A stretch of 64,000 nucleotides of DNA from an uncultured virus (IMG/VR IMGVR_UViG_3300033069_000955). Lineage: Duplodnaviria; Heunggongvirae; Uroviricota; Caudoviricetes. Both the position numbers and the translations under genes were made by a program. Below, one piece after another: positions 1 to 64,000 of the stretch. The stretch lies in IMG/VR virus record IMGVR_UViG_3300033069_000955, one strand, 5' to 3'. The notes beneath the pieces are model-generated. The model was given only the letters and a program-made list of their open reading frames with translations. It was not told the origin of the DNA and searched no databases. How positions within the stretch are numbered: the stretch's first letter is position 1; each line of letters begins with the position of its first letter.

Positions 1-321
1 GCTATCATGTTGTTTCTCACCTTCCAACCACTCACTCAATCAGTAATCTAGGGTACCTTTACTGATGTCTTGTGCGAACTTTAGAGGAGGGATCCACCTC
101 ATTTTCCCAAGCAAAATTGTTAAGAAGGTTTCTTATTTCTTTTAATACTATTAAGTTTTCCACAACGTGGATACTTTCGTCCTGGTTAAACGGTTAAAGT
201 AGATTTCATCACCGTAAGTTTCTTTATACACCTACACTTTAGCAAGTCAATAAACCTTGCCCAACATCTGACTTGCACTAGTTTGGGAAGTTCTGAGTCC
301 GAAGACTCAAATTGGATTAAC

Positions 322-681
322 TTACCATCTCACAATTAGTTTATGTTGATGTTCTATCATGTCAACAATGTAACCATTATTAGTAAGAATCTCATGTACA
401 TGTTTTCCTATATGGCTAAACTTCTGTATGCCACAATCATTGTACATCATCTTAGTATCTTCACAGTTAAACACAACTTCGGGGTAAGTAGGATTCTTAT
501 CTATCTCTAGTTGAATAATTGCCTCAATAAGAGAAATGAATTCAGCAGGAAGAGTAGCAATCTTAAACAACTCAGGATTTACCTCATATTTTGGATTCTG
601 GTTTCTTGCTTCGTTTGCTGTTATCATAGATCTTACCTCAAACTTTCTTAGAGCCGCCACAGCAGGTGAAAGATATTTCAC
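322..681 (-). CDS. hypothetical phage protein (true start may be the internal MITANEAR)
   Basis: ORF track; co-oriented with and 8 nt from the neighbouring ORF; no recognisable motif. Confidence 0.55.
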   Translation of the reverse strand: MKYLSPAVAALRKFEVRSMITANEARNQNPKYEVNPELFKIATLPAEFISLIEAIIQLEIDKNPTYPEVVFNCEDTKMMYNDCGIQKFSHIGKHVHEILTNNGYIVDMIEHQHKLIVRW

Positions 682-689
682 TTTCTCAC

Positions 690-1001
690 CTAGGATCCTG
701 CCTCAGGCGGCTTTAATGTTCTATCAAATTTTAACCCAGTCACCATGACATGGTGACTGGGTTTCCCTTCCGGGAAATTGGCTAAAGATATTGCTTCTTG
801 TTTCTCATGTTCAGAGAAGTGATATAGAGAAAGTTGGTAATTGCTTTGAATCCCTGGTACATCACATTGTGGAATTGAAATAGTCATGAGCTTAGATTCT
901 TCTGTAAGAATACATTTTGGAAGATGTATATCTAAGCCATTTTCATTTTCATGAACTATCAGTTCACCAAACTGAGTTTGAATTTTCAAGAATTGTTTCA
1001 T
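690..1001 (-). CDS. hypothetical phage protein
   Basis: 103-aa ORF with GGAG upstream; no motif recognised. Confidence 0.6.
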   Translation of the reverse strand: MKQFLKIQTQFGELIVHENENGLDIHLPKCILTEESKLMTISIPQCDVPGIQSNYQLSLYHFSEHEKQEAISLANFPEGKPSHHVMVTGLKFDRTLKPPEAGS

Positions 1002-1118
1002 AGTTTTAAGTCTCCGATTGGTGCTGTCGTAGTCCCAGAACCCACCACTATTCGACTACCAGAGGCTGTACAACCTTACCATTCGTCTTCGTCAGAACCC
1101 TTTACGGGTTTACGGAGT

Positions 1119-1276
1119 CTAGCAACCCTGGTTGGATTCGAACCAACAACCTACTATGCTATGATCACTTACATAGTAAATACTATCTAGTAGTCGGTTT
1201 AGAGCTTCAAGGAGCTACCAAGAAGTTGTCACGTTTTCTAAATAGTCAGATACCCGTTTCTTGACAGGGCTGCTAG
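1119..1276 (-). ncRNA. tRNA-like RNA with greatly enlarged anticodon/variable region
   Basis: 12-bp terminal stem CTAGCAGCCCTG/CAGGGTTGCTAG, canonical T arm GTTGG-TTCGAAT-CCAAC, D-like arm AAGA-AACGGGTA-TCT; no encoded CCA. Confidence 0.55.
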
Positions 1277-1282
1277 AAATTG

Positions 1283-1600
1283 TCAAGTTAGCTCACTTAG
1301 ATCTCTATTAAGATCTGGAAACTCATCTATGGGTGTTAACCTGTGGTTAACGAAGTCTTTTTTGAGAAGGAAAAGATGATCATAGATAAACCCATTGTTG
1401 GATAACACTGATGGGGAACAGATCATTAATAATTCGGAACAAGCCAAGAAGATTTTAACAGCTTCTTCCTTGCTATTAAACATTTTTGTGTGAGTCTCAG
1501 CAGAATCACAGTTAAGATACTGAACACCATATTGAGAAGATTGTCCATCTTCCAGAATTATGCGAGATATCTGTTCTTCAATGTTAGTTGTGATGTTCAT
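1283..1600 (-). CDS. hypothetical phage protein
   Basis: 105-aa ORF with AGGAG upstream. Confidence 0.6.
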   Translation of the reverse strand: MNITTNIEEQISRIILEDGQSSQYGVQYLNCDSAETHTKMFNSKEEAVKIFLACSELLMICSPSVLSNNGFIYDHLFLLKKDFVNHRLTPIDEFPDLNRDLSELT

Positions 1601-1623
1601 TGGTGCTCCTATTTTTTGATCTA

Positions 1624-1956
1624 GGTTAACAGCAACTCCTGCTTAGGGCTGGACCATTCCGGATTGGTCAGGAACTCCACGCATGTGCCCTTCCTTATTG
1701 ATGTTATTTTAACCAAGCTTTTCAAAAGGACTTGCGATCCTTTATCATGGCTTGCGGCCACTTAGTACCTAGAAATTGTATCCTGTTTTACGACTAGGGT
1801 GGAACAGGAAACCATCAGTAGCTTTCTGCTGGGCTACATTTTTAAACTGCGACCGCCACCGTGAGCATCAACTTATCAGGTTGAGTCACAGTGATTTCGG
1901 TTGCCTTGTGAGAGACATCCTTTACCTAGTGTTCTTGCTGACACAATTACACTAGT
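1624..1956 (-). ncRNA. candidate structured RNA downstream of the UCA tRNA
   Basis: ORF-free stretch with many hairpins, two carrying GCAA in the loop on the minus strand. Confidence 0.35.
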
Positions 1957-1969
1957 AGTGGTCTGAAAT

Positions 1970-2044
1970 TGGTCAGGAGAGATGAATTCGAATCACCGAC
2001 CCGCTCGATTGAAATGAGCTGCTCTACCGCTGAGCTATCTCCTG
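1970..2044 (-). tRNA. tRNA with anticodon TCA (opal suppressor type, short variable arm)
   Basis: CAGGAGA TA GCTC AGCGGTA GAGC A GCTCA TT-TCA-AT CGAGC GGGTC GGTGA TTCGAAT TCATC TCTCCTG A CCA. Confidence 0.85.
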
Positions 2045-2052
2045 AAAATTAG

Positions 2053-2451
2053 TTAAGAGACAAGCTCACTGGATATATCCACAACGTAGTATGGAACGTT
2101 ACCAGGAAGCATATGCCATTGTTCTCGTGGAAATGGTTGAGTTACAAGGTTAGAAGCTAAACCAAGTAGGAACAATTGTTCCATATCTTGGTGTTCTCCC
2201 CATTGGACATCATCCTTAGTATTACAGGCATTAAGGAATGACATTCCTTTTCCTTTATCATGCATGAATTCGTCAGGTAGTTGAGAGAAAAGTTGAGCAA
2301 TCTCATTACGATGAGACTTCAATCTTTCAGGATGGAATCCTACATTAGTCATGATACCTTGAGCTAAGGTGTAACCATCGGTTGGTTCATTTTCCTTGAA
2401 CAAACAATCAAGAAAGATATTTTCAACATTCTGAGCTGTAAGTTGTAGCAT
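2053..2451 (-). CDS. conserved phage hypothetical protein (IFxDCLF...GFHPxRL...QWGxH motifs)
   Basis: Start trimmed to MLQLTAQ because the track's longer N-terminus runs through two tRNA-like genes; motif pattern recalled from other phage proteins. Confidence 0.75.
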   Translation of the reverse strand: MLQLTAQNVENIFLDCLFKENEPTDGYTLAQGIMTNVGFHPERLKSHRNEIAQLFSQLPDEFMHDKGKGMSFLNACNTKDDVQWGEHQDMEQLFLLGLASNLVTQPFPREQWHMLPGNVPYYVVDISSELVS

Positions 2452-2486
2452 GACGTTTTGATTCCTTAAAAGGAAAGCAAGGAGAT

Positions 2487-2567
2487 TGGTGCAAGGAATA
2501 GGATTCGAACCTATGACTTCCTTCTCGTTTGACGGAGATGGTCCTCTGACCGCTGAGGTACCCTCAC
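2487..2567 (-). tRNA. atypical tRNA: G3-U70/A73 acceptor, extended anticodon stem, 8-nt loop
   Basis: GTGAGGG TA CCTC AGCGGTCA GAGG A CCATCTC-CGTCAAAC-GAGAAGG AAGTC ATAGG TTCGAAT CCTAT TCCTTGC A CCA. Confidence 0.75.
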
Positions 2568-2571
2568 ACAT

Positions 2572-2660
2572 TGGTGGACTACAAGTAAAACAATGTAAAC
2601 ACTGTTTGCTAATTGACATAATTGCTCATATCAATTGGTACAGGAATGCCTTGTAATCCA
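2572..2660 (-). ncRNA. candidate CCA-terminated cloverleaf-like RNA without T-loop consensus
   Basis: GGATTACAAG/CTTGTAGTCC stem followed by A-CCA, two internal hairpins, 4 nt upstream of the atypical tRNA. Confidence 0.35.
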
Positions 2661-3663
2661 GCTATATTCCTTGTTGCATTTGAGTTACTATTAGGTTTGA
2701 CCCTATTTCGCTCTTTCATTTACTCCGTCCTATTTTGTTAAGAATTGCTTCCCAACTTTTATTAACAGAACCCGAGATTGTACCATTACTCGGGCTGAAA
2801 AACTTTAGGTGAAAGGAGTAGGGGTTTCTCCTACTCACTCATTATTCGGGCTTTGAAGGCCTTAGCCATAGGTTATTCTTATACAGAATCCCTTCATGTG
2901 TTTAGGGGTGACAACCATTGCTGATCGTCACCCTGGGGTTTTTCTTTCACCGATCATACCAGATAGATCGTGATTGAGATTTGCTTATATTCGACAAAGT
3001 TTATACATGGCGAGAAGGAGAATGGATGAAACTCCGATTTTCATGTTGGACTTAACTGTCGAATTAGCGAACCAGTATTTTGCTGGTTCTTATTTGGTGT
3101 TCTCTTTTGAGGTGAGTGATCCCCTCTTATCCACTATGATGCAGAAATTCTGGAAGATCTGCATGTTTGTGTTGTTTGGTTTGAACCAGGTTTAACCCTG
3201 TTGTTGTTCAACCCATTTTTGGTTTTTAACCACTAACAAGTAGCATCAAGGAAACTAATGTCAGTCGGTCAAATTGGGAATTACCCCATAGATGCTTTTA
3301 ACACCTATGAGGTAGACTACAAAAAATCTCAGTATATCATACCGCTCTTAACGGTTTTTTCTCATTTACGGGTGGTCTTAGGTGAGCTTCATGATAGTTA
3401 ATCATCCTCCGTCAGTCGGGCCATAATACCAGATATTTCCAGTAATTGGTAGAACCCGAAATTGATTTAAGTTATCCAAAGTTGGCTTTCAGCAGCGAGT
3501 CTCACTTAGCTGCCTTAGCCAACTCAGGAACATTCCCGGTGGTGGCCGGGAAATAACCCCAGTTAATTGGGGTTGGACGTGAGTGGGGCGGGGGAAAATA
3601 GGGGTCCCAAGTTTCAAAGGGACCCCGTTGTTTTACACACATGGCCATGAGCCATGGTGCTTA

Positions 3664-3948
3664 TCAGCACTCACGCCAAGAGAAAAAACGATCCATGATT
3701 GCACGGCAACCATTAGCAACCGAGTAATAGATAGCGGTTGCAAGAGTGGAAATGATAGCAGCAGCAGCCACTGCCATTCCTCCAGCATGGAACAATCCAG
3801 CTAGGAATACACTGAGGAACATGGACAAGCCAATACCTACAAGTGGGAACTGCTTGCAAAATTTGAGAAGAGCTGGGAACTTGGAGAACAAGAATAGCTC
3901 GAATGCTACACTAACTGTAGCAAGGCCGATGATGATGTAAACAAACAT
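3664..3948 (-). CDS. small membrane protein
   Basis: Start trimmed to MFVYIII (GGAG upstream); about three hydrophobic segments. Confidence 0.7.
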   Translation of the reverse strand: MFVYIIIGLATVSVAFELFLFSKFPALLKFCKQFPLVGIGLSMFLSVFLAGLFHAGGMAVAAAAIISTLATAIYYSVANGCRAIMDRFFSWREC

Positions 3949-4013
3949 TTGGTGAGACTCCGTTTGAGTAGAGCTGTGGGTTGTTACACCCACAGCTGAT
4001 TTTTGGTTGCAGA

Positions 4014-4409
4014 TTAAACTGCAACAGGGTCGGCTGAGATTGCCTTAGTGGTGCGACGTTTGTCACCCCAGCTGGCTATACCAGGCAGTACTTTATTTGT
4101 GACGAATGCACAAATTGGGGCAGAATACCCCATCTCCTCCTTGACAGAGCTGGCGATTATTGAATACCAGATAGCCAACACAATGTTGACTCCAAGTAGC
4201 AGAAAGTCGCCAGGCAACAGGTATGTAAGACCAGCAAACATTAGCATAATCCAACATCCTGCAAGCAGGAGAGAGAAGGCTGATACGAGACCTTGAATAA
4301 GGGCTCCTACCAAGTCTTGTTGTTTGGCAGAGAAGACCATGCACACTGCTGCGTTATACGCAATAGTTAAAAGTGCAAGGGCATTGATGAAGAGGAAGAG
4401 TGTAATCAA
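4014..4409 (-). CDS. small membrane protein
   Basis: 131 aa, about three hydrophobic segments, TTG start. Confidence 0.7.
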   Translation of the reverse strand: MITLFLFINALALLTIAYNAAVCMVFSAKQQDLVGALIQGLVSAFSLLLAGCWIMLMFAGLTYLLPGDFLLLGVNIVLAIWYSIIASSVKEEMGYSAPICAFVTNKVLPGIASWGDKRRTTKAISADPVAV

Positions 4410-4415
4410 TTAAGA

Positions 4416-4865
4416 TTACGCTCCTACAGGTTCTGGAGTACCTTGGATGACAGCACCTGGAACACCAGGATCCTGTTGATACTCGGTGTTGGGAAGCTTC
4501 TCGGCACGTTTGACCTTACGGTCTGCGTTCCAAGTCTTGCCTTTGTTCCAAAGACCTACGAAAGTCGAGGTGATTGGAGCAGCAGCATACTCAGTTTCCC
4601 ATTCAGCGAGGTTGTACAGAATGCCACGACAGATGTCGATTGCAATGGTGTACATCGCGGTGATACCGAGTACAGCCCAGGTTACTGGGTTGGTAAACAT
4701 CATGGAAACCAGAAGGATTCCAGCTGCTGCTGACATAAACATGGCAGTCGAGGACACTTGTGCCCCATTACGCCACATTCTGACAGCGGTAAGGATGGCT
4801 TTGATGGAAGCCATAAGGATGAAGATCGCCAGCGTAGTGGCGACTAGGAGCATAAAGAAACTCAT
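4416..4865 (-). CDS. small membrane protein
   Basis: 149 aa, about three hydrophobic segments, GGAG upstream. Confidence 0.7.
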   Translation of the reverse strand: MSFFMLLVATTLAIFILMASIKAILTAVRMWRNGAQVSSTAMFMSAAAGILLVSMMFTNPVTWAVLGITAMYTIAIDICRGILYNLAEWETEYAAAPITSTFVGLWNKGKTWNADRKVKRAEKLPNTEYQQDPGVPGAVIQGTPEPVGA

Positions 4866-4932
4866 AGTTTTCTCCGGTTGCTTATCTGATACCCCCTAGG
4901 CTGTTACACCTAGGGGGATGATGAAGCTGGAA

Positions 4933-5805
4933 TCAAGAAGACTTAACTTCTGCCTCCAGATCGTCAATGGACATTGGCTCGGTCTTTTCAACCTTAGCCT
5001 GAGCTGGAGTGTTTGTGACACTCGGCTTGGCATCAGTTGAAGGACGCTTCCAATTCTTGAGATGAGCTGCGACTTTGCGAACAGCTGTGTCGTAAGCACG
5101 GAATTCGTCCTTGACTTCCTTGCTGAGATGAGCGAGATCGCCGCCCTGTTCGAATCGTTTGAGGTCAATGCCCTCAAAGGAGTCACGAACAGCTCGCTCA
5201 ATTGCATTGAACGCATTGAGGACTCGCTTACCAACTTCGCTAGTAGCAGAAGCCTTGGATTCGGAGTCGGCTGCTTCAGCAGCTGCGGCCTTGTCACCTG
5301 GTGGGATGAACAAGTTGGTGTTCTTTCGCATGAAAGACACAGAACGCATGTTGGGATTGGCCGAGTTCTTGTTGAACGAAAGACCAGTACGCATGGTCTG
5401 GAGTTCCACTTCGTCAGGGCTCAAGATCATCTTGGGCTTGCCAACCTTGGCATCGGGATCGGGGATCATCTTGCGTCCGAAGAGGACAGAATGAACTGTG
5501 GTCACTCGTTGACCGATGAAGCCGATGAGGTCCTCAGCGTCTTCGTCTTCTTCAAGAAGATTCTTGGAAGACTCGACTGCTCGGACTTCGATGCGTGTGG
5601 GATACACACGGTTTTCGACGCCTCCGGTGCCCCGGAAGGAGATGCCTTCGCCAACGACTTGAGGAAGGCCCTTGAATGGACCTTCTGCGATTGGCTCAGG
5701 AGTGGAGAGAGTAAGGTCAATCGTGAAGTTCTCCAGAACGACTGCTTCGTTAGCAGTACGGAGAGCACTCAGATTGAGAGTGGCGGAAGGTGATTTGGTA
5801 ATCAT
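4933..5805 (-). CDS. hypothetical protein (290 aa, strongly biased codon usage)
   Basis: Long ORF with open antisense frames typical of a highly expressed gene; followed by a GC-rich hairpin; no motif recognised. Confidence 0.75.
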   Translation of the reverse strand: MITKSPSATLNLSALRTANEAVVLENFTIDLTLSTPEPIAEGPFKGLPQVVGEGISFRGTGGVENRVYPTRIEVRAVESSKNLLEEDEDAEDLIGFIGQRVTTVHSVLFGRKMIPDPDAKVGKPKMILSPDEVELQTMRTGLSFNKNSANPNMRSVSFMRKNTNLFIPPGDKAAAAEAADSESKASATSEVGKRVLNAFNAIERAVRDSFEGIDLKRFEQGGDLAHLSKEVKDEFRAYDTAVRKVAAHLKNWKRPSTDAKPSVTNTPAQAKVEKTEPMSIDDLEAEVKSS

Positions 5806-6153
5806 TGTTTTGAAGTTAGACCTCTGTTTTGAATTTGGGTTTCACAGAACCCGAGATTGATTTTACTCGTAGTCTATACCAGTACTTGAGATTGTCTACA
5901 CCCAGTGGTAGGGCTAGCCAAAAAAAAGTATTGGTAAGTGACGAGAGCATAGCTCAGGCTGTTACCCAAAATTGATTTTTCTACCTCTAGGAAACAGTAT
6001 TCCAAGAAGTCTAAAACATTTTAAATGTTAGAAGTCTAACCTAGTGAAACTATGAATGTTCCTGGAGGCGAATGCCAGAAGGACCGTGAATAGTTTCAAG
6101 AAAAAATGTACACCCCCGTAGGCTTGCACCTACGGGGGTAATTGTGACAGATG

Positions 6154-7935
6154 TCAGAGGACTTCGATGCCGACAATCTCACCGATTGGCACAGTAAGTG
6201 CTTCGTGAGTGTCTTCATCTTGAAGTTGTTCATCTGACAAGTCAGATGGGAGTTCTTTGAGAAGCTCCACTTCAGTACCCTCTGGTTGATGAGCAAGCAG
6301 TTCTGCTGACTCATAAAGAGCTTTAGCTCTTAGCATCTGGAAGTTGTTCCGGGTTGTGAAACGAAGGTCTTCATCCTGAAGTACACAAGCAAGGAGCTTG
6401 CCTGTGAAACTTTCAACAGTCCACTGTTTCAAGAAACGTGGTTGAATGTTTTCGGATGCGACACCGGAACGGAATAGGTGATGATCAAAAACATAAGTTT
6501 TGATCTGTTCACCCTTTGGACCAATGATGGTCTGAGGTGTGGCTTTGCTGAGAAAGAAAGCCATGAGCTTTTTGTCTTCAGCTTCAGCAGTGGAGTAGAG
6601 AACGTCGATGGGAGTACCATCTTCAGTAGTCCATTGTCCAACCTCACGGGGCTCGAAACGAGACCCCTCTTGGTCAAGGAGCTTGCCAACACGCTTGGAC
6701 TCTTGTTTAGGGTTTGGAGAAACCCAAACAGTAGTGGTCTTACCAGACCAACTGGAGAGTTCAAGCATAGGCCAGTTTTCAACTGGCTCGAATGATACCT
6801 GTGGAAGGAAGGTATCAATTTCAGGTTTTGATTTCTCGATACCTGTGGGAGTGATGTAGCACTGAAGGGAATCAGTGACCACAAGTGCAACCTTCATATT
6901 GCTGGTACGCAGAGTGCGAACAAGCAGAGAACGATTGCGGCCAGGTCGATGAGCTTCGCTCATACCAGAGCAGAACTCTGGGAAACGATTCTCGCCAGCA
7001 AGGAAATGCTTGCGGAGAGAAGGACGACTACCAGTTGATGGATAATGGATACCACCAAAAGCTTTGGAAGCTTGGGCGGTAATACGCATCATTACATCAA
7101 TGCTGGTTTCCTTACCCATGAAACTGGGGAAGGAGCTATGGTCCACAACAACAGTACGAGAAGCGAAGAACTTCGCATTCTTGTAGGGTGTGTGCCTACC
7201 ATCTGTGATGGTAGATGGGACAACATCGCCAAAAAGTTCAACGAACTTCTTGAGGCATGACTCAAGGGCATAAGCTCCGCCACCTTTGAAGATGGCTGAG
7301 ACATAGCCCAGAGTAGTGATGTTGCAAGAGCAACCATAGTGACGAGTCACGTAAAGTGACAAGTGTTCGAGAGGACTCATTACACGGCCTTCTCCAGTGG
7401 AAGGTTCGTAGACATAGGCGGGATACAGAACGGTTGAGAAACCGACGTGATCACCACCCATATCCTTCTTCCAGACGAATGCCGAATGTTTTCCAGTAGC
7501 TGGATTGAAGAGAGACACAGAGATAGCAGGTGGAACACCTTTACGGGTGGCAGCAAGTTCTTGAACTTGCAAGTAGCCCCCTTTGATGAGCCAAGCAACG
7601 AGTGAATAATCACTCTGAACAGGATCATCAGTCCAAGCCTGACGGGTTGGATTAGGATCTTTGTGTTTACGGGCTTCGGTGAATTGCATATGGCCGTTGG
7701 CCGCAAGTTCCACCTCATCCCAGGAATAGCCAAGATTGGCAGATTGGGAGATGGCTCCACGACTACCATAGAATACGGCAGTAATTGGATCCATTGATTC
7801 GACTGGGAGGTCGAAGATGAGAGGACGTTCAGCTCCTTCGCCCTTACGGGCGGCTTTCATAGTGCGACCTTCAAGGTCGTCACGGAAAGCCTGTGACAAA
7901 GGAGAAACAATTGATTTGAACAGACTGAGGTTCAT
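6154..7935 (-). CDS. RNA polymerase beta-like (DPBB-B) part of a small two-barrel RNAP
   Basis: NMKVAL (cf. RpoB NMRVAF) and RVGKLLDQEGSR...EDGTPIDVLY (cf. RpoB GDKMAGRHGNK...ENGTPVDIVL); aligns gaplessly with the C-terminal motif of ORF 20482..24264. Confidence 0.75.
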   Translation of the reverse strand: MNLSLFKSIVSPLSQAFRDDLEGRTMKAARKGEGAERPLIFDLPVESMDPITAVFYGSRGAISQSANLGYSWDEVELAANGHMQFTEARKHKDPNPTRQAWTDDPVQSDYSLVAWLIKGGYLQVQELAATRKGVPPAISVSLFNPATGKHSAFVWKKDMGGDHVGFSTVLYPAYVYEPSTGEGRVMSPLEHLSLYVTRHYGCSCNITTLGYVSAIFKGGGAYALESCLKKFVELFGDVVPSTITDGRHTPYKNAKFFASRTVVVDHSSFPSFMGKETSIDVMMRITAQASKAFGGIHYPSTGSRPSLRKHFLAGENRFPEFCSGMSEAHRPGRNRSLLVRTLRTSNMKVALVVTDSLQCYITPTGIEKSKPEIDTFLPQVSFEPVENWPMLELSSWSGKTTTVWVSPNPKQESKRVGKLLDQEGSRFEPREVGQWTTEDGTPIDVLYSTAEAEDKKLMAFFLSKATPQTIIGPKGEQIKTYVFDHHLFRSGVASENIQPRFLKQWTVESFTGKLLACVLQDEDLRFTTRNNFQMLRAKALYESAELLAHQPEGTEVELLKELPSDLSDEQLQDEDTHEALTVPIGEIVGIEVL

Positions 7936-8030
7936 GTTATTAGTAACCAGGCGTGAGTTATCGGACTAGCATCCGACGGGAAGTCCAACCGACGTTGGAG
8001 CTTTTGAATAGTGCTCTAAGAGAGCAACGA

Positions 8031-8672
8031 TCAGTTGTTAGAAGCATTAAGAAATGCTTGATGATAAAGAGACATGATATGGTTCCACCATCTAATGGTG
8101 ACGGTGCCAATAGGCTGTGGAGTAAAAGTCTTTTTCATAGCAGCAATCCAGTCAGGAACTGGAGGACCTTCATTAATCAATGAAGTTGCCTTGGCTTTGG
8201 AAAGACCTTTGAGAACAGGTTCTGGCAGAGGAACCATCTTCCACACAGGTGGAAGTTTGGGGGCTGGAAATTTGACGTGAATAGCTTTGGTGATAATTTC
8301 CCCATCAACTAATTCCTTGAAGAGGATAAGTTGAATGGGATCACCATCGCAGTCCCAGTCCATAGACCGTCCCTGTTTGTCATTAATGACACAGCGGTCG
8401 TTGATGTCTAGGGAGAATGTGTCAGGTTTGAGTTCAGCTGACAATGCAATTGTGGTGTGAAGGATTTCAATTCCTTCACCAGAGTACACAGTGGTACCAT
8501 TAGCATGGCGAGCTTGGGTAAGACCCAGCTCTCGAATACCAACGATTGCATCGTCAATACGTCCGGCAAGAAGATGCCGAACGACAGGATGTTGTAGAGG
8601 CTCACCACCAGAAGTGGGAGCAGGAATTGTAGGAAGGGTCAGCAGAGCTGTACCATATCGAACGTGTTGCAT
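8031..8672 (-). CDS. RNA polymerase beta'-like (DPBB-A) catalytic part
   Basis: CVINDKQGRSMDWDCDGDPIQL contains the DxDGD Mg-binding motif (D107/D109/D111); later IGTVT helix motif. Confidence 0.78.
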   Translation of the reverse strand: MQHVRYGTALLTLPTIPAPTSGGEPLQHPVVRHLLAGRIDDAIVGIRELGLTQARHANGTTVYSGEGIEILHTTIALSAELKPDTFSLDINDRCVINDKQGRSMDWDCDGDPIQLILFKELVDGEIITKAIHVKFPAPKLPPVWKMVPLPEPVLKGLSKAKATSLINEGPPVPDWIAAMKKTFTPQPIGTVTIRWWNHIMSLYHQAFLNASNN

Positions 8673-8751
8673 GTTACTAGTGAGACAACCCCTAGCATAG
8701 CTAGGGTAAGCACTTCCTTTGGAGTGCTAGGACATGGCAAGCGAATGCTTG

Positions 8752-9075
8752 CTAACGATCAATGAACTCAGGTGGAACTGAGTTCTGAGTGAGTTGTACA
8801 AGGAACAGTTGTTCCTCAGTGAGAGAATCGTAAACGATGAAGGCTTCGTGACCAAGATCATGGAGAGTATCATTGATGGAATCAAGATGCTTGTTGAACT
8901 TGGCATAAAGTTCAGGGCTTATAAAGCCCTTCTCATGCAGAGTGTGAAAATGGGTACGCATTTTGAGCGTATAACCAGTGATATCGGCAGACGTACCGAC
9001 TGCCTCCTCAAAAGTTTTGATATTGACTTCAAAATCTTTGAGGTGACTGGTAAGAGTAGGGTGAGTTTTCTTCAT
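8752..9075 (-). CDS. hypothetical protein
   Basis: Start trimmed to MKKTHP, which overlaps the upstream stop as ATGA. Confidence 0.65.
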   Translation of the reverse strand: MKKTHPTLTSHLKDFEVNIKTFEEAVGTSADITGYTLKMRTHFHTLHEKGFISPELYAKFNKHLDSINDTLHDLGHEAFIVYDSLTEEQLFLVQLTQNSVPPEFIDR

Positions 9076-9653
9076 TTGAGATATTGTCTCCATAGCTTCC
9101 AGAAGTTGGCGACAGGTTTGCCTTGTTGGTGAGCATAGCCTACAGTATGACCAGTACCAGAAGGTAGGCCATTGTGTAGTGCAACCATATTGGTGCATCG
9201 GTCAACAAGACGGTTGTCGCGTATAAAGAGCATTTGACGGAAATCAAGAAGGCCAGCTTCGCCTGAAGGAAACACTGTAATCACTTCTGTGGCATTAGCA
9301 CACAGTTGGTGATAGTGTTCCTGGGCAGCTTTAGGCCAGATGTTGGGTTGTTCCGGGTAGGGTACAACAGCAACAGTCTTGAATCCTAGCTCTTGAGCAA
9401 CTTGCATGTAAGCTTGATCAGCACCCAGAGCCATGCCTGAGATACAGACAGGATCTGGGTATTTGTTGAGTATCATGGGGAACATAGTTGACCGCATGAA
9501 CTCAAGGAGTTTGGTATTGCAGTAGGCATAGTCCACATAACCATGGTTGGGTACTGAAAGTAACCCCCGTGGTCGGTGTCCAGTGATGCCAATGCGATAC
9601 ACATTAGGGAAGTCCTCTGGGAAGAGAGATTCAGTGCTGTTAGAGGAGATCAT
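9072..9653 (-). CDS. SLOG-superfamily protein (YspA/DUF1273-like)
   Basis: ITGHRP, SGMALGAD, RDNRLVD and GTGHTV motifs. Confidence 0.85.
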   Translation of the reverse strand: MISSNSTESLFPEDFPNVYRIGITGHRPRGLLSVPNHGYVDYAYCNTKLLEFMRSTMFPMILNKYPDPVCISGMALGADQAYMQVAQELGFKTVAVVPYPEQPNIWPKAAQEHYHQLCANATEVITVFPSGEAGLLDFRQMLFIRDNRLVDRCTNMVALHNGLPSGTGHTVGYAHQQGKPVANFWKLWRQYLK

Positions 9654-9897
9654 TATCTCCTCCTTGTTTGACTTTAAGCTCTTTGAGGAGCTTAAGGTTC
9701 CGTCTCCACAAGGTGTGGAAGAATGGAACCAAGATAACGAAGGAGAGGAATGGCAAGGAGGTCATGAAATAACCCCTTGCAGATGAGTAGTCCCCTGTCA
9801 TGAGACAGAGTACAGTGAAGAAGTTGATTGCCAAGAATGGCATGAGTGAGATGAGGAACATCATAGGTGTGAGACTCCAGGTGAGACTAGGCTGCAC
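9640..9897 (-). CDS. small membrane protein
   Basis: Two hydrophobic segments; overlaps both neighbours in operon fashion. Confidence 0.55.
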   Translation of the reverse strand: MQPSLTWSLTPMMFLISLMPFLAINFFTVLCLMTGDYSSARGYFMTSLPFLSFVILVPFFHTLWRRNLKLLKELKVKQGGDNDLL

Positions 9898-10222
9898 CTA
9901 AGTAGGATTTAGCCCAGCAGATGGCAGCATCCCTTCCAGGGATTGGTAGTTTGCCAGGTCGTAGGTAGCCTACTTCCCCTTGGAACATCCCGATGGGTTG
10001 CCAAGAGTCAGTACGACGTACACGTTCAAGGACTACTTGCTCATCGCCGTATTTAACGGTGATAGTGCCGTAGTCAGTGTTAACTACCTGAAGGGTAGGT
10101 TTGGGTTTTCTACCAGTAACAGCATCCTCCAATTCAGTGAACTGAGATTGGCGATATGCTTCGGTGAAAATACGAGAGATGAGGACACCAAGGTGCCCCA
10201 TGAATTGACCAAAGTTGTACAT
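9887..10222 (-). CDS. hypothetical protein
   Basis: 111-aa ORF in the minus-strand run. Confidence 0.65.
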   Translation of the reverse strand: MYNFGQFMGHLGVLISRIFTEAYRQSQFTELEDAVTGRKPKPTLQVVNTDYGTITVKYGDEQVVLERVRRTDSWQPIGMFQGEVGYLRPGKLPIPGRDAAICWAKSYLGAA

Positions 10223-10420
10223 GAGTGAGAGTGGGGCTAAGTGGAACCTAGCCCCAAGTAAAGGTACCTCCGTGACCTAGAGAGAGTGGTTGTAGAAGCA
10301 TTTGTAATGCACAACCTGGAAGGATGAGAAATAGTGAAAAGCTATGGGTCTGAAATATACCCATAGTTGATTTTTTTCACTATGTTGTTGAAGACTAATC
10401 CAAAGAATTGGAAGAGTACT

Positions 10421-10807
10421 TCATAGATGCCAGTATCCCTTTGTCTTTGTAGAAGAAGACTTAAGGACACGGTGAGCATCAAGCCGTTTGCGGATGTCAC
10501 CTTTAGGTTTGGGAATGGGAAGTGGATAAGGTAGACCCTTGACATAGATTGGTTTGTCATTACGACGAACCATGAGAATGTCAGAAGGAAGGTTATCAGC
10601 AACTTCAATATATGTAGTGCTGACCATACTACCCCATAGGTTGGTAGTTCGAAGTGTTGAAGACTCCATCCAATACTTGGGGATGTCGAGGTAATCAACA
10701 CGAGAGACGTAGGTAGCATAGGTGAGAGTATCACCAGGACGGAGATCAGAGTATTTCATAGTTTTGTGAGAGAGTTTGGAATAGGTAGCCCAGTAGATAC
10801 GGGGCAT
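10421..10807 (-). CDS. hypothetical protein
   Basis: 128-aa ORF; start may be MKYSDL. Confidence 0.5.
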   Translation of the reverse strand: MPRIYWATYSKLSHKTMKYSDLRPGDTLTYATYVSRVDYLDIPKYWMESSTLRTTNLWGSMVSTTYIEVADNLPSDILMVRRNDKPIYVKGLPYPLPIPKPKGDIRKRLDAHRVLKSSSTKTKGYWHL

Positions 10808-11782
10808 AGATGAAAGGAGAAAGAGAAGAGAGAGAATAGAATAGAGTGTGTAGAGGGAAACAAGACATGAAGTCTATATTTCCAGTAGGGAGAAAGAAAG
10901 CTAACTTAGTGAAGTTACCAACTCACATACGTGGTTAGTTCTTTCTCGTGCAACCTAAAGGTTGCACATAGGTAGAGTTTGTACTTGTATTCTGGAAGAG
11001 ATCATTGTTTTTATCCCCCCCATGGGAGGAGTAATTGATCTATGGGTAAACCAGAAGACTAGTACAGAGAGAGCAAAAAGCCTAGTTGATGAGTCAAACT
11101 AGGTGAAAAAGGTACTTTTTCAAGTGTTGTAACAATTAACACCCCCCGGATTGGGGGCTATTAAGGGTTACATGAGAGAGACTTAACATAGACCCCTAGG
11201 CTCAAATAAATTATTTTAGACAGAGGGATTTTTTAGTGAAGTCTCAGAATGGGAAAGGTCTAGAAAACCAGAGGTTTTCGACCATGAGTAACAATTAACA
11301 TCTCCTGAAGGAGCAGTAATTGACTCACCCATAGGTGAAGTAAAGAAACTCCCTGTATAGAATAAGAGAGTAAAGAAAGCAAGTGTGCTGTTCTTTATGT
11401 GGGCCACTTCGTGGCCCCGAGCCACCCCCTTCGGGGGAACCTTGGTGAACAAGGTGGCTCCTGGCAGATCTAGATCTGCCATTTGTCCAGTAGATGGACG
11501 ACGAGTCCGATCAGTAAAGCCGGAACGACGACGAAGATTAGGAACAGCAGGATTAGTTGCATAAATACCCATGATTGATTTTAGACTAAGGGAGAGTCTA
11601 ATGGTAGGTCCAAGACTCCCCTCTCCCCCAACCTACCGCAGGTCTCCGACGAGCGAAGCGAGTAGCTTCAGCTTGTAGGTCATACCATCCATCCTCCCCT
11701 TTACGGAGAGGTATGCCACATATCGGTCGGACGAGAAAAAATTTTACCTACTACCCAGTTAGTACCAGGTAGTAGGATTTTG

Positions 11783-12040
11783 TTAGCGGATCGAATTCCG
11801 GAAGATAGCCAGGTTTTGGACAGCCGTATCGTAACTCAGTTGAGCACGAGTAACTGCGTCCTTGGCTTCATCCAGAGTGAGCTTGGTTTCGTTGACCCTT
11901 GCTTGGAGTTTCTCCATGCGGTCGAGAGCCATTGCTGTTTGGCTTGGTTGAGACTTGATCTCCTGTTGCTTGATAGCAAGTGTGGAGATGATGTGGGAAG
12001 GAGCACGTAGTGCTGAGCCGAAGAATGCGGGAACTTTCAT
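11783..12040 (-). CDS. small coiled-coil protein
   Basis: Heptad-like C-terminal half; followed by a hairpin. Confidence 0.65.
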   Translation of the reverse strand: MKVPAFFGSALRAPSHIISTLAIKQQEIKSQPSQTAMALDRMEKLQARVNETKLTLDEAKDAVTRAQLSYDTAVQNLAIFRNSIR

Positions 12041-12101
12041 GAGTGTTTACCGAGACAAGAGTAGTAGACCCCTCCGAAGAGGAGTCCGATGGCGATGAGA
12101 G

Positions 12102-12308
12102 CTACGCCGAGCATTGCTGTGCGTATTCCTCAGAGAGACAGTTGGGACACAACGTTTCGTTGTACCGAGACCAGTGAATGGGTTGATTACACCCCGTACA
12201 GGTGCGACCTTCACTGCATCTGATTTTGTTGACTTCTGCCAACGTGTACCCAGCCTTTAAAAGGTTGGATGTAGTTGGAGATGCTTGGTCATAGAGCCAG
12301 GACATCAT
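12102..12308 (-). CDS. small Zn-finger-like protein
   Basis: CTGC...CPNC. Confidence 0.6.
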   Translation of the reverse strand: MMSWLYDQASPTTSNLLKAGYTLAEVNKIRCSEGRTCTGCNQPIHWSRYNETLCPNCLSEEYAQQCSA

Positions 12309-12439
12309 GCTGTGCAGACTCCTGTGTTGTGGTTGTGAAGTCTGTCCTTGCGGATAGGCTTGTGATTACGAGCGGTCGTTTCACCACGGTAGTAGCGGCG
12401 AGCATTACGAGACTTGGTTTTGTTACGAGCGAATTTCAT
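12305..12439 (-). CDS. small basic protein (44 aa, not in ORF track)
   Basis: MKFARNKTKSRNARRYYRG...; stop overlaps the next start as ATGA. Confidence 0.5.
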   Translation of the reverse strand: MKFARNKTKSRNARRYYRGETTARNHKPIRKDRLHNHNTGVCTA

Positions 12440-12467
12440 AGTAGTTACCTATGTGTGTGACGAGAGA

Positions 12468-12698
12468 CTAGAGAGCGAGTTTGGTAGCATCAGCACCAGC
12501 TAATAATGCTTTGCCTTTGTACTCCACCTCAGCAGGGACAGATCCTTTGAATGACGAGCGGATGTCCTTGAGTGCTTGTGTGTAGCCTTCTGTGTAGGCA
12601 GTCTTTTCGTATACCTGATACTGAAGTTTCAATATAGTCCAAGAGCCGACCATGATGACACATGCTGTGATGATGAGAACGATAGGTGAGATTTTCAT
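12468..12698 (-). CDS. small protein with N-terminal membrane anchor
   Basis: Start trimmed to MKISPIVLII (AAGG upstream). Confidence 0.55.
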   Translation of the reverse strand: MKISPIVLIITACVIMVGSWTILKLQYQVYEKTAYTEGYTQALKDIRSSFKGSVPAEVEYKGKALLAGADATKLAL

Positions 12699-12785
12699 GT
12701 TAACCTTTCGAATGCTTGATGCATCCATAACTCTCCGTAAATTCTGAAGAATGTAATATGAATGGCGATCACCACAAATCCTGGA

Positions 12786-12970
12786 AAAAGGGGTGGGGGT
12801 CTTAAATAGTAGGTACCCCCCATTCATATACATATATGAGTTTGTAATGATTTTATCTTTGATGAGCTAACAGTGAAGTTTTAATGGTTATTATTTGTCT
12901 AGGACCTAAGACCTACTATTCACAAGTAAGAAGGAGCATAGTTAAACCTTTATATAAAAGGGGTGGGGGT
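12786..12970. repeat. 15-bp direct repeat AAAAGGGGTGGGGGT at the strand switch
   Basis: Exact copies at 12786-12800 and 12956-12970. Confidence 0.8.
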
Positions 12971-13144
12971 ATAATTTCCAGTTTCCCTTTTACTCTATTT
13001 CTGCTGTACATAGAAAAAATATAAAACCAAAATCTGGAAGATGAAACTTTTTAGGTTAAGGACCATAAATAAAAGTAGAATAGTATATTTCCAGTATTGA
13101 AGACAAACCTCATGTGTATAGGTTTCCCAGGAAAGGGTAGTTCT

Positions 13145-13555
13145 ATGGAAAAAAAGAAAGATGATATCAAACCCTATATTACTTACTTTAGTAAGCAGTA
13201 TCAGGTATGGGATGCAATCTCTAACAGTAAAATGAAATCATTTGACACACTGTTAGAAGCTGAGCAAGAAATTGCTATGCTCCTAGATAACCCTATTCCA
13301 GCAGTATCTATTGGAGCTGAAATTGAGGTACATGAACCTCCTAAGGCTATTTCCAATAAGGGTAAGAAGATCAATAGAAACCCCCAGGTATATAAGGCTA
13401 TTGTAGTATGTGTACATGGTGATTGTGTAGATGCTTTAGTCTATGGGAATCCTCCTTTTGATTGTACTCTGTATACTAATTTGCTTCCAATCTGGAAAGC
13501 AAATGATGTCAGTTTGGGTTGGAAAACCCAAACTGCACAAAATCATTCAAAATGA
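13145..13555 (+). CDS. hypothetical protein
   Basis: First plus-strand ORF; start trimmed to MEKKK. Confidence 0.6.
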   Translation: MEKKKDDIKPYITYFSKQYQVWDAISNSKMKSFDTLLEAEQEIAMLLDNPIPAVSIGAEIEVHEPPKAISNKGKKINRNPQVYKAIVVCVHGDCVDALVYGNPPFDCTLYTNLLPIWKANDVSLGWKTQTAQNHSK

Positions 13556-13648
13556 TTTTGATGTAACACTTGGATGGAAACGAAGTTCACCTTCTACATG
13601 AAGGTGAAGGGGTTTACTGTACGATTCTGTTGTTACACTATATAAGGA

Positions 13649-14293
13649 ATGAAAAAGAATTTCTTAAAAAAACTTTTTAGTAACAAAAGAGACCATGTAG
13701 CATTTACTCCTAGATCTAGTGGAATGTGTTTTAATGACCCCTATATAAAGCTTGAAGATTTAAACAAACTATTTCCACTAATTAGAATTCCTGGGTGGGT
13801 TTCAATAAATTTTCCTTTTGATGATCTACACCTTAAATTAAGTTTAGCAAACATTACTAATAAACCATCTTGCAAAGAACCGACAGAGACCCAAGAAACT
13901 GTGTTATCTTTAATTTCACATAGAAAGGCAAGAGTGAATGAGATAACAATGGTGAGAAGGTCTGGTAAGTCAACGATTGCTGGATACTTAGCCAATCAGT
14001 TCTTACTGCCCATATTAGTTTTGAGTCCTAATCAAAGTATGGGAAAGACAACACAAAGAAATTTACAGAAATTTTTTGGAAAGCAAACACATTTAGATTT
14101 TTTATCTATTAATGATAGAAAACTAGAGTTTATAACTGCAATTAAGGATCCTTATGCATACGTCATTTGTGACGAACTCTCAGAGAAAGATTATATAAAA
14201 GCAAGAGAAATTTTTAAATCTATTCATACTGATGTAATTTGGATCCATACCCCAAGCAACTTAAATAACATATTGGAAGAAAATGTGGGTTAA
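13649..14293 (+). CDS. P-loop NTPase-fold protein (terminase/helicase ATPase-like)
   Basis: Walker A RRSGKST, VLSPNQSM, Walker B YVICDE. Confidence 0.65.
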   Translation: MKKNFLKKLFSNKRDHVAFTPRSSGMCFNDPYIKLEDLNKLFPLIRIPGWVSINFPFDDLHLKLSLANITNKPSCKEPTETQETVLSLISHRKARVNEITMVRRSGKSTIAGYLANQFLLPILVLSPNQSMGKTTQRNLQKFFGKQTHLDFLSINDRKLEFITAIKDPYAYVICDELSEKDYIKAREIFKSIHTDVIWIHTPSNLNNILEENVG

Positions 14294-14385
14294 ACATAAC
14301 GATGCCTACGGACAACTATACTAAGGAACACACTGTACCCCATACAGGTTTAAACCTAGAACAACACTACGGAAATAAATAAAGA

Positions 14386-15150
14386 ATGATAATCTCAACA
14401 ACGGAAAACGTAAGTACTTACCTACAATTGGAGCATGAACCTATTAAGCAGTTGGATTTTTTACAGGGGATTGTTTTAAATCCTCATGAACCTATCCTAA
14501 GCTTTCTTAAGACTGATCAATTTGATTTGTATACTGTGTATAAAGACTCTAAGATACATGGTTTGAAATATAAATTATGGGTAGTAATTAATCACGGTAA
14601 AGATGTATATGAAGTATTCCATTACCCTGTATTAAGAATGAAGGAGTTTAAGCTAACAGGACATGTCAATTCCTCCAGTATTGAAGAAACTATTAGTTTC
14701 CACGGGGGCGAAGAATTTGAGAGATTCTTTGGACTAGATAACTGCCCAGCAGCAATTAAAGCTAACGTAGAGAGAGCTTACAGCAATAGATTTCCAGTCA
14801 ATTCTAACCCAGAGGGGTTAACTGGATTAATGGACCAAGAACTTGAATATCCAGTAGAAGAGTATAACTGGGATTTACATGAAGACTTAGAAGGAACACC
14901 AGAAGATGCTGTATATATTAAGACAGAGGAAGATCTCGTTACTTTTACCTCTATGATGATGGATTTCTTCTCTGAGCCTGGGCATGGTTACGTTACTTTC
15001 TGTATTGAAGATGCAGATAATATTACTGACTTTGATTTAACTGGAGGAGAGGAAGGATTGGTGGATGATCTTAGTTACATTTATGATAGATTTTACACTA
15101 AGACTGACGATACAGTTATGTGGTTTAGATTGTGTGAGGATGAGGAATAA
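14386..15150 (+). CDS. hypothetical acidic protein
   Basis: 254-aa ORF. Confidence 0.7.
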   Translation: MIISTTENVSTYLQLEHEPIKQLDFLQGIVLNPHEPILSFLKTDQFDLYTVYKDSKIHGLKYKLWVVINHGKDVYEVFHYPVLRMKEFKLTGHVNSSSIEETISFHGGEEFERFFGLDNCPAAIKANVERAYSNRFPVNSNPEGLTGLMDQELEYPVEEYNWDLHEDLEGTPEDAVYIKTEEDLVTFTSMMMDFFSEPGHGYVTFCIEDADNITDFDLTGGEEGLVDDLSYIYDRFYTKTDDTVMWFRLCEDEE

Positions 15151-15156
15151 AATAAA

Positions 15157-15435
15157 ATGGCAAATAATGGATTAAAATCAACGCTTAAACCTTTCAAGGA
15201 ACTCTTGGGAGAAGAAGTTAATAACTCTAAGGCTCTGGTGTTTCTGAGTATTTTAACTAATCATGGTGAAGCACAAGTAAAATTGGCTTCTGGTGTTATT
15301 CACTCAATACATTTGGGTGACAGTGGATACGTGGACGAGTCTCATATTATTTATACTGATCGAGAAGGTGGATACCAAGCCATTTTCTGGGATCAAGTTG
15401 AAGCTTTAGACTTCCATATGGGATATAAAGAGTAA
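15157..15435 (+). CDS. hypothetical protein
   Basis: 92-aa ORF directly after the previous stop. Confidence 0.65.
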   Translation: MANNGLKSTLKPFKELLGEEVNNSKALVFLSILTNHGEAQVKLASGVIHSIHLGDSGYVDESHIIYTDREGGYQAIFWDQVEALDFHMGYKE

Positions 15436-15470
15436 AATTTAATAAATTTTTCCCCTCTATATAAAATTGT

Positions 15471-15499
15471 TGAAACTTTTTAGACACTAAATGCGTCTA
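15471..15499 (+). promoter_or_regulatory. ECF-sigma-type promoter candidate
   Basis: TGAAAC-N17-CGTCTA, matching the AAC/CGT ECF consensus. Confidence 0.45.
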
Positions 15500-15504
15500 G
15501 TATA

Positions 15505-16144
15505 GTGATTAGTAAATTGAAAACTTAATAGATCGTTTGGTATAGTACGAATAAATCAATTTAGTTCTACTCTGAGTAACTCTTATTTGAGTGGGGAGAA
15601 AAATTAATAGAGTTAGTAGAACATACCGCACACATGGGAGGGGGCTTCTTCCTTTAGTTGCTAAGCCACGGGCCGCCCGACGCGACCCGCCCTCCCTGTG
15701 TATATCAGTTTTCCCTGCGAAGTCGGAGGTTTACGTTTAGTACGTAGATTTTTCATTTATTAGTTTTTGATATTTTCTTGATAAATGGGTAGATTAGTGG
15801 GGAAGAATAACCCGGTAGACGGCGGTGTCCTTAGCGACACAATCTGCTACTTTCGCTGTAGGAACCAGAAAAGGTTCTTATTTTAAGTTTAGTTTCGGAG
15901 TGGCCTGTATACAGGCGAGTGGCCCTAATACAATTCCTGAAAATAGGGTGGGTTGGCTTCCCAAATGTGGAATTGAGTCGAATTAACGACAACTCTGAAA
16001 TTAATAAGCTGGTCTGCCATGTGTAGAAGCAGCACGGACTCCGTTGATAACGTGGTCCCCGAAATTACCTAGGAGGCCTAGCCATGATGTTGCGAAGCTG
16101 AATTTAAATGTAAAGAAGTAGACTAGCCATCTGCTTCTTTTTTT
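15505..16144 (+). ncRNA. candidate large structured ncRNA
   Basis: ORF-free, locally GC-rich, many nested stems, bounded by a promoter candidate and a terminator. Confidence 0.55.
16112..16144 (+). terminator. intrinsic terminator
   Basis: AAAGAAGTAGA/TCTGCTTCTTT hairpin followed by a T run. Confidence 0.7.
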
Positions 16145-16193
16145 ATTATTCTTTTATTATTTTTTCCTCTATTCTTAATGAGAGGCTTAGTCT

Positions 16194-16391
16194 ATGAATA
16201 AACCATCTTATCCCTACTTCGAATTGATGGCTTTATTGTTTGCATCTATTTTATTTTTTCAGTATGATATTATTTTAGCTATCAAACTTTTAACAGGAGC
16301 CATTTTATTCTTTTTGATAGTTAGACATTATCGACACATGAAAATCCATCCAACCCCCACTAGAAACTCACAACATAAAAAGTATTCTTAA
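16194..16391 (+). CDS. small membrane protein
   Basis: 65 aa hydrophobic ORF with GAGG upstream. Confidence 0.45.
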   Translation: MNKPSYPYFELMALLFASILFFQYDIILAIKLLTGAILFFLIVRHYRHMKIHPTPTRNSQHKKYS

Positions 16392-16428
16392 TTTTTCCTC
16401 TATTATAGGATAGGAGACACCTATCATT

Positions 16429-16683
16429 ATGATACTTTCTGGGAAACGATTAACTGAAACAAGCTTAGGTACATTTATTAACCTAGCTTTAGATAACCCC
16501 ACTTTACCTGGACCTTTCTCAGAGTTTGCTAATTCTGTTTTTAGTTTAGGTGTTACTGGTGTCACTATAGCTGATACCTCTGGTCTTTCTGCATCTGGTA
16601 CAGTTCTTACTAGGTACCCTGGTGCCACTGCTAAGGCTACTATGACTGAGGATGTTCTTAGAGCAGCAAGGGAGCAATTTTAA
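16429..16683 (+). CDS. hypothetical protein
   Basis: AGGAG upstream; TAATG coupling to the next gene. Confidence 0.6.
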   Translation: MILSGKRLTETSLGTFINLALDNPTLPGPFSEFANSVFSLGVTGVTIADTSGLSASGTVLTRYPGATAKATMTEDVLRAAREQF

Positions 16684-17330
16684 TGATTAATCAAGATGGT
16701 ATGATTACGCCAGGCCTTATTATCAGTGATGATGGTATTCCTTATGATGTAACACTTGGACGTTCATTTGATACGTTTGGGGAAGGGGATACACAGCTTC
16801 CTGAACTATTACTACCTGCTGACTCTATTACTTTTAGTACTACAGGACAACTAACACCAGCTAAAACATTTGGTGGTACACTCACTTTTGCTGATGCTGC
16901 CGTACAAAGCCCGATTACTGTAACTTTTGAATTCTGGAAACAAGGTAAGCTTTGTAATACTAAAAATGTTTCAGTTGATATGGGTGAAGTTTATTCTTCT
17001 TCAATTACTGGTTTGCCTGTGGGCACTTATTCTGTTCTAATTAAAGCTGGTAGGCCAAGATTGAATCGAGTAGTTAGAAATGTGGTTTTTACTAAAACTG
17101 GAACTGCTACACCTGTGACTACAACTATCTATACTGGTGATTGTAATGGTGATGGTGTAGTTGATGCTGCTGACGTAGATTATGCAATCAGTGTACTTGG
17201 TGCTACTCCTAGTGATCCTACTTGGAGTACTGCTGGAAGGTATGCAGATTTGGATAACTCAGAGGAAGTGGATGCTGTAGATCAGGATCTTGTGACTGCA
17301 AATATTGGTAGAACACACGACACTGTTTAA
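16683..17330 (+). CDS. beta-sandwich plus dockerin-like (paired Ca-binding loop) protein
   Basis: GDCNGDGVVDAAD and ADLDNSEEVDAVD repeats preceded by GTYSVLIKA. Confidence 0.8.
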   Translation: MINQDGMITPGLIISDDGIPYDVTLGRSFDTFGEGDTQLPELLLPADSITFSTTGQLTPAKTFGGTLTFADAAVQSPITVTFEFWKQGKLCNTKNVSVDMGEVYSSSITGLPVGTYSVLIKAGRPRLNRVVRNVVFTKTGTATPVTTTIYTGDCNGDGVVDAADVDYAISVLGATPSDPTWSTAGRYADLDNSEEVDAVDQDLVTANIGRTHDTV

Positions 17331-17342
17331 GTAGATTTAAGT

Positions 17343-17844
17343 GATAGTTTGGCAGAGTGGACGATTGCACGAGGCTTTGACAACACTATCTAATATGCTA
17401 ACCCAACAAAACAGTAAAAAACAAGGGGATGTCGGTCTTGGTAGTGCGATTAGTTATTTTACTTCTAAGGGTTTGACTGTCTGTATTCCCTTAACAGATA
17501 GCCAAGATTATGACTTAGTAGTTGACTTGAATGGATTAAAAAAAATTCAAGTAAAAACTACAACATCAAAACCTAGATACGATATTTTTGTAGTTTGTTT
17601 AAAAGTCTGTGGTGGAAATAAATCTAGATCTACCATTAAGAAATTCGATCCATCATTTGTAGATTTTGTTTTTGTTCTAACAAATGAAGGGGAGACATAT
17701 TTATTACCTTCATCAATATGTGGTTCTACTGCAATATCTTTAGGAAAAGATAAAGAGAAATATAAACTCATTGTTGGTTCTTTAGATTTTTGGGAATCTT
17801 AGTCTGTAAAAAGCGCGTAGGTTCGAATCCTACAGCTATCACCA
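17343..17844 (+). tRNA. long-variable-arm tRNA interrupted in the anticodon loop (identity ambiguous)
   Basis: 5' half GATAGTT TG GCAG AGTGGACGA TTGC A CGAGG CT (17343-17376); 3' half AA TCTTA...GTAGG TTCGAAT CCTAC AGCTATC A CCA (17795-17844); acceptor halves pair. Confidence 0.8.
17395..17802 (+). CDS. PD-(D/E)XK homing-type endonuclease (I-Ssp6803I / PDDEXK_5-like)
   Basis: KQGDVG...IPLTDSQDYDLVV...KIQVKT motifs; start trimmed to MLTQQ. Confidence 0.85.
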   Translation: MLTQQNSKKQGDVGLGSAISYFTSKGLTVCIPLTDSQDYDLVVDLNGLKKIQVKTTTSKPRYDIFVVCLKVCGGNKSRSTIKKFDPSFVDFVFVLTNEGETYLLPSSICGSTAISLGKDKEKYKLIVGSLDFWES

Positions 17845-17852
17845 TGATTTAA

Positions 17853-17938
17853 GGAAGATCACCCTGGCTGGGCTGGGGGCTGTCTTGAAAACAGAACGAC
17901 CTACAAGGGTTGGGGTTCGATTCCTCGGTCTTCCTCCA
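17853..17938 (+). tRNA. tRNA-Ser(TGA), can fold as an 8/4 Sec-like cloverleaf
   Basis: GGAAGATC/GGTCTTCC acceptor, loop CT-TGA-AA, long variable arm, TTCGATT T loop, T-CCA. Confidence 0.85.
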
Positions 17939-17946
17939 TTTTAATG

Positions 17947-18023
17947 GGACCAATAGCCAAATGGTAAGGCAACCAGTTGCAACCTGGTGATTTTCGGGGG
18001 TTCGATTCCCTCTTGGTCCTCCA
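17947..18023 (+). tRNA. tRNA-Cys(GCA)
   Basis: GGACCAA/TTGGTCC acceptor, loop TT-GCA-AC, U73, CCA. Confidence 0.92.
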
Positions 18024-18037
18024 ACACTACTTCTGTA

Positions 18038-19075
18038 ATGAAAGTAGATTTAACTAAATCTTCTATATTGGTTTGCGGTGGTGCTGGTTTCATTGGTTCT
18101 ACTTTTGCTAAGTTAGTTAAACAAAAGTATCCAGAAGCCAGCATTGTTGTTTATGATGCCCTTACCTATGCTGGTAATCCTCATAACTTACCTCCAAATA
18201 TTCCTTTGGTAAAAGGATTAATTCAAGATAGAATTCTTTTATCTTCCTGGTTTGAAAAAGAAGTTCCTGATTATATTGTAAACTTTGCGGCTGAGACCCA
18301 TAATGATAGATCACTAACTAATCCTACATCTTTTATTGAGACAAATGTGGAAGGAGTTGGAGTTCTTTGTGATTTAGCCAATAAATTTTCTGTTAAGAAG
18401 CTAGTTCATGTATCTACTGATGAATCATATGGTAGTATTAAGAACGGTAGTTTTAAGGAAACTGATCCTATTCATCCTAATACTCCTTACTCAGCAGCTA
18501 AGGCTGGGGGTGAATTAATCGCACTAGCCCACCATAATACATTTGGGACCCCTGTTTGTATTACGAGAGGGGGAAACACCTATGGTCCTAACCAATACCC
18601 AGAAAAACTGATTCCTTTTTTCCTTACCAGGCTTCTAGAAAACAAAAAAATTCCTGTTTATGGTAATGGATCGGCTGTAAGAGAATGGATTCATGCTGAA
18701 GATCACGCAGAAGGTGTACTTTCAGTTTTGGAGAGAGGGAAAATTGGGGAAATTTACAATATTGGTGATGTAAATGAAAGGAACAATATGGAAATTGTAC
18801 AAATTCTTCTTGCTGAGACTGAAAAGGGGGAGGATTTGATTAAATACATTGAAGATCCGAGAAAAAATGCCCACGATATGAGGTATTCTCTCTGTACTGA
18901 TAAGATTGAAACAGAATTAGGCTGGAAAGCTAAGAAAAATTTTGATGATGGACTTAAAGAAACCATCAATTGGTACAAAGAAAACGAGAATTGGTGGAAA
19001 GAAGTTCAGGAAACTGATGATTATAGGAACTTTGTCACTCAGTTTTACTCTAAAAGTTTAGGAGAAGACCTTTGA
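18038..19075 (+). CDS. rmlB: dTDP-glucose 4,6-dehydratase
   Basis: GGAGFIG, DALTYAGN, NFAAETHND, STDE, YSAAK, YGPNQYPEKLIP; start trimmed to MKVDL. Confidence 0.95.
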   Translation: MKVDLTKSSILVCGGAGFIGSTFAKLVKQKYPEASIVVYDALTYAGNPHNLPPNIPLVKGLIQDRILLSSWFEKEVPDYIVNFAAETHNDRSLTNPTSFIETNVEGVGVLCDLANKFSVKKLVHVSTDESYGSIKNGSFKETDPIHPNTPYSAAKAGGELIALAHHNTFGTPVCITRGGNTYGPNQYPEKLIPFFLTRLLENKKIPVYGNGSAVREWIHAEDHAEGVLSVLERGKIGEIYNIGDVNERNNMEIVQILLAETEKGEDLIKYIEDPRKNAHDMRYSLCTDKIETELGWKAKKNFDDGLKETINWYKENENWWKEVQETDDYRNFVTQFYSKSLGEDL

Positions 19076-20142
19076 AAGGATTAATACTTGCAGGTGGTAA
19101 AGGAACAAGGCTTAGACCCCTTACCTACTCGATTTCTAAGCAACTTATACCTATTGCTAATAAACCTGTGGTGGAATATGGGATTGAAGCCCTTGTAAAG
19201 GCTGGAATTACTAATATTGGCATTATTATATCGGAACATGATAGCCCTATAATTGGCTCCTGTGGCGATGGAGAGAGATGGGGGTGTACTTTTACCTATA
19301 TTGTACAAGATGAGCCTCTAGGACTCGCACACGCTGTTAAAACTGCCCATCCTTTCTTGATGGACGATCCATTTGTAATGTATTTAGGGGATAACCTCAT
19401 AAATGCAGATATATCTCCAGTTATACAAGAATTTAAACTACAAAATCCAGCTGCTACAATCCTTTTAAAGCAAGTAGAAAATCCCAGCCAATTCGGAGTA
19501 GCAGAAATTGAGGGGGATGTTGTTGTGAATCTCGTAGAGAAGCCTGTAGAACCCAAATCCGATCTCGCTTTGGTGGGTATTTATCTTTTTTCTCCTATCA
19601 TTCATGCCGCAATTGAGAAATTATTGCCCTCAAAAAGAGGAGAATACGAAATTACTGAGGCTATACAGACACTCTTGGACTACAAGCACACTGTACTTCA
19701 TCACACCATTAATGAGGCTTGGTGGAAAGATACAGGCAGTAGTGAGGCTCTAATTGAGGCAAATGAGGTGGTTTTATCGTCTATTTCAGAAGATTTAGCA
19801 GGTGAAATTTATGATAGTGTCGTTACAGACCACGTAATTTTACATAAAACAGCTAAAGTTATCAATTCACTAATTGAAGGACCAGCTATTATTGGAGAAA
19901 ATACAGTGATAGCCAATAGTTATGTGGGAGCATTTACTTCAATTGGAAATAATGTGTTTATTGAGAATACTCATATTGAAAATTCAATTGTAATGGATGG
20001 ATCCTCACTATATTCAATCAAAGCTTGTAGAAACTCTTTAATTGGTAGGAACGTATACTTAGAAGAAGAACCAAAAAATGAAGATCAAGCTAAACAATTC
20101 AAGGTTTTCGTACTAGGAGACGATAGTAATGTCAGTTTATAA
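19072..20142 (+). CDS. rmlA: glucose-1-phosphate thymidylyltransferase, long form
   Basis: LILAGGKGTRLRPLT, KQLIPIANKP, LGDN, EKP, WWKDTG and a C-terminal hexapeptide-repeat region. Confidence 0.93.
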   Translation: MKGLILAGGKGTRLRPLTYSISKQLIPIANKPVVEYGIEALVKAGITNIGIIISEHDSPIIGSCGDGERWGCTFTYIVQDEPLGLAHAVKTAHPFLMDDPFVMYLGDNLINADISPVIQEFKLQNPAATILLKQVENPSQFGVAEIEGDVVVNLVEKPVEPKSDLALVGIYLFSPIIHAAIEKLLPSKRGEYEITEAIQTLLDYKHTVLHHTINEAWWKDTGSSEALIEANEVVLSSISEDLAGEIYDSVVTDHVILHKTAKVINSLIEGPAIIGENTVIANSYVGAFTSIGNNVFIENTHIENSIVMDGSSLYSIKACRNSLIGRNVYLEEEPKNEDQAKQFKVFVLGDDSNVSL

Positions 20143-20485
20143 TATCAAATTTACAACTAAAGCCAATTTTATAGAAATTGTAGCTTGTATTGAGCAAGAG
20201 TTAATAGAAATTTCTGTTGACACACAGGCACTTGTTAAAACTTATTCTACCAAAATAAATAACCTTAATAATTCTTTAAAGAAATTAGTGGCTATTTCTG
20301 ATTTAGTGATTATTTATGCGGGATTAGATATTCCCACATTACCACCTCTACCCCAACCAATTACCAACCCAAGACCTACTCCTTATAATCCCTTAAACCC
20401 ATATCCCTGGGAAAAAGATAGAGGCATACCAAGACCTGGTAGTCCTCCTATTTGGTATGAAGTCACATGTAAAATAGAAGATTAA
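20129..20485 (+). CDS. hypothetical protein with Pro-rich tail
   Basis: AGGAG upstream; overlaps the rmlA stop. Confidence 0.55.
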   Translation: MSVYNIKFTTKANFIEIVACIEQELIEISVDTQALVKTYSTKINNLNNSLKKLVAISDLVIIYAGLDIPTLPPLPQPITNPRPTPYNPLNPYPWEKDRGIPRPGSPPIWYEVTCKIED

Positions 20486-23400
20486 AGTTTAGGTATCCCA
20501 GCCTCATTCATTAGGCTATCCTGTAAAGCTCTTCCAGCTTCTCGTCCACCACGGACAACTTGCTTGGAAGAGTTTATTATTTCAGCAGCACTAAAACTTT
20601 CTTTAATTCCTGCACCAACCACATTAGCTTCTGACATTTGTTTGGCAAAAGAACCCATGGCATGGAAAATAAACTGTGCCCCTATACCAGCAATATTATT
20701 GCCAAATTCATCGTCTAACGCATTAGCAATTTTACCAAGCAATTTGGGTCTACCGAGAGTTCTACTAGTTAAATTAGTTTCCTTAAAGCTCTTATAAACA
20801 TCACCGTAGTTACCAGCAGCAAATAGATCATCTGTTTCTGCCACTAAACCACTAAAAGCCTGAGTTGCCCCACGATCAGTTAACGTAATATTTTGTTGAA
20901 CTTTTTCTAGTGGATCAATAAAGCCTGTTTTAATTCTGGAAAGAAAGGTATCTTGGTCGTGTCCGTGTTTTTCAAAGACCTCTTCAAAATTAATAAGACC
21001 ACCTCTGGCTCCAGCTCTAAATTCTTCTCCCAAATCATCAATACTAAGTCTTCCTTCATTAATAGCTGTTTGGAGTACCTGTTGATATCTGGGAATTTCA
21101 TTACCACGCGATCTAGATTGGTTAATATGCATCAAGACATCAATTAATTTGCCTTCTGCATCTCTCATATCATCTACTGTGTGAACAACTGCTTTATCAC
21201 CGAAAAGAGAACCCATTTTAAATACTCTGTTTAAAGTAGTATCCATGCCCTTTTCGTTAAGATGATAAATAGTATTACCACCTATCTGCTTCTTATCCCA
21301 CATACCCATAAATTCTTTTTGGAATTTAGTACGAAGATGTTGTTCTTCCAGTCTAGTTAATCTTCTTCCATTAGCAAGCTGTCTGTCACCTAACATATAG
21401 GCAACATAATCTTCCATAGACCCACCTAATTTATCTTGGGTCAAAGTGGGACCTATTTGTAGTTTAGTTTTAATCTGCTCAATAGATCTGTCTCTAAAAC
21501 TACGAGACATTAAAATCACACCTTCATCAGGTCTTTTTAGACCCATAGAAGCATTTGGATCAGTCATTCTGAAATATTCTAAAGGAATTTCAGTATCAGC
21601 CAACACCATACGAGCTTTACCAAGCCTAATACCCCCAGCCATTTGTCTTTGAATGTCTGTTTGTCGTTTAGCTTGCTCTAAAGGTGTAAAATATCTTAGA
21701 TCCATTCCAACGGTTCTAATATCACCGGGAGCAGATCCAAAAGCCATCTGCATATATCTATCAGAACCACTAGATGTATTTTTACTAATAAAACCACCAA
21801 AACTGTGCAGAGCTTGCATAATGGTGTCGGTTTTTACCTCTGGAGAGAGGTTTTGTCCTCTTACATCAAGACCATATCTTGCTGATACTCTGCGAACATC
21901 AAGAGGATTAGCAGCCTTAATATACCCTGTATTAGGATCAATTTCTACAGCTGCATCAGTTAAACCGTTAGCATGGCTTATAATATCATTAAGATGCTTC
22001 TGAATAGTGGTAAGCATAGCTCCCCTATGAGTAACATCGTATTTTAAGGCTATTTCTTGGTGTAAAGCACTTCCAGCACCAGCAGTTTCTAGCTTTTGAC
22101 GCATGGTTCTGCTAAACGAATTGACCTGATCTATGTTGTTAGGATCAATACCGTAAGAAGAAGCAATTTGTCGTTTAGTATCACTATCTTGAGTTAATCT
22201 TTGTAGAATAGTATGAAATTCAAGTTCACCAGAAGTATCACCAAATTGTCTAGTATTACCATACTGTTCTTGGAGTCTTCTTTCTAGCTCTGTAGCTAGG
22301 TATTCTCTGCGATTATGAAGAGCAACACCACCATTTGAGGGGCTAGCTATATTACCAAATAAACTAACTTGGGTAATATCATTACCATTACTACCGCCAA
22401 TTTGAGGGGCTACAACTTGACCTTGAGCATTTCTAATGGTGATAGCTAAAGGTGCTGGCCGATAGTTAATATTATCTTTTAGATGATCAGCTGTAACAAT
22501 ACCCTCAAAACCATTGAGTTCTTGGAATTGAATAAGTGGTTTATTATCAACCACAGGCACCTGTGATAACCTACCTAAAGTGGTTCCTTGTCTTCTTCCA
22601 GAATAATCCCCATAATTAATAGGAGAACGTGGTTCAATATCCCCTTTTCTAGTCTGAATATCATCTATGTTGACATTTAAGAAAGCTCTGTTAGTTACAT
22701 CAAAGAAGGTTTCATCATCAGTTTTTGATACTAAAGAACTAATTAATGAGGCGTGAATTCTATCATTAAGCTGAGTAATTGTTTTAACTCTCATTAACAA
22801 AGGATCATTTACATATTCTTTGAAGGTGTCAACAATACTTAAAGCATCGGACCTAGAAATTGCATTAGCATTACGTCCAACTTTCAACGATCTGACTTCA
22901 ATATCGTCTAATCGCTCTGGGTCGTCAAGCATATGTTTGGATATGTAGTCAATTTCAGTTTTTCTGCGTAAATTAAGGTTTTTAGTGGGGTCATCACTAA
23001 AATGAAGCATACTTTCTAAAAATGTTTCTTCATTTGCTTGAATTAACTCACCTTGAGCATTATATACACCAAAAGCTTTACCACCAATTACTTTAGCAGT
23101 TTTATTTGGTTCTCGTCTTAGAATTTCTAGCTGTGCTCTGGCTGCTTCTTGCTGCTCTTTAAGCATACTTAAATACTTATTAGGCTCAGCCTCTCTCATT
23201 CTATGCAACTCATATAGGTTGGTAATTATAGCTCTTTGGTCGTGAGCTATAGTGAAAATACCAGTTTCATTTGCTGCTAATGATTTTTCCGCTATATATT
23301 TTCTTACTGAATCTAAATTACGAACCCCACCAAACCCTGCTCTGGACTCTGGCTTATCATAAGCCCTTAAAAAATCACCTACAACCGAGTATTTTCTGGA

Positions 23401-24264
23401 AGAAAGCTCATTACTAAAGGCTGATTTAATGCTGTCTGGATCTAACCTATCACCCAGATCTCCGAAATTTAAGCCTGTAAACTTACCAAATAGCTTGGTT
23501 TTATCAAAATTAACACCTTTTTCGTAGTTAATATTACGAAAAACAGGTAGATTTTGAAGTAATGGTTCTTTAACAGGAATCATAAACTCTTCTATGATAT
23601 TCCCGCTTTTATCTCTCTTACGAGCTATGGTAGCAGTAAGTTCGTCACCGTCCATATCAACAACCATAGCACCAGCTTGGATATCGTTAAGGTAAATGAC
23701 GTTGTTACCATTTTTATCTCTTTCAATATGATAATAACCCTTAGTATTTTTATATGGGTCAATGGGTGATTTGCGTAATTCTCCTAAAGGATGTTGTCCA
23801 TTTCCAGCTAAATATGCTTGGTGTTGTTGTAATGCTTTTTTATGGAGAGGTATGCCTGTTGTTGAGGCAATAACCTTAGCTCTGAGTATTTCAATTTCGT
23901 ACCCATGTCTTCTCTGGGCATCTGCTACAGTAAATTTACTGGCAAAGAAAGATTTTAATGCTGCTCCAACATCAATCCTTCCAGCCTCAACAGAATTAAG
24001 AAGTAAAGCCCTTTCAAAGAACTTCTCATTCTCAGCTAAATGAGCAGCAATAAGTTGAGATTGTTTGCCACCAGAGAGCTTATTCCTATTAACAAGCTCA
24101 ATTAACTTAGAAGCTACTTCTGGAGTTTTACCACCAATATCACGGAAAAAGACATTGGTGTCTTGCCCATTAACTGGGACGTTTTTGATAACATTTAGGC
24201 TGGGGGCGGCTTGTCCTAAATCTAAATCATCTATATTTTCTATACCATTATCTAGGGGATTCAT
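20482..24264 (-). CDS. single-chain two-barrel RNA polymerase (beta'-like N-terminal, beta-like C-terminal); possible virion RNAP
   Basis: IYLNDIQAGAMVVDMDGDEL (D203/D205/D207); DEGVILMS; FKMGSLFGDKAVV...DMRDAEGKLIDVLMHINQSRSRGN (K1016/K1024). Confidence 0.85.
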   Translation of the reverse strand: MNPLDNGIENIDDLDLGQAAPSLNVIKNVPVNGQDTNVFFRDIGGKTPEVASKLIELVNRNKLSGGKQSQLIAAHLAENEKFFERALLLNSVEAGRIDVGAALKSFFASKFTVADAQRRHGYEIEILRAKVIASTTGIPLHKKALQQHQAYLAGNGQHPLGELRKSPIDPYKNTKGYYHIERDKNGNNVIYLNDIQAGAMVVDMDGDELTATIARKRDKSGNIIEEFMIPVKEPLLQNLPVFRNINYEKGVNFDKTKLFGKFTGLNFGDLGDRLDPDSIKSAFSNELSSRKYSVVGDFLRAYDKPESRAGFGGVRNLDSVRKYIAEKSLAANETGIFTIAHDQRAIITNLYELHRMREAEPNKYLSMLKEQQEAARAQLEILRREPNKTAKVIGGKAFGVYNAQGELIQANEETFLESMLHFSDDPTKNLNLRRKTEIDYISKHMLDDPERLDDIEVRSLKVGRNANAISRSDALSIVDTFKEYVNDPLLMRVKTITQLNDRIHASLISSLVSKTDDETFFDVTNRAFLNVNIDDIQTRKGDIEPRSPINYGDYSGRRQGTTLGRLSQVPVVDNKPLIQFQELNGFEGIVTADHLKDNINYRPAPLAITIRNAQGQVVAPQIGGSNGNDITQVSLFGNIASPSNGGVALHNRREYLATELERRLQEQYGNTRQFGDTSGELEFHTILQRLTQDSDTKRQIASSYGIDPNNIDQVNSFSRTMRQKLETAGAGSALHQEIALKYDVTHRGAMLTTIQKHLNDIISHANGLTDAAVEIDPNTGYIKAANPLDVRRVSARYGLDVRGQNLSPEVKTDTIMQALHSFGGFISKNTSSGSDRYMQMAFGSAPGDIRTVGMDLRYFTPLEQAKRQTDIQRQMAGGIRLGKARMVLADTEIPLEYFRMTDPNASMGLKRPDEGVILMSRSFRDRSIEQIKTKLQIGPTLTQDKLGGSMEDYVAYMLGDRQLANGRRLTRLEEQHLRTKFQKEFMGMWDKKQIGGNTIYHLNEKGMDTTLNRVFKMGSLFGDKAVVHTVDDMRDAEGKLIDVLMHINQSRSRGNEIPRYQQVLQTAINEGRLSIDDLGEEFRAGARGGLINFEEVFEKHGHDQDTFLSRIKTGFIDPLEKVQQNITLTDRGATQAFSGLVAETDDLFAAGNYGDVYKSFKETNLTSRTLGRPKLLGKIANALDDEFGNNIAGIGAQFIFHAMGSFAKQMSEANVVGAGIKESFSAAEIINSSKQVVRGGREAGRALQDSLMNEAGIPKL

Positions 24265-24365
24265 AGATGTCTACCATAAATAGGGTTCATTTAGCCTCTA
24301 TTTCTTTGTATAAAAACATATTTAAAGGAATAAATAGAGGTCTGTAAAGTATACACTAATTATTA

Positions 24366-24797
24366 ATGGGTGCAAACATGTTTCACAGTGAATTGCCTGT
24401 TCCTGAGTCTGATTATCAGATATTTGGTCGTTATAAGGTTTTCTGTATACTTGCAGATCCTGAAAATCCATTTTGTAAAACTACTCAATTGGAGACATCA
24501 ATACAACTTCAAGTTTATGAAGATGAGAATTTTTTTGAAAGAGAGGTAGAACCTAATCAACCAGTCAAAAGCACTCAATTTTATGATGTTCGCTATATAA
24601 GGGATACTAGACTTAAAGATATCCTTCGTCCAGAATGGCAATTAATGTGGGGACCGCAGGACATAGAAACATTTCTAGAGGTTCACCCTAAAATCAAACC
24701 TTCTACACCAGTAAAAGTTTTTTGCCTAGAAAAGGTCAAACATGATCTCAGACAACTCAATAGACAATATCTTAACCCCTCTAAGTTCGGTAGATAA
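24366..24797 (+). CDS. hypothetical protein
   Basis: First ORF of the plus-strand morphogenesis run. Confidence 0.65.
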   Translation: MGANMFHSELPVPESDYQIFGRYKVFCILADPENPFCKTTQLETSIQLQVYEDENFFEREVEPNQPVKSTQFYDVRYIRDTRLKDILRPEWQLMWGPQDIETFLEVHPKIKPSTPVKVFCLEKVKHDLRQLNRQYLNPSKFGR

Positions 24798-25497
24798 GGC
24801 ACTTATTGCTGAGGATGCTAAAAAGTTTAATTTAGCAGCCCCAATTACTGAAGAAGAGTTTACAGATGCCTTACAAAAATTAGGCACCTATATGTTGTTT
24901 GGTACTAGCTGGGACCCCACCAAGCAAGTACGTATTCCTAAAAAGATTCCTATTATCTCAGACGTACCGATGTATTGTATGGGACATAATTGCAAATATG
25001 CTCAGCTGTGTCCAGTCATTGCTATTATGAAGGAAAAGGACGTTGGATCTATGATAGGGTCACAATGTAGAGCAGATCGGATTTTAGGGGTACAACACTT
25101 TACTTCACTCGTTAAAGACCTTAATATTGAACCAAATCAGACTGTTGACATTATTAACGTTGCTAACCTTGTCAGGTGGATGATTTATCGCAGACGAGTA
25201 GACTGGCAAATCGCTTTGGAAGGGTTGACTGTTCTTGCCGCTGTTGATGTAGATAGAAAAACAAATGAGAAGTTCGGTGAAATAAAAGAACATCCCCTAT
25301 TAAAGACAGCAGAAAGAATTGATAGTATGATTGACAAGGCTCAAAAATCCTTGGTTGCATCCAGAAAAGACAGGCTGCAAGCTGCTGCACAATTTGGCAA
25401 GGAAAAAGAAGCTTTGCTCTCTATTTTCAACTTTAATGTTGACGAAGAACCAGAAGCTTTGCCTCCTGTTGATCCTACTGAAGAACCTGAAGAATAA
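24742..25497 (+). CDS. putative terminase small subunit
   Basis: Upstream of TerL; Cys cluster, then helices with HPLL...SRKDR resembling TerS C-termini. Confidence 0.5.
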   Translation: MISDNSIDNILTPLSSVDKALIAEDAKKFNLAAPITEEEFTDALQKLGTYMLFGTSWDPTKQVRIPKKIPIISDVPMYCMGHNCKYAQLCPVIAIMKEKDVGSMIGSQCRADRILGVQHFTSLVKDLNIEPNQTVDIINVANLVRWMIYRRRVDWQIALEGLTVLAAVDVDRKTNEKFGEIKEHPLLKTAERIDSMIDKAQKSLVASRKDRLQAAAQFGKEKEALLSIFNFNVDEEPEALPPVDPTEEPEE

Positions 25498-26147
25498 TGT
25501 TTAATGTTTTCGCCAAGATATTTTCTAAGTTAGCTACTACTGGTGCAGTCGGAGCTAATATTGCAGGATCTGCTGCTAGAGGTAGTGAAGGAGCATTAAC
25601 TTTTGCATCTAATCTACTGCTTCCCTTCAGTAAAAGGGCTAAAACTGGTCAAGAAGCATTAAAGAAAATTTTTCCTCATTTTAACAGCACTGTTGATAGG
25701 GCTGTTAATCATGGGAATCTATCTAAACTTGTTAAACCAGACTTCTTAGAGAAAAATGGATTTAAAGGATCTGGTATGAAGGGACACGGCCCTGCCTTTA
25801 CTCATCACGACATTAGTATGGATGATTTGATGCAGAATGCTGTAAACAGAGATGCTAAAAAGAAGCTATCTGGCATGAAATTAGGTCATGTGGGAGTTGG
25901 TGGCGGTGCTCGAAGAGTTGTAATGGAGACTGTTGCTGACGAACGGAAGTTTGCTTTAAATGCTAATATAGTTAGAAATGTAGCTATTGGTGCAACTGTA
26001 TACTCTAGTTCCAAAGGATTAGTGCAAGGCATCGGTTACCAGCCATCTGATCCAACAGTTTATTATGATGGTACAAATATCCGTCAAATTAATGATATGG
26101 GAGCTAACGCCAGATATGGTCAGGCTGTCATGGGTAGGAGACGGTAA
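25497..26147 (+). CDS. Gly/Ala-rich basic protein, probable internal virion protein
   Basis: Composition and position; TAATG coupling. Confidence 0.6.
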   Translation: MFNVFAKIFSKLATTGAVGANIAGSAARGSEGALTFASNLLLPFSKRAKTGQEALKKIFPHFNSTVDRAVNHGNLSKLVKPDFLEKNGFKGSGMKGHGPAFTHHDISMDDLMQNAVNRDAKKKLSGMKLGHVGVGGGARRVVMETVADERKFALNANIVRNVAIGATVYSSSKGLVQGIGYQPSDPTVYYDGTNIRQINDMGANARYGQAVMGRRR

Positions 26148-26638
26148 TGTGGGGAAGACTCCTAAATGCTGGGACTAAGGCAGTATTAGGAAAAGGTAGC
26201 AGTAGATTTTTATCTATGGGTGCCTTAAAAGCAGGATCCAGATTTTCTGGGAATCCTGTATGGGCTTTAGCTCAAAACACTTTAATTGCCGGGGGTTTAA
26301 CTTATATGTTTGCCCCGCAAGAGACAAAATTAAGGGATACAGCGGGAACTATTGCTTCTTCCTATCTCTTTATGGGTTTTGGATTTTTTGGTCAGTTCTT
26401 TGGTGGTGCTCTTATTAATGCGGCATTTCATGCTGGAGATTACACCAAGAAAGTAGGGGCATCAATAAGATCGGAGTATAGTAGCAGAACCATGGCTGCT
26501 GTGCCTTTTAGTTATTCTAGTCAGGGGATGGAATTAGCAAATTATTCTTTTCAAATGGCTAAAAATACTATGAACAATAATAGTGGAATGATTGGAAGTG
26601 AGGCTAGCGTAATGGCTGGTCGGTACCTCCGTAGATAA
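26147..26638 (+). CDS. Gly/Ala-rich hydrophobic protein, probable internal virion protein
   Basis: Composition and position; TAATG coupling. Confidence 0.6.
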   Translation: MWGRLLNAGTKAVLGKGSSRFLSMGALKAGSRFSGNPVWALAQNTLIAGGLTYMFAPQETKLRDTAGTIASSYLFMGFGFFGQFFGGALINAAFHAGDYTKKVGASIRSEYSSRTMAAVPFSYSSQGMELANYSFQMAKNTMNNNSGMIGSEASVMAGRYLRR

Positions 26639-26641
26639 ATT

Positions 26642-29023
26642 ATGTTTGAGTTTGATAAGCTTTCTCCAGAAGATAAAGAAAGGCTAATCAAAGCTAGGAG
26701 TAGTCCTCTTAGTTTTGCTGAGCAATTTTTAAAGAGCCCCAACCCTGGGCCTCCTTTTACTGCATTTAAGGCCAATTATCCTCAAAGAATAGTTCTTTCT
26801 TCCAAGAAGAGAGATACTTGGGTATGTGTACATCGTCGTGGAGGTAAGTCAGCAGCAGGGAACTCATACGTTATAGATTCTACTACCCGCAGACCTCTTC
26901 GTATAGATCAAGCTGCTAAAGTAAAGAATACATATTGTTTTGATTTTGAGAAAAATATTGTAGAGTCCAGTATTGCTGAGTGGGAGTATTCTGGAAAGAA
27001 ACTGTGTGTTAGTATTCGACTTGAATCGGGGGTAGCTTTAACCCTTTCTACAGACCATATGGTGTTGGAAAGGAAAATGGGGTGGATTCCTGCTGGGGAT
27101 GTACGAATTGGACAAGAATTACTTGCAGCCAGTAAATTTCCAGAGGGGGATAACGAAGTAAGTGAGGAAACAATCCTTCAAACTTATGAAGCTACAATTA
27201 ATAAAAGCAGAATTCCTGATGAAATTTTTAACTACAATAACTATTGTTTACATCTTTATTTAAAGGCTTTATTCTCTTATTATGGTAGATTTGACCATAA
27301 AAATCAGAATATTACTTTATCATTTTTTAACAAAAATCTCGCATTTGATGTTCAACATCTTTTATATCGTTTTGAAATATATTCCAGAGTTACAAAAGAT
27401 GGGATTTTACGCATAGATGAAGAGTTAGAGCGTAATCTTTTTCTGGGTGTTATCCTAGATGCAGATGTAGAAGTATTTGAAACTAAAAGTAGTCGTAGAT
27501 GGGATTTAGTTGTAAATAAGAAAGACGCAGGACTCAAAGATGTTTATGAGTTATGTGTAGGGCACCCAGACACTAATTTTGTTGCCAATAATACCATAAT
27601 TCACAATAGTTTCTCCTTTATTGTTATTGCGTTGTGGCATGCTGTAACGCAACAAAATAAAAAAATACATCTCTTTGCACCATCATCTGTTCAAATTACA
27701 GAGTTCTTTGATGTTTTAGATGACTGGATTGCGGCTAATCCTCTTCTACAAGGTTTCAAGAGTCCTGTAGGAAATACAACAACACCTCCACTTAGATCTT
27801 TTATTACTGGATCATTTATTGAGGGACATATTCTTGGTGTCAATGGTGTTGCTCCTGATAAATTAAGAGGTATCACAGCTGATATTTGTATTTTGGACGA
27901 GTCTCAGGGATTCTCTGACGAAGATTGGCGAGTTCTTATTCCTATTATGCGAGGTGACCTTACTCGTAGAGATAAGATTAGATGCTATATTGCAGGAACT
28001 CTGAACCGAGCAGATGGTTATTATTACAAGAAAATTGATCTTCTAGAGCCCACTAAAAAAGAGACCGTAATAAAAGTCCCAATTGATCAAAACCCAGATT
28101 ATACTGAGGAAATGGTTGAGGAGGAGAGGTTATCAGTTCCAGACGAGATCTGGAAGACTGAGTATTTACTGCAAGTCACTCAGGCTGATAATTGTGTTTT
28201 CAGGTTAGAAGATATTGAAAGTGTGTTCTCAGAAGATTGGGAGCCAAGTTCTAAGTATAGAAATCCAAATTTACCTGTCTTCTTAACAGTTGACTGGGAT
28301 AAAGTTCAAGCAGGTACAAATATTTTACTTGCCCAATATGATCCTATTAATAAAACTGCCAGACATCTTTATCATGTAGAAGTTCCGCCCAGCGAAATGA
28401 CTTATACCTTTGCTATTGAGGAAATTGAAAAACTAGTAGAGGTTTTTGACCCAGAACTTATTGTAGTGGATCTTGGGTCTGGAATGAAGCAATGGGAAGA
28501 TCTAATTACTGTGGCTAATCGAAGAACTGATCTACAACTTCATTCAAAACTTTTACAACTGCCGTTTAATAAATCAATTAAAGTCCCTGATCCCATAACT
28601 GAAGAGGATATTTCAATTCAGGTTAAGCCATATCTTGTTGATATGCTTAAAAACAAGTTCCAAAAAGATTTAATTAGGATTCCTTTACACAGAGAAGATT
28701 ACAAAAAACAGTTTGTTAACTTCAAAATCAAAGGAGAAACCAAGAGAACTACTAAATATTCTGGTGGGGAAGAACACTATATAGATAACTGGTTAATGAC
28801 TATGTGGGCCATTTTCCAGTATTACGAAAACCCTTACCCTGAAAATAATAAGACTTTTGAGAGATTGGGGGTCATTCAGGTTCCTAATGATGAAGATATG
28901 TTCAGATCTACAATGAAAACACTGATGCTTCAAGATAAAGAAGACAGAGATGGTAGCAGTTTCTATTTCGATAGATCAGAACTAGATACTAATACATTTG
29001 GGTACAACAGGAGTAATTTTTAA
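26642..29023 (+). CDS. terL: terminase large subunit containing an intein
   Basis: Walker A HRRGGK|S, LRG, Walker B CILDE, IAGT coupling motif, nuclease LTVDW...VVD...HYID. Confidence 0.93.
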   Translation: MFEFDKLSPEDKERLIKARSSPLSFAEQFLKSPNPGPPFTAFKANYPQRIVLSSKKRDTWVCVHRRGGKSAAGNSYVIDSTTRRPLRIDQAAKVKNTYCFDFEKNIVESSIAEWEYSGKKLCVSIRLESGVALTLSTDHMVLERKMGWIPAGDVRIGQELLAASKFPEGDNEVSEETILQTYEATINKSRIPDEIFNYNNYCLHLYLKALFSYYGRFDHKNQNITLSFFNKNLAFDVQHLLYRFEIYSRVTKDGILRIDEELERNLFLGVILDADVEVFETKSSRRWDLVVNKKDAGLKDVYELCVGHPDTNFVANNTIIHNSFSFIVIALWHAVTQQNKKIHLFAPSSVQITEFFDVLDDWIAANPLLQGFKSPVGNTTTPPLRSFITGSFIEGHILGVNGVAPDKLRGITADICILDESQGFSDEDWRVLIPIMRGDLTRRDKIRCYIAGTLNRADGYYYKKIDLLEPTKKETVIKVPIDQNPDYTEEMVEEERLSVPDEIWKTEYLLQVTQADNCVFRLEDIESVFSEDWEPSSKYRNPNLPVFLTVDWDKVQAGTNILLAQYDPINKTARHLYHVEVPPSEMTYTFAIEEIEKLVEVFDPELIVVDLGSGMKQWEDLITVANRRTDLQLHSKLLQLPFNKSIKVPDPITEEDISIQVKPYLVDMLKNKFQKDLIRIPLHREDYKKQFVNFKIKGETKRTTKYSGGEEHYIDNWLMTMWAIFQYYENPYPENNKTFERLGVIQVPNDEDMFRSTMKTLMLQDKEDRDGSSFYFDRSELDTNTFGYNRSNF
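26849..27607 (+). mobile_element. intein (253 aa) with degenerate LAGLIDADG remnant
   Basis: Starts SAAGNS, block B LSTDHMV, ends NFVANNTIIHN followed by S; removal restores GGKS. Confidence 0.9.
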
Positions 29024-30273
29024 TGAGTGCATTTGGTAAATTCATAGATACAAAAACAATTGAGAAGAAAGTTGATCAGCTTGTATCTGAAATTTCTAAT
29101 AAAGTTGGACCAATTGCGGGCACTGAGGTTGATTTTGTTAGAACTATACAAGAAACCCCTCCTAATCAACTAGCACTAGATGTCTTTAATACTGCCAAAG
29201 CTGTAAGAGAAGAATATGATCGTTTTTTAAATGATATTACCAAACAATATCAATCTGATATTGTTTTTGATGCCTTCTTTTCCTCAGCAAGAACCCAATT
29301 TACTACCCCTCTTGATGGACCATATAAATCTAATCCAGTCCCACCAGACAATATACAGAAGATTGTAGAAAGAGATGTTTATAGAAGACAAAAAGATCCT
29401 AGAATTATTCTGATTAAAGATGCCTATCGTGCAAGAGCACAGGTGGCAGTAATCGAACACTCTTATCAAAGCAGCTATCTGCCCATTATTAACCAGAACA
29501 CTGGGTTTTTTGAACAGGTATCTACTTCTCAATTATTGTCTTTAATGTTGTATAAAGATCAAAACATTATACGACACTTACAAACTTTCTTATCTGACAT
29601 CAATTCTTTTAAGAACTTCTCTTTGGGGGATGGTTTTTTTGATAGTATTGGTGATTTTAGTACAAAATACCCTGATTTTATTAGGAAATTTTCCAATCAA
29701 GCCAATTATTTAATTACCACAGAGATCGATAGTTTATTTGACCAGTTTAAACTCCTAGAAAATTCACTTGATTCTGTTATAGGTCAAATTAGTATGTTAT
29801 CGTATGCTAAGAATACTAACAGTCAAAATCTTGGAGTTTTGTTTGGCTTTACCCAAGGAATGTTAGATAGGACTGAGGATATGGAGACTTCTAACAATAT
29901 CCTGACCCCTGATCCACATATTTACCAGTTTAGAAGAATGTTAGATAATGCTTTATTTAGGTCTTTAACAAAAATAGAATCAGAAATTTCCAGAACTGAC
30001 CAACAATTTTATCAGTCCACAGAAGCTAGAACTTTAATATTTGATAACCTTAAACAGAATGTCAATGCTAAATTATTTGTTCAGGCTGTTGATGTATTGG
30101 GGCAATTAGAAAGAAACTTATCATCTTTAAAAGACCCACAGGTGTTATTTGAGACTGTTAAAAATACACTAAGAATCAAGAGCAGTGATTTTGAGAAATT
30201 CCCTCCCATAGATCCTAGTATGAAAGCCTTACAAGCGGCCCAGATGTTAAAGAATTGGAGCCTAAAATTTTGA
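29023..30273 (+). CDS. hypothetical helical protein
   Basis: 416-aa ORF coupled to terL. Confidence 0.75.
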   Translation: MSAFGKFIDTKTIEKKVDQLVSEISNKVGPIAGTEVDFVRTIQETPPNQLALDVFNTAKAVREEYDRFLNDITKQYQSDIVFDAFFSSARTQFTTPLDGPYKSNPVPPDNIQKIVERDVYRRQKDPRIILIKDAYRARAQVAVIEHSYQSSYLPIINQNTGFFEQVSTSQLLSLMLYKDQNIIRHLQTFLSDINSFKNFSLGDGFFDSIGDFSTKYPDFIRKFSNQANYLITTEIDSLFDQFKLLENSLDSVIGQISMLSYAKNTNSQNLGVLFGFTQGMLDRTEDMETSNNILTPDPHIYQFRRMLDNALFRSLTKIESEISRTDQQFYQSTEARTLIFDNLKQNVNAKLFVQAVDVLGQLERNLSSLKDPQVLFETVKNTLRIKSSDFEKFPPIDPSMKALQAAQMLKNWSLKF

Positions 30274-30791
30274 TAGAAAAACTTAAACAGAAGTTTATTA
30301 AATTGTTACTTAGTATTTTATGGAAGTTGGAGAAAAATGATCTCTCCAAAATTCAGAAAGAAAAAGCTGAAATTATAGGTAATGTTATTCACACATTCCT
30401 AAATGATCTATTTATTAGTCAACAAAAAGATCGTGGTTTAGAAGATTTAGATTTAGAACCACTAAATGTAATCGAAGGTGGTACCTATAACTATTTCCCC
30501 CTCCCCAGTAGCAAAGTACCACATTTTCACTTCTTTTGTCCAAAATTAGCACTCTATATTTATATAGGTAGTCCTGCATCAGCATCTTATGAAGTTGCTA
30601 AGAGGTATGGCATTAGTAAACAAGAAAGAGATTTAGAATTATCTGATATTGCTGCTTTAGAGGTTATGGTACCTAAACTAGCTTCTGTAAGCGGAAAACA
30701 GAAACCTAAGTTACTGGTATTTAATTGGGAAGACCCCTGTACACAACAATCAGTAGCTAAAAGAATTTATGAGGCTTTGAATGGAGCGTAG
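30255..30791 (+). CDS. hypothetical protein (weak Vsr/DUF559-like pattern)
   Basis: FHFFCPKLALYIYI...RD...LLVFNWED; catalytic acids not evident. Confidence 0.6.
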   Translation: MEPKILIEKLKQKFIKLLLSILWKLEKNDLSKIQKEKAEIIGNVIHTFLNDLFISQQKDRGLEDLDLEPLNVIEGGTYNYFPLPSSKVPHFHFFCPKLALYIYIGSPASASYEVAKRYGISKQERDLELSDIAALEVMVPKLASVSGKQKPKLLVFNWEDPCTQQSVAKRIYEALNGA

Positions 30792-32418
30792 ATTTACAAA
30801 TAACGTAGGATTCGAATATAGCCTCCAAGCACCTTCTCTTAGACAAGAAGGTATTAAACTCATTGAGGACCCCTTAACAACTGGTGGAAATAGTTGGGAT
30901 CTAATTGATAAGGCATCTAGTTTTAATGGTCAAAATGCCCAAAAAACCATTGCCAGAGGCTGTAAGGCCTATGTTGTAGATGGTTTTGTCAGAATGGCTG
31001 TTGATCGTCATGCTGAGCTATTTAAGGACTTTGATTTAGGTGGTAGAAAAGAGGCAGTAGATTATCTTAAAAGAAGATTAAATCTTATCAGCTTGAAAGT
31101 AGGTGAACCTTGGCAGTTAATTATCACTCGTTATGTTCACGAATATTTTAAGCATGGTAACCCATTCTTCCTAAAAACCAGAGGAACTAAGGGTGGGGAT
31201 GTTAATGTAAAACGACCCCTATACGAAGAAAAGCCCTATGCAATTTCAGGTATTTTCATTGTACACCCACTCTCCTTTGAGCCATTTGTAAAGGATTCTG
31301 TTTACTATGGCTGGAAGTTTAATAAAGCTCACGCGCAAGAGAAGATTTCTACTGTTTCAGGCGAACCTCTTCCATCCAATCAAGCCTTAATTTCTAGGGG
31401 TCTTAGATACACTGGGAAGGAGACTGTTTTTAAGAATGGTGTGGATCTTATTCACACCCCTTATAAAAGACCTTCTGATTGTCATTATGGTTTTGGTTTA
31501 ACCTTTGCAGCTCTTGAAGATGTTAGTTTACTTAGAAACCAAGAACAAACTACTGCTATTGCTTTAAAGAAAAACACGATTCCTGTATTGTGGCATAGAA
31601 TCCTAAGACCATCAACTCCTGGTGGTGATTCAGAGCTGGAGATGAGAAATGCTTTAGCTAGCCATAGAAACATGAGTCAAGCGGGAGTTATTGTTACTCC
31701 TGGTACACATGAGTTAAAGATTTTAGGTTCTGAGAGTCAAGTACTTAGAACAGAGGGCTATCTTAAATATGGTGCTTATAGGGCTTTTGCTGGTCTTGGT
31801 GTTTCACCATTTTTAATGGGATTTGAGCCTGGTACGATTGGTACTGCTGAAGCAGCAATCGAACTTTTAATGAACAGGATTAGATTCTGCCAGCAAGAAT
31901 TGGCAACGAATCTGGAAATGTTCCTTCTTAATGAGTTATTGTGGGAAGGTGGATTTGATCCTTACAATAAGGAAGAAGATCAAGTTAAATTGATTTTCAA
32001 AGAAATGGATGAAGCTAGACTTATTAAGCTTAGAGCCCATTTCACTGATATGATTACTAAAAACTCAATTACCTTTGAAGAAGGTAGAAGAGAGATGGGT
32101 TACCTAGAAAAAGTTAACTTTGAGGACCTCTATTATAATCGTGTCACAATTCCTATTGAAAAGGCGAAAGCTGAAGCAAAGGCAGCAGCGGCACCAGATA
32201 CAACAACAAAACCTCCAAAGCCAACTAAAAAGAAAGTGGAATCATTCTTTGTAGAGAATTTTGGGAAAATCAGATTAGACGAGTTCGTAGATGAGTTCAA
32301 TAGAGCTTTTGATGTGAACATTGACGAGACCATAGAAGGATTGACAAATCTGGCTCATGATCCCGAAGCTGTCTTACTGTATCTGCACTTATTAATTGAT
32401 GAGGCATATAAGGAATAA
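30781..32418 (+). CDS. portal protein
   Basis: 545 aa between TerL and protease; YFKHGNPF, HYGFG, GLGVSPFLMG, ITFEEGRREMG portal-like motifs. Confidence 0.85.
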   Translation: MERRFTNNVGFEYSLQAPSLRQEGIKLIEDPLTTGGNSWDLIDKASSFNGQNAQKTIARGCKAYVVDGFVRMAVDRHAELFKDFDLGGRKEAVDYLKRRLNLISLKVGEPWQLIITRYVHEYFKHGNPFFLKTRGTKGGDVNVKRPLYEEKPYAISGIFIVHPLSFEPFVKDSVYYGWKFNKAHAQEKISTVSGEPLPSNQALISRGLRYTGKETVFKNGVDLIHTPYKRPSDCHYGFGLTFAALEDVSLLRNQEQTTAIALKKNTIPVLWHRILRPSTPGGDSELEMRNALASHRNMSQAGVIVTPGTHELKILGSESQVLRTEGYLKYGAYRAFAGLGVSPFLMGFEPGTIGTAEAAIELLMNRIRFCQQELATNLEMFLLNELLWEGGFDPYNKEEDQVKLIFKEMDEARLIKLRAHFTDMITKNSITFEEGRREMGYLEKVNFEDLYYNRVTIPIEKAKAEAKAAAAPDTTTKPPKPTKKKVESFFVENFGKIRLDEFVDEFNRAFDVNIDETIEGLTNLAHDPEAVLLYLHLLIDEAYKE

Positions 32419-32424
32419 CAAGAT

Positions 32425-32700
32425 ATGGAAAGTCAACTTTTAACTGCATTCGCAAAAGAAGGACCCTGGGCACTAATTACTTTTCTATTGGTTGCTTGGA
32501 TTGTTAAGCAATCTACTACTGATAGACAGATGATGTATACATTGATGCAAGAATTCAGAGCTTCAATTGACTCTTTGAAAACTGCGGTAGATAAATTAAC
32601 TGACAGACTAGAGGACCTGGAAGAGAATGCACAAAGGCAAGATAAGTTTGAATCCAGACTAGAATTTTTGGAAAAGGAGAATAGAGACCATCATGTCTAA
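32425..32700 (+). CDS. BhlA/UviB-like holin
   Basis: KEGPWALITFLLVAWIVK single TM followed by a coiled coil. Confidence 0.7.
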   Translation: MESQLLTAFAKEGPWALITFLLVAWIVKQSTTDRQMMYTLMQEFRASIDSLKTAVDKLTDRLEDLEENAQRQDKFESRLEFLEKENRDHHV

Positions 32701-32917
32701 AGTTGAATGGGCTATGCCCAAAGCGTTTTTGTTATTTGGGGGGTTAATCTTTAAGGGTTTAGCTTTCTCAGAACAACCACTTCCCTTTAGTTGGGGACCA
32801 GGCTTGAAAGCTATTTCTATGATTGTATGGCCCGCTTTTGATGGTTCTTTGTTTTGGTTGCTTAAACCACCCGTTCAAGAGAAATCGGAAGTTGGCGACG
32901 AAGATTTAAGTGTGTAA
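32693..32917 (+). CDS. small membrane protein
   Basis: AGGAG upstream; hydrophobic. Confidence 0.6.
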   Translation: MSKVEWAMPKAFLLFGGLIFKGLAFSEQPLPFSWGPGLKAISMIVWPAFDGSLFWLLKPPVQEKSEVGDEDLSV

Positions 32918-32926
32918 AGGAGAATC

Positions 32927-33283
32927 ATGAATTTTAGATCAATGCTAAGAGGCGGGCTTAACACTTTTGGTGGTAGTCGTATGGGACAAGGTTTAAGCCG
33001 TGGGCTTATTAATCTCCCAAATCTTGGAGGACATAAATATTCCCAGCAAATCGGAGCTGGTATTATGGCAGGTACTTCTGGTCTTTTGGCTAAAAAATCC
33101 GCCGATGCTAGAGTCAATCAAAACAACGGTGCCGCTGCTTTATATGGTGGGTTATCGGCAGTTTCTATGGTGGGAGCTGGGCATGCTATGTTTAACAAAA
33201 ATGCTATTCAAAACCATTTACGTACAACTAGTCGTCTAGGCACTAGAGCTATGAGTGGTAGATTCGGCAAATTTAGGTTATAA
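32927..33283 (+). CDS. Gly-rich basic protein, probable internal virion protein
   Basis: AGGAG upstream; composition. Confidence 0.65.
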   Translation: MNFRSMLRGGLNTFGGSRMGQGLSRGLINLPNLGGHKYSQQIGAGIMAGTSGLLAKKSADARVNQNNGAAALYGGLSAVSMVGAGHAMFNKNAIQNHLRTTSRLGTRAMSGRFGKFRL

Positions 33284-33286
33284 TAA

Positions 33287-34738
33287 ATGAATAATCAAGA
33301 TATTAGTTTAATCAGGGAACATTTCAATCTCAAGACTGAGAATCCCATAAACACAGATCCTGGTAGGCCAATTCTTGAAGCCTCAGTAGCAGATATTAAG
33401 GTCAAAGATCTTAATGCTGTTTATCCTCTTATTAGAGCTTTGAACTCTGAGAAGCTTACCCGGAACAATACTTACTACCCGAGAGAAACTCTCATTGGGA
33501 AAAAGAATAAATTACAGCCTACTGGTTATGCTAGTTATGTAATCCCGCACCCTAAGCCTGTCATTACTAACCATGCTCTTCAAGATGGGTTTTTTACTCA
33601 AGCAGACAAGCCAATGGGAAGAATCCTATATGCTACCTACAAAGCAGAAAAGGACTCAAAGAAAGTAATTGCGGCTCCAAAGGGAATGCCTGGTTTCCTT
33701 TCTGGAGATGGTTGTATGAGCTTTGTGGCTTGTATTTCCGATCAGGAAGCAGTTCCTAAGGTTCTTGGTGGAGCCTATCACACAGTTTCGGTTGGCTCTA
33801 GAGTTGGGAAGATTATTGAATCCATCTCTGGTGCTGACTTAGTTGCATTGTCTCGTGCTGGAAAAGAACTACCTCCTTACAATAAAGGTGACTTTGTTGA
33901 GATTGATGGCCAGAAACGACTATGCTATTGGTCCATGTATGATATGATGGGCCTTGAGGTCAGCTACGTTAATGTTCCCAGTGATACAGAAGCTTTCAAC
34001 GAAGATCCTGACATTGGTGTAGATGGTCTTAAACTCCTGTTAGGAGAGAAAAAGGTTGGATCTAAGGAATTCGCATTTTACGATGCACTTACTTTGGAGA
34101 AGCTTTTTGACTTATCAGAGGAAGAGCATAGTGCTTTTGCTCCAAACTTAGAATTAATTGATTCTGTGAAGATCCCTGAATACTTCTTCCTGAATATTCC
34201 GGATAAAAGTTATGCAACGGAGTCGTACAAAACCCCTGAAGAGGAAGATACTAAGGTGGTTACGCCAATTGAGTTTGCGGCTAAGCAATTGGTAAATTTT
34301 GAAGGTCACGCAGGACAGATTTTAAAGGTTAATGAGAATGATGTTTTAGTGAGATTAGTTCTTACAGAAAGCTATAAATTAACCCCAGAAATGAGAAAAG
34401 TAGATAAGAAAAAACTTACTTTATGTGAAACACAGGAAACACAAGATAACGTAAACGCAAAACTTAAATCATTTTTTATTGAGAATTTTAAACCAGGGGC
34501 TAGTTTCAAGGAAAAATCCCTTTATGCTGAGCCTCTATTATCTTTAAGTGAGAAGAAAGAGTGGTCAGAAGGTGATTATTCTTGGGCTAAAGTCTTCAAA
34601 AAAGTCTATGACACTTGTTCTCAGCCGGAAACAATGAGGAATTGGGGTGTAGATAAGTCTTCGCCTATCGAATCTGAAACCATTGATAAGATGGTAACAA
34701 TAATCACTAAGGAACTAAAGAATGGAAAAACTAACTAA
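33287..34738 (+). CDS. prohead protease
   Basis: TRNNTYY, PVITNH, PMGR, TVSVGS, EVSYVNVPSD motifs. Confidence 0.85.
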   Translation: MNNQDISLIREHFNLKTENPINTDPGRPILEASVADIKVKDLNAVYPLIRALNSEKLTRNNTYYPRETLIGKKNKLQPTGYASYVIPHPKPVITNHALQDGFFTQADKPMGRILYATYKAEKDSKKVIAAPKGMPGFLSGDGCMSFVACISDQEAVPKVLGGAYHTVSVGSRVGKIIESISGADLVALSRAGKELPPYNKGDFVEIDGQKRLCYWSMYDMMGLEVSYVNVPSDTEAFNEDPDIGVDGLKLLLGEKKVGSKEFAFYDALTLEKLFDLSEEEHSAFAPNLELIDSVKIPEYFFLNIPDKSYATESYKTPEEEDTKVVTPIEFAAKQLVNFEGHAGQILKVNENDVLVRLVLTESYKLTPEMRKVDKKKLTLCETQETQDNVNAKLKSFFIENFKPGASFKEKSLYAEPLLSLSEKKEWSEGDYSWAKVFKKVYDTCSQPETMRNWGVDKSSPIESETIDKMVTIITKELKNGKTN

Positions 34739-36008
34739 TCTGATTGAAGATTGTGTAGGCTCTTTAGATAAGCTTAAGGGTGTTAAGGCAGGTCTAGAAA
34801 AGGAAGGAAAAGAAATCCTTACCCAATTTGAAACCGCTTTTAATGCAAAAGTTAATGAGTTCTGTGTGGAGAAATCTACACAAAGTGTCATTGATGCTTT
34901 AGCTAAAACAGAAGAATCTACTGAAGCCAAAATTATGGACCCTGATCTTATGATCAAGTGCCAGGATGAGGCTATGGATGCGATGGAAGGAGAATGGAAT
35001 GCTGACACTGCTAAACTAGCGGTGGCATCCTATCTAAAGAATGGCGGGGTACTAGAATCCTCAGAAGAGGAAGCAAACAAGAAGCTGACTTTTGGTGAGC
35101 TTTATAATCTTGCTTCTACAGATGAATCATTCAACACTGAAGCAGAGTTTACGGTAAAGCAGAGACAAGCTTTAACCACAGAAGCATTCTGTGGCCCAAA
35201 CAAGTCTTTTCCAGTTATCAATAAACTATCTGCTGTTCAGGCGTTAGAGATGCTCGAAAAGCAAACAGAGGAAACTGCAAAACCCATTAAAGAAGCTATC
35301 TTTGAAAAGAGCAAGCAATTTGGATTGGTAGAAAAGGACGGCTCCTTTGCTCATGCTCCGATTTTCATTGATACCGTAAATGATAAGAAGGAGAGTTTGC
35401 AATATACTCCTCTTCTGATTGAGACTGTAGAGGATGCCAAGAATGCTCTGGAGAACCTGCCCTTACTTTGTAAGACTTATGGTTTAACAGACGCTGCTAA
35501 AACCAGCGTAGAGACTTTCTTGACAGAATTAGTCGAAAATGAAAAATCTCTTTTCAAGACCGAAGAATTTATCCCTCTATTACAAAGTGAAAAGGAACTT
35601 TCTAAGCCGATTGAACTTGGCAACGAATTTCTTATGGCGTACTTTACTCGTCACGAATATAAGAACGATGAACAGGCTATGTTAGCCAAATTGGTTGGAC
35701 TTATTAGAAAAGAAGGATTGACTTTAGAGAAGCTGGAGGAGTGCGGCAAACCTTACACGGTTTTCGGTGCTACAGTTTTAAGGAAACTTCTGACAGAAGC
35801 CCCCAAACAAACTCCCACTGACGAAGGCAGTAATGCCACTAAGGTTGATCCAGTCACTAGTCCAGTGGAAGGTAAAGTCAAAGAGACTTCTGAAGAAGAA
35901 GACAAAGATGTTGAAGATGATTCAAACACTTCTGGTCTTGGATTGTTTATGGAAATGAATACCAAACCAACAAATAAAAAAGGAAGAAACAAAGGAGATA
36001 ATAAATAA
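34722..36008 (+). CDS. putative scaffolding protein
   Basis: Acidic helical ORF between protease and capsid genes; contains FCGPNKSFPV. Confidence 0.6.
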   Translation: MEKLTNLIEDCVGSLDKLKGVKAGLEKEGKEILTQFETAFNAKVNEFCVEKSTQSVIDALAKTEESTEAKIMDPDLMIKCQDEAMDAMEGEWNADTAKLAVASYLKNGGVLESSEEEANKKLTFGELYNLASTDESFNTEAEFTVKQRQALTTEAFCGPNKSFPVINKLSAVQALEMLEKQTEETAKPIKEAIFEKSKQFGLVEKDGSFAHAPIFIDTVNDKKESLQYTPLLIETVEDAKNALENLPLLCKTYGLTDAAKTSVETFLTELVENEKSLFKTEEFIPLLQSEKELSKPIELGNEFLMAYFTRHEYKNDEQAMLAKLVGLIRKEGLTLEKLEECGKPYTVFGATVLRKLLTEAPKQTPTDEGSNATKVDPVTSPVEGKVKETSEEEDKDVEDDSNTSGLGLFMEMNTKPTNKKGRNKGDNK

Positions 36009-37474
36009 TGAGTATCGGTGATATGTACGGCTCTGCTATTCAGCCGACTAAGAGATGGCTAGGGGGTTTTACAGAACTCTCGAATCCTACTGTAGGCCAA
36101 ACTCCGCCGGAGGAAATGCGAGTAGACCCATTTCTTCCTGCTCAGTTTGCTGACCCCTATGATCCGGCTGGTGGCATTGTCATTCCGGCTGGTCGATTCG
36201 TTTCTGTTGGCTATTCGTCTACCCAGACAATGGCTAGCTACGACAATGCTGGTGTGGCTGCTTCTGTAAGTGCTTACAGAGTTGGTCAAACAGATCGTGG
36301 TAAGACCACGCTGACCCTTCATGATGGTCGAAATCTCACTCCGGTGGGTCTTTCGGTTAACAACATCTTCAAGGGTAGTGGACAGATGACTAGTGGTAAT
36401 ACTAATACGACCACTGGTGCTTCTTATTGGACCACTGGTAACACCTTCAACCAGGATTCTGGTATGAGTGCTACTGATGTTAAGTTCCGCCGAGGCTTCC
36501 TTGCTTCCGTGCCGTTCGTTCTTCAAGTGAACAACGCACAGGGTGCTTTGACTGCTGGTGATCAGTTAACTGGTTATTGGGGAAGTACTTCTAGCACTTC
36601 TGCAATTGGTTGGATCCATCGAGGTAAGCCAGTTAAGTGGACTGCTTTGAGTATGCGATACCAAGTGTTCGCAGCTAATTCGACAGTTACCCTTACCGAG
36701 GCTATCTATCCTGGTCTGTTGCCGCGAGTTGTTGCATTGCTTAACTCTAGCACTCCTGTGACTGGTACTACGACCCTTGCCTTTAATGGTACGAACTGGG
36801 TGGCAACACTGCCAGCTACTTGTACTCAGATTTGGTACGAATATGGTCATACTGCCGATCAAAGAGGTGGTGAGGTAGTTAGAATTCAATCCTTGACGGA
36901 TGTTAAGAGTCGAGAGGAGCTGTTCAAGTTTGTTGAAGTGGCTCGTGCAGACTATCTTAACTACCCGCCTATGACTCAACGACAAGCTGTCACTAATCGA
37001 AGTGCTGAATCAGCAACCGCTGTGGTCGCAGGTTCTGTCTATCGAGTTGTGTATGCCCCCGTATCGGTTAATCATAATGTGATTATCGAGATTCAGGGAA
37101 CCATCATTGACCCGTCAACGGGTGTGTCTGTCACCTACTCTGGTGCTAACTGGTACACTCTTCCTTCTGGTCCGTCCTTGTCCTTGGTTGCTACTCTTAA
37201 TGGACCATACCATTCTCTTAACTGGAGAACTGGCGTGATTGAACTGGCAGTGAATATTACTGCAACTGCGGTTCGAGTCACCTACTCTTCAGTTTCGTCA
37301 GTTGATGGTGCTGTTCTTTGGGGTGGTGGTATCGAAGGTCTTACCGACGGTCGTTATGTGACTGCTGGAACTGGTTCGGCTACTGGTATGGTGCCTTCTG
37401 CTAGAGCAGGTATTCCAGCCCACTTGAACTTCGCAGACGTTGTAGGAGAAATGAGATTCTTGGTGAAAAACTAA
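36008..37474 (+). CDS. capsid decoration / minor capsid protein
   Basis: Immediately upstream of the MCP; IVIPAGRFV motif; Thr/Gly-rich; high-expression codon bias. Confidence 0.65.
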   Translation: MSIGDMYGSAIQPTKRWLGGFTELSNPTVGQTPPEEMRVDPFLPAQFADPYDPAGGIVIPAGRFVSVGYSSTQTMASYDNAGVAASVSAYRVGQTDRGKTTLTLHDGRNLTPVGLSVNNIFKGSGQMTSGNTNTTTGASYWTTGNTFNQDSGMSATDVKFRRGFLASVPFVLQVNNAQGALTAGDQLTGYWGSTSSTSAIGWIHRGKPVKWTALSMRYQVFAANSTVTLTEAIYPGLLPRVVALLNSSTPVTGTTTLAFNGTNWVATLPATCTQIWYEYGHTADQRGGEVVRIQSLTDVKSREELFKFVEVARADYLNYPPMTQRQAVTNRSAESATAVVAGSVYRVVYAPVSVNHNVIIEIQGTIIDPSTGVSVTYSGANWYTLPSGPSLSLVATLNGPYHSLNWRTGVIELAVNITATAVRVTYSSVSSVDGAVLWGGGIEGLTDGRYVTAGTGSATGMVPSARAGIPAHLNFADVVGEMRFLVKN

Positions 37475-37527
37475 GGTTTAATGGGGCCAGTAACTGGCCC
37501 CAGCAGACAAATTAAGAGAAAAAAACT

Positions 37528-38757
37528 ATGAATAACAGTATCCTTAAACTAATCAGTGAGGCAACGTCGAAGTCGGTTGAATCTGAAATTCGGGAATTCA
37601 CCAAGGCTAATGGAATGGTCTTTGGTACCGAAGAAGGACAAACTACTCCTAAGAAAGTTGCTGCCCAAATGAAGGAAGCAGAAGAGTATGTCTACGCTAT
37701 GTTCCGCCGAGAGAATCTTGACGGTGATAGGCTCGTAGTCCCGAACATCCCCATCAGTGAAATGATGGCTTCTTCGGACTCTTCGGTCATCTTTAAGCGT
37801 GTCATTAGCGAAATTCTTGTTAAGCCCACCGAACCCTCGGCTTGGCTGACCAACAACGTTGCTAAGAAGATTACGCTTGATGCCAGTGCTCCTCTTACCG
37901 TTACCTTCCCAACTGTCGGTGCTTACCAAGCATACGAAGTTGCTGAGGGTGGTGAATACAAGCCCCAGGCTCTCACCTTCCAAGAGCACATTGCAAGTCT
38001 TCGATTGAAGAAGTATGGTGTTATGGCTTCCCTTTCTGAGGAAGTTGAGCAACATTCTATCTACCCGTTGATTTCCTTGCACTTGGAACTCATGGCAAAC
38101 GGTCTTAATCGTCGAGTTGAAGAGTTCCTGTATACAGCCCTCGTTCAGAAGGCCATTACAGTCTTTGATAATGATAACAGCATTGCTGCTGATCGCACCA
38201 CGGGTGTTGATGTCAGCCAGGCTGCTAACGCATCATTGTCACTTCGAGACATCTTGACCCTCGCAGGTGTTGTGGTTGGCAATCGCTATAACCCATCTCA
38301 CCTCTTGATTCATCCTCTCGCCTATCCGGTGATCTTCCAAGATCCCCTTATTCGAGGTACGTTCTTCCATCAGGGACAACTTGGTGGGACCATTCACAAG
38401 CAGGGACCTAATTTCGATCAAAGCCAGAATATGCCATTCGGCTTGTCGTATGTCCCCTACTATGCTCTGCCTTACAACGAGTCAGGTGTCATGGTTAATG
38501 CTCCTGGTTCAGGCTATGCTGCTGCACTTCTGACGGATGTGTACGTGATTGACTCGGCCAACTCAATGGTTCTTATGAATCGTGGTGATAACGAGTTCGA
38601 TAGCATGGAAGATTGGTATCATGATGCAACGACCCTCAAGGCCAGACGATACTTCAACGTGTCGGCTATGGATGCTGGAAAGGGTATGGCGGCTGCTCGA
38701 AATATCAGAGTTGTTGATAACTTCGCTCCTCTGTTTACGGTTCGAAATACCGTCTAA
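37528..38757 (+). CDS. major capsid protein (HK97 fold)
   Basis: EVAEGGEY, KKYGVMASLSEE, LLIHP motifs; size and position. Confidence 0.9.
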   Translation: MNNSILKLISEATSKSVESEIREFTKANGMVFGTEEGQTTPKKVAAQMKEAEEYVYAMFRRENLDGDRLVVPNIPISEMMASSDSSVIFKRVISEILVKPTEPSAWLTNNVAKKITLDASAPLTVTFPTVGAYQAYEVAEGGEYKPQALTFQEHIASLRLKKYGVMASLSEEVEQHSIYPLISLHLELMANGLNRRVEEFLYTALVQKAITVFDNDNSIAADRTTGVDVSQAANASLSLRDILTLAGVVVGNRYNPSHLLIHPLAYPVIFQDPLIRGTFFHQGQLGGTIHKQGPNFDQSQNMPFGLSYVPYYALPYNESGVMVNAPGSGYAAALLTDVYVIDSANSMVLMNRGDNEFDSMEDWYHDATTLKARRYFNVSAMDAGKGMAAARNIRVVDNFAPLFTVRNTV

Positions 38758-38799
38758 GTTTCTGGCCCCTAGTTAAAATGGGGCCGAAGACTTATTCTT

Positions 38800-38832
38800 A
38801 GAGGTTCTTCCTAACGGGGGAACCTCTATTTA
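38800..38832 (+). terminator. intrinsic terminator after the MCP
   Basis: AGAGGTTCTTCC/GGGGGAACCTCT hairpin plus T-rich tail. Confidence 0.65.
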
Positions 38833-38839
38833 TTATGAT

Positions 38840-40465
38840 ATGGTCGGCTATCCTGAGCTAGTCTATAATTACCCCGTTAATGGATCTACCAGTATTTCAG
38901 TAAACACTGATTTTACATTAGATTGGTCCATTGATATTTCGTTGTCTCAGGTTACTGATGCCAATGAACTAGCTAAGAGATTCGTTCTCTTTGACGAAGA
39001 AACTAATGCAGTTATTGCTCTTACCTATGTTTCTTATGAGGCATCTGATAAGAGATTAACTTTAAGACCTGCCAGTGTTCTTCGCAGCTCTACTAAATAC
39101 CGTTTAATCGTCCGTAGTGGCTTTCAGGACGCAAATGGAAGAAAGACCCGACAAGATTACACGATATCCTTCACAACGGCCTCTATAGGGCTCACAGCGG
39201 TATCTCTGCTTTCTCCAACTAATGGAAGCAGCCTCTTAGAGAGTCCATATGTTTTTACTTGGAACCCCACTACTTCTACCACAGGTGTAGTTGGCTTAGC
39301 TTATGATGTTAATTTCTATGAAAACGGAATTAACATAGGAACCTTTACCTCAGTTGGTACCGAATTAGTTTTAGCTGATGGTAGTTATGAAGCTACTTTA
39401 GGATCTTTACAAGGTAGAACTTTAAGTTGGGAGGTAGTTACCAGAACTAATTTTGGATACTCTTCTGGTACTGTTTACTATACTGCACCTTCTGCTAGAT
39501 GGAGTATTCTGTTTGATACTGGGTCACAGATAAGTACCCCAGCAGACCCATCTTCTTCAAGGGTCTACGATTTTGAGGAATACAGTTACCCTGTACCATT
39601 AGTAGTTGATAGCGTTACCCCCGAGCACCTATCCACCAATCAGGTTGCTTTTCCAGTAATAAGTTTAACTTTTACTCAGCCTATAGTTACAGGTGGCCTA
39701 AATTCTTATTTCTCAGTCGTAAGAAAAGATCAGTTGCCTAGAAACGATATTCCTGCCTCCTATTTGGAGTCTACTGTCTCTGGGAGTTGGAGTGTTGGTG
39801 GTACAGTAGCTACTTTCACCCCTAGTGAAACATTTTATTCTAATATGAGATACACCGTCTCAGTTAGAAAAGGATTATCTAGCTACAATGGCAGTCAAAC
39901 CTTAGGGGAAAATTTCTCCTATCAATTCTCCAGTCTTTATGATCCTTACTATGTAGATATACGAGTTATTAAAGCTAGATTACGATCAGAAGCATCTACG
40001 ATGCCAGATGATTTGATTAATTACTACATATATTTAGCATCATTAGAAGCTAAAGCTAAATTCTCTGCATGGATTTTAGGTGGATCAGTAGGAACATTTG
40101 GAGATTCACTATTAGAAACCTATGTTCGTGATACCAATAATCTTAAAGGATTTGGGGTTCTTAAGTGGGTTGAAGCTTATACTTTAGTACAACTATATGC
40201 TTCAATACTGGTTGATGAGCTTAGAAACGTTGGTAGACGACGAAGACTTGGTGATTATGAAGAAGCTTTAACAGACGATTTTCTTGCTGGTATTAAAGAT
40301 GCCAAACAAGCAGCAGCTGACGAAATGATAAAATGGGAAGTTTATTTAACCCCAAGCGGTCATATTGGATATGCTACTAGAATGTCAGATGTTAATTTAG
40401 ATATGACCAACTATTTTGATGTTTCTTTAGATTGGGGAGAAATTAACAGAGGTAGAAACTTTTAA
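38840..40465 (+). CDS. Ig-like (Big_5-type) domain head-completion protein
   Basis: Two Ig-like repeats (LTLRPASVLRSSTKY; ATFTPSETFYSNMRY) plus a helical adaptor-like C-terminus. Confidence 0.7.
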   Translation: MVGYPELVYNYPVNGSTSISVNTDFTLDWSIDISLSQVTDANELAKRFVLFDEETNAVIALTYVSYEASDKRLTLRPASVLRSSTKYRLIVRSGFQDANGRKTRQDYTISFTTASIGLTAVSLLSPTNGSSLLESPYVFTWNPTTSTTGVVGLAYDVNFYENGINIGTFTSVGTELVLADGSYEATLGSLQGRTLSWEVVTRTNFGYSSGTVYYTAPSARWSILFDTGSQISTPADPSSSRVYDFEEYSYPVPLVVDSVTPEHLSTNQVAFPVISLTFTQPIVTGGLNSYFSVVRKDQLPRNDIPASYLESTVSGSWSVGGTVATFTPSETFYSNMRYTVSVRKGLSSYNGSQTLGENFSYQFSSLYDPYYVDIRVIKARLRSEASTMPDDLINYYIYLASLEAKAKFSAWILGGSVGTFGDSLLETYVRDTNNLKGFGVLKWVEAYTLVQLYASILVDELRNVGRRRRLGDYEEALTDDFLAGIKDAKQAAADEMIKWEVYLTPSGHIGYATRMSDVNLDMTNYFDVSLDWGEINRGRNF

Positions 40466-41079
40466 TGAGTTCAGAGTGGAATCAAGATAAAGGTAGCTGG
40501 AAGATTTCTAAGCCTTTAGGTAAGGCTGCTGAGGGATTCATATTTGAAAACCCCGACTATGTGGTTTATCTAAGAAAGAGACAAAATGACCCATGCCCAA
40601 TACACTATGACTACGCTACTGGCTCTGAGAACGGATTAAGATTAGAGGGTGAGCCTTGTCCTATTTGTTGGGGGACTGGTAAAAAGGTAATACCATTAAT
40701 TGTTCCCATTAGAATCTTCCAAGGTCACGCTATGGGGATGAATGTAAACAAAACCGAACCAGGTTACACTGAAAATTGGGATTTTGTAGGATACCTTCCC
40801 AGAAAAATTAAACCTACCTACGAAGATATAATCTTTTTTGTAGAGTGGAATGTTCCTGTATGGTCAGTTCCAACAGATCAACGAAGAAGAATTGTAAGTG
40901 TAACAGATGTCGTACAAATTAAAGCTACTATTGATAGATTTGAGAAAGAAGTAGCATTTATGGCAGTAGATCTCCGTTCATATAATATAGAACACAGCAT
41001 TTTAGGTAGAAACCTACCACTAATGCTTAATATCCCAGTCTTCCAATTAGAAGATTGGAACAGAACTACCTATTGGTAA
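40465..41079 (+). CDS. putative head-tail joining protein
   Basis: CP...CPICWGTG motif; position. Confidence 0.55.
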   Translation: MSSEWNQDKGSWKISKPLGKAAEGFIFENPDYVVYLRKRQNDPCPIHYDYATGSENGLRLEGEPCPICWGTGKKVIPLIVPIRIFQGHAMGMNVNKTEPGYTENWDFVGYLPRKIKPTYEDIIFFVEWNVPVWSVPTDQRRRIVSVTDVVQIKATIDRFEKEVAFMAVDLRSYNIEHSILGRNLPLMLNIPVFQLEDWNRTTYW

Positions 41080-41116
41080 ATCAATTTTTTCCCTTAGGAT
41101 ATAAGGAATAGATAAC

Positions 41117-43045
41117 ATGGCGACTAATTGTCTTATTGTGGGCACAGCAACTAATGGACCTTGTAACTTAGTAACAAGGGTAGACAACTTAGCGAAACTT
41201 AAACAAATTTTTGGTGGTGATTATGTTCAAACTGAATTTATCACAGCGACGGCCAGTTCTGTTGTTTTAGATTACCCAAACCAATCTTCAGTAAAAAACG
41301 AAAGTTCTGATGGTAGAACAGGAGTTTTATATAGGCCTACTGTTCAAGAAAGCACTATGTATTTCGGATCCATCGGTGGTACTGGGGATGTTATGGATTT
41401 TACTTACACCCCATACTTAGGAGATGCAGATCTTCTAAATGCTAGTAATTATTTACTAGATAATGGTGCGGCTGGGTTTTATGTATGTCGTATTGGTGGT
41501 AGTTATGCCTCGATTGTTCGTGATGGTTGGAGTTTTATGTCCAACTATAAAGGACTCCAGTTTAATGATATTACATTAACAACTACAGCTACTAGTATTA
41601 TAGTTGATGCCTTTCAACAATTTCCTACCAGAACCTATACAGGTGAAGTGGAGGATATGGTAAAAAACATAAATTCTGATTCTAGTTTGGGCATCATTCC
41701 TTTCTATATAGCAGAATCTACACAAACACCCACCATATTTACATCTGTTAGTATGACAGGTGGTCTTAACGGGGTGATTGATTATAATGCTGTAAATGAG
41801 TTCATTAATTCATCCACCATACCCCCAGATGTCACTCATGTATTTGTGCTTGGTCCTGTAGACAGTAATATTTTAGATTTGCTTAATAGTTCTTTCCTAG
41901 AGCAAACCTATCAACTTAGAATTTGGGGTTTCCAAGCTCCCTCTTTAGATGGTGCTTATCCTTATTATGGGGCCAATACAGCGGAAACAGCTTTTAAACT
42001 ACAGAATCCTGGGGTTGGTTCTCAGAGTTTTGAGGGGTTCACTCATAATACATCCCTCTCAGTACTTCAAAGCTGCTCTGTTTCTCCTACTGGGTTGGTA
42101 ATTGATCGTACACAGTCTGGTTATGGTAATAACAGAGTTCACGGGGGAACCAAAGGCTTACAACTCTTTCCTAATAATACGTTTACTACAATTACTTTAA
42201 CACCCCCTTCAACAGGATATAAGATAAATAGTCTAGGTTTTTGGTTGGGGTCTGGCGAGTACAGGTTAAGAGTTAAGGCTTACTCTGGGAATGAGGTTAT
42301 GTTCTACGCTGATAGCTTGACTGGTGTAGCTTCTGGTACAGCTCATTTTATGGGTCTTCAGTTTAAGAAACCTGCTACCAAGGTTACACTTAGTGGCATC
42401 CAAGGAGCTATTCCGAGTAGAGTAACTCTGGATGATGTTTATATAGGTGTTGTAACTGCTGCTGGGAGTGGTAATAACTTAGACGATGTACTAGCTTATA
42501 TAAGAGGATCTCAAATAAAACACCCTATGGTGGCTTTGTTTGGTGGAGATTGTTTCTTACAAATTGGAGCCCAATCTTACAAAAAGCCCACAGTTCTTGC
42601 TGCTGCACTAGTTACTTTACAAAATAATGGTTTACTTACTAATAAATCGGCAAAAGTATTAGGAGTAGATCCTGTCTTCTCAGAAGATGAATTAGAGTTA
42701 GCTTATTTAAACGGCATAAATTTATTCAGAAGGTGGATTGGTTCTGGTATTGCAGTGGATAAGGGAGTTTGTTTAGATACTACTTTTAGCTATTCTTATA
42801 CTACCAGACTATCAGAAATATCTAGCGTAGCTACAATTTATTTACGTAAATTTATTGGATTCCAGTTACAAAGAGGATACCAACAAAACATAGCCACAGA
42901 ATTGAAAACTAAGTTGGCTGTAATTGAAGATGTAACTATCGAAGATGTAGTAGTAGATTATATGGATGGAGTAATGAGGGTATTTATAGAAGGACTTATA
43001 TATGGAGAAATTCTAAAAATCTCCTTTAATGTGAGAACTGCTTAA
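41117..43045 (+). CDS. tail sheath-like protein (paralog 1)
   Basis: N-terminus LIVGTATNGPCN...LKQIFG matches the 44048 sheath; sheath-like C-terminus NGINLF. Confidence 0.7.
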   Translation: MATNCLIVGTATNGPCNLVTRVDNLAKLKQIFGGDYVQTEFITATASSVVLDYPNQSSVKNESSDGRTGVLYRPTVQESTMYFGSIGGTGDVMDFTYTPYLGDADLLNASNYLLDNGAAGFYVCRIGGSYASIVRDGWSFMSNYKGLQFNDITLTTTATSIIVDAFQQFPTRTYTGEVEDMVKNINSDSSLGIIPFYIAESTQTPTIFTSVSMTGGLNGVIDYNAVNEFINSSTIPPDVTHVFVLGPVDSNILDLLNSSFLEQTYQLRIWGFQAPSLDGAYPYYGANTAETAFKLQNPGVGSQSFEGFTHNTSLSVLQSCSVSPTGLVIDRTQSGYGNNRVHGGTKGLQLFPNNTFTTITLTPPSTGYKINSLGFWLGSGEYRLRVKAYSGNEVMFYADSLTGVASGTAHFMGLQFKKPATKVTLSGIQGAIPSRVTLDDVYIGVVTAAGSGNNLDDVLAYIRGSQIKHPMVALFGGDCFLQIGAQSYKKPTVLAAALVTLQNNGLLTNKSAKVLGVDPVFSEDELELAYLNGINLFRRWIGSGIAVDKGVCLDTTFSYSYTTRLSEISSVATIYLRKFIGFQLQRGYQQNIATELKTKLAVIEDVTIEDVVVDYMDGVMRVFIEGLIYGEILKISFNVRTA

Positions 43046-43067
43046 CCCTCTATTTAGTAAGACAGCT

Positions 43068-43985
43068 ATGGCGGTTTTACCAACTGACACAAGAGCGGAC
43101 GTGAATCCGTATGCAATTGGGTCATATATTTATGACCTTATTGGAGAATTCTTTGTCAACAAGTATAAACTTGCATATTCTGAGAGTTACCCTAAAGAAG
43201 CTGTAACTCAACCAACAATCACCTGGAGAATCTATCGTAGAGTCCCTGGTGGTGGACAGCATGGAATTGCACAGTCTAGAGGGGCATCTTACTCTGGGAC
43301 TATGGGCACAGATGAGTTTGGTCAATTAGTTGAAACTCACAAACAACAATTTCGAATTACTTTGGAATTTGCTGTATTTGGAACCTCCAACACAGAAGTC
43401 AATAGTCTGGCTTGGGACCTAGAAAATGCTATAAATGACTGTGAAGGATTACTCCAGCTTCAATTTCCAGGCCTTGTCCTGGTTTTTGAGCAACAAATGG
43501 GGGATTCAAACTACGACTGGAAGAGTCAAGATGATCTAAATGTGAGAACAATTAGATACACCATAGTTCTTCCAGTAAGATATAAAGTCATCCTTCCAGA
43601 ACTCAGAGAAATCGTAGTGGAGACAAGAGTTGGATCTTATATAGATGTAACCGAAAGGTTAACTAGAACAAGTTCTAATTCTTTGTATGTGCCAATTCCT
43701 AATAAATCAACTTTTACTATTACAGACATTAAGTCCATAGTAAAATTCAGATCTAACAGCAGTGAACTAAGTAACCTTTATGCTGGCATTGATTATCAAG
43801 TAGTCAGAATGGATGATAATACCATCCAAATTAAGTGGTTAGATGATGCAGGAACACCTCCTCAAGTAGGAGAAGATTTTGTTATTGAGTATTTGTTCGC
43901 CCCTACTGTTACGACTTTTAGTTCTAGAAAACCAGTAGAAACTTTCCCAGAAAGAATTACAGAGTCCGAATTGGAAGACTCTTAA
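43068..43985 (+). CDS. putative tail completion/terminator protein
   Basis: Position before the sheath; PTITWRIYRRVP...LEFAVF. Confidence 0.55.
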   Translation: MAVLPTDTRADVNPYAIGSYIYDLIGEFFVNKYKLAYSESYPKEAVTQPTITWRIYRRVPGGGQHGIAQSRGASYSGTMGTDEFGQLVETHKQQFRITLEFAVFGTSNTEVNSLAWDLENAINDCEGLLQLQFPGLVLVFEQQMGDSNYDWKSQDDLNVRTIRYTIVLPVRYKVILPELREIVVETRVGSYIDVTERLTRTSSNSLYVPIPNKSTFTITDIKSIVKFRSNSSELSNLYAGIDYQVVRMDDNTIQIKWLDDAGTPPQVGEDFVIEYLFAPTVTTFSSRKPVETFPERITESELEDS

Positions 43986-44047
43986 AAAAATAAACAGAAA
44001 ATGAACGAGAATAGAACGTACTCTATTATATTAGGAGATAAATAAGC

Positions 44048-45802
44048 ATGTCAGTTATTCCAGGAATTACCTTTACCACAATTGGTGGTAAAATCAAACA
44101 AATTGTGGAGGGTCCCACAACTAACAGCCTACTTATTATCGGTACGGCTCTAGATGGGCCGTTGAATAAGCCCGTCCGGATTGATGATGCCACTCAAGCT
44201 GAAAAGCTGTTTGGTCCAGCAAATTATAGTAATAGTTACCTAGATCCTATTACTGGAACCGAGACAGGGAAGTATGCAGGTGCTACTCTTCCTCTAGCTA
44301 TTGCTCAGGCTATTTCAGCTGGTTGTAAGGATATTACAGTCGTTAGAGCTAGCGGTACTAAAGCTACCGTAACATTGGGTTCTGGTGGTTATCTTGTAGG
44401 TACTGCCCAGAATCCTGGCAGAATCTATAATTCACAAACCATGTCACTCGGTATTTCCGGGGACACTTACACCTTTACGCTAACTCAGCCTCTTAGTAAG
44501 GGCGGTAATTTAAGTTTTACAGGTAGTGCTAGTGGTACTACTTTAGGTGAGTTTATTACCCGAGTTAATGGTGCATTTGCTAATAAAGTCGTTGAAATTG
44601 ATGACTCTGCTGATGCATTAAATCCTTTCCTTGCTTCCACGTTAAGCTCTTTAACAGCCAGTATTACTGGTACCGCCAGTTTTAGTGGTGGTACTAATGG
44701 TTGTTTTGCAAGAGGCGAAACTTTTGGCCCAGAACATTTCACAGCTGCTGGTTCAGGTTTGTTTGGTTATGCGGGTGGCCTTGTAGCAGCGGTTACAGGA
44801 ACTTTCCAATCTCTTAGAAACCAACGATACGGAGCAGATATTATTTGTCTGACTGGTATTAATGTTGATGATCAGGTAACTGCTGGTGGTAATGCTACTA
44901 GTACTAGTATCATTAATGACTTTGCGGATTGGGTTGATGCTATGTCTGCCGAAATTATGCCGTGTCACGGTGTTATTGGTACAAGAAGCTTCACTTCCAG
45001 AGACGACAACCAAGTCATTAACTGGCTTACTAGTAACCTTTTGGCAACTTCGTATGGCTACTTTAAACAAGCTAGCAAGTGGATTAAAGCAGGTCCTATT
45101 CTTTATACTGGTCGAAGTCGAGCAGGTGCAAGGGGTACTGTTAACGATGTATTTACAAATGTTTCCGTGGTTGCGGGTCCTGATGTGGTTTATAGCCACG
45201 TAGATATGGGTGGAGATTATACAACTTCTCCTGTAGTTGCCTATGCCGCTTTCTTAACTACGATTCCGCCAGAACAATCAGCAACTCAAACTCCTATTCC
45301 GGGTATTAAGGGTTATACTCGACCATTCCCCCATACGTATGCGACATTGTTGCAAAATGGTGTGGGTGCTGATATGAATAACAATATCAGTGGTGGAGGT
45401 GCTTACGTTGTCTTAGTAAGAGACCAGGTTAATCCTTTAGCCAACCTTGTAGTTAATGATGACGTAACTGCTGGTCAGAGAGACTCAAATTATCGCAACT
45501 ACCAAGCTAGACACATGACAGCTTCCATCCAGAAAGACCTTCAAACCGCGCTTCGCGGCTTCTTGGGTCAGGCTAGTGGGCTTGATGTTAGAGCTGCTAT
45601 GGAAAGCCGAATCGAGAATGTTCTTGAAGGCTACAACATGAGTGGTGGTCTAAGAGGAAGTAGAGGCGTAGGATACGACTATCGAGTTGAAATGCTCGGA
45701 ACAGAGGGTAACGTTGGAATAGTTACCGTCTTTATTGAATTGGCTCTTGCCAACGCAATCAGACAGATTAAGCTTGTCGTTTCGATTAGACAGGTTGATT
45801 AA
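44048..45802 (+). CDS. contractile tail sheath protein
   Basis: LIIGTALDGPLNKPV...EKLFG; C-terminal FLGQ...IRQIKLVVSI. Confidence 0.88.
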   Translation: MSVIPGITFTTIGGKIKQIVEGPTTNSLLIIGTALDGPLNKPVRIDDATQAEKLFGPANYSNSYLDPITGTETGKYAGATLPLAIAQAISAGCKDITVVRASGTKATVTLGSGGYLVGTAQNPGRIYNSQTMSLGISGDTYTFTLTQPLSKGGNLSFTGSASGTTLGEFITRVNGAFANKVVEIDDSADALNPFLASTLSSLTASITGTASFSGGTNGCFARGETFGPEHFTAAGSGLFGYAGGLVAAVTGTFQSLRNQRYGADIICLTGINVDDQVTAGGNATSTSIINDFADWVDAMSAEIMPCHGVIGTRSFTSRDDNQVINWLTSNLLATSYGYFKQASKWIKAGPILYTGRSRAGARGTVNDVFTNVSVVAGPDVVYSHVDMGGDYTTSPVVAYAAFLTTIPPEQSATQTPIPGIKGYTRPFPHTYATLLQNGVGADMNNNISGGGAYVVLVRDQVNPLANLVVNDDVTAGQRDSNYRNYQARHMTASIQKDLQTALRGFLGQASGLDVRAAMESRIENVLEGYNMSGGLRGSRGVGYDYRVEMLGTEGNVGIVTVFIELALANAIRQIKLVVSIRQVD

Positions 45803-45820
45803 TAAGGATAAACTAACACA

Positions 45821-46597
45821 ATGAGAACTAATCCATTTCAAAGAGGAGCCTACTCTTCATATTCCGCAAACTATAAGCCTAAAAAGGCTAGTTATAGTGT
45901 AACGGACTATGCTGACAAGACTTTCTCGGGTCACGACCATCAAGTCTATTTTAACGATACTAAAGTGGGTAACGCTGAGGCCATTTCTTGGACCACCAGC
46001 ACAGAAACTGTAAGTAACCATGTTATGGGTCGCCGCGATCCCGTTGCCTTTACCCAAGGCAAACGGGTGGTCGTTGGTTCACTGGTTCTACAAGAATTTG
46101 CCCAACATGCATTCTTACATGAGATTTGGCGGCTACATGAAAGTAGACTTGGAGTTATTGGTGATTTGTGGAATCTTTCACAAGGAACTAATGGACTTAA
46201 CTTGTCAAACGGCACTTTTGACACAACTCAGGTAGTTGGCTCTAATGCTCTTGGTGGTGGTTTCACCTACCAAAGCCCAGATGCTAACAATCTTGGTGGA
46301 TTGTCTAACTTCCGTGGACTTAGTGCAACTGATCTTCAGGCACAGTTGAAGGAGCAAATTATTGATGCTGCTTCTGCTGCGAAGAATGTGATTTTGCAAT
46401 ACGCAGATCAGATTCCTCCTTTTGACATCACGTTGGTTGGTGTTAATAAGTCAGGAGCAGCTAGAAAATGTACACTGTTTGGTGTGCAGATTACCCAGGA
46501 AACTGGTGGTATCAGTCAGGCAGATATGGGCGGACAAATGGGTATGGCCTTTGTTGCTCTTGCAGTCTCGCCGTGGACTGCGCTTACAGTTGGTTAA
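45821..46597 (+). CDS. tail tube protein
   Basis: Directly after the sheath; TFSG.D...GKRVVVGSLV...YADQIPPFDIT. Confidence 0.75.
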   Translation: MRTNPFQRGAYSSYSANYKPKKASYSVTDYADKTFSGHDHQVYFNDTKVGNAEAISWTTSTETVSNHVMGRRDPVAFTQGKRVVVGSLVLQEFAQHAFLHEIWRLHESRLGVIGDLWNLSQGTNGLNLSNGTFDTTQVVGSNALGGGFTYQSPDANNLGGLSNFRGLSATDLQAQLKEQIIDAASAAKNVILQYADQIPPFDITLVGVNKSGAARKCTLFGVQITQETGGISQADMGGQMGMAFVALAVSPWTALTVG

Positions 46598-46609
46598 TAC
46601 CAACTGAGG

Positions 46610-46645
46610 GGTAGCTAGGGCTAAGCCCTAGCTACCGTATGTTTT
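46610..46645 (+). terminator. intrinsic terminator
   Basis: GGTAGCTAGGGC/GCCCTAGCTACC perfect hairpin. Confidence 0.65.
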
Positions 46646-47860
46646 ATGGCAGAATATAGAGACCCTATCTATAGACAAGCAGGTGATGTAGAATTAGATG
46701 GCTATGTGTACACAACGGGAGCTAAAATCCCAGCCATGTATAAAAATGCCAAAGTATATTCTCCATCCGATATGCACGTTACTGCCCTTGTTCCTTTTTC
46801 TTTAAACAGCAAAGAGGGCAAATTAACTGAAGTTCCCCTTTATAATTTAGCTCTTTTAGCTATTTCTACTCACAGAGACAAATACCCCGTTGTTTCTTTA
46901 GGTTCTCGTGGTAGCAAGGGAACCACTAGGGGGCATAGAATGATCGCTGGATCATTGGGTTTTACGTTTATAAATGAAAACCCCTTCGCCCCTTTGTTAA
47001 GAGAGTTTGCTTCCTGGTCTGGAAATGCTTACAATGCTTTAAGACTTCTTCCAGACGAATTACCTAAATTTGATTTATTAGTTGTCTTTAAAGGTCTCCA
47101 TGCAACTAATGATAATGCCTTTTTGATGATTAAAGGTATTGAGATCACTGACTCTGGTAGAAATGCTAATATCAATGATCCTAATATTGGGGACTCTTAT
47201 GGGTTTATGGCACAATCATTTACTGACATAAATGATTTATCCCAATTTAATTTAGTTTCAATTCCAGAAAGAAGACAACCAGAGCCACCTAAAGCTGTAT
47301 TAACCTCCAATGTTCAGACTACTAATCTGCCAAGTAAAGGGGAAGCTTTTAGCAACATAACTTCTGTTTCGGCTTCTGGTAGTTTGGGTATGATGTCTTC
47401 GGAGTGTTTGTTGTTAGGTTCTGAGATTCACACACCTTTCGCTTTGGTTAAAGCAGAAGATTTAATTGTGGGTGATAAGGTTACTTCTTGGAAAGGAACA
47501 GAGGAAACAGTAATTGCAAAAAACATTATTGAAAATCAGCCCATATACGAAGTTGTAACCAAGACAGGTACTTTTTACTGTTCAACATCCCACAGGGTCT
47601 GTATTGACCCGTTAAACCCCCATAACTTCCAGATAACAGCAGACCTCTCCTTAGAAACTGTACTACTTGATATTAGATTGGACCCAGTAGAGATCTTATC
47701 TATAAAAGAAGCTGGGGTTGGTACTGTTGTGAATATAGCTTTAAGTGGTCCCACTAATACATATTTTAGTAATGGGGTATGGCACCATAACAAGTGGAAG
47801 GTTGATGGTAATGGGAATTTGTTAGCTATTGGAAGCTTAATTCCAATTACTAGAATTTAA
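46646..47860 (+). CDS. tail tube-like protein with C-terminal Hint domain
   Basis: RGHRMIAGSLGF...PDELPKFD parallels the tube gene; Hint CLLLGSEI...HHN. Confidence 0.75.
   Translation: MAEYRDPIYRQAGDVELDGYVYTTGAKIPAMYKNAKVYSPSDMHVTALVPFSLNSKEGKLTEVPLYNLALLAISTHRDKYPVVSLGSRGSKGTTRGHRMIAGSLGFTFINENPFAPLLREFASWSGNAYNALRLLPDELPKFDLLVVFKGLHATNDNAFLMIKGIEITDSGRNANINDPNIGDSYGFMAQSFTDINDLSQFNLVSIPERRQPEPPKAVLTSNVQTTNLPSKGEAFSNITSVSASGSLGMMSSECLLLGSEIHTPFALVKAEDLIVGDKVTSWKGTEETVIAKNIIENQPIYEVVTKTGTFYCSTSHRVCIDPLNPHNFQITADLSLETVLLDIRLDPVEILSIKEAGVGTVVNIALSGPTNTYFSNGVWHHNKWKVDGNGNLLAIGSLIPITRI
47405..47791 (+). other. Hint (bacterial intein-like) autoprocessing domain
   Basis: C1, CSTSHRV block B, TYFSNGVWHHN block G followed by Lys. 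Confidence 0.82.
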
Positions 47861-47871
47861 TAGGAGTTAAG

Positions 47872-48081
47872 ATGAACCAGATTATTACTACAATTCAATC
47901 TTTAAACATAAACCCCTATGAAGCTTCATTTAACTCTGTTTATGAGGAATCAACTATCCCTGGTTCTCCTTTAACTACAGCAAATTATGCTCTACTTAAT
48001 CGAGATGCTTCTGCTTTGAATATTTCAATATCTTCTTTATTGTCTCAAATTCAGGATGCAGTTCATTTAGGAGATAGTTAA
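47872..48081 (+). CDS. hypothetical protein
   Basis: AGGAG upstream; TAATG coupling. Confidence 0.6.
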   Translation: MNQIITTIQSLNINPYEASFNSVYEESTIPGSPLTTANYALLNRDASALNISISSLLSQIQDAVHLGDS

Positions 48082-48908
48082 TGCCACTAACACCAAATAA
48101 TAATTCTTACAGACCACCTTCTTATGAAATTGGTGAGCAGTGGAAGGTTGTAGATAGATTTGATTCAACCTATTGGTCTGGGCAGGATGTTAGAGTTTAT
48201 GCTAACAATATCAGACTAGAAGAAGCTGTACAGGTTAGCTATCAGATTATAGAACCCATTAGGCCTGTTTATGGTTATGCTAGCTATGTACCCGATCGTA
48301 TGGTGCATGGTCAGAGATTAATTGTTGGTGAGCTGAGTGTTAATTTCAAGAAAGATGGTTATATTTTTTCTTTGATAAGTGCCCTAAAACGAGAAGAAAA
48401 TTGGCTTACTGGATCTAGAAACAACGAAGCAAATAACCCTGTTCCTGCTGTAGGAACAGAGTATGGTTTATTTAGATACGATAAAACGACCATTGATGCT
48501 ATCAGGTCTGGAAGTTATAAGGGTAGGACCCTATCTAAAATCGTAGATCAAGTATATAATGATGATTTATTGGATAGTGGCGGCGGTAATTATTCACCAA
48601 TTATTCTGAATGAAGCACCCATGTTCCGTACCAAGGAAGAGGGCTTTGATTTAAATATTACTTATGGCACCCAAATAAAAAGTGAGCAAGTTTTACGATT
48701 CTCTGGTACAGATAATATGACACCGAGCATCACTAATACACATGAACCCAAATTAAATACTAAAATTCCAACTGGCCTTAAAATCATTGGAGTTAGTTTG
48801 GGTGGTGTAACTAAAGTCATAGGTGATGATGGTAGGCCAATTATGGAAAGCTATACTTTCCAGGCTAGAAACATTCAAGTAATTAAATTTGAAGATTTAC
48901 AAAATTAA
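48081..48908 (+). CDS. tail tube-like / tube initiator protein (paralog 3)
   Basis: YWSGQDVRVY...PVYGYASY...GQRLIVGELSVNF...YTFQAR. Confidence 0.7.
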   Translation: MPLTPNNNSYRPPSYEIGEQWKVVDRFDSTYWSGQDVRVYANNIRLEEAVQVSYQIIEPIRPVYGYASYVPDRMVHGQRLIVGELSVNFKKDGYIFSLISALKREENWLTGSRNNEANNPVPAVGTEYGLFRYDKTTIDAIRSGSYKGRTLSKIVDQVYNDDLLDSGGGNYSPIILNEAPMFRTKEEGFDLNITYGTQIKSEQVLRFSGTDNMTPSITNTHEPKLNTKIPTGLKIIGVSLGGVTKVIGDDGRPIMESYTFQARNIQVIKFEDLQN

Positions 48909-48916
48909 GTGAAATT

Positions 48917-49609
48917 ATGATAGGAAAAGGACAAGCATCCGAACAGACAATCGCAGAGATTAAGGCACTTAATCCTGGTATCCCTATTCTTAGCTATGAT
49001 TGGCCAAGACGAGAAGATCAGGTTATCTTTAAGACCATTTCTAGAGAGACATACACATATATCATGGAGATGGTTAGTGCTGCCAAGCAAAGCAATGGTA
49101 AGAATCATCTACCTTTAGATGAAGTTCACCAAGCTGTGTTTGATCAATGTGTTTTGTGGCCTAAACTCACAATAGAAGAAAAATATAATCTTCCAGTTGG
49201 AGTAGTACCATCAGTATCTAAGGTTATACAAGAAAGATCAGGATTCCTTGATGTTGATATTGCTGATAGAATTCTGGCCCCTGAGATTTATACCACTCTT
49301 ATTCAACCATTTCCATTTTGGGGAGAGCCTTCAGAGGAAGAGATTGCAGAGCTTCAAAAATCAACCAAATTTCCTCTATTTAAGGTGCAAGTTGAGAGCT
49401 GTTTCTTTGTATTAAGGCCTATGACTAGGACAGATATTAAGATCTCCACTCAAGCTATTGATGACAGATTGGCTTTAACTAGACAGGTAACTCTTTGGCC
49501 CGAACAAGTAGATTGGGAGATTATTCCTGCTGGATGGATTGAAACACTTGGCAGAGCAGCAGCTGACTTAAGCGGTTGGGATAGCGAAGCCCTGGTTTCT
49601 GAACTCTAA
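48917..49609 (+). CDS. tail assembly chaperone with internal duplication
   Basis: Two repeats ...LWP...P.G......SG[FW]; position before the large tail gene. Confidence 0.65.
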   Translation: MIGKGQASEQTIAEIKALNPGIPILSYDWPRREDQVIFKTISRETYTYIMEMVSAAKQSNGKNHLPLDEVHQAVFDQCVLWPKLTIEEKYNLPVGVVPSVSKVIQERSGFLDVDIADRILAPEIYTTLIQPFPFWGEPSEEEIAELQKSTKFPLFKVQVESCFFVLRPMTRTDIKISTQAIDDRLALTRQVTLWPEQVDWEIIPAGWIETLGRAAADLSGWDSEALVSEL

Positions 49610-49678
49610 TTGCGGAGTAGTTAGCAATTATTATGGTCATCATTGGTTACGCCGTGATGACCATAGGTATTTATAAAC

Positions 49679-50257
49679 ATGGATTTTGAAAGAGATTTTA
49701 GATGGTTTGAGGTAACTCTCAAAGGCCCAGATATGAAGCCTAAGTCTTACCATTTTAGATGTCTGTCTTGGGGTGAGTGGAATGCTGCTTTAACAAGAGA
49801 GACAGAAACAGAAATTGATGAATTTATCTTAAAGAAGTGTGTTAAAAATTACCAGCCCGACGTAGATTTAGAGGGCACTTGTCAAACTCTGCTTTTTCAC
49901 ATAAAAAAGCTTTCTGGTTATGATGAAGATCAATTAACTTTAACCCAAGCTGAGAATTGGATATTAGATCCCGATGGGGTTTATGAGGCAGTAGGTATTG
50001 CTGTATTAGGTTTAAATCCAACCTATCTAAGAAACTGTGATCCTCTAGATCGAGCTAAATGTCTGATAGTCGGCAAGATTACCTTTGAAAATATGACAGG
50101 TAAAACTGTTGAAGAGGGTTTTGTTACAGTGGGAGATGCTCCTGATGCTCAAATGAGTCAAGCCTTAGAAGCAGCCCAAGCTAAAGGGCATATAGGTGGA
50201 AGAGATGATGTCTTTTACGCTCAAAATGGGGGCTACGATTCTAGAAGAGGCTTTTAA
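49679..50257 (+). CDS. tail assembly chaperone-like protein
   Basis: FRCLSWGEW...CV...GTCQTL...LSGY repeats the same domain pattern. Confidence 0.6.
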   Translation: MDFERDFRWFEVTLKGPDMKPKSYHFRCLSWGEWNAALTRETETEIDEFILKKCVKNYQPDVDLEGTCQTLLFHIKKLSGYDEDQLTLTQAENWILDPDGVYEAVGIAVLGLNPTYLRNCDPLDRAKCLIVGKITFENMTGKTVEEGFVTVGDAPDAQMSQALEAAQAKGHIGGRDDVFYAQNGGYDSRRGF

Positions 50258-53200
50258 TGCTAGGATCCAATTCTCAATACCACAAAGAGCATGATGATAG
50301 CTTTGCTGATAAAATTTCAGCATTGGCTAAATATGCTGGTATTGCTGCTGTTGGTTTGGGCTCGGTTGCTTATCTCGCCCCCAGAACTTTGGGTTCTAAC
50401 GCAGCTAATGCTTTAAGTGATCAAAGCAGCACATTAAGACGTATCTTAGGTCCTATTGTTGGTGTACACGATACTAAAACCCTTTTCTCAGACACTTTTA
50501 ATTATTTTGCCGACAGTGTTCCACAAGTAAGAAGAAGTTTTCTTCGTGGAGCTATGCGGGACATTCGTAGAGAAGCTCTAACTGAGTCTTTACGGAAGAA
50601 TGTTCATGAAGATAGTCTTGAACATTTTGATAAAATAGCACCCCATCTAACTGATGTTTTCCATGAATTCCTCTCTGGTGAGGTGGAACATATGTCTGGG
50701 AAGCTCCTTAGTGATAGTACCATGCAACGTTTCATGGAATCTACTAAAGGTGTTAGATTCAATTACATGACTGAGAACGTCAAACCTGCTGTTTTATTGG
50801 AACAGCATAGGGCTTCTGTAAAGCAAAGTATGGATGATGCCATTGATCTTGCTAAGAGAAGACAAGTATCTACTGAGAAGAATTTATTTGGTGGTAAGAA
50901 TGGATCAAAAAATAGGGATGTTATCTTTGGTGCATTAGCTAAACATGCCAGAGAAATGAATGCTAGTGAGAAAGCTGGTTTAGATTTGCAAGGAATGTTG
51001 CATAATAAAAATCATCGTGGACTAACAATTGAAGAAATAACTGGGTCCCACCGGGAAAAAGTAGATCAATATTTAAGAAATACTGGGCACAAGAAAACTG
51101 CTGATGAAATCTTTGGAAAGATTGAAAGTAATCTTATTGAACTGGGTGGAGAGCAGCATGCTGAGTTAAGGGAAGCCTACTTAAAGAGTTTTAGTGGTCT
51201 TGGTGTTGATAAAAATGGAGATGTTTTATCTCTCGTACACGCACGTAACAGCAGAAGAACTTTCGTTAATAGGGCAAAACAAGCATTACAGTTTCCTCTC
51301 CAACCTATTAAATTTAACATCCCCTTCACTTTAGGTGGTGCCTATTCTCCTGATAAAACTCCTGTAAAATTTCTTGGAGAAATGAGTAAGCTTGGTGAGC
51401 TTAAGAGGATGGGGTTAAACTATGATAACGAGTTTGGCTTATCTATTGGAGAACAGATTTTTAGTTTTGGGAGACAAGGTACAGATTTTACAGTTGACAG
51501 AGTTAATGCTGAACAAGCTTCTAGATTTATTTTCTTAAACAATGAAAGAAGCACTGTATTAAAAGAGATGGCTGGAACTAGGGCTAATTTATTAGACAAT
51601 GCTTTCAGTGATTTCTCAGATCAAGTATCAACTAAAGGATTTCTAAAAGCTGCCAAGGAAAGTTTACAACGTCCAGAAGGTGGAAGTAAAACTGTGCTGG
51701 AAAATTTACTTCATCACTTCCAACCAGAATTATTCAATCTTAATGTTAATGATGGGGAATTAAAACTTGTTCCGAAAAATATTATGGGCAGTCTTGCTGG
51801 GAAGATTCTTGGTGTGGATCCTACAGCTACATCAGTTACTTCTGATCAAATACACCCAACCCTTATCTCCCAGTTTTTAAAAGAGAATACTGGAAAAATT
51901 ACACCTAATGTAGAGCTAGACCTTCAAAGAAGAATGATTGGGGGTATGGCTAACTTAGATTTTAATGACTTATCCCCTACTGTAAAGAAGCTAGCTTCTA
52001 AAGCTAGAAAAGATGGTATTCCTCTTAGTGAGGATTTAATTAGACTTATGGAGCTTTCTGATAATCCAGAAGCTTTGGCTGATCATTTAGGTACTATGGA
52101 TTTGGAGGCTCTTTCCAACAACCAAGTAAACTCCACACTAGAAAAAGCCTTATCTGATTTTATAGAAAGTCCTAATAGAATTTATGATATTAGTGCCCCC
52201 GCACAGAACAAGGTAGAGTTAAATTCAGTATTAACACCCCCGACCAAAGAACAAGTCTTTGGAGATGATGCTGTATCTAAAATTCAAAAAGACTTACAAC
52301 GAGGACTAATTGAAGAATTTACCAGAGCTTCTGCTAAATCAGAATTATTCTCAGAGGTTAAAGCGGCAACTGGGTTAGATCAAGATATAGCATTAAACTT
52401 ATTAAAAGAAAGGGGAACTTTAATTGATCCTACACAAATAGAAAACGCAAACAAAATTAAAGGAATTTTTACTAAACATTTAAATGTAAGTTCTGATTCT
52501 GAATTTAATTATTTGTTTGAAGGTGCTTTAAAGAACTTTAACCCAGATGAAGGATCTCTCTCAGAAGGTAGCATAGGTCAATTAGTTACAGCTTTCTCTT
52601 CCCACGAAAGATTAGCGGGATATATGGAAGACCCAGTAGCTAAAATGATTGCAGCTGAAAGGGTTAGGTCTGACACCATGCTTGTTGCTACTTCCATTTA
52701 CAAAGAAGAGCAAGGTGTCTCTGTTATAAACAGACTAGTAAACAATTTAGGTATACATGATAAATTAGATGAAGGTGGCTTTAGAGCCAGACGACCCTCA
52801 TTTGTTCCAGAAGCTCCAGAAGAAGCAGTAGCCAGGTATACAGTATTACCCTCTGCTACCCCATCTATGGGGTCATTAATTATTGGTAATGGGTTAACTT
52901 ATACTCAGGCCATGGCTTTCCATCTTAAAACCCAATTAGGAAGAGGCTTTGGTACTGTAGACTTTGCTAAAGGACTCTTTTCAGCAAATTCTGCTCAAGG
53001 GTATTTGAGCACCAGCCTTACTGCTCTTTCTCATGGTGCAGCTAATGTTCTTGATCAAGCAGGATTAGGAATCTCAGAAACAGATAAAGCTACTTTTGGT
53101 AGAGCACATACTAATTTAATGATTAAACGGATTATTCCGGCTTATATTGCTATGGAAGCGTATAAGAATATTAACGCTGATTTACATAACAAAGATCAAG

Positions 53201-56200
53201 AAGGCATAGATGATTTCACAGCTAATGTTTATGGGAATGCAAGAATAAGTACATCTAAATTTAGAGATCGTTTTGGGCTTACTAACCCATTAAAGCACTT
53301 AGTATATAGCCTTCCAGGTGCTGATATGTACTACAATCCAATGGATGAAGCGGAAACCAGGGAGGATTTGTTATATGGTAACGAACAAATCAGAATGGGT
53401 CGTGGCTTTTTAATTGGATCAAGAAATCCAGCATATGGTGGAAGTGTAGAATCAGTCAGACCTAATCTTTATAGAAGACTTAAATCACATTGGACTGAGG
53501 CTAGAAATGTTCAACTATCTAACCCTAACTATAGTTTCCTGCCCACTATAACCAATCCACTCGCACCTCTTAATGCTCTTTTCCACCCTCACTGGCAAGA
53601 AGACTTAACTCAAAAAGATAGGCCCTATGCTTCTGAGGAGGAGATGTTATCTTACCTGGATGAACATCCTTCTGTAGGTTACGCATACGAGAAAAGCCAT
53701 ACCAAAATGAGTAAGGTTATTCAAACTATGACTAATCTGTGGGGCTATAAGAAGCATGGTATGCCTGGTCCTGGTGGATCTGGCCCAGGCACAGGGGGAA
53801 GTGGTTCTGGTTATGGGGGAGGTGGAGGTAGCCTAGAAGAGGCATTACAGTCTGCCGAGCCTGGCGATGAAGATGGTAGAGCTTTTAATTATGGGTACAA
53901 CAAGTATGCATCAAAACATGAGTACCACAAACATAAACTTACACATAAAGTACATGAGGTAATGGATGAATTACTTCGGCCTACTGGTATCTATAGTGGT
54001 ATTGTAAACCAAATACCAGCTTATGGTAGCAACGAACACGAAGCTTTCCAGATTCAAGACCCAGGTGTCTCTTTTTCTAAGTCTCGTTTGTTCTATAACG
54101 CTAAAATGGGTGAAGTTTTTCCTGGTATGTATGGAGAATTCTTCAGACGATTTATGCCTGAGGAAAGACAAGATCCAGATGCTTTCAACCCACTACAAAA
54201 CAACCAAGCTAGTTGGTTGCCTAATAAGTTTCGACGGGGGGACCCATATGCTAGGCTTTCTAACGGTGAGTTAATCCTTCCAGGCGACGCGATGGAAAGA
54301 GCTAACCCATTTGTGAAACCATTAAAAATCAGAGGATCTATGGTAGGTCTTTCAGAAGATGAAATGGTATTGAAGTTCCTTGATCCTATTGGATCAGAGG
54401 CAGATGAAGCTTCTGAGACAAGAATGGCTTTTGGAACTTTTGCTCATAAGAGAATTATGAGACAAATGAGGGAGCAAGGTATCTTAGTTGGTGCTGAAAT
54501 TGCTGCTTACGATGATGAAATTAATGGTTCTGCTACTATTGAAACTTTAGTTAGAGGTAAGAGTGGCTTAGAAGTTGTTGAAATTAAGACTCGTGGTTCT
54601 GGAAATATCAATGAGGATAATGAAAAATACATAGATCAACTTATGTATTATATGTATCTTACTGATACTAAGGTAGGCCATTTGGCCCATGTTAATCGAG
54701 ATAACCCTGATGAAGTTAGGTTAGCTACCTATAAATATGATCCTAAACGCATGGATGCTATATTTAATCGTGTAGCTGGAGCAAGGGCTCGTGTGCAGGA
54801 GATGATTGACAATGAGGAAGTTAGTCCTTATGAAACTTATGGTCTTATTGATAGGATTGAGGTATTAGCAAAAGCTGCTCCTGAATCTCGTGAATTTAGA
54901 AAGTATGTTCAACTCGCCAAAGAGAAAGGTGGGTTTGGTGGTATGGAGCAACGCAGATTTGAGATTGCTTTAGAAATTGCCAAAGCTAAAACAGAGAATT
55001 ATAATCTTTATCCTAAAAGAAATGTTCCCACTGAAACTAGGGATTTAGTTGTTGAGGCTATTACTGGAGAGGGGGATATTTTAACTGAAATGGGTCAGTT
55101 TAAGTTAGCTGGTGTTAAATATGATCAACAAGCTTTTGCTTATAAAGATCCTGCTGACCTATTAGCTCAATATGGTATTCATGTAGGTCAAAAGACCTCT
55201 GTGACTCTTATTAAAGGGCAATTCAATCCTGATGTCACCAAGAACACTGTACTTGAAGCTATTTTTGGGGACGTTAATCATGAACTGATTGAGTCTGAAT
55301 ATGCAGATGAAGACTACAAATCTAGAAATCCATTAGCAAATCAAGTTTTTGGAAGAGATGGATTAGGAACCAGTGTAACCGATACTATTCTACACAGTGA
55401 TAATATGTTTTCTAACAAATTCTTACGTGTACGTACAGCTTTGGAACAATATAAAAGAGGTGAGGTTTACGGAACTGACGAATATTCCTTAAAGAATTTG
55501 AAAGATAATTATGTTGTACCCACTGTAAATTCAATAATTAGTAAGAATCCAGTTGTTGCTGGTGCTCAAAGTGCTTTAGTTGCAAGCATCTTTTTCAGAA
55601 CTAAGAAGATGAAAGGTAAAGCAGCTATGGTTGCTGGGGCAGTTGGGGCGTCTTTATCTCTATTAAAAGAGTTAAATGAAACTTTAACTGGTGAAACTTG
55701 GAAACCAAAAAGAACTAGAAAAAGAAACGATTTTGATGAGTATTATGATATTCTTACCTATGTCAAAGAATCTACCATAGCTGAAGCTGCTTTAAAAGCT
55801 AAGAATGGAGAACGTCAAGTTAAAACTGGACATCAGCAAGTTGCTTTACAAGCTAAGCAGTTTGAAAAGTTAGCTAGTGACGCCGAATTCAAAGCAAGAC
55901 GAACTATGTACGGTTTTGATGTCGTAAATGGTACGCTTGACGAAGCTTTGGCAACACTACCTAGAAGACATAGACAAATTGCTGAATCTATAATTACTAC
56001 TGCTACTCAGGCAGAGAAAGATGAATACTATGACTTATTACCCAATGCTGAGAAGCGGGTACTTGGCAAGTTCTTAGGTGTTGAAGAAGATAAGCTTCCA
56101 ACTAAACCCAATCTAACTGAATACTTCAAGCACCACAATTTACCTAAATCTGATTGGGGTGGCTGGCGAAGAGATACCGACCTTGATGACATTAAACTCA

Positions 56201-56487
56201 GAGCAACTGAGCATGAAGACATAAAGATTGCTAGACCCAGTAAAAGAAAACTAGCTAAGGCTAAAGTTTTCTCAGAGGGGGTCGAAGTACCTAGAATGAA
56301 CAAGAGAACCAAAGAAAACATCCAAAGAGAACTTGATAAATTGGCTGGTAGCGGCGAATTTGGCAATATTCTAATAAACTATGAGACCATACCTACATCT
56401 CATAACGTTATAGATATTAATATGCAGCTAAACCACGACCGCCGAGCGGAAGTGGAACGCGAAAAACAAAAACAATTACGTAGATAA
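50257..56487 (+). CDS. 2076-aa tape-measure-position virion protein with PD-(D/E)XK nuclease-like domain
   Basis: Follows the chaperones; GTFAH...AE...IETL...VEIKT...QLMYY. Confidence 0.75.
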   Translation: MLGSNSQYHKEHDDSFADKISALAKYAGIAAVGLGSVAYLAPRTLGSNAANALSDQSSTLRRILGPIVGVHDTKTLFSDTFNYFADSVPQVRRSFLRGAMRDIRREALTESLRKNVHEDSLEHFDKIAPHLTDVFHEFLSGEVEHMSGKLLSDSTMQRFMESTKGVRFNYMTENVKPAVLLEQHRASVKQSMDDAIDLAKRRQVSTEKNLFGGKNGSKNRDVIFGALAKHAREMNASEKAGLDLQGMLHNKNHRGLTIEEITGSHREKVDQYLRNTGHKKTADEIFGKIESNLIELGGEQHAELREAYLKSFSGLGVDKNGDVLSLVHARNSRRTFVNRAKQALQFPLQPIKFNIPFTLGGAYSPDKTPVKFLGEMSKLGELKRMGLNYDNEFGLSIGEQIFSFGRQGTDFTVDRVNAEQASRFIFLNNERSTVLKEMAGTRANLLDNAFSDFSDQVSTKGFLKAAKESLQRPEGGSKTVLENLLHHFQPELFNLNVNDGELKLVPKNIMGSLAGKILGVDPTATSVTSDQIHPTLISQFLKENTGKITPNVELDLQRRMIGGMANLDFNDLSPTVKKLASKARKDGIPLSEDLIRLMELSDNPEALADHLGTMDLEALSNNQVNSTLEKALSDFIESPNRIYDISAPAQNKVELNSVLTPPTKEQVFGDDAVSKIQKDLQRGLIEEFTRASAKSELFSEVKAATGLDQDIALNLLKERGTLIDPTQIENANKIKGIFTKHLNVSSDSEFNYLFEGALKNFNPDEGSLSEGSIGQLVTAFSSHERLAGYMEDPVAKMIAAERVRSDTMLVATSIYKEEQGVSVINRLVNNLGIHDKLDEGGFRARRPSFVPEAPEEAVARYTVLPSATPSMGSLIIGNGLTYTQAMAFHLKTQLGRGFGTVDFAKGLFSANSAQGYLSTSLTALSHGAANVLDQAGLGISETDKATFGRAHTNLMIKRIIPAYIAMEAYKNINADLHNKDQEGIDDFTANVYGNARISTSKFRDRFGLTNPLKHLVYSLPGADMYYNPMDEAETREDLLYGNEQIRMGRGFLIGSRNPAYGGSVESVRPNLYRRLKSHWTEARNVQLSNPNYSFLPTITNPLAPLNALFHPHWQEDLTQKDRPYASEEEMLSYLDEHPSVGYAYEKSHTKMSKVIQTMTNLWGYKKHGMPGPGGSGPGTGGSGSGYGGGGGSLEEALQSAEPGDEDGRAFNYGYNKYASKHEYHKHKLTHKVHEVMDELLRPTGIYSGIVNQIPAYGSNEHEAFQIQDPGVSFSKSRLFYNAKMGEVFPGMYGEFFRRFMPEERQDPDAFNPLQNNQASWLPNKFRRGDPYARLSNGELILPGDAMERANPFVKPLKIRGSMVGLSEDEMVLKFLDPIGSEADEASETRMAFGTFAHKRIMRQMREQGILVGAEIAAYDDEINGSATIETLVRGKSGLEVVEIKTRGSGNINEDNEKYIDQLMYYMYLTDTKVGHLAHVNRDNPDEVRLATYKYDPKRMDAIFNRVAGARARVQEMIDNEEVSPYETYGLIDRIEVLAKAAPESREFRKYVQLAKEKGGFGGMEQRRFEIALEIAKAKTENYNLYPKRNVPTETRDLVVEAITGEGDILTEMGQFKLAGVKYDQQAFAYKDPADLLAQYGIHVGQKTSVTLIKGQFNPDVTKNTVLEAIFGDVNHELIESEYADEDYKSRNPLANQVFGRDGLGTSVTDTILHSDNMFSNKFLRVRTALEQYKRGEVYGTDEYSLKNLKDNYVVPTVNSIISKNPVVAGAQSALVASIFFRTKKMKGKAAMVAGAVGASLSLLKELNETLTGETWKPKRTRKRNDFDEYYDILTYVKESTIAEAALKAKNGERQVKTGHQQVALQAKQFEKLASDAEFKARRTMYGFDVVNGTLDEALATLPRRHRQIAESIITTATQAEKDEYYDLLPNAEKRVLGKFLGVEEDKLPTKPNLTEYFKHHNLPKSDWGGWRRDTDLDDIKLRATEHEDIKIARPSKRKLAKAKVFSEGVEVPRMNKRTKENIQRELDKLAGSGEFGNILINYETIPTSHNVIDINMQLNHDRRAEVEREKQKQLRR

Positions 56488-56502
56488 CAGGATATCCTAA
56501 TA

Positions 56503-57645
56503 ATGAAAACTATAACCATCCCAGTTTCTTTTCTAGATTTAGCTAAACTAGAAAATATAAACACAGCAATCGCATCTGACTTTTATGTCAGAAAATCCTC
56601 CAGTAGAGGTTACTATGACCTTGTTTTACATATGGTTCCAGACTTTGGTTCTGAGATAGAGGCTTCTAGGTCTTTGCTTAGGCTCTGGAAGAATTGGAAG
56701 TCTTATATTCATAACAATAGCGTAGTTCTTGAAAAGACTACAGTACAAGTACCTGAACAAATCAGTGAGGCCAATACAATTCAAAAAGTAATTCAACCAG
56801 ACAGTTTTCTTGAAATGTCTAGAACTGGTTTGGAGAGACTAATCGGACCCATTGGTGAAGTCAATAAGAACTATAAGAGAAAGAAAGGTGATGGTTCTGT
56901 TGATGTGGCAGGAGACTTCCATATCCCCTTCCACCACCCAGAAAGTCTTGACTATCTTCTTAGATCAGACGCAGATGAACTCGTAATTATGGGTGACGTA
57001 CTTGATATGCTTTCTGCTTCAAGCCATAGACAGACTAATGCCTATGTGACCTATCAGGCTGAGATAGCAACTGGTCGAGCTATTATTGAAGAGCTTTGTA
57101 AGAAGTATAGTAGTGTTAAGATCATTACTGGGAATCATGATAATAGGCCAATCAAAAAGATGCAGAATCTTTTACCTGGTTTGCTTCCTATGGTTGTACA
57201 CCCATTAGTTTGGTTAACCCAAGGGCTTGATAACGTAGAGTTCATGTCACTTGAGATTCCTGATACTAAGCCACCTCTCCAATTTGGTGAAAACTACAAG
57301 CTTGATTTTGCTGGAATTTGGAATGAGTGTCTTTTTGGTCACTTTGAATGCTTCTGTGGTGATGATGCTGTAAAGAGGCTTGATACATGGCTTGCCCAAT
57401 GGAATCACGTATTGAAGATTGAATCGCCTAGAGCGGTCTTCCAGGGGCATGTACATAGGCTTTCTATGGAGTACACTCCTACAGGCAGAATGCTTATTCA
57501 TACTGGTTGCATGGCTAAGCCTCAAGAGTACCAATTCTTACAACATGGTAAGTATCAACCACCTGTCCAAGGTTTCGTTAAAATGTATAGAGACGAAACT
57601 GGTAGTTTTGATTTGAATAAGACCCAATTAGTTTACACTGGTTAA
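56503..57645 (+). CDS. calcineurin-like metallophosphoesterase
   Basis: DFH, GDVLD, GNHD, GH and GHVH motifs. Confidence 0.9.
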   Translation: MKTITIPVSFLDLAKLENINTAIASDFYVRKSSSRGYYDLVLHMVPDFGSEIEASRSLLRLWKNWKSYIHNNSVVLEKTTVQVPEQISEANTIQKVIQPDSFLEMSRTGLERLIGPIGEVNKNYKRKKGDGSVDVAGDFHIPFHHPESLDYLLRSDADELVIMGDVLDMLSASSHRQTNAYVTYQAEIATGRAIIEELCKKYSSVKIITGNHDNRPIKKMQNLLPGLLPMVVHPLVWLTQGLDNVEFMSLEIPDTKPPLQFGENYKLDFAGIWNECLFGHFECFCGDDAVKRLDTWLAQWNHVLKIESPRAVFQGHVHRLSMEYTPTGRMLIHTGCMAKPQEYQFLQHGKYQPPVQGFVKMYRDETGSFDLNKTQLVYTG

Positions 57646-57648
57646 TAT

Positions 57649-57906
57649 ATGAAGTACGGAAGAATTGATATTAAAATCCCAACTTTTGAAAAAGAGTATG
57701 ATGCTATTGATGAAAACTTGAAGAAAGAGGAGATTACAGAGAGCGAAGCTAAGAAACTTAGGAAAGATTTGGATGTAACTAAGATTGCCTATTTACTTGG
57801 TACCAACAAATTGCCTCTCAGATCTGCTCCTAGATATGGAAGCAACCTTAAAAATATGGGTACTGGTTTAAAGAGAATGAATTTTAGGCCAATGATTGTA
57901 GACTAA
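57649..57906 (+). CDS. hypothetical protein
   Basis: 85-aa ORF. Confidence 0.6.
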   Translation: MKYGRIDIKIPTFEKEYDAIDENLKKEEITESEAKKLRKDLDVTKIAYLLGTNKLPLRSAPRYGSNLKNMGTGLKRMNFRPMIVD

Positions 57907-57927
57907 GGTTATAGGAGATATAAGTAG

Positions 57928-57956
57928 AAATAGAGCGGAAATTCCGCTCTATTTTT
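57928..57956 (+). terminator. intrinsic terminator (possibly bidirectional)
   Basis: AAATAGAGCGGAA/TTCCGCTCTATTT plus T run. Confidence 0.7.
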
Positions 57957-57963
57957 GTTATAA

Positions 57964-60900
57964 GTGGCCAGGCTAGACAAGATAACTAATATCAACCCGG
58001 AGCCGGGAGACACAGTTCGACATAGAGGAAGCAAGCAGGACTACGTTGTTCATAATGCTGTTACTTTAGCTGGTGGAGCTGGCACACTTTTTTACCTGCT
58101 CAAAACACTAGACGGCTCTTCCCTTCAGTTTAAAGCCCATAAACTAGATGATGAAGATATGTACATTGTTCGTAAGAACGTTGAACAACTATCTCCACAA
58201 GATGTCATTAGAGAAAGAGCCGAGCATTTATCTAAGGCTTTTAAGGGTAATCAAGAACTTATTCAAAGAATTGAAAAAGGAGACTCAGCTGTCTACAGAG
58301 ACATGCTTCTACTTCTTAAAGATTCTGAAGAGGGACATATTCAGCAAAACTTGCTGAATCTAGCAGATCATTTAGTCTTCTCTTCTAACTCTACTAACTC
58401 AAAAGAAGATATTGTTTCCATGCTTCACAAAGCACTTGGAGATAATGCTGATATGTACTCTGTGGAGCATATTGATCAGTTAGCAGAATCCTTACATAAA
58501 AAGATACAGCAAAATGTCAAAGTATCAACGATTACCACACTTAATCAACAATTAAATAATGCGGCCTCAAAAGTTAATGGAGCTAGTCCTGGCGATCTTC
58601 CTTATTCAATGGGTCGAGATTTTGGGTTCACTAAGTTTTTAAGAAAACAGCTTTTCCAAAGAGAAGACCCACAATCAGTGGGAGCATTAGAACCTGTTAT
58701 GAGGAAGTTTTCTCGTTTAACGGGTGATGGTACTACCAAACCTATTCCTAAAGCTTACAGGGCACAGGAGATTTTCAAGAATCTTAAAGAAAGAAAGCTA
58801 ATCACTTCTAAAGAATCCTCTGCTTTTGCTTTTGGTAGTTATAAAGAAAGTAATGCAGCTATTAAAGGTCTTTTAGATAGTCAAGGCACTGGTTCATTTG
58901 TTAGTTCTTATTTAAGATACCTAGAACTACATGGTGCTGATAAAAAAGTTAATAAGTTATGGAATAAACGAACTGCCACTCAATCTAGATACAGAGGTAG
59001 AATTAGTAAACCTGTTAGCATTGGTAGTTTACTTGCCAACCCAGCAGAAATCAACGCAGATGGTAGTCAGAGATTCTTCTCCATTAATAGCCATTCACTC
59101 GTTCATGAGGTTCTTGCTGGAAAGACTTTAACTGTTAATGGTCAACAAGTAAGTGCTAGTGATAAGGCTGTACGAGATTTATTTAGACAACAAGTGGGTT
59201 CTGATAGAGGTCAGGTTTTAGTAAGTGCTAAAGCTGTCAGACAACTTAGTACTCAAAAAGAAGTTGACTTAGGTAATCTGCTCACTGAACATACTAGAGT
59301 AGCAAATAATTTAGGTGCTGGTACTGTTAGCTATTTGGAGAGTAAGGCTGGTACTACTAGTTCTGCCTTCCAGAAAAACCCAGTATTAGAGTTAAATATC
59401 TCTGAGGGTGGAGCTTCTGTTATACCTGGAGGAGAGAATACTTTATTTAGGGTTTCTAGTGGACTAGAAGATAAGTATTTTAGTGGTGCTCAATTTGCTG
59501 AGGCTCAGGACTACTCTAGATCAACTGGTGTACCACTTGAATCAGCTGTGGTTCCACCGAACTTAGGTTTAAATCTTGAAGACTCTGATTTAACTGGACA
59601 CCTATTACAAAAAGAAAATGTATCTTTCCAGAATGTAGTTCTACCAACTGGTGGTGGAACAAACTTAGTTGGAGAAGTGACGGCTCTTAGACAAGGAGAT
59701 GTTTATGAAAGAGTCAGAGAAGAAAGTAGAATGGGCTATGCCCTAATTAAGAACAACACAGGTAAATCTGCTGTTAGATTAGTTGGTACTGATACAAGTG
59801 TCCCCATTAACGAAGGATTAGAAAGAGGTCTTGTTGCGATACAACAAGGAGGCAGAGGTCACTTAATTCTTGATGTTGGCTCTCAGTTTGATAAGCTTAA
59901 TGGAACCCATGGAGCTATAACAGCTATGGGTCTCGGATTTAGAGATCATACAGGAGCAATATCGAATGTTATAGAATTTAGTGGTGGTACTCCTATTGAA
60001 GAAGTCAGAGCATTAGCTGCCCTAACACGTAGTTTAAATAATGCTGAATCTGTAGGAACCCAAACTAGTTATCATTTTGATGCTTTGAGATCTAGAATAC
60101 AGACTCTTAAAGGATACGACTTTAAAGGTGCTACAGTTTACGTTGAAGGTAAAAAACTCTCAGCTGCTGAGGCCTTAGCAGAAATAGAAACCTCAATCAA
60201 TAAAGCATATTTCCAGAAGTCATATGACCTTATTACTTTAGGACAAGCTAGTGGTAAAGTAAGAGCAGGTAATGCGAGTAGAAGCTTACTTGCTAATATG
60301 TTACTCAGAGAAAAAGAAGCAGCAAATGGTATAGAAGGAGTTCACCAAGCTTTTAAAATTGCTGATAAACTAGGTTTACAAGGAACTTCACTTGAAGGTA
60401 TGGTTGGAGCTGGAGATAGATTATTTTTCAGTGCTGATACAAAGGGAGAGCTTCCTGGTTCTTTATTAAGATTACATGGTTTTGAGAACTCGGGTATAGG
60501 GAACTCTGGAGTTAGAGCTGTATTTGAACGCATGGAAATGTTAGAGGGCGGTGCTGTTAGAGGTACTGGCTCTAGGGTTAGCTTAGATGCAATGAATACC
60601 CACATGCTAGGTGCATCTATATCTAAACTTAGACAACTCACTTTAACCGATGGTAAATTAGGCCAAGATCAAGCTGGCTTAGTGGCTGAGTGGACTGGTC
60701 AGGCAGCTAAAGAACAGGCTGGGAGAATTATTCGTGGAATTAGTTCAATTGTAACCTCAAGTTACAACAGAACTGGAGTTCATACTAATTTTACTCAAAC
60801 TGCCTGGGGATTACATGAGCTAACAGTTCATTCTGAAATCAAAAACCTACTACAAAAAGAAGCTCGTGGGGTGGCTGTATTTGATCGTATTGCTGGTCAG

Positions 60901-62670
60901 ACTAAAAACTATGATGACATTATGGATAATGTTATTGATAGAATGGTACAAGGGGCCAATATGCCAGTAATGGAAGAATCAAGACAGGCTTTTGAGGCCT
61001 CATTACGCTTAAATCTTGAAGAAGCACTACGTAACCCTACTCAGAGAAAAATGTACGAAGAGGGATCTAATTTATCCAACGTTATAGATTCTGAGTTTGG
61101 TCAAAGATTAATCTCTACTGCTAGACAAGGTATGGATGGAGATACCAGAGCTATGCATCAAGCTATGTTGATGTCTATTAACATGGCTGGAAGGATTGAT
61201 AATGCACATGAATTACATAGTGCTATGTTTACAGGTGCTCCTACAATGGGCCTTAGAGTTTCTTCCAAATCTGGTGCTTATACAGATGCAGTATCTTTTG
61301 CTTTGAACCCTGATACGGCTATGACAGAGGTAGAAGTAAAAGTAAGACAACTTGCTAGTCAAACCTTATTATCTTTCTCCAGAGAGAACAGAGCAGATAT
61401 AAATCATATTGTCAGAGGAGCAGGTATTAGTGATGTTTCAGGTTTAAGGGCCGCAGTTACAAACTACGCTAACTCAATGAATATACATGACTCAATTCCA
61501 AATTTGAATTCAGCTATGGCATCTATGCATTTCTTAGATAAAAATGGTGAGTATGGTGATATTCCAGAAGCTCTAGAGAATATTATGCGATCTGATCCTT
61601 TCAAGAAAAGACTTATGAAAAGTGTTCTTGATAGAAAAGAAAAATTTCTTGAAGATGCAGCTGATATAAACCCACAAGTTAACGCGAAAGAAGTTGCTGC
61701 AATGATAGAGCAACAACTACACACTTCATTTGGCAAACATGAACATGGTGCTGATGCTATGCATGATTTTATGGGTGCCATTTATAAGAAAGACGCTACT
61801 GGTGTATCGGCTTATTTTACAGACGCATATGAAAGAGCCAACCTAGAACATTTGATTCCAATGATTAGCCGTGAGGCTACAGATGATATTGTTACTACAT
61901 CCGAGAAGATGTTAGGTAGATTAGATGGGAAAGGGGGTGGTGGTTTAATGGATCTTATTATGGAACAAGCTAGAAAGTTAAACGCTACTGCCTACGAAGC
62001 CAAAATGGATGACATTTCCAGAAAGAAACTAATAGCATCTTTTGTAGATACCAGCACCCAACTAACAGAGAACTCAGGGTCTGAGTATGTATTGAAGAGT
62101 CTTAATGCAGTAGCTTTACATTATCAAGGTTTAATTAGTGAGGGGATCCCTAAACAAACTACAGTAGAAGCTATGACCACCATAGCCACTAAAGCAGCTA
62201 CCATAGCTACCGAGAATAGTGGAGACGACGTATTTAAGCAAGCTCTTAAAGTTCAACATGAAGGACTATTGGGAGAAGCTATTGTTGATTTAACTAAACA
62301 AAGAAAGGTTATGGGAGCTTTGATTGTTGCTGGTGGAGTTGCAGCTATGCTTGCTGGAATTACTAAGCCAAAAGAGCAGTATTCTGGTGGCTATGCATCT
62401 GACCAATCTCCAGGGGTTATTGGAGCAATGTCAGAAATACCTGGAGACCCAGAACCTCCAAATGTTTTTACTGGGCAGACTCAACCGTTTAAGTTGAAAA
62501 TAAATGTAAAAGGATATGTTAAAGATAAAAATCAACTTGCCGTTTTAGAAAGTCGTTTTAGCAATGTAGCCAGTAAATATTCTAATGGTAGATTTTCAAA
62601 ACAATCCCACACTGATAGACAAGATCCTATTAGATTGAGAGCTTACGAAGAATTGAAACAGAACGTATAA
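57964..62670 (+). CDS. 1568-aa probable virion/ejection protein with a degenerate DEDD-exonuclease-like segment
   Basis: GTG start; Gly/Ala-rich; hydrophobic segment near the C-terminus; LILDVG...HFD pattern. Confidence 0.7.
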   Translation: MARLDKITNINPEPGDTVRHRGSKQDYVVHNAVTLAGGAGTLFYLLKTLDGSSLQFKAHKLDDEDMYIVRKNVEQLSPQDVIRERAEHLSKAFKGNQELIQRIEKGDSAVYRDMLLLLKDSEEGHIQQNLLNLADHLVFSSNSTNSKEDIVSMLHKALGDNADMYSVEHIDQLAESLHKKIQQNVKVSTITTLNQQLNNAASKVNGASPGDLPYSMGRDFGFTKFLRKQLFQREDPQSVGALEPVMRKFSRLTGDGTTKPIPKAYRAQEIFKNLKERKLITSKESSAFAFGSYKESNAAIKGLLDSQGTGSFVSSYLRYLELHGADKKVNKLWNKRTATQSRYRGRISKPVSIGSLLANPAEINADGSQRFFSINSHSLVHEVLAGKTLTVNGQQVSASDKAVRDLFRQQVGSDRGQVLVSAKAVRQLSTQKEVDLGNLLTEHTRVANNLGAGTVSYLESKAGTTSSAFQKNPVLELNISEGGASVIPGGENTLFRVSSGLEDKYFSGAQFAEAQDYSRSTGVPLESAVVPPNLGLNLEDSDLTGHLLQKENVSFQNVVLPTGGGTNLVGEVTALRQGDVYERVREESRMGYALIKNNTGKSAVRLVGTDTSVPINEGLERGLVAIQQGGRGHLILDVGSQFDKLNGTHGAITAMGLGFRDHTGAISNVIEFSGGTPIEEVRALAALTRSLNNAESVGTQTSYHFDALRSRIQTLKGYDFKGATVYVEGKKLSAAEALAEIETSINKAYFQKSYDLITLGQASGKVRAGNASRSLLANMLLREKEAANGIEGVHQAFKIADKLGLQGTSLEGMVGAGDRLFFSADTKGELPGSLLRLHGFENSGIGNSGVRAVFERMEMLEGGAVRGTGSRVSLDAMNTHMLGASISKLRQLTLTDGKLGQDQAGLVAEWTGQAAKEQAGRIIRGISSIVTSSYNRTGVHTNFTQTAWGLHELTVHSEIKNLLQKEARGVAVFDRIAGQTKNYDDIMDNVIDRMVQGANMPVMEESRQAFEASLRLNLEEALRNPTQRKMYEEGSNLSNVIDSEFGQRLISTARQGMDGDTRAMHQAMLMSINMAGRIDNAHELHSAMFTGAPTMGLRVSSKSGAYTDAVSFALNPDTAMTEVEVKVRQLASQTLLSFSRENRADINHIVRGAGISDVSGLRAAVTNYANSMNIHDSIPNLNSAMASMHFLDKNGEYGDIPEALENIMRSDPFKKRLMKSVLDRKEKFLEDAADINPQVNAKEVAAMIEQQLHTSFGKHEHGADAMHDFMGAIYKKDATGVSAYFTDAYERANLEHLIPMISREATDDIVTTSEKMLGRLDGKGGGGLMDLIMEQARKLNATAYEAKMDDISRKKLIASFVDTSTQLTENSGSEYVLKSLNAVALHYQGLISEGIPKQTTVEAMTTIATKAATIATENSGDDVFKQALKVQHEGLLGEAIVDLTKQRKVMGALIVAGGVAAMLAGITKPKEQYSGGYASDQSPGVIGAMSEIPGDPEPPNVFTGQTQPFKLKINVKGYVKDKNQLAVLESRFSNVASKYSNGRFSKQSHTDRQDPIRLRAYEELKQNV

Positions 62671-63395
62671 TGATTGATCTAAATAAAGCTGGGGTAGTTG
62701 GTGGAATTGTTGGCTCAGCCTTACTAGCAAGTATGGCAAGTCCTTTAGGACCAAAGGTTGCTGGATTCTTTGGTTTACCTCAAGCTGATCAAGACAGTAT
62801 TGATAGAAGTAGAAAAATTGCTTTGGTTGCTGGGGCCAGTTCCGTAGCCTCATCTTTTGCTTTTAAAGGTAAAACTGAACATGTCAGAATGGGGGTGTTT
62901 TTCGGTGGGGGTTTAGTTGCCAACACTCTTTCTGATATTGACAAAGGAAGAGACGTTACTTCAAGCGTAGTACAAAATACTATTGCTGGGGCTGCGGGAC
63001 TTTTAGCATATGTAGGTACTAAGAGAAATCAAGGTAAATTTATTTCTCTATTACTTAATGGGAAAACTACTGGTAGATTTGTTTCTGGTATAGAGGCTAG
63101 TTACGCAAAAGTCATAGCTAAACAACCTTTGCTAGGTAAGATAATGCTAGATGAGTTGGCTCCTACCTTGGTTGCTGCTGGTGCTGTTCCCTTTGCACAT
63201 ACCTTAACTTTAAGGGCAACAATTAAGGGTTCTAAAATAGTCAAACAAGCTCAAGGACTTGTAGCTAATCAGGGAACAGACAATTCGGCAGGAGATACGG
63301 AAGGCAGAAGAGAAATGGGTGGATCTTACGCACAACAAGATCCAAACGTCACACATACGGGGGTTAATATGAGAACCCACGTAATAGAACGTTAG
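62670..63395 (+). CDS. Gly/Ala-rich hydrophobic protein, probable ejection protein
   Basis: TAATG coupling; several weak TM segments. Confidence 0.65.
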   Translation: MIDLNKAGVVGGIVGSALLASMASPLGPKVAGFFGLPQADQDSIDRSRKIALVAGASSVASSFAFKGKTEHVRMGVFFGGGLVANTLSDIDKGRDVTSSVVQNTIAGAAGLLAYVGTKRNQGKFISLLLNGKTTGRFVSGIEASYAKVIAKQPLLGKIMLDELAPTLVAAGAVPFAHTLTLRATIKGSKIVKQAQGLVANQGTDNSAGDTEGRREMGGSYAQQDPNVTHTGVNMRTHVIER

Positions 63396-63421
63396 ACAAC
63401 ACTAAATTAACGGAACACAAT

Positions 63422-64000
63422 ATGATAGGAACCAGATTTTTCTCTGCTATGAGCAACAATATTAAGGGTGTTGTTCTTGATGTAAGTAAATCCTCTTCGT
63501 CTGAGGGTTCTTATGTTGCCTTAGTACAAACTGAGAAAGACATAGTTCAGATTGTTATTAGCCGATCTCAAGCAGAATATCTGCTTAAAGCTTTAGTTCC
63601 TACTAACTTAATCAATGGGATGGATTTAGATGCTGGGAAGTTGTCTAATCAAATTAAGCAACTTTTAAAAACTAAGGCTCCTGTAGAGTTTTCAACTAAA
63701 AGTGGCTCTGGTTCCAAGTGGTATACAGTTGATTTAAACGCAACCCCTAGTAAAGTTATATTCATTACTGATAGTAGCAGTGTGAATGAGGAAGATGTTA
63801 ATTCTACTTTTGCGCCAGCTGATTGGCCAGGGAAAGCTGAGGATGAGCGTTTTGTTCCTGTTCCAACTATTAGAGTTCCAGGCTCCTCTACTACTAGAAT
63901 TGGCTATGCTGTTTTTGATTCCCCTATCCAGCACATTAGTCAACAAAGAACTAGTTATATTGAAGAACAGCCAACTATAAGAGAATCTAGTACCATTAAA
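63422..64000 (+). CDS. partial CDS running off the window (MIGTRFFSAMSNN...)
   Basis: Open frame of 193 codons to the window edge; absent from the track because it has no stop. Confidence 0.7.
   Translation, partial: MIGTRFFSAMSNNIKGVVLDVSKSSSSEGSYVALVQTEKDIVQIVISRSQAEYLLKALVPTNLINGMDLDAGKLSNQIKQLLKTKAPVEFSTKSGSGSKWYTVDLNATPSKVIFITDSSSVNEEDVNSTFAPADWPGKAEDERFVPVPTIRVPGSSTTRIGYAVFDSPIQHISQQRTSYIEEQPTIRESSTIK

Follow-up and report, generated by a model that had tools for sequence, protein, structure and literature searches.

A tRNA gene of an uncultured phage, apparently serine-like and of class II, is split within its anticodon by a 416-nt insert that consists of the reading frame of a PD-(D/E)XK homing endonuclease preceded by a short leader. 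The insert gives no ribozyme signal, the 3′ tRNA part has decayed where it adjoins the insert, and related enzymes are encoded by free-standing genes of phage tRNA arrays. The locus is probably the product of an intron-less insertion of a homing-endonuclease gene that inactivated a redundant tRNA gene, and not a new kind of intron.

The window, that is, the whole stretch of 64,000 nt that was analysed, is the reverse strand of bases 156496–220495 of a 234,927-bp IMG/VR virus record with an estimated completeness of 95%. A simple ORF call with the standard code gives 321 ORFs of at least 60 aa and 94% coding sequence for the phage genome. The Pfam scan covered the 239 ORFs of at least 95 aa, with two giant ORFs and the ORFs below 95 aa set aside. 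Matches to Baseplate_J, a sheath initiator, a capsid protein, a family A DNA polymerase and RecA point to a myovirus-type jumbo phage (235 kb), and its host is presumably bacterial, because a sigma-70-type factor, peptidoglycan hydrolases and GroEL/GroES are among the phage genes. The same scan identified a rich set of selfish nucleases and inteins, namely two HNH_2, one HNH, one endonuclease VII-like and three GIY-YIG proteins together with three inteins. Searches for relatives of the phage with two of its proteins, an upstream 215-aa dockerin protein and a 1260-aa neighbour, returned none, so that these protein-based searches provided no orthologous uninterrupted or diverged allele for comparison.

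In its intron mode, ARAGORN reports a tRNA at 17343–17844. This call by itself is not evidence for an intron, because 249 of 300 sequences with a shuffled interior (17380–17816) and unchanged flanks still yield it. The 5′ part of the interrupted gene (17343–17377, plus strand) comprises the 5′ acceptor strand, a canonical D-arm, the 5′ strand of the anticodon stem at 17370–17374 and the loop residues C32, U33 and U34. The 3′ part (17794–17844, plus strand) continues with the loop letters GAAT, the 3′ strand of the anticodon stem (17798–17802), the variable region (17803–17816), the T-arm (17817–17833), the acceptor strand (17834–17840), A73 and CCA, of which the T-arm, A73 and CCA are likewise canonical. 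The acceptor strands 17343–17349 and 17834–17840 pair over all seven positions, with one G-T pair. The insert between the two parts spans 17378–17793 on the plus strand; its length of 416 nt, which agrees with an earlier estimate of about 415 nt, assumes that a 7-nt anticodon loop is restored.

The boundaries of the insert were chosen by enumeration of 670 joinings, in which 5′ ends at 17369–17399 were combined with 3′ starts at 17740–17812 such that a cloverleaf-sized middle was left. The register that agrees with the alignment to the tRNA-Ser gene of Pseudomonas phage PA5oct uses 17798–17802 as the 3′ strand of the anticodon stem, with four of five pairs formed. The loop then consists of CTT (17375–17377) and GAAT (17794–17797), and the insert lies between U34 and G35. 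Excision at this position produces a UGA anticodon and excision one position leftward a GGA anticodon. Both are serine anticodons, which overturns the view, expressed in the first-pass annotation, that none of the candidate anticodons suits a tRNA with a long variable arm. When the insert is removed in silico, ARAGORN calls the product as an 86-nt tRNA-Ser(tga), the same length as that of the intact tRNA-Ser and tRNA-Leu of the phage. An ARAGORN model as tRNA-Gln(ttg), with three G-T stem pairs and a 24-nt variable region, was dropped after the shuffle control and the junction enumeration. The last exon letter before the insert is T17377 and the last letter of the insert itself is G17793, a pattern expected by chance in about 1 of 16 cases, at a junction that can slide.

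The assignment of the host gene to the class II, serine-like tRNAs draws on comparisons of both of its parts. An exact copy of the D-arm 20-mer is present in 63 metagenome loci, and ARAGORN identifies a tRNA-Ser in 55 of these (47 UGA, 7 CGA and 1 GGA); the other eight comprise two tRNAs of phage arrays with other anticodons and six uncalled loci, which are fragments or are cut by contig ends. The anticodon-stem letters that follow the 20-mer in the window follow it in none of the 63 loci. Among isolate phages, the best matches of the 5′ part are tRNA-Ser and tRNA-Tyr genes, and on the 3′ side positions 17808–17840 are 91% identical to the tRNA-Ser of phage PA5oct and its relatives. Neither the 5′ half nor the 3′ end was matched when viral contigs were scanned for their exact patterns.

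The sequence next to the insert departs from that of a working serine tRNA. Serine tRNAs are distinguished chiefly by a long variable helix. The variable region of the split gene (17803–17816) forms no hairpin (0.0 kcal/mol), compared with a mean of −7.9 kcal/mol for the variable arms of 57 tRNAs with the identical D-arm, only one of which lies above −1 kcal/mol; the stable helix expected of a functional tRNA-Ser of bacterial type is thus missing. The sole mismatch of the anticodon stem places G28 opposite A17801, which is the middle letter of the stop codon TAG (17800–17802) of the endonuclease gene, and it seems that the coding frame was kept at the expense of the tRNA. The first-pass description of the tRNA halves as intact and mutually pairing is therefore valid for the acceptor stem, with its seven pairs, and for the D-arm, the T-arm and CCA; it does not extend to the variable arm, which has no hairpin, or to the anticodon stem with its G-A pair. 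Taken structurally, these defects suggest that the tRNA has lost its function. The decay is limited to about 20 nt adjoining the insert and the gene is intact farther out; a decay zone as narrow as this would be consistent with a fairly recent insertion. The flawless 5′ part and the undamaged acceptor strands, T-arm and CCA speak against a loss of function, in that a long-dead gene would not keep them; a recent insertion explains the good state of the outer parts equally well.

An intact tRNA-Ser(UGA) gene (17853–17938, plus strand; ARAGORN) begins 8 nt downstream of the split tRNA and is unrelated to it in sequence. This gene is a likely functional spare. The small tRNA array then continues with tRNA-Cys(GCA) at 17947–18023 on the plus strand, which is identified by ARAGORN and by Rfam (58.3 bits). 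A scan for promoters and terminators around the locus gave nothing beyond what shuffled sequences gave.

The endonuclease gene (17395–17802, plus strand) encodes 135 aa, and its last 9 nt, stop codon included, lie inside the 3′ tRNA part. The ORF leaves a 17-nt leader at the start of the insert and runs beyond its end, in keeping with the earlier observation that the ORF starts about 18 nt into a nearly wholly coding insert and stops within the 3′ half. The protein matches PF11645 in Pfam with 56.5 bits, relative to a cut-off of 26.1 (E 4e-15, residues 6–116), and phrog_5018 in PHROG (E 1e-20); NCBIfam has no model for it. Its best solved relative is I-Ssp6803I (PDB accession number 2OST, E 2e-4), so both the I-Ssp6803I-type assignment and the mobile, homing-type character proposed for the element are upheld. 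Residues D35, D38, D40, D44 and K54 are invariant in all 10 aligned homologues; all are retained in the phage protein and align with 2OST. They presumably include the catalytic acidic residues and lysine of the PD-(D/E)XK site. The ORF is collinear with free-standing homologues over residues 2–125, at 36–62% identity. The PD-(D/E)XK fold class also takes in the archaeal tRNA-splicing endonuclease.

A protein-guided scan of viral contigs identified 19 loci that encode relatives with 39–62% identity to the endonuclease. In all 19 the gene is located between tRNA genes, all tRNAs called there by ARAGORN are on the strand of the enzyme, and in 14 a tRNA-Tyr or tRNA-Ser(GCU) gene directly adjoins the enzyme gene. 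No group I match is present in the 19 loci; the 86 Rfam matches obtained there (E ≤ 0.01) are all of tRNA type save one int-alpA and one YrlA. No tRNA split around the enzyme gene came to light in these loci when they were searched for orphan T-arms with an acceptor partner on its far side. The tRNAs of loci L012–L021 contain an insert of about 45 nt, which may represent another, ribozyme-free kind of tRNA insert in phages. Among isolate phages, tblastn returned 46 matching records. Both isolates that were examined, Acinetobacter phage vB_AbaM_CP14 and Vibrio phage Chester, carry the gene, annotated as hypothetical, abutting tRNA-Tyr in a co-oriented tRNA array. All isolate-phage matches listed are labelled as hypothetical or of unknown function, except for one weak match over an annotated Holliday junction resolvase gene. 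The order of enzyme gene and directly following tRNA-Tyr is seen in the viral loci L006 and L007 as well as in phages CP14 and Chester, and in L006 the stop codon of the enzyme gene lies inside the acceptor stem of tRNA-Tyr. Pairing of the sequences that flank the enzyme gene was convincing in none of five distinct homologous loci (six entries); at locus L011 it was matched by 4% of shuffles and is due to an overlapping tRNA. An 8-mer shared with the D-loop of the CP14 tRNA-Tyr was judged to be a chance match. The general statement that such enzymes normally reside in group I introns fails for these relatives: a free-standing life in tRNA arrays is the rule in this PF11645 subfamily, to which the window is the exception.

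The split tRNA is not the only damaged tRNA gene of the phage. A scan for T-arm motifs outside the called tRNAs, combined with reading of the sequence, located a second split tRNA with its 5′ half at genome positions 651–697 and its 3′ half at about 1527–1575. Its acceptor stem (7/7) and anticodon stem (5/5) are fully paired. A whole tRNA-Ile(UAU) gene, together with an HNH gene encoded on the opposite strand, separates the halves on the 3′ side of the anticodon loop. The intron-bearing tRNA-Arg gene of the phage is followed by another HNH gene and then by a 29-nt repeat, with one change, of the T-arm and 3′ end of that tRNA. With two further scarred tRNA genes in the same genome, endonuclease strikes on tRNA genes are recurrent in this phage.

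The phage is present in riverine samples. Nine sequencing runs contain the stretch and none of them is recorded as RNA; contigs of four runs (X1, X3, X4 and X5) from two studies were compared. The X1 contig covers the whole 2 kb with two differences. The 2591-nt contig of X3 extends over 16745–18600 and shows 21 differences in 1856 nt and no gap, and the contigs of X4 and X5 cover both insert junctions. The insert is present in all four runs, and no contig in these runs joins across it as an uninterrupted allele would. The 21 differences of the variant shared by X3 and X5 are unevenly placed, with 16 in 16797–17335, 5 in 17965–18535 and none in 17336–17964. The 629-nt tract free of differences contains the split tRNA, the enzyme gene, the tRNA-Ser(UGA) gene and the start of the tRNA-Cys gene. 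Such a tract would be in keeping with a recent transfer of the whole block in one piece through homing and co-conversion; alternatively, purifying selection or conservation of the tRNA genes could account for at least part of it.

Several other accounts of the locus were weighed against an intron-less insertion. The 5′ and 3′ parts might stem from different tRNA genes that were joined during repair, for example a resident 5′ half and the remnant of the tRNA that normally follows the enzyme gene. The tRNA-Tyr genes directly behind the enzyme gene in L006, L007, CP14 and Chester, and their overlap with the stop codon in L006, argue for such a recombinant wreck, as do the sequence CTGTAAA (a loop motif of tRNA-Tyr) at 17804–17810, a weak full-length match to the tRNA model at 17776–17841 (22.1 bits, E 0.066) and the orphan 5′ tRNA-Ser fragments found in four metagenome loci. 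However, the acceptor strands of the two parts pair 7/7, compared with 5/7 for 17776–17782, the best matches are serine-type for both parts, and the CTGTAAA stretch aligns with the variable arm of the PA5oct tRNA-Ser, which makes the Tyr-like motif a probable coincidence; this account is considered unlikely. A tRNA-Tyr remnant carried by the cassette (CTGTAAA together with a hairpin at 17784–17799) was ranked low in view of the same alignment. A cryptic self-splicing ribozyme that overlaps the coding sequence, be it a group I core that has diverged strongly or an RNA of a new class, would be in keeping with T17377 just ahead of the insert, G17793 as its last letter and the location at 34/35, which is also the position of the group I intron of tRNA-Leu(UAA). 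The phage moreover hosts a true group I tRNA intron, and the 502-nt region as a whole folds slightly better than shuffled sequence (z = −1.76, with an equally good fold in 5 of 100 shuffles). In the minimum free energy fold, 17385–17390 complements 6 nt of the acceptor strand, which was judged to be accidental. Against a ribozyme, neither group I nor group II models matched 17200–18100 in an Rfam search run with permissive filters and an E-value limit of 10, whereas the positive control, the 202-nt insert in the tRNA-Arg(UCU) gene (genome 29534–29809), matched the full RF00028 model with 96 bits (E 4e-25). The segment 17378–17793 thus has no detectable group I core, nor does it offer the approximately 200 nt of non-coding RNA for one, which supports the initial impression that there is no room for a ribozyme. 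The insert is explained by its coding content, which is collinear with the free-standing homologues; inspection by eye of its first 40 nt revealed no guide sequence complementary to the end of the 5′ exon, and the T/G pattern would arise by chance in roughly 1 of 16 cases. A hidden ribozyme therefore ranks as very improbable.

Removal of the insert by a nuclease and a ligase, as the first-pass annotation had proposed, was considered in two forms. In the general form, a nuclease (a host or phage RNase, or the PD-(D/E)XK protein) would cut both ends of the insert and an Rnl2-type ligase would seal the exons after end healing, to give a second tRNA-Ser(UGA). In the narrower form, the insert would be a ribozyme-free phage tRNA intron, cut at U34/G35 by a protein nuclease, perhaps its own PD-(D/E)XK protein, and resealed by the Rnl2-type ligase together with a SAK-HAD phosphatase. 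Clean excision between 17377 and 17794 would indeed leave a 7-nt loop with a serine anticodon in an 86-nt serine-type body, the insert is conserved in all four compared runs, and the break in the second split tRNA likewise falls on the 3′ side of the anticodon loop. The earlier suggestion to look for RtcB or an RNA ligase met with a divided answer: neither RtcB nor a tRNA-splicing endonuclease (PF01974/PF02778) is found in the 239 phage ORFs of at least 95 aa, and an RNA ligase (PF09414, phrog_548, weakly Rnl2-like) is encoded with a SAK-HAD ('Swiss-army-knife') phosphatase at genome 4740–6953, beside tRNA-Gln. This pair does not constitute evidence for splicing, because an RNA ligase and a HAD phosphatase are described as the common tRNA-repair set of jumbo phages (PMC7824862). 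The ends of the insert had also been noted to be able to pair. The complementary stretches are present at the positions given there, but their pairing does not exceed chance: the duplex energy of the 51- and 57-nt end segments is −19.8 kcal/mol relative to a shuffle mean of −13.0 (sd 3.4) and is equalled by 4% of 2000 shuffles, and that of the insert ends alone is −13.2 relative to −11.1 and is equalled by 22% of 300 shuffles, so the proposed closing helix is no better than shuffled sequence. No bulge-helix-bulge with a 4-bp central helix and 3-nt bulges could be drawn by hand between 17370–17400 and 17780–17802. The decayed 3′ part, which has lost the variable-arm helix that a serine tRNA needs, the intact tRNA-Ser(UGA) next door and the relatives of the enzyme, none of which resides inside a tRNA, also argue against removal by proteins. 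Features that count toward a spliced element of some kind are the exact anticodon position, which is the site of group I tRNA introns, the T before and G at the end of the insert, and the serine anticodon that clean excision restores on a serine-type body. A small probability is kept for protein-mediated splicing on account of the anticodon position, the restored serine anticodon and the good state of the outer tRNA parts; the general form is accordingly rated as improbable and the narrower one as somewhat more so.

In the preferred explanation, an intron-less insertion, a PD-(D/E)XK gene of the lineage that inhabits phage tRNA arrays would have been copied, without any intron RNA, into the anticodon at U34/G35 or one position earlier, and would thereby have inactivated the class II tRNA-Ser-like gene. 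The phage would tolerate the broken gene because the neighbouring intact tRNA-Ser(UGA) covers its function. The endonuclease gene is presumably transcribed together with the tRNA array. Its spread presumably proceeds by cutting of uninterrupted alleles in co-infecting relatives, into which the gene would then be copied with its flanks at repair.

The locus and its relatives indicate that I-Ssp6803I-type endonucleases have, besides group I introns, a second lifestyle as free-standing genes in tRNA arrays, often directly joined to tRNA-Tyr, and they bear on phrog_5018, an uncharacterised phage family. Members of the family may enter a tRNA anticodon without any splicing RNA. Split tRNA genes of this kind are missed by tRNA finders or mistaken for intron-bearing genes, and annotation should leave such 'intron tRNAs' out of the functional set. 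The locus would also add a case of a selfish element that is tolerated thanks to a spare tRNA beside the broken one. Protein-mediated splicing, if true, would amount to enzymatic tRNA splicing in a bacterial system, the first for bacteria and phages. No published description of a ribozyme-free endonuclease insert in the anticodon of a phage tRNA was found, which is not proof that none exists.

Among the closest known systems is I-Ssp6803I of Synechocystis (2OST), which belongs to the same family, PF11645, and has the same kind of target, a tRNA gene (tRNA-fMet) at its anticodon loop. I-Ssp6803I is reportedly encoded within a self-splicing group I intron of that gene, whereas the phage insert has no ribozyme and the relatives of its enzyme are free-standing in phage tRNA arrays. 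Direct insertion without a splicing RNA is also seen in genes in pieces and intron-less homing, as with mobE in nrdA of phage Aeh1 and the fractured genes with split inteins. There the split proteins are said to reassemble, so that function is kept. Here the product is an RNA, which to our knowledge cannot reassemble by any bacterial route, and a spare gene would cover the loss. The ORF-bearing tRNA introns of archaea, which are processed by EndA at a bulge-helix-bulge, resemble the phage locus in having an anticodon-loop insert with ends capable of pairing; they differ from it in that no bulge-helix-bulge can be drawn for the phage insert, no EndA homologue was found in the scanned phage ORFs, and the phage carries genes that point to a bacterial host. 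SegB of phage T4, a GIY-YIG homing endonuclease, provides the published precedent for a free-standing endonuclease gene of a phage tRNA array. Encoded in the T4 tRNA cluster, SegB cleaves tRNA genes of relatives and carries adjoining tRNA genes with it (PMC2330249, PMC8421152). SegB has another nuclease fold, is encoded between tRNA genes and recognises the T-arm, whereas the gene described here lies inside a tRNA gene, at the anticodon.

A second split tRNA lies in the same phage, outside the window, at genome positions 651-1575 (positions 651-1575 of locus L022). Its halves pair around the insert at 7/7 acceptor and 5/5 anticodon-stem positions, and the anticodon loop is interrupted on its 3' side. 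The insert of ~830 nt contains a complete tRNA-Ile(UAU) and, on the other strand, an HNH_2 endonuclease gene. An RNA-repair pair, comprising a SAK-type HAD phosphatase and an Rnl2-like RNA ligase, is encoded in the same locus (genome 4740-6953), with tRNA-Gln(UUG) directly downstream of the pair.

The phage also carries a tRNA-Arg(UCU) with a group I intron outside the window (genome 29534-29809; positions 535-810 of locus L002). The 202-nt intron lacks an ORF, and its RF00028 match of 96 bits spans the full model. Downstream of this tRNA, an HNH endonuclease gene is located on the opposite strand, and beyond that gene a 29-nt sequence (about 1362-1392 in L002) repeats the 3' end of tRNA-Arg together with its T-arm, apart from a single change.

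Phage tRNA arrays that also hold relatives of the endonuclease (L012-L014, L016-L018 and L021) contain tRNA-model matches of 111-125 nt, at about 2270-3180 in each locus, with a 30-53-nt insert in the anticodon region. The inserts comprise a short hairpin, an invariant ACAGCAA motif and a T-rich tail. Alignment of 13 sequences (alignment A1) revealed compensatory changes in the hairpin. Rfam returned tRNA matches and no others, and the inserts are too short to be group I introns. The anticodons that ARAGORN assigned to them (aaa, aat, att and agg) look implausible.

In four metagenome loci (L056, L063, L070 and L074), orphan tRNA-Ser 5' fragments extend through the 5' strand of the anticodon stem, and each is followed about 50 nt downstream by a complete tRNA-Ser(UGA). 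The fragments are presumably scars left by element integration.

Two tRNAs of the phage, with anticodons UCA and CUA (window 1970-2044, minus strand, and genome 21181-21260), are of the opal and amber suppressor types, despite a coding density of 94% under the standard code. A further minus-strand tRNA (window 2490-2567), called by Rfam at 40.2 bits and absent from the ARAGORN calls, has three G-T pairs in its acceptor stem. On the same strand, at about 1116-1271 of the window, an orphan T-arm has a 7/7 acceptor partner about 120 nt upstream, and a loop-like CTCTAAA motif lies in the interval; the stretch may represent a tRNA resembling an amber suppressor that is either long or carries an insert.

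A PF11645 endonuclease gene followed directly by tRNA-Tyr(GUA) recurs as a unit across unrelated phages (L006, 1492-1959; L103, 874-1345; L104, 877-1334). In L006, the endonuclease stop codon is located within the acceptor stem of tRNA-Tyr, such that 5' processing of the tRNA would remove the stop codon from the mRNA.
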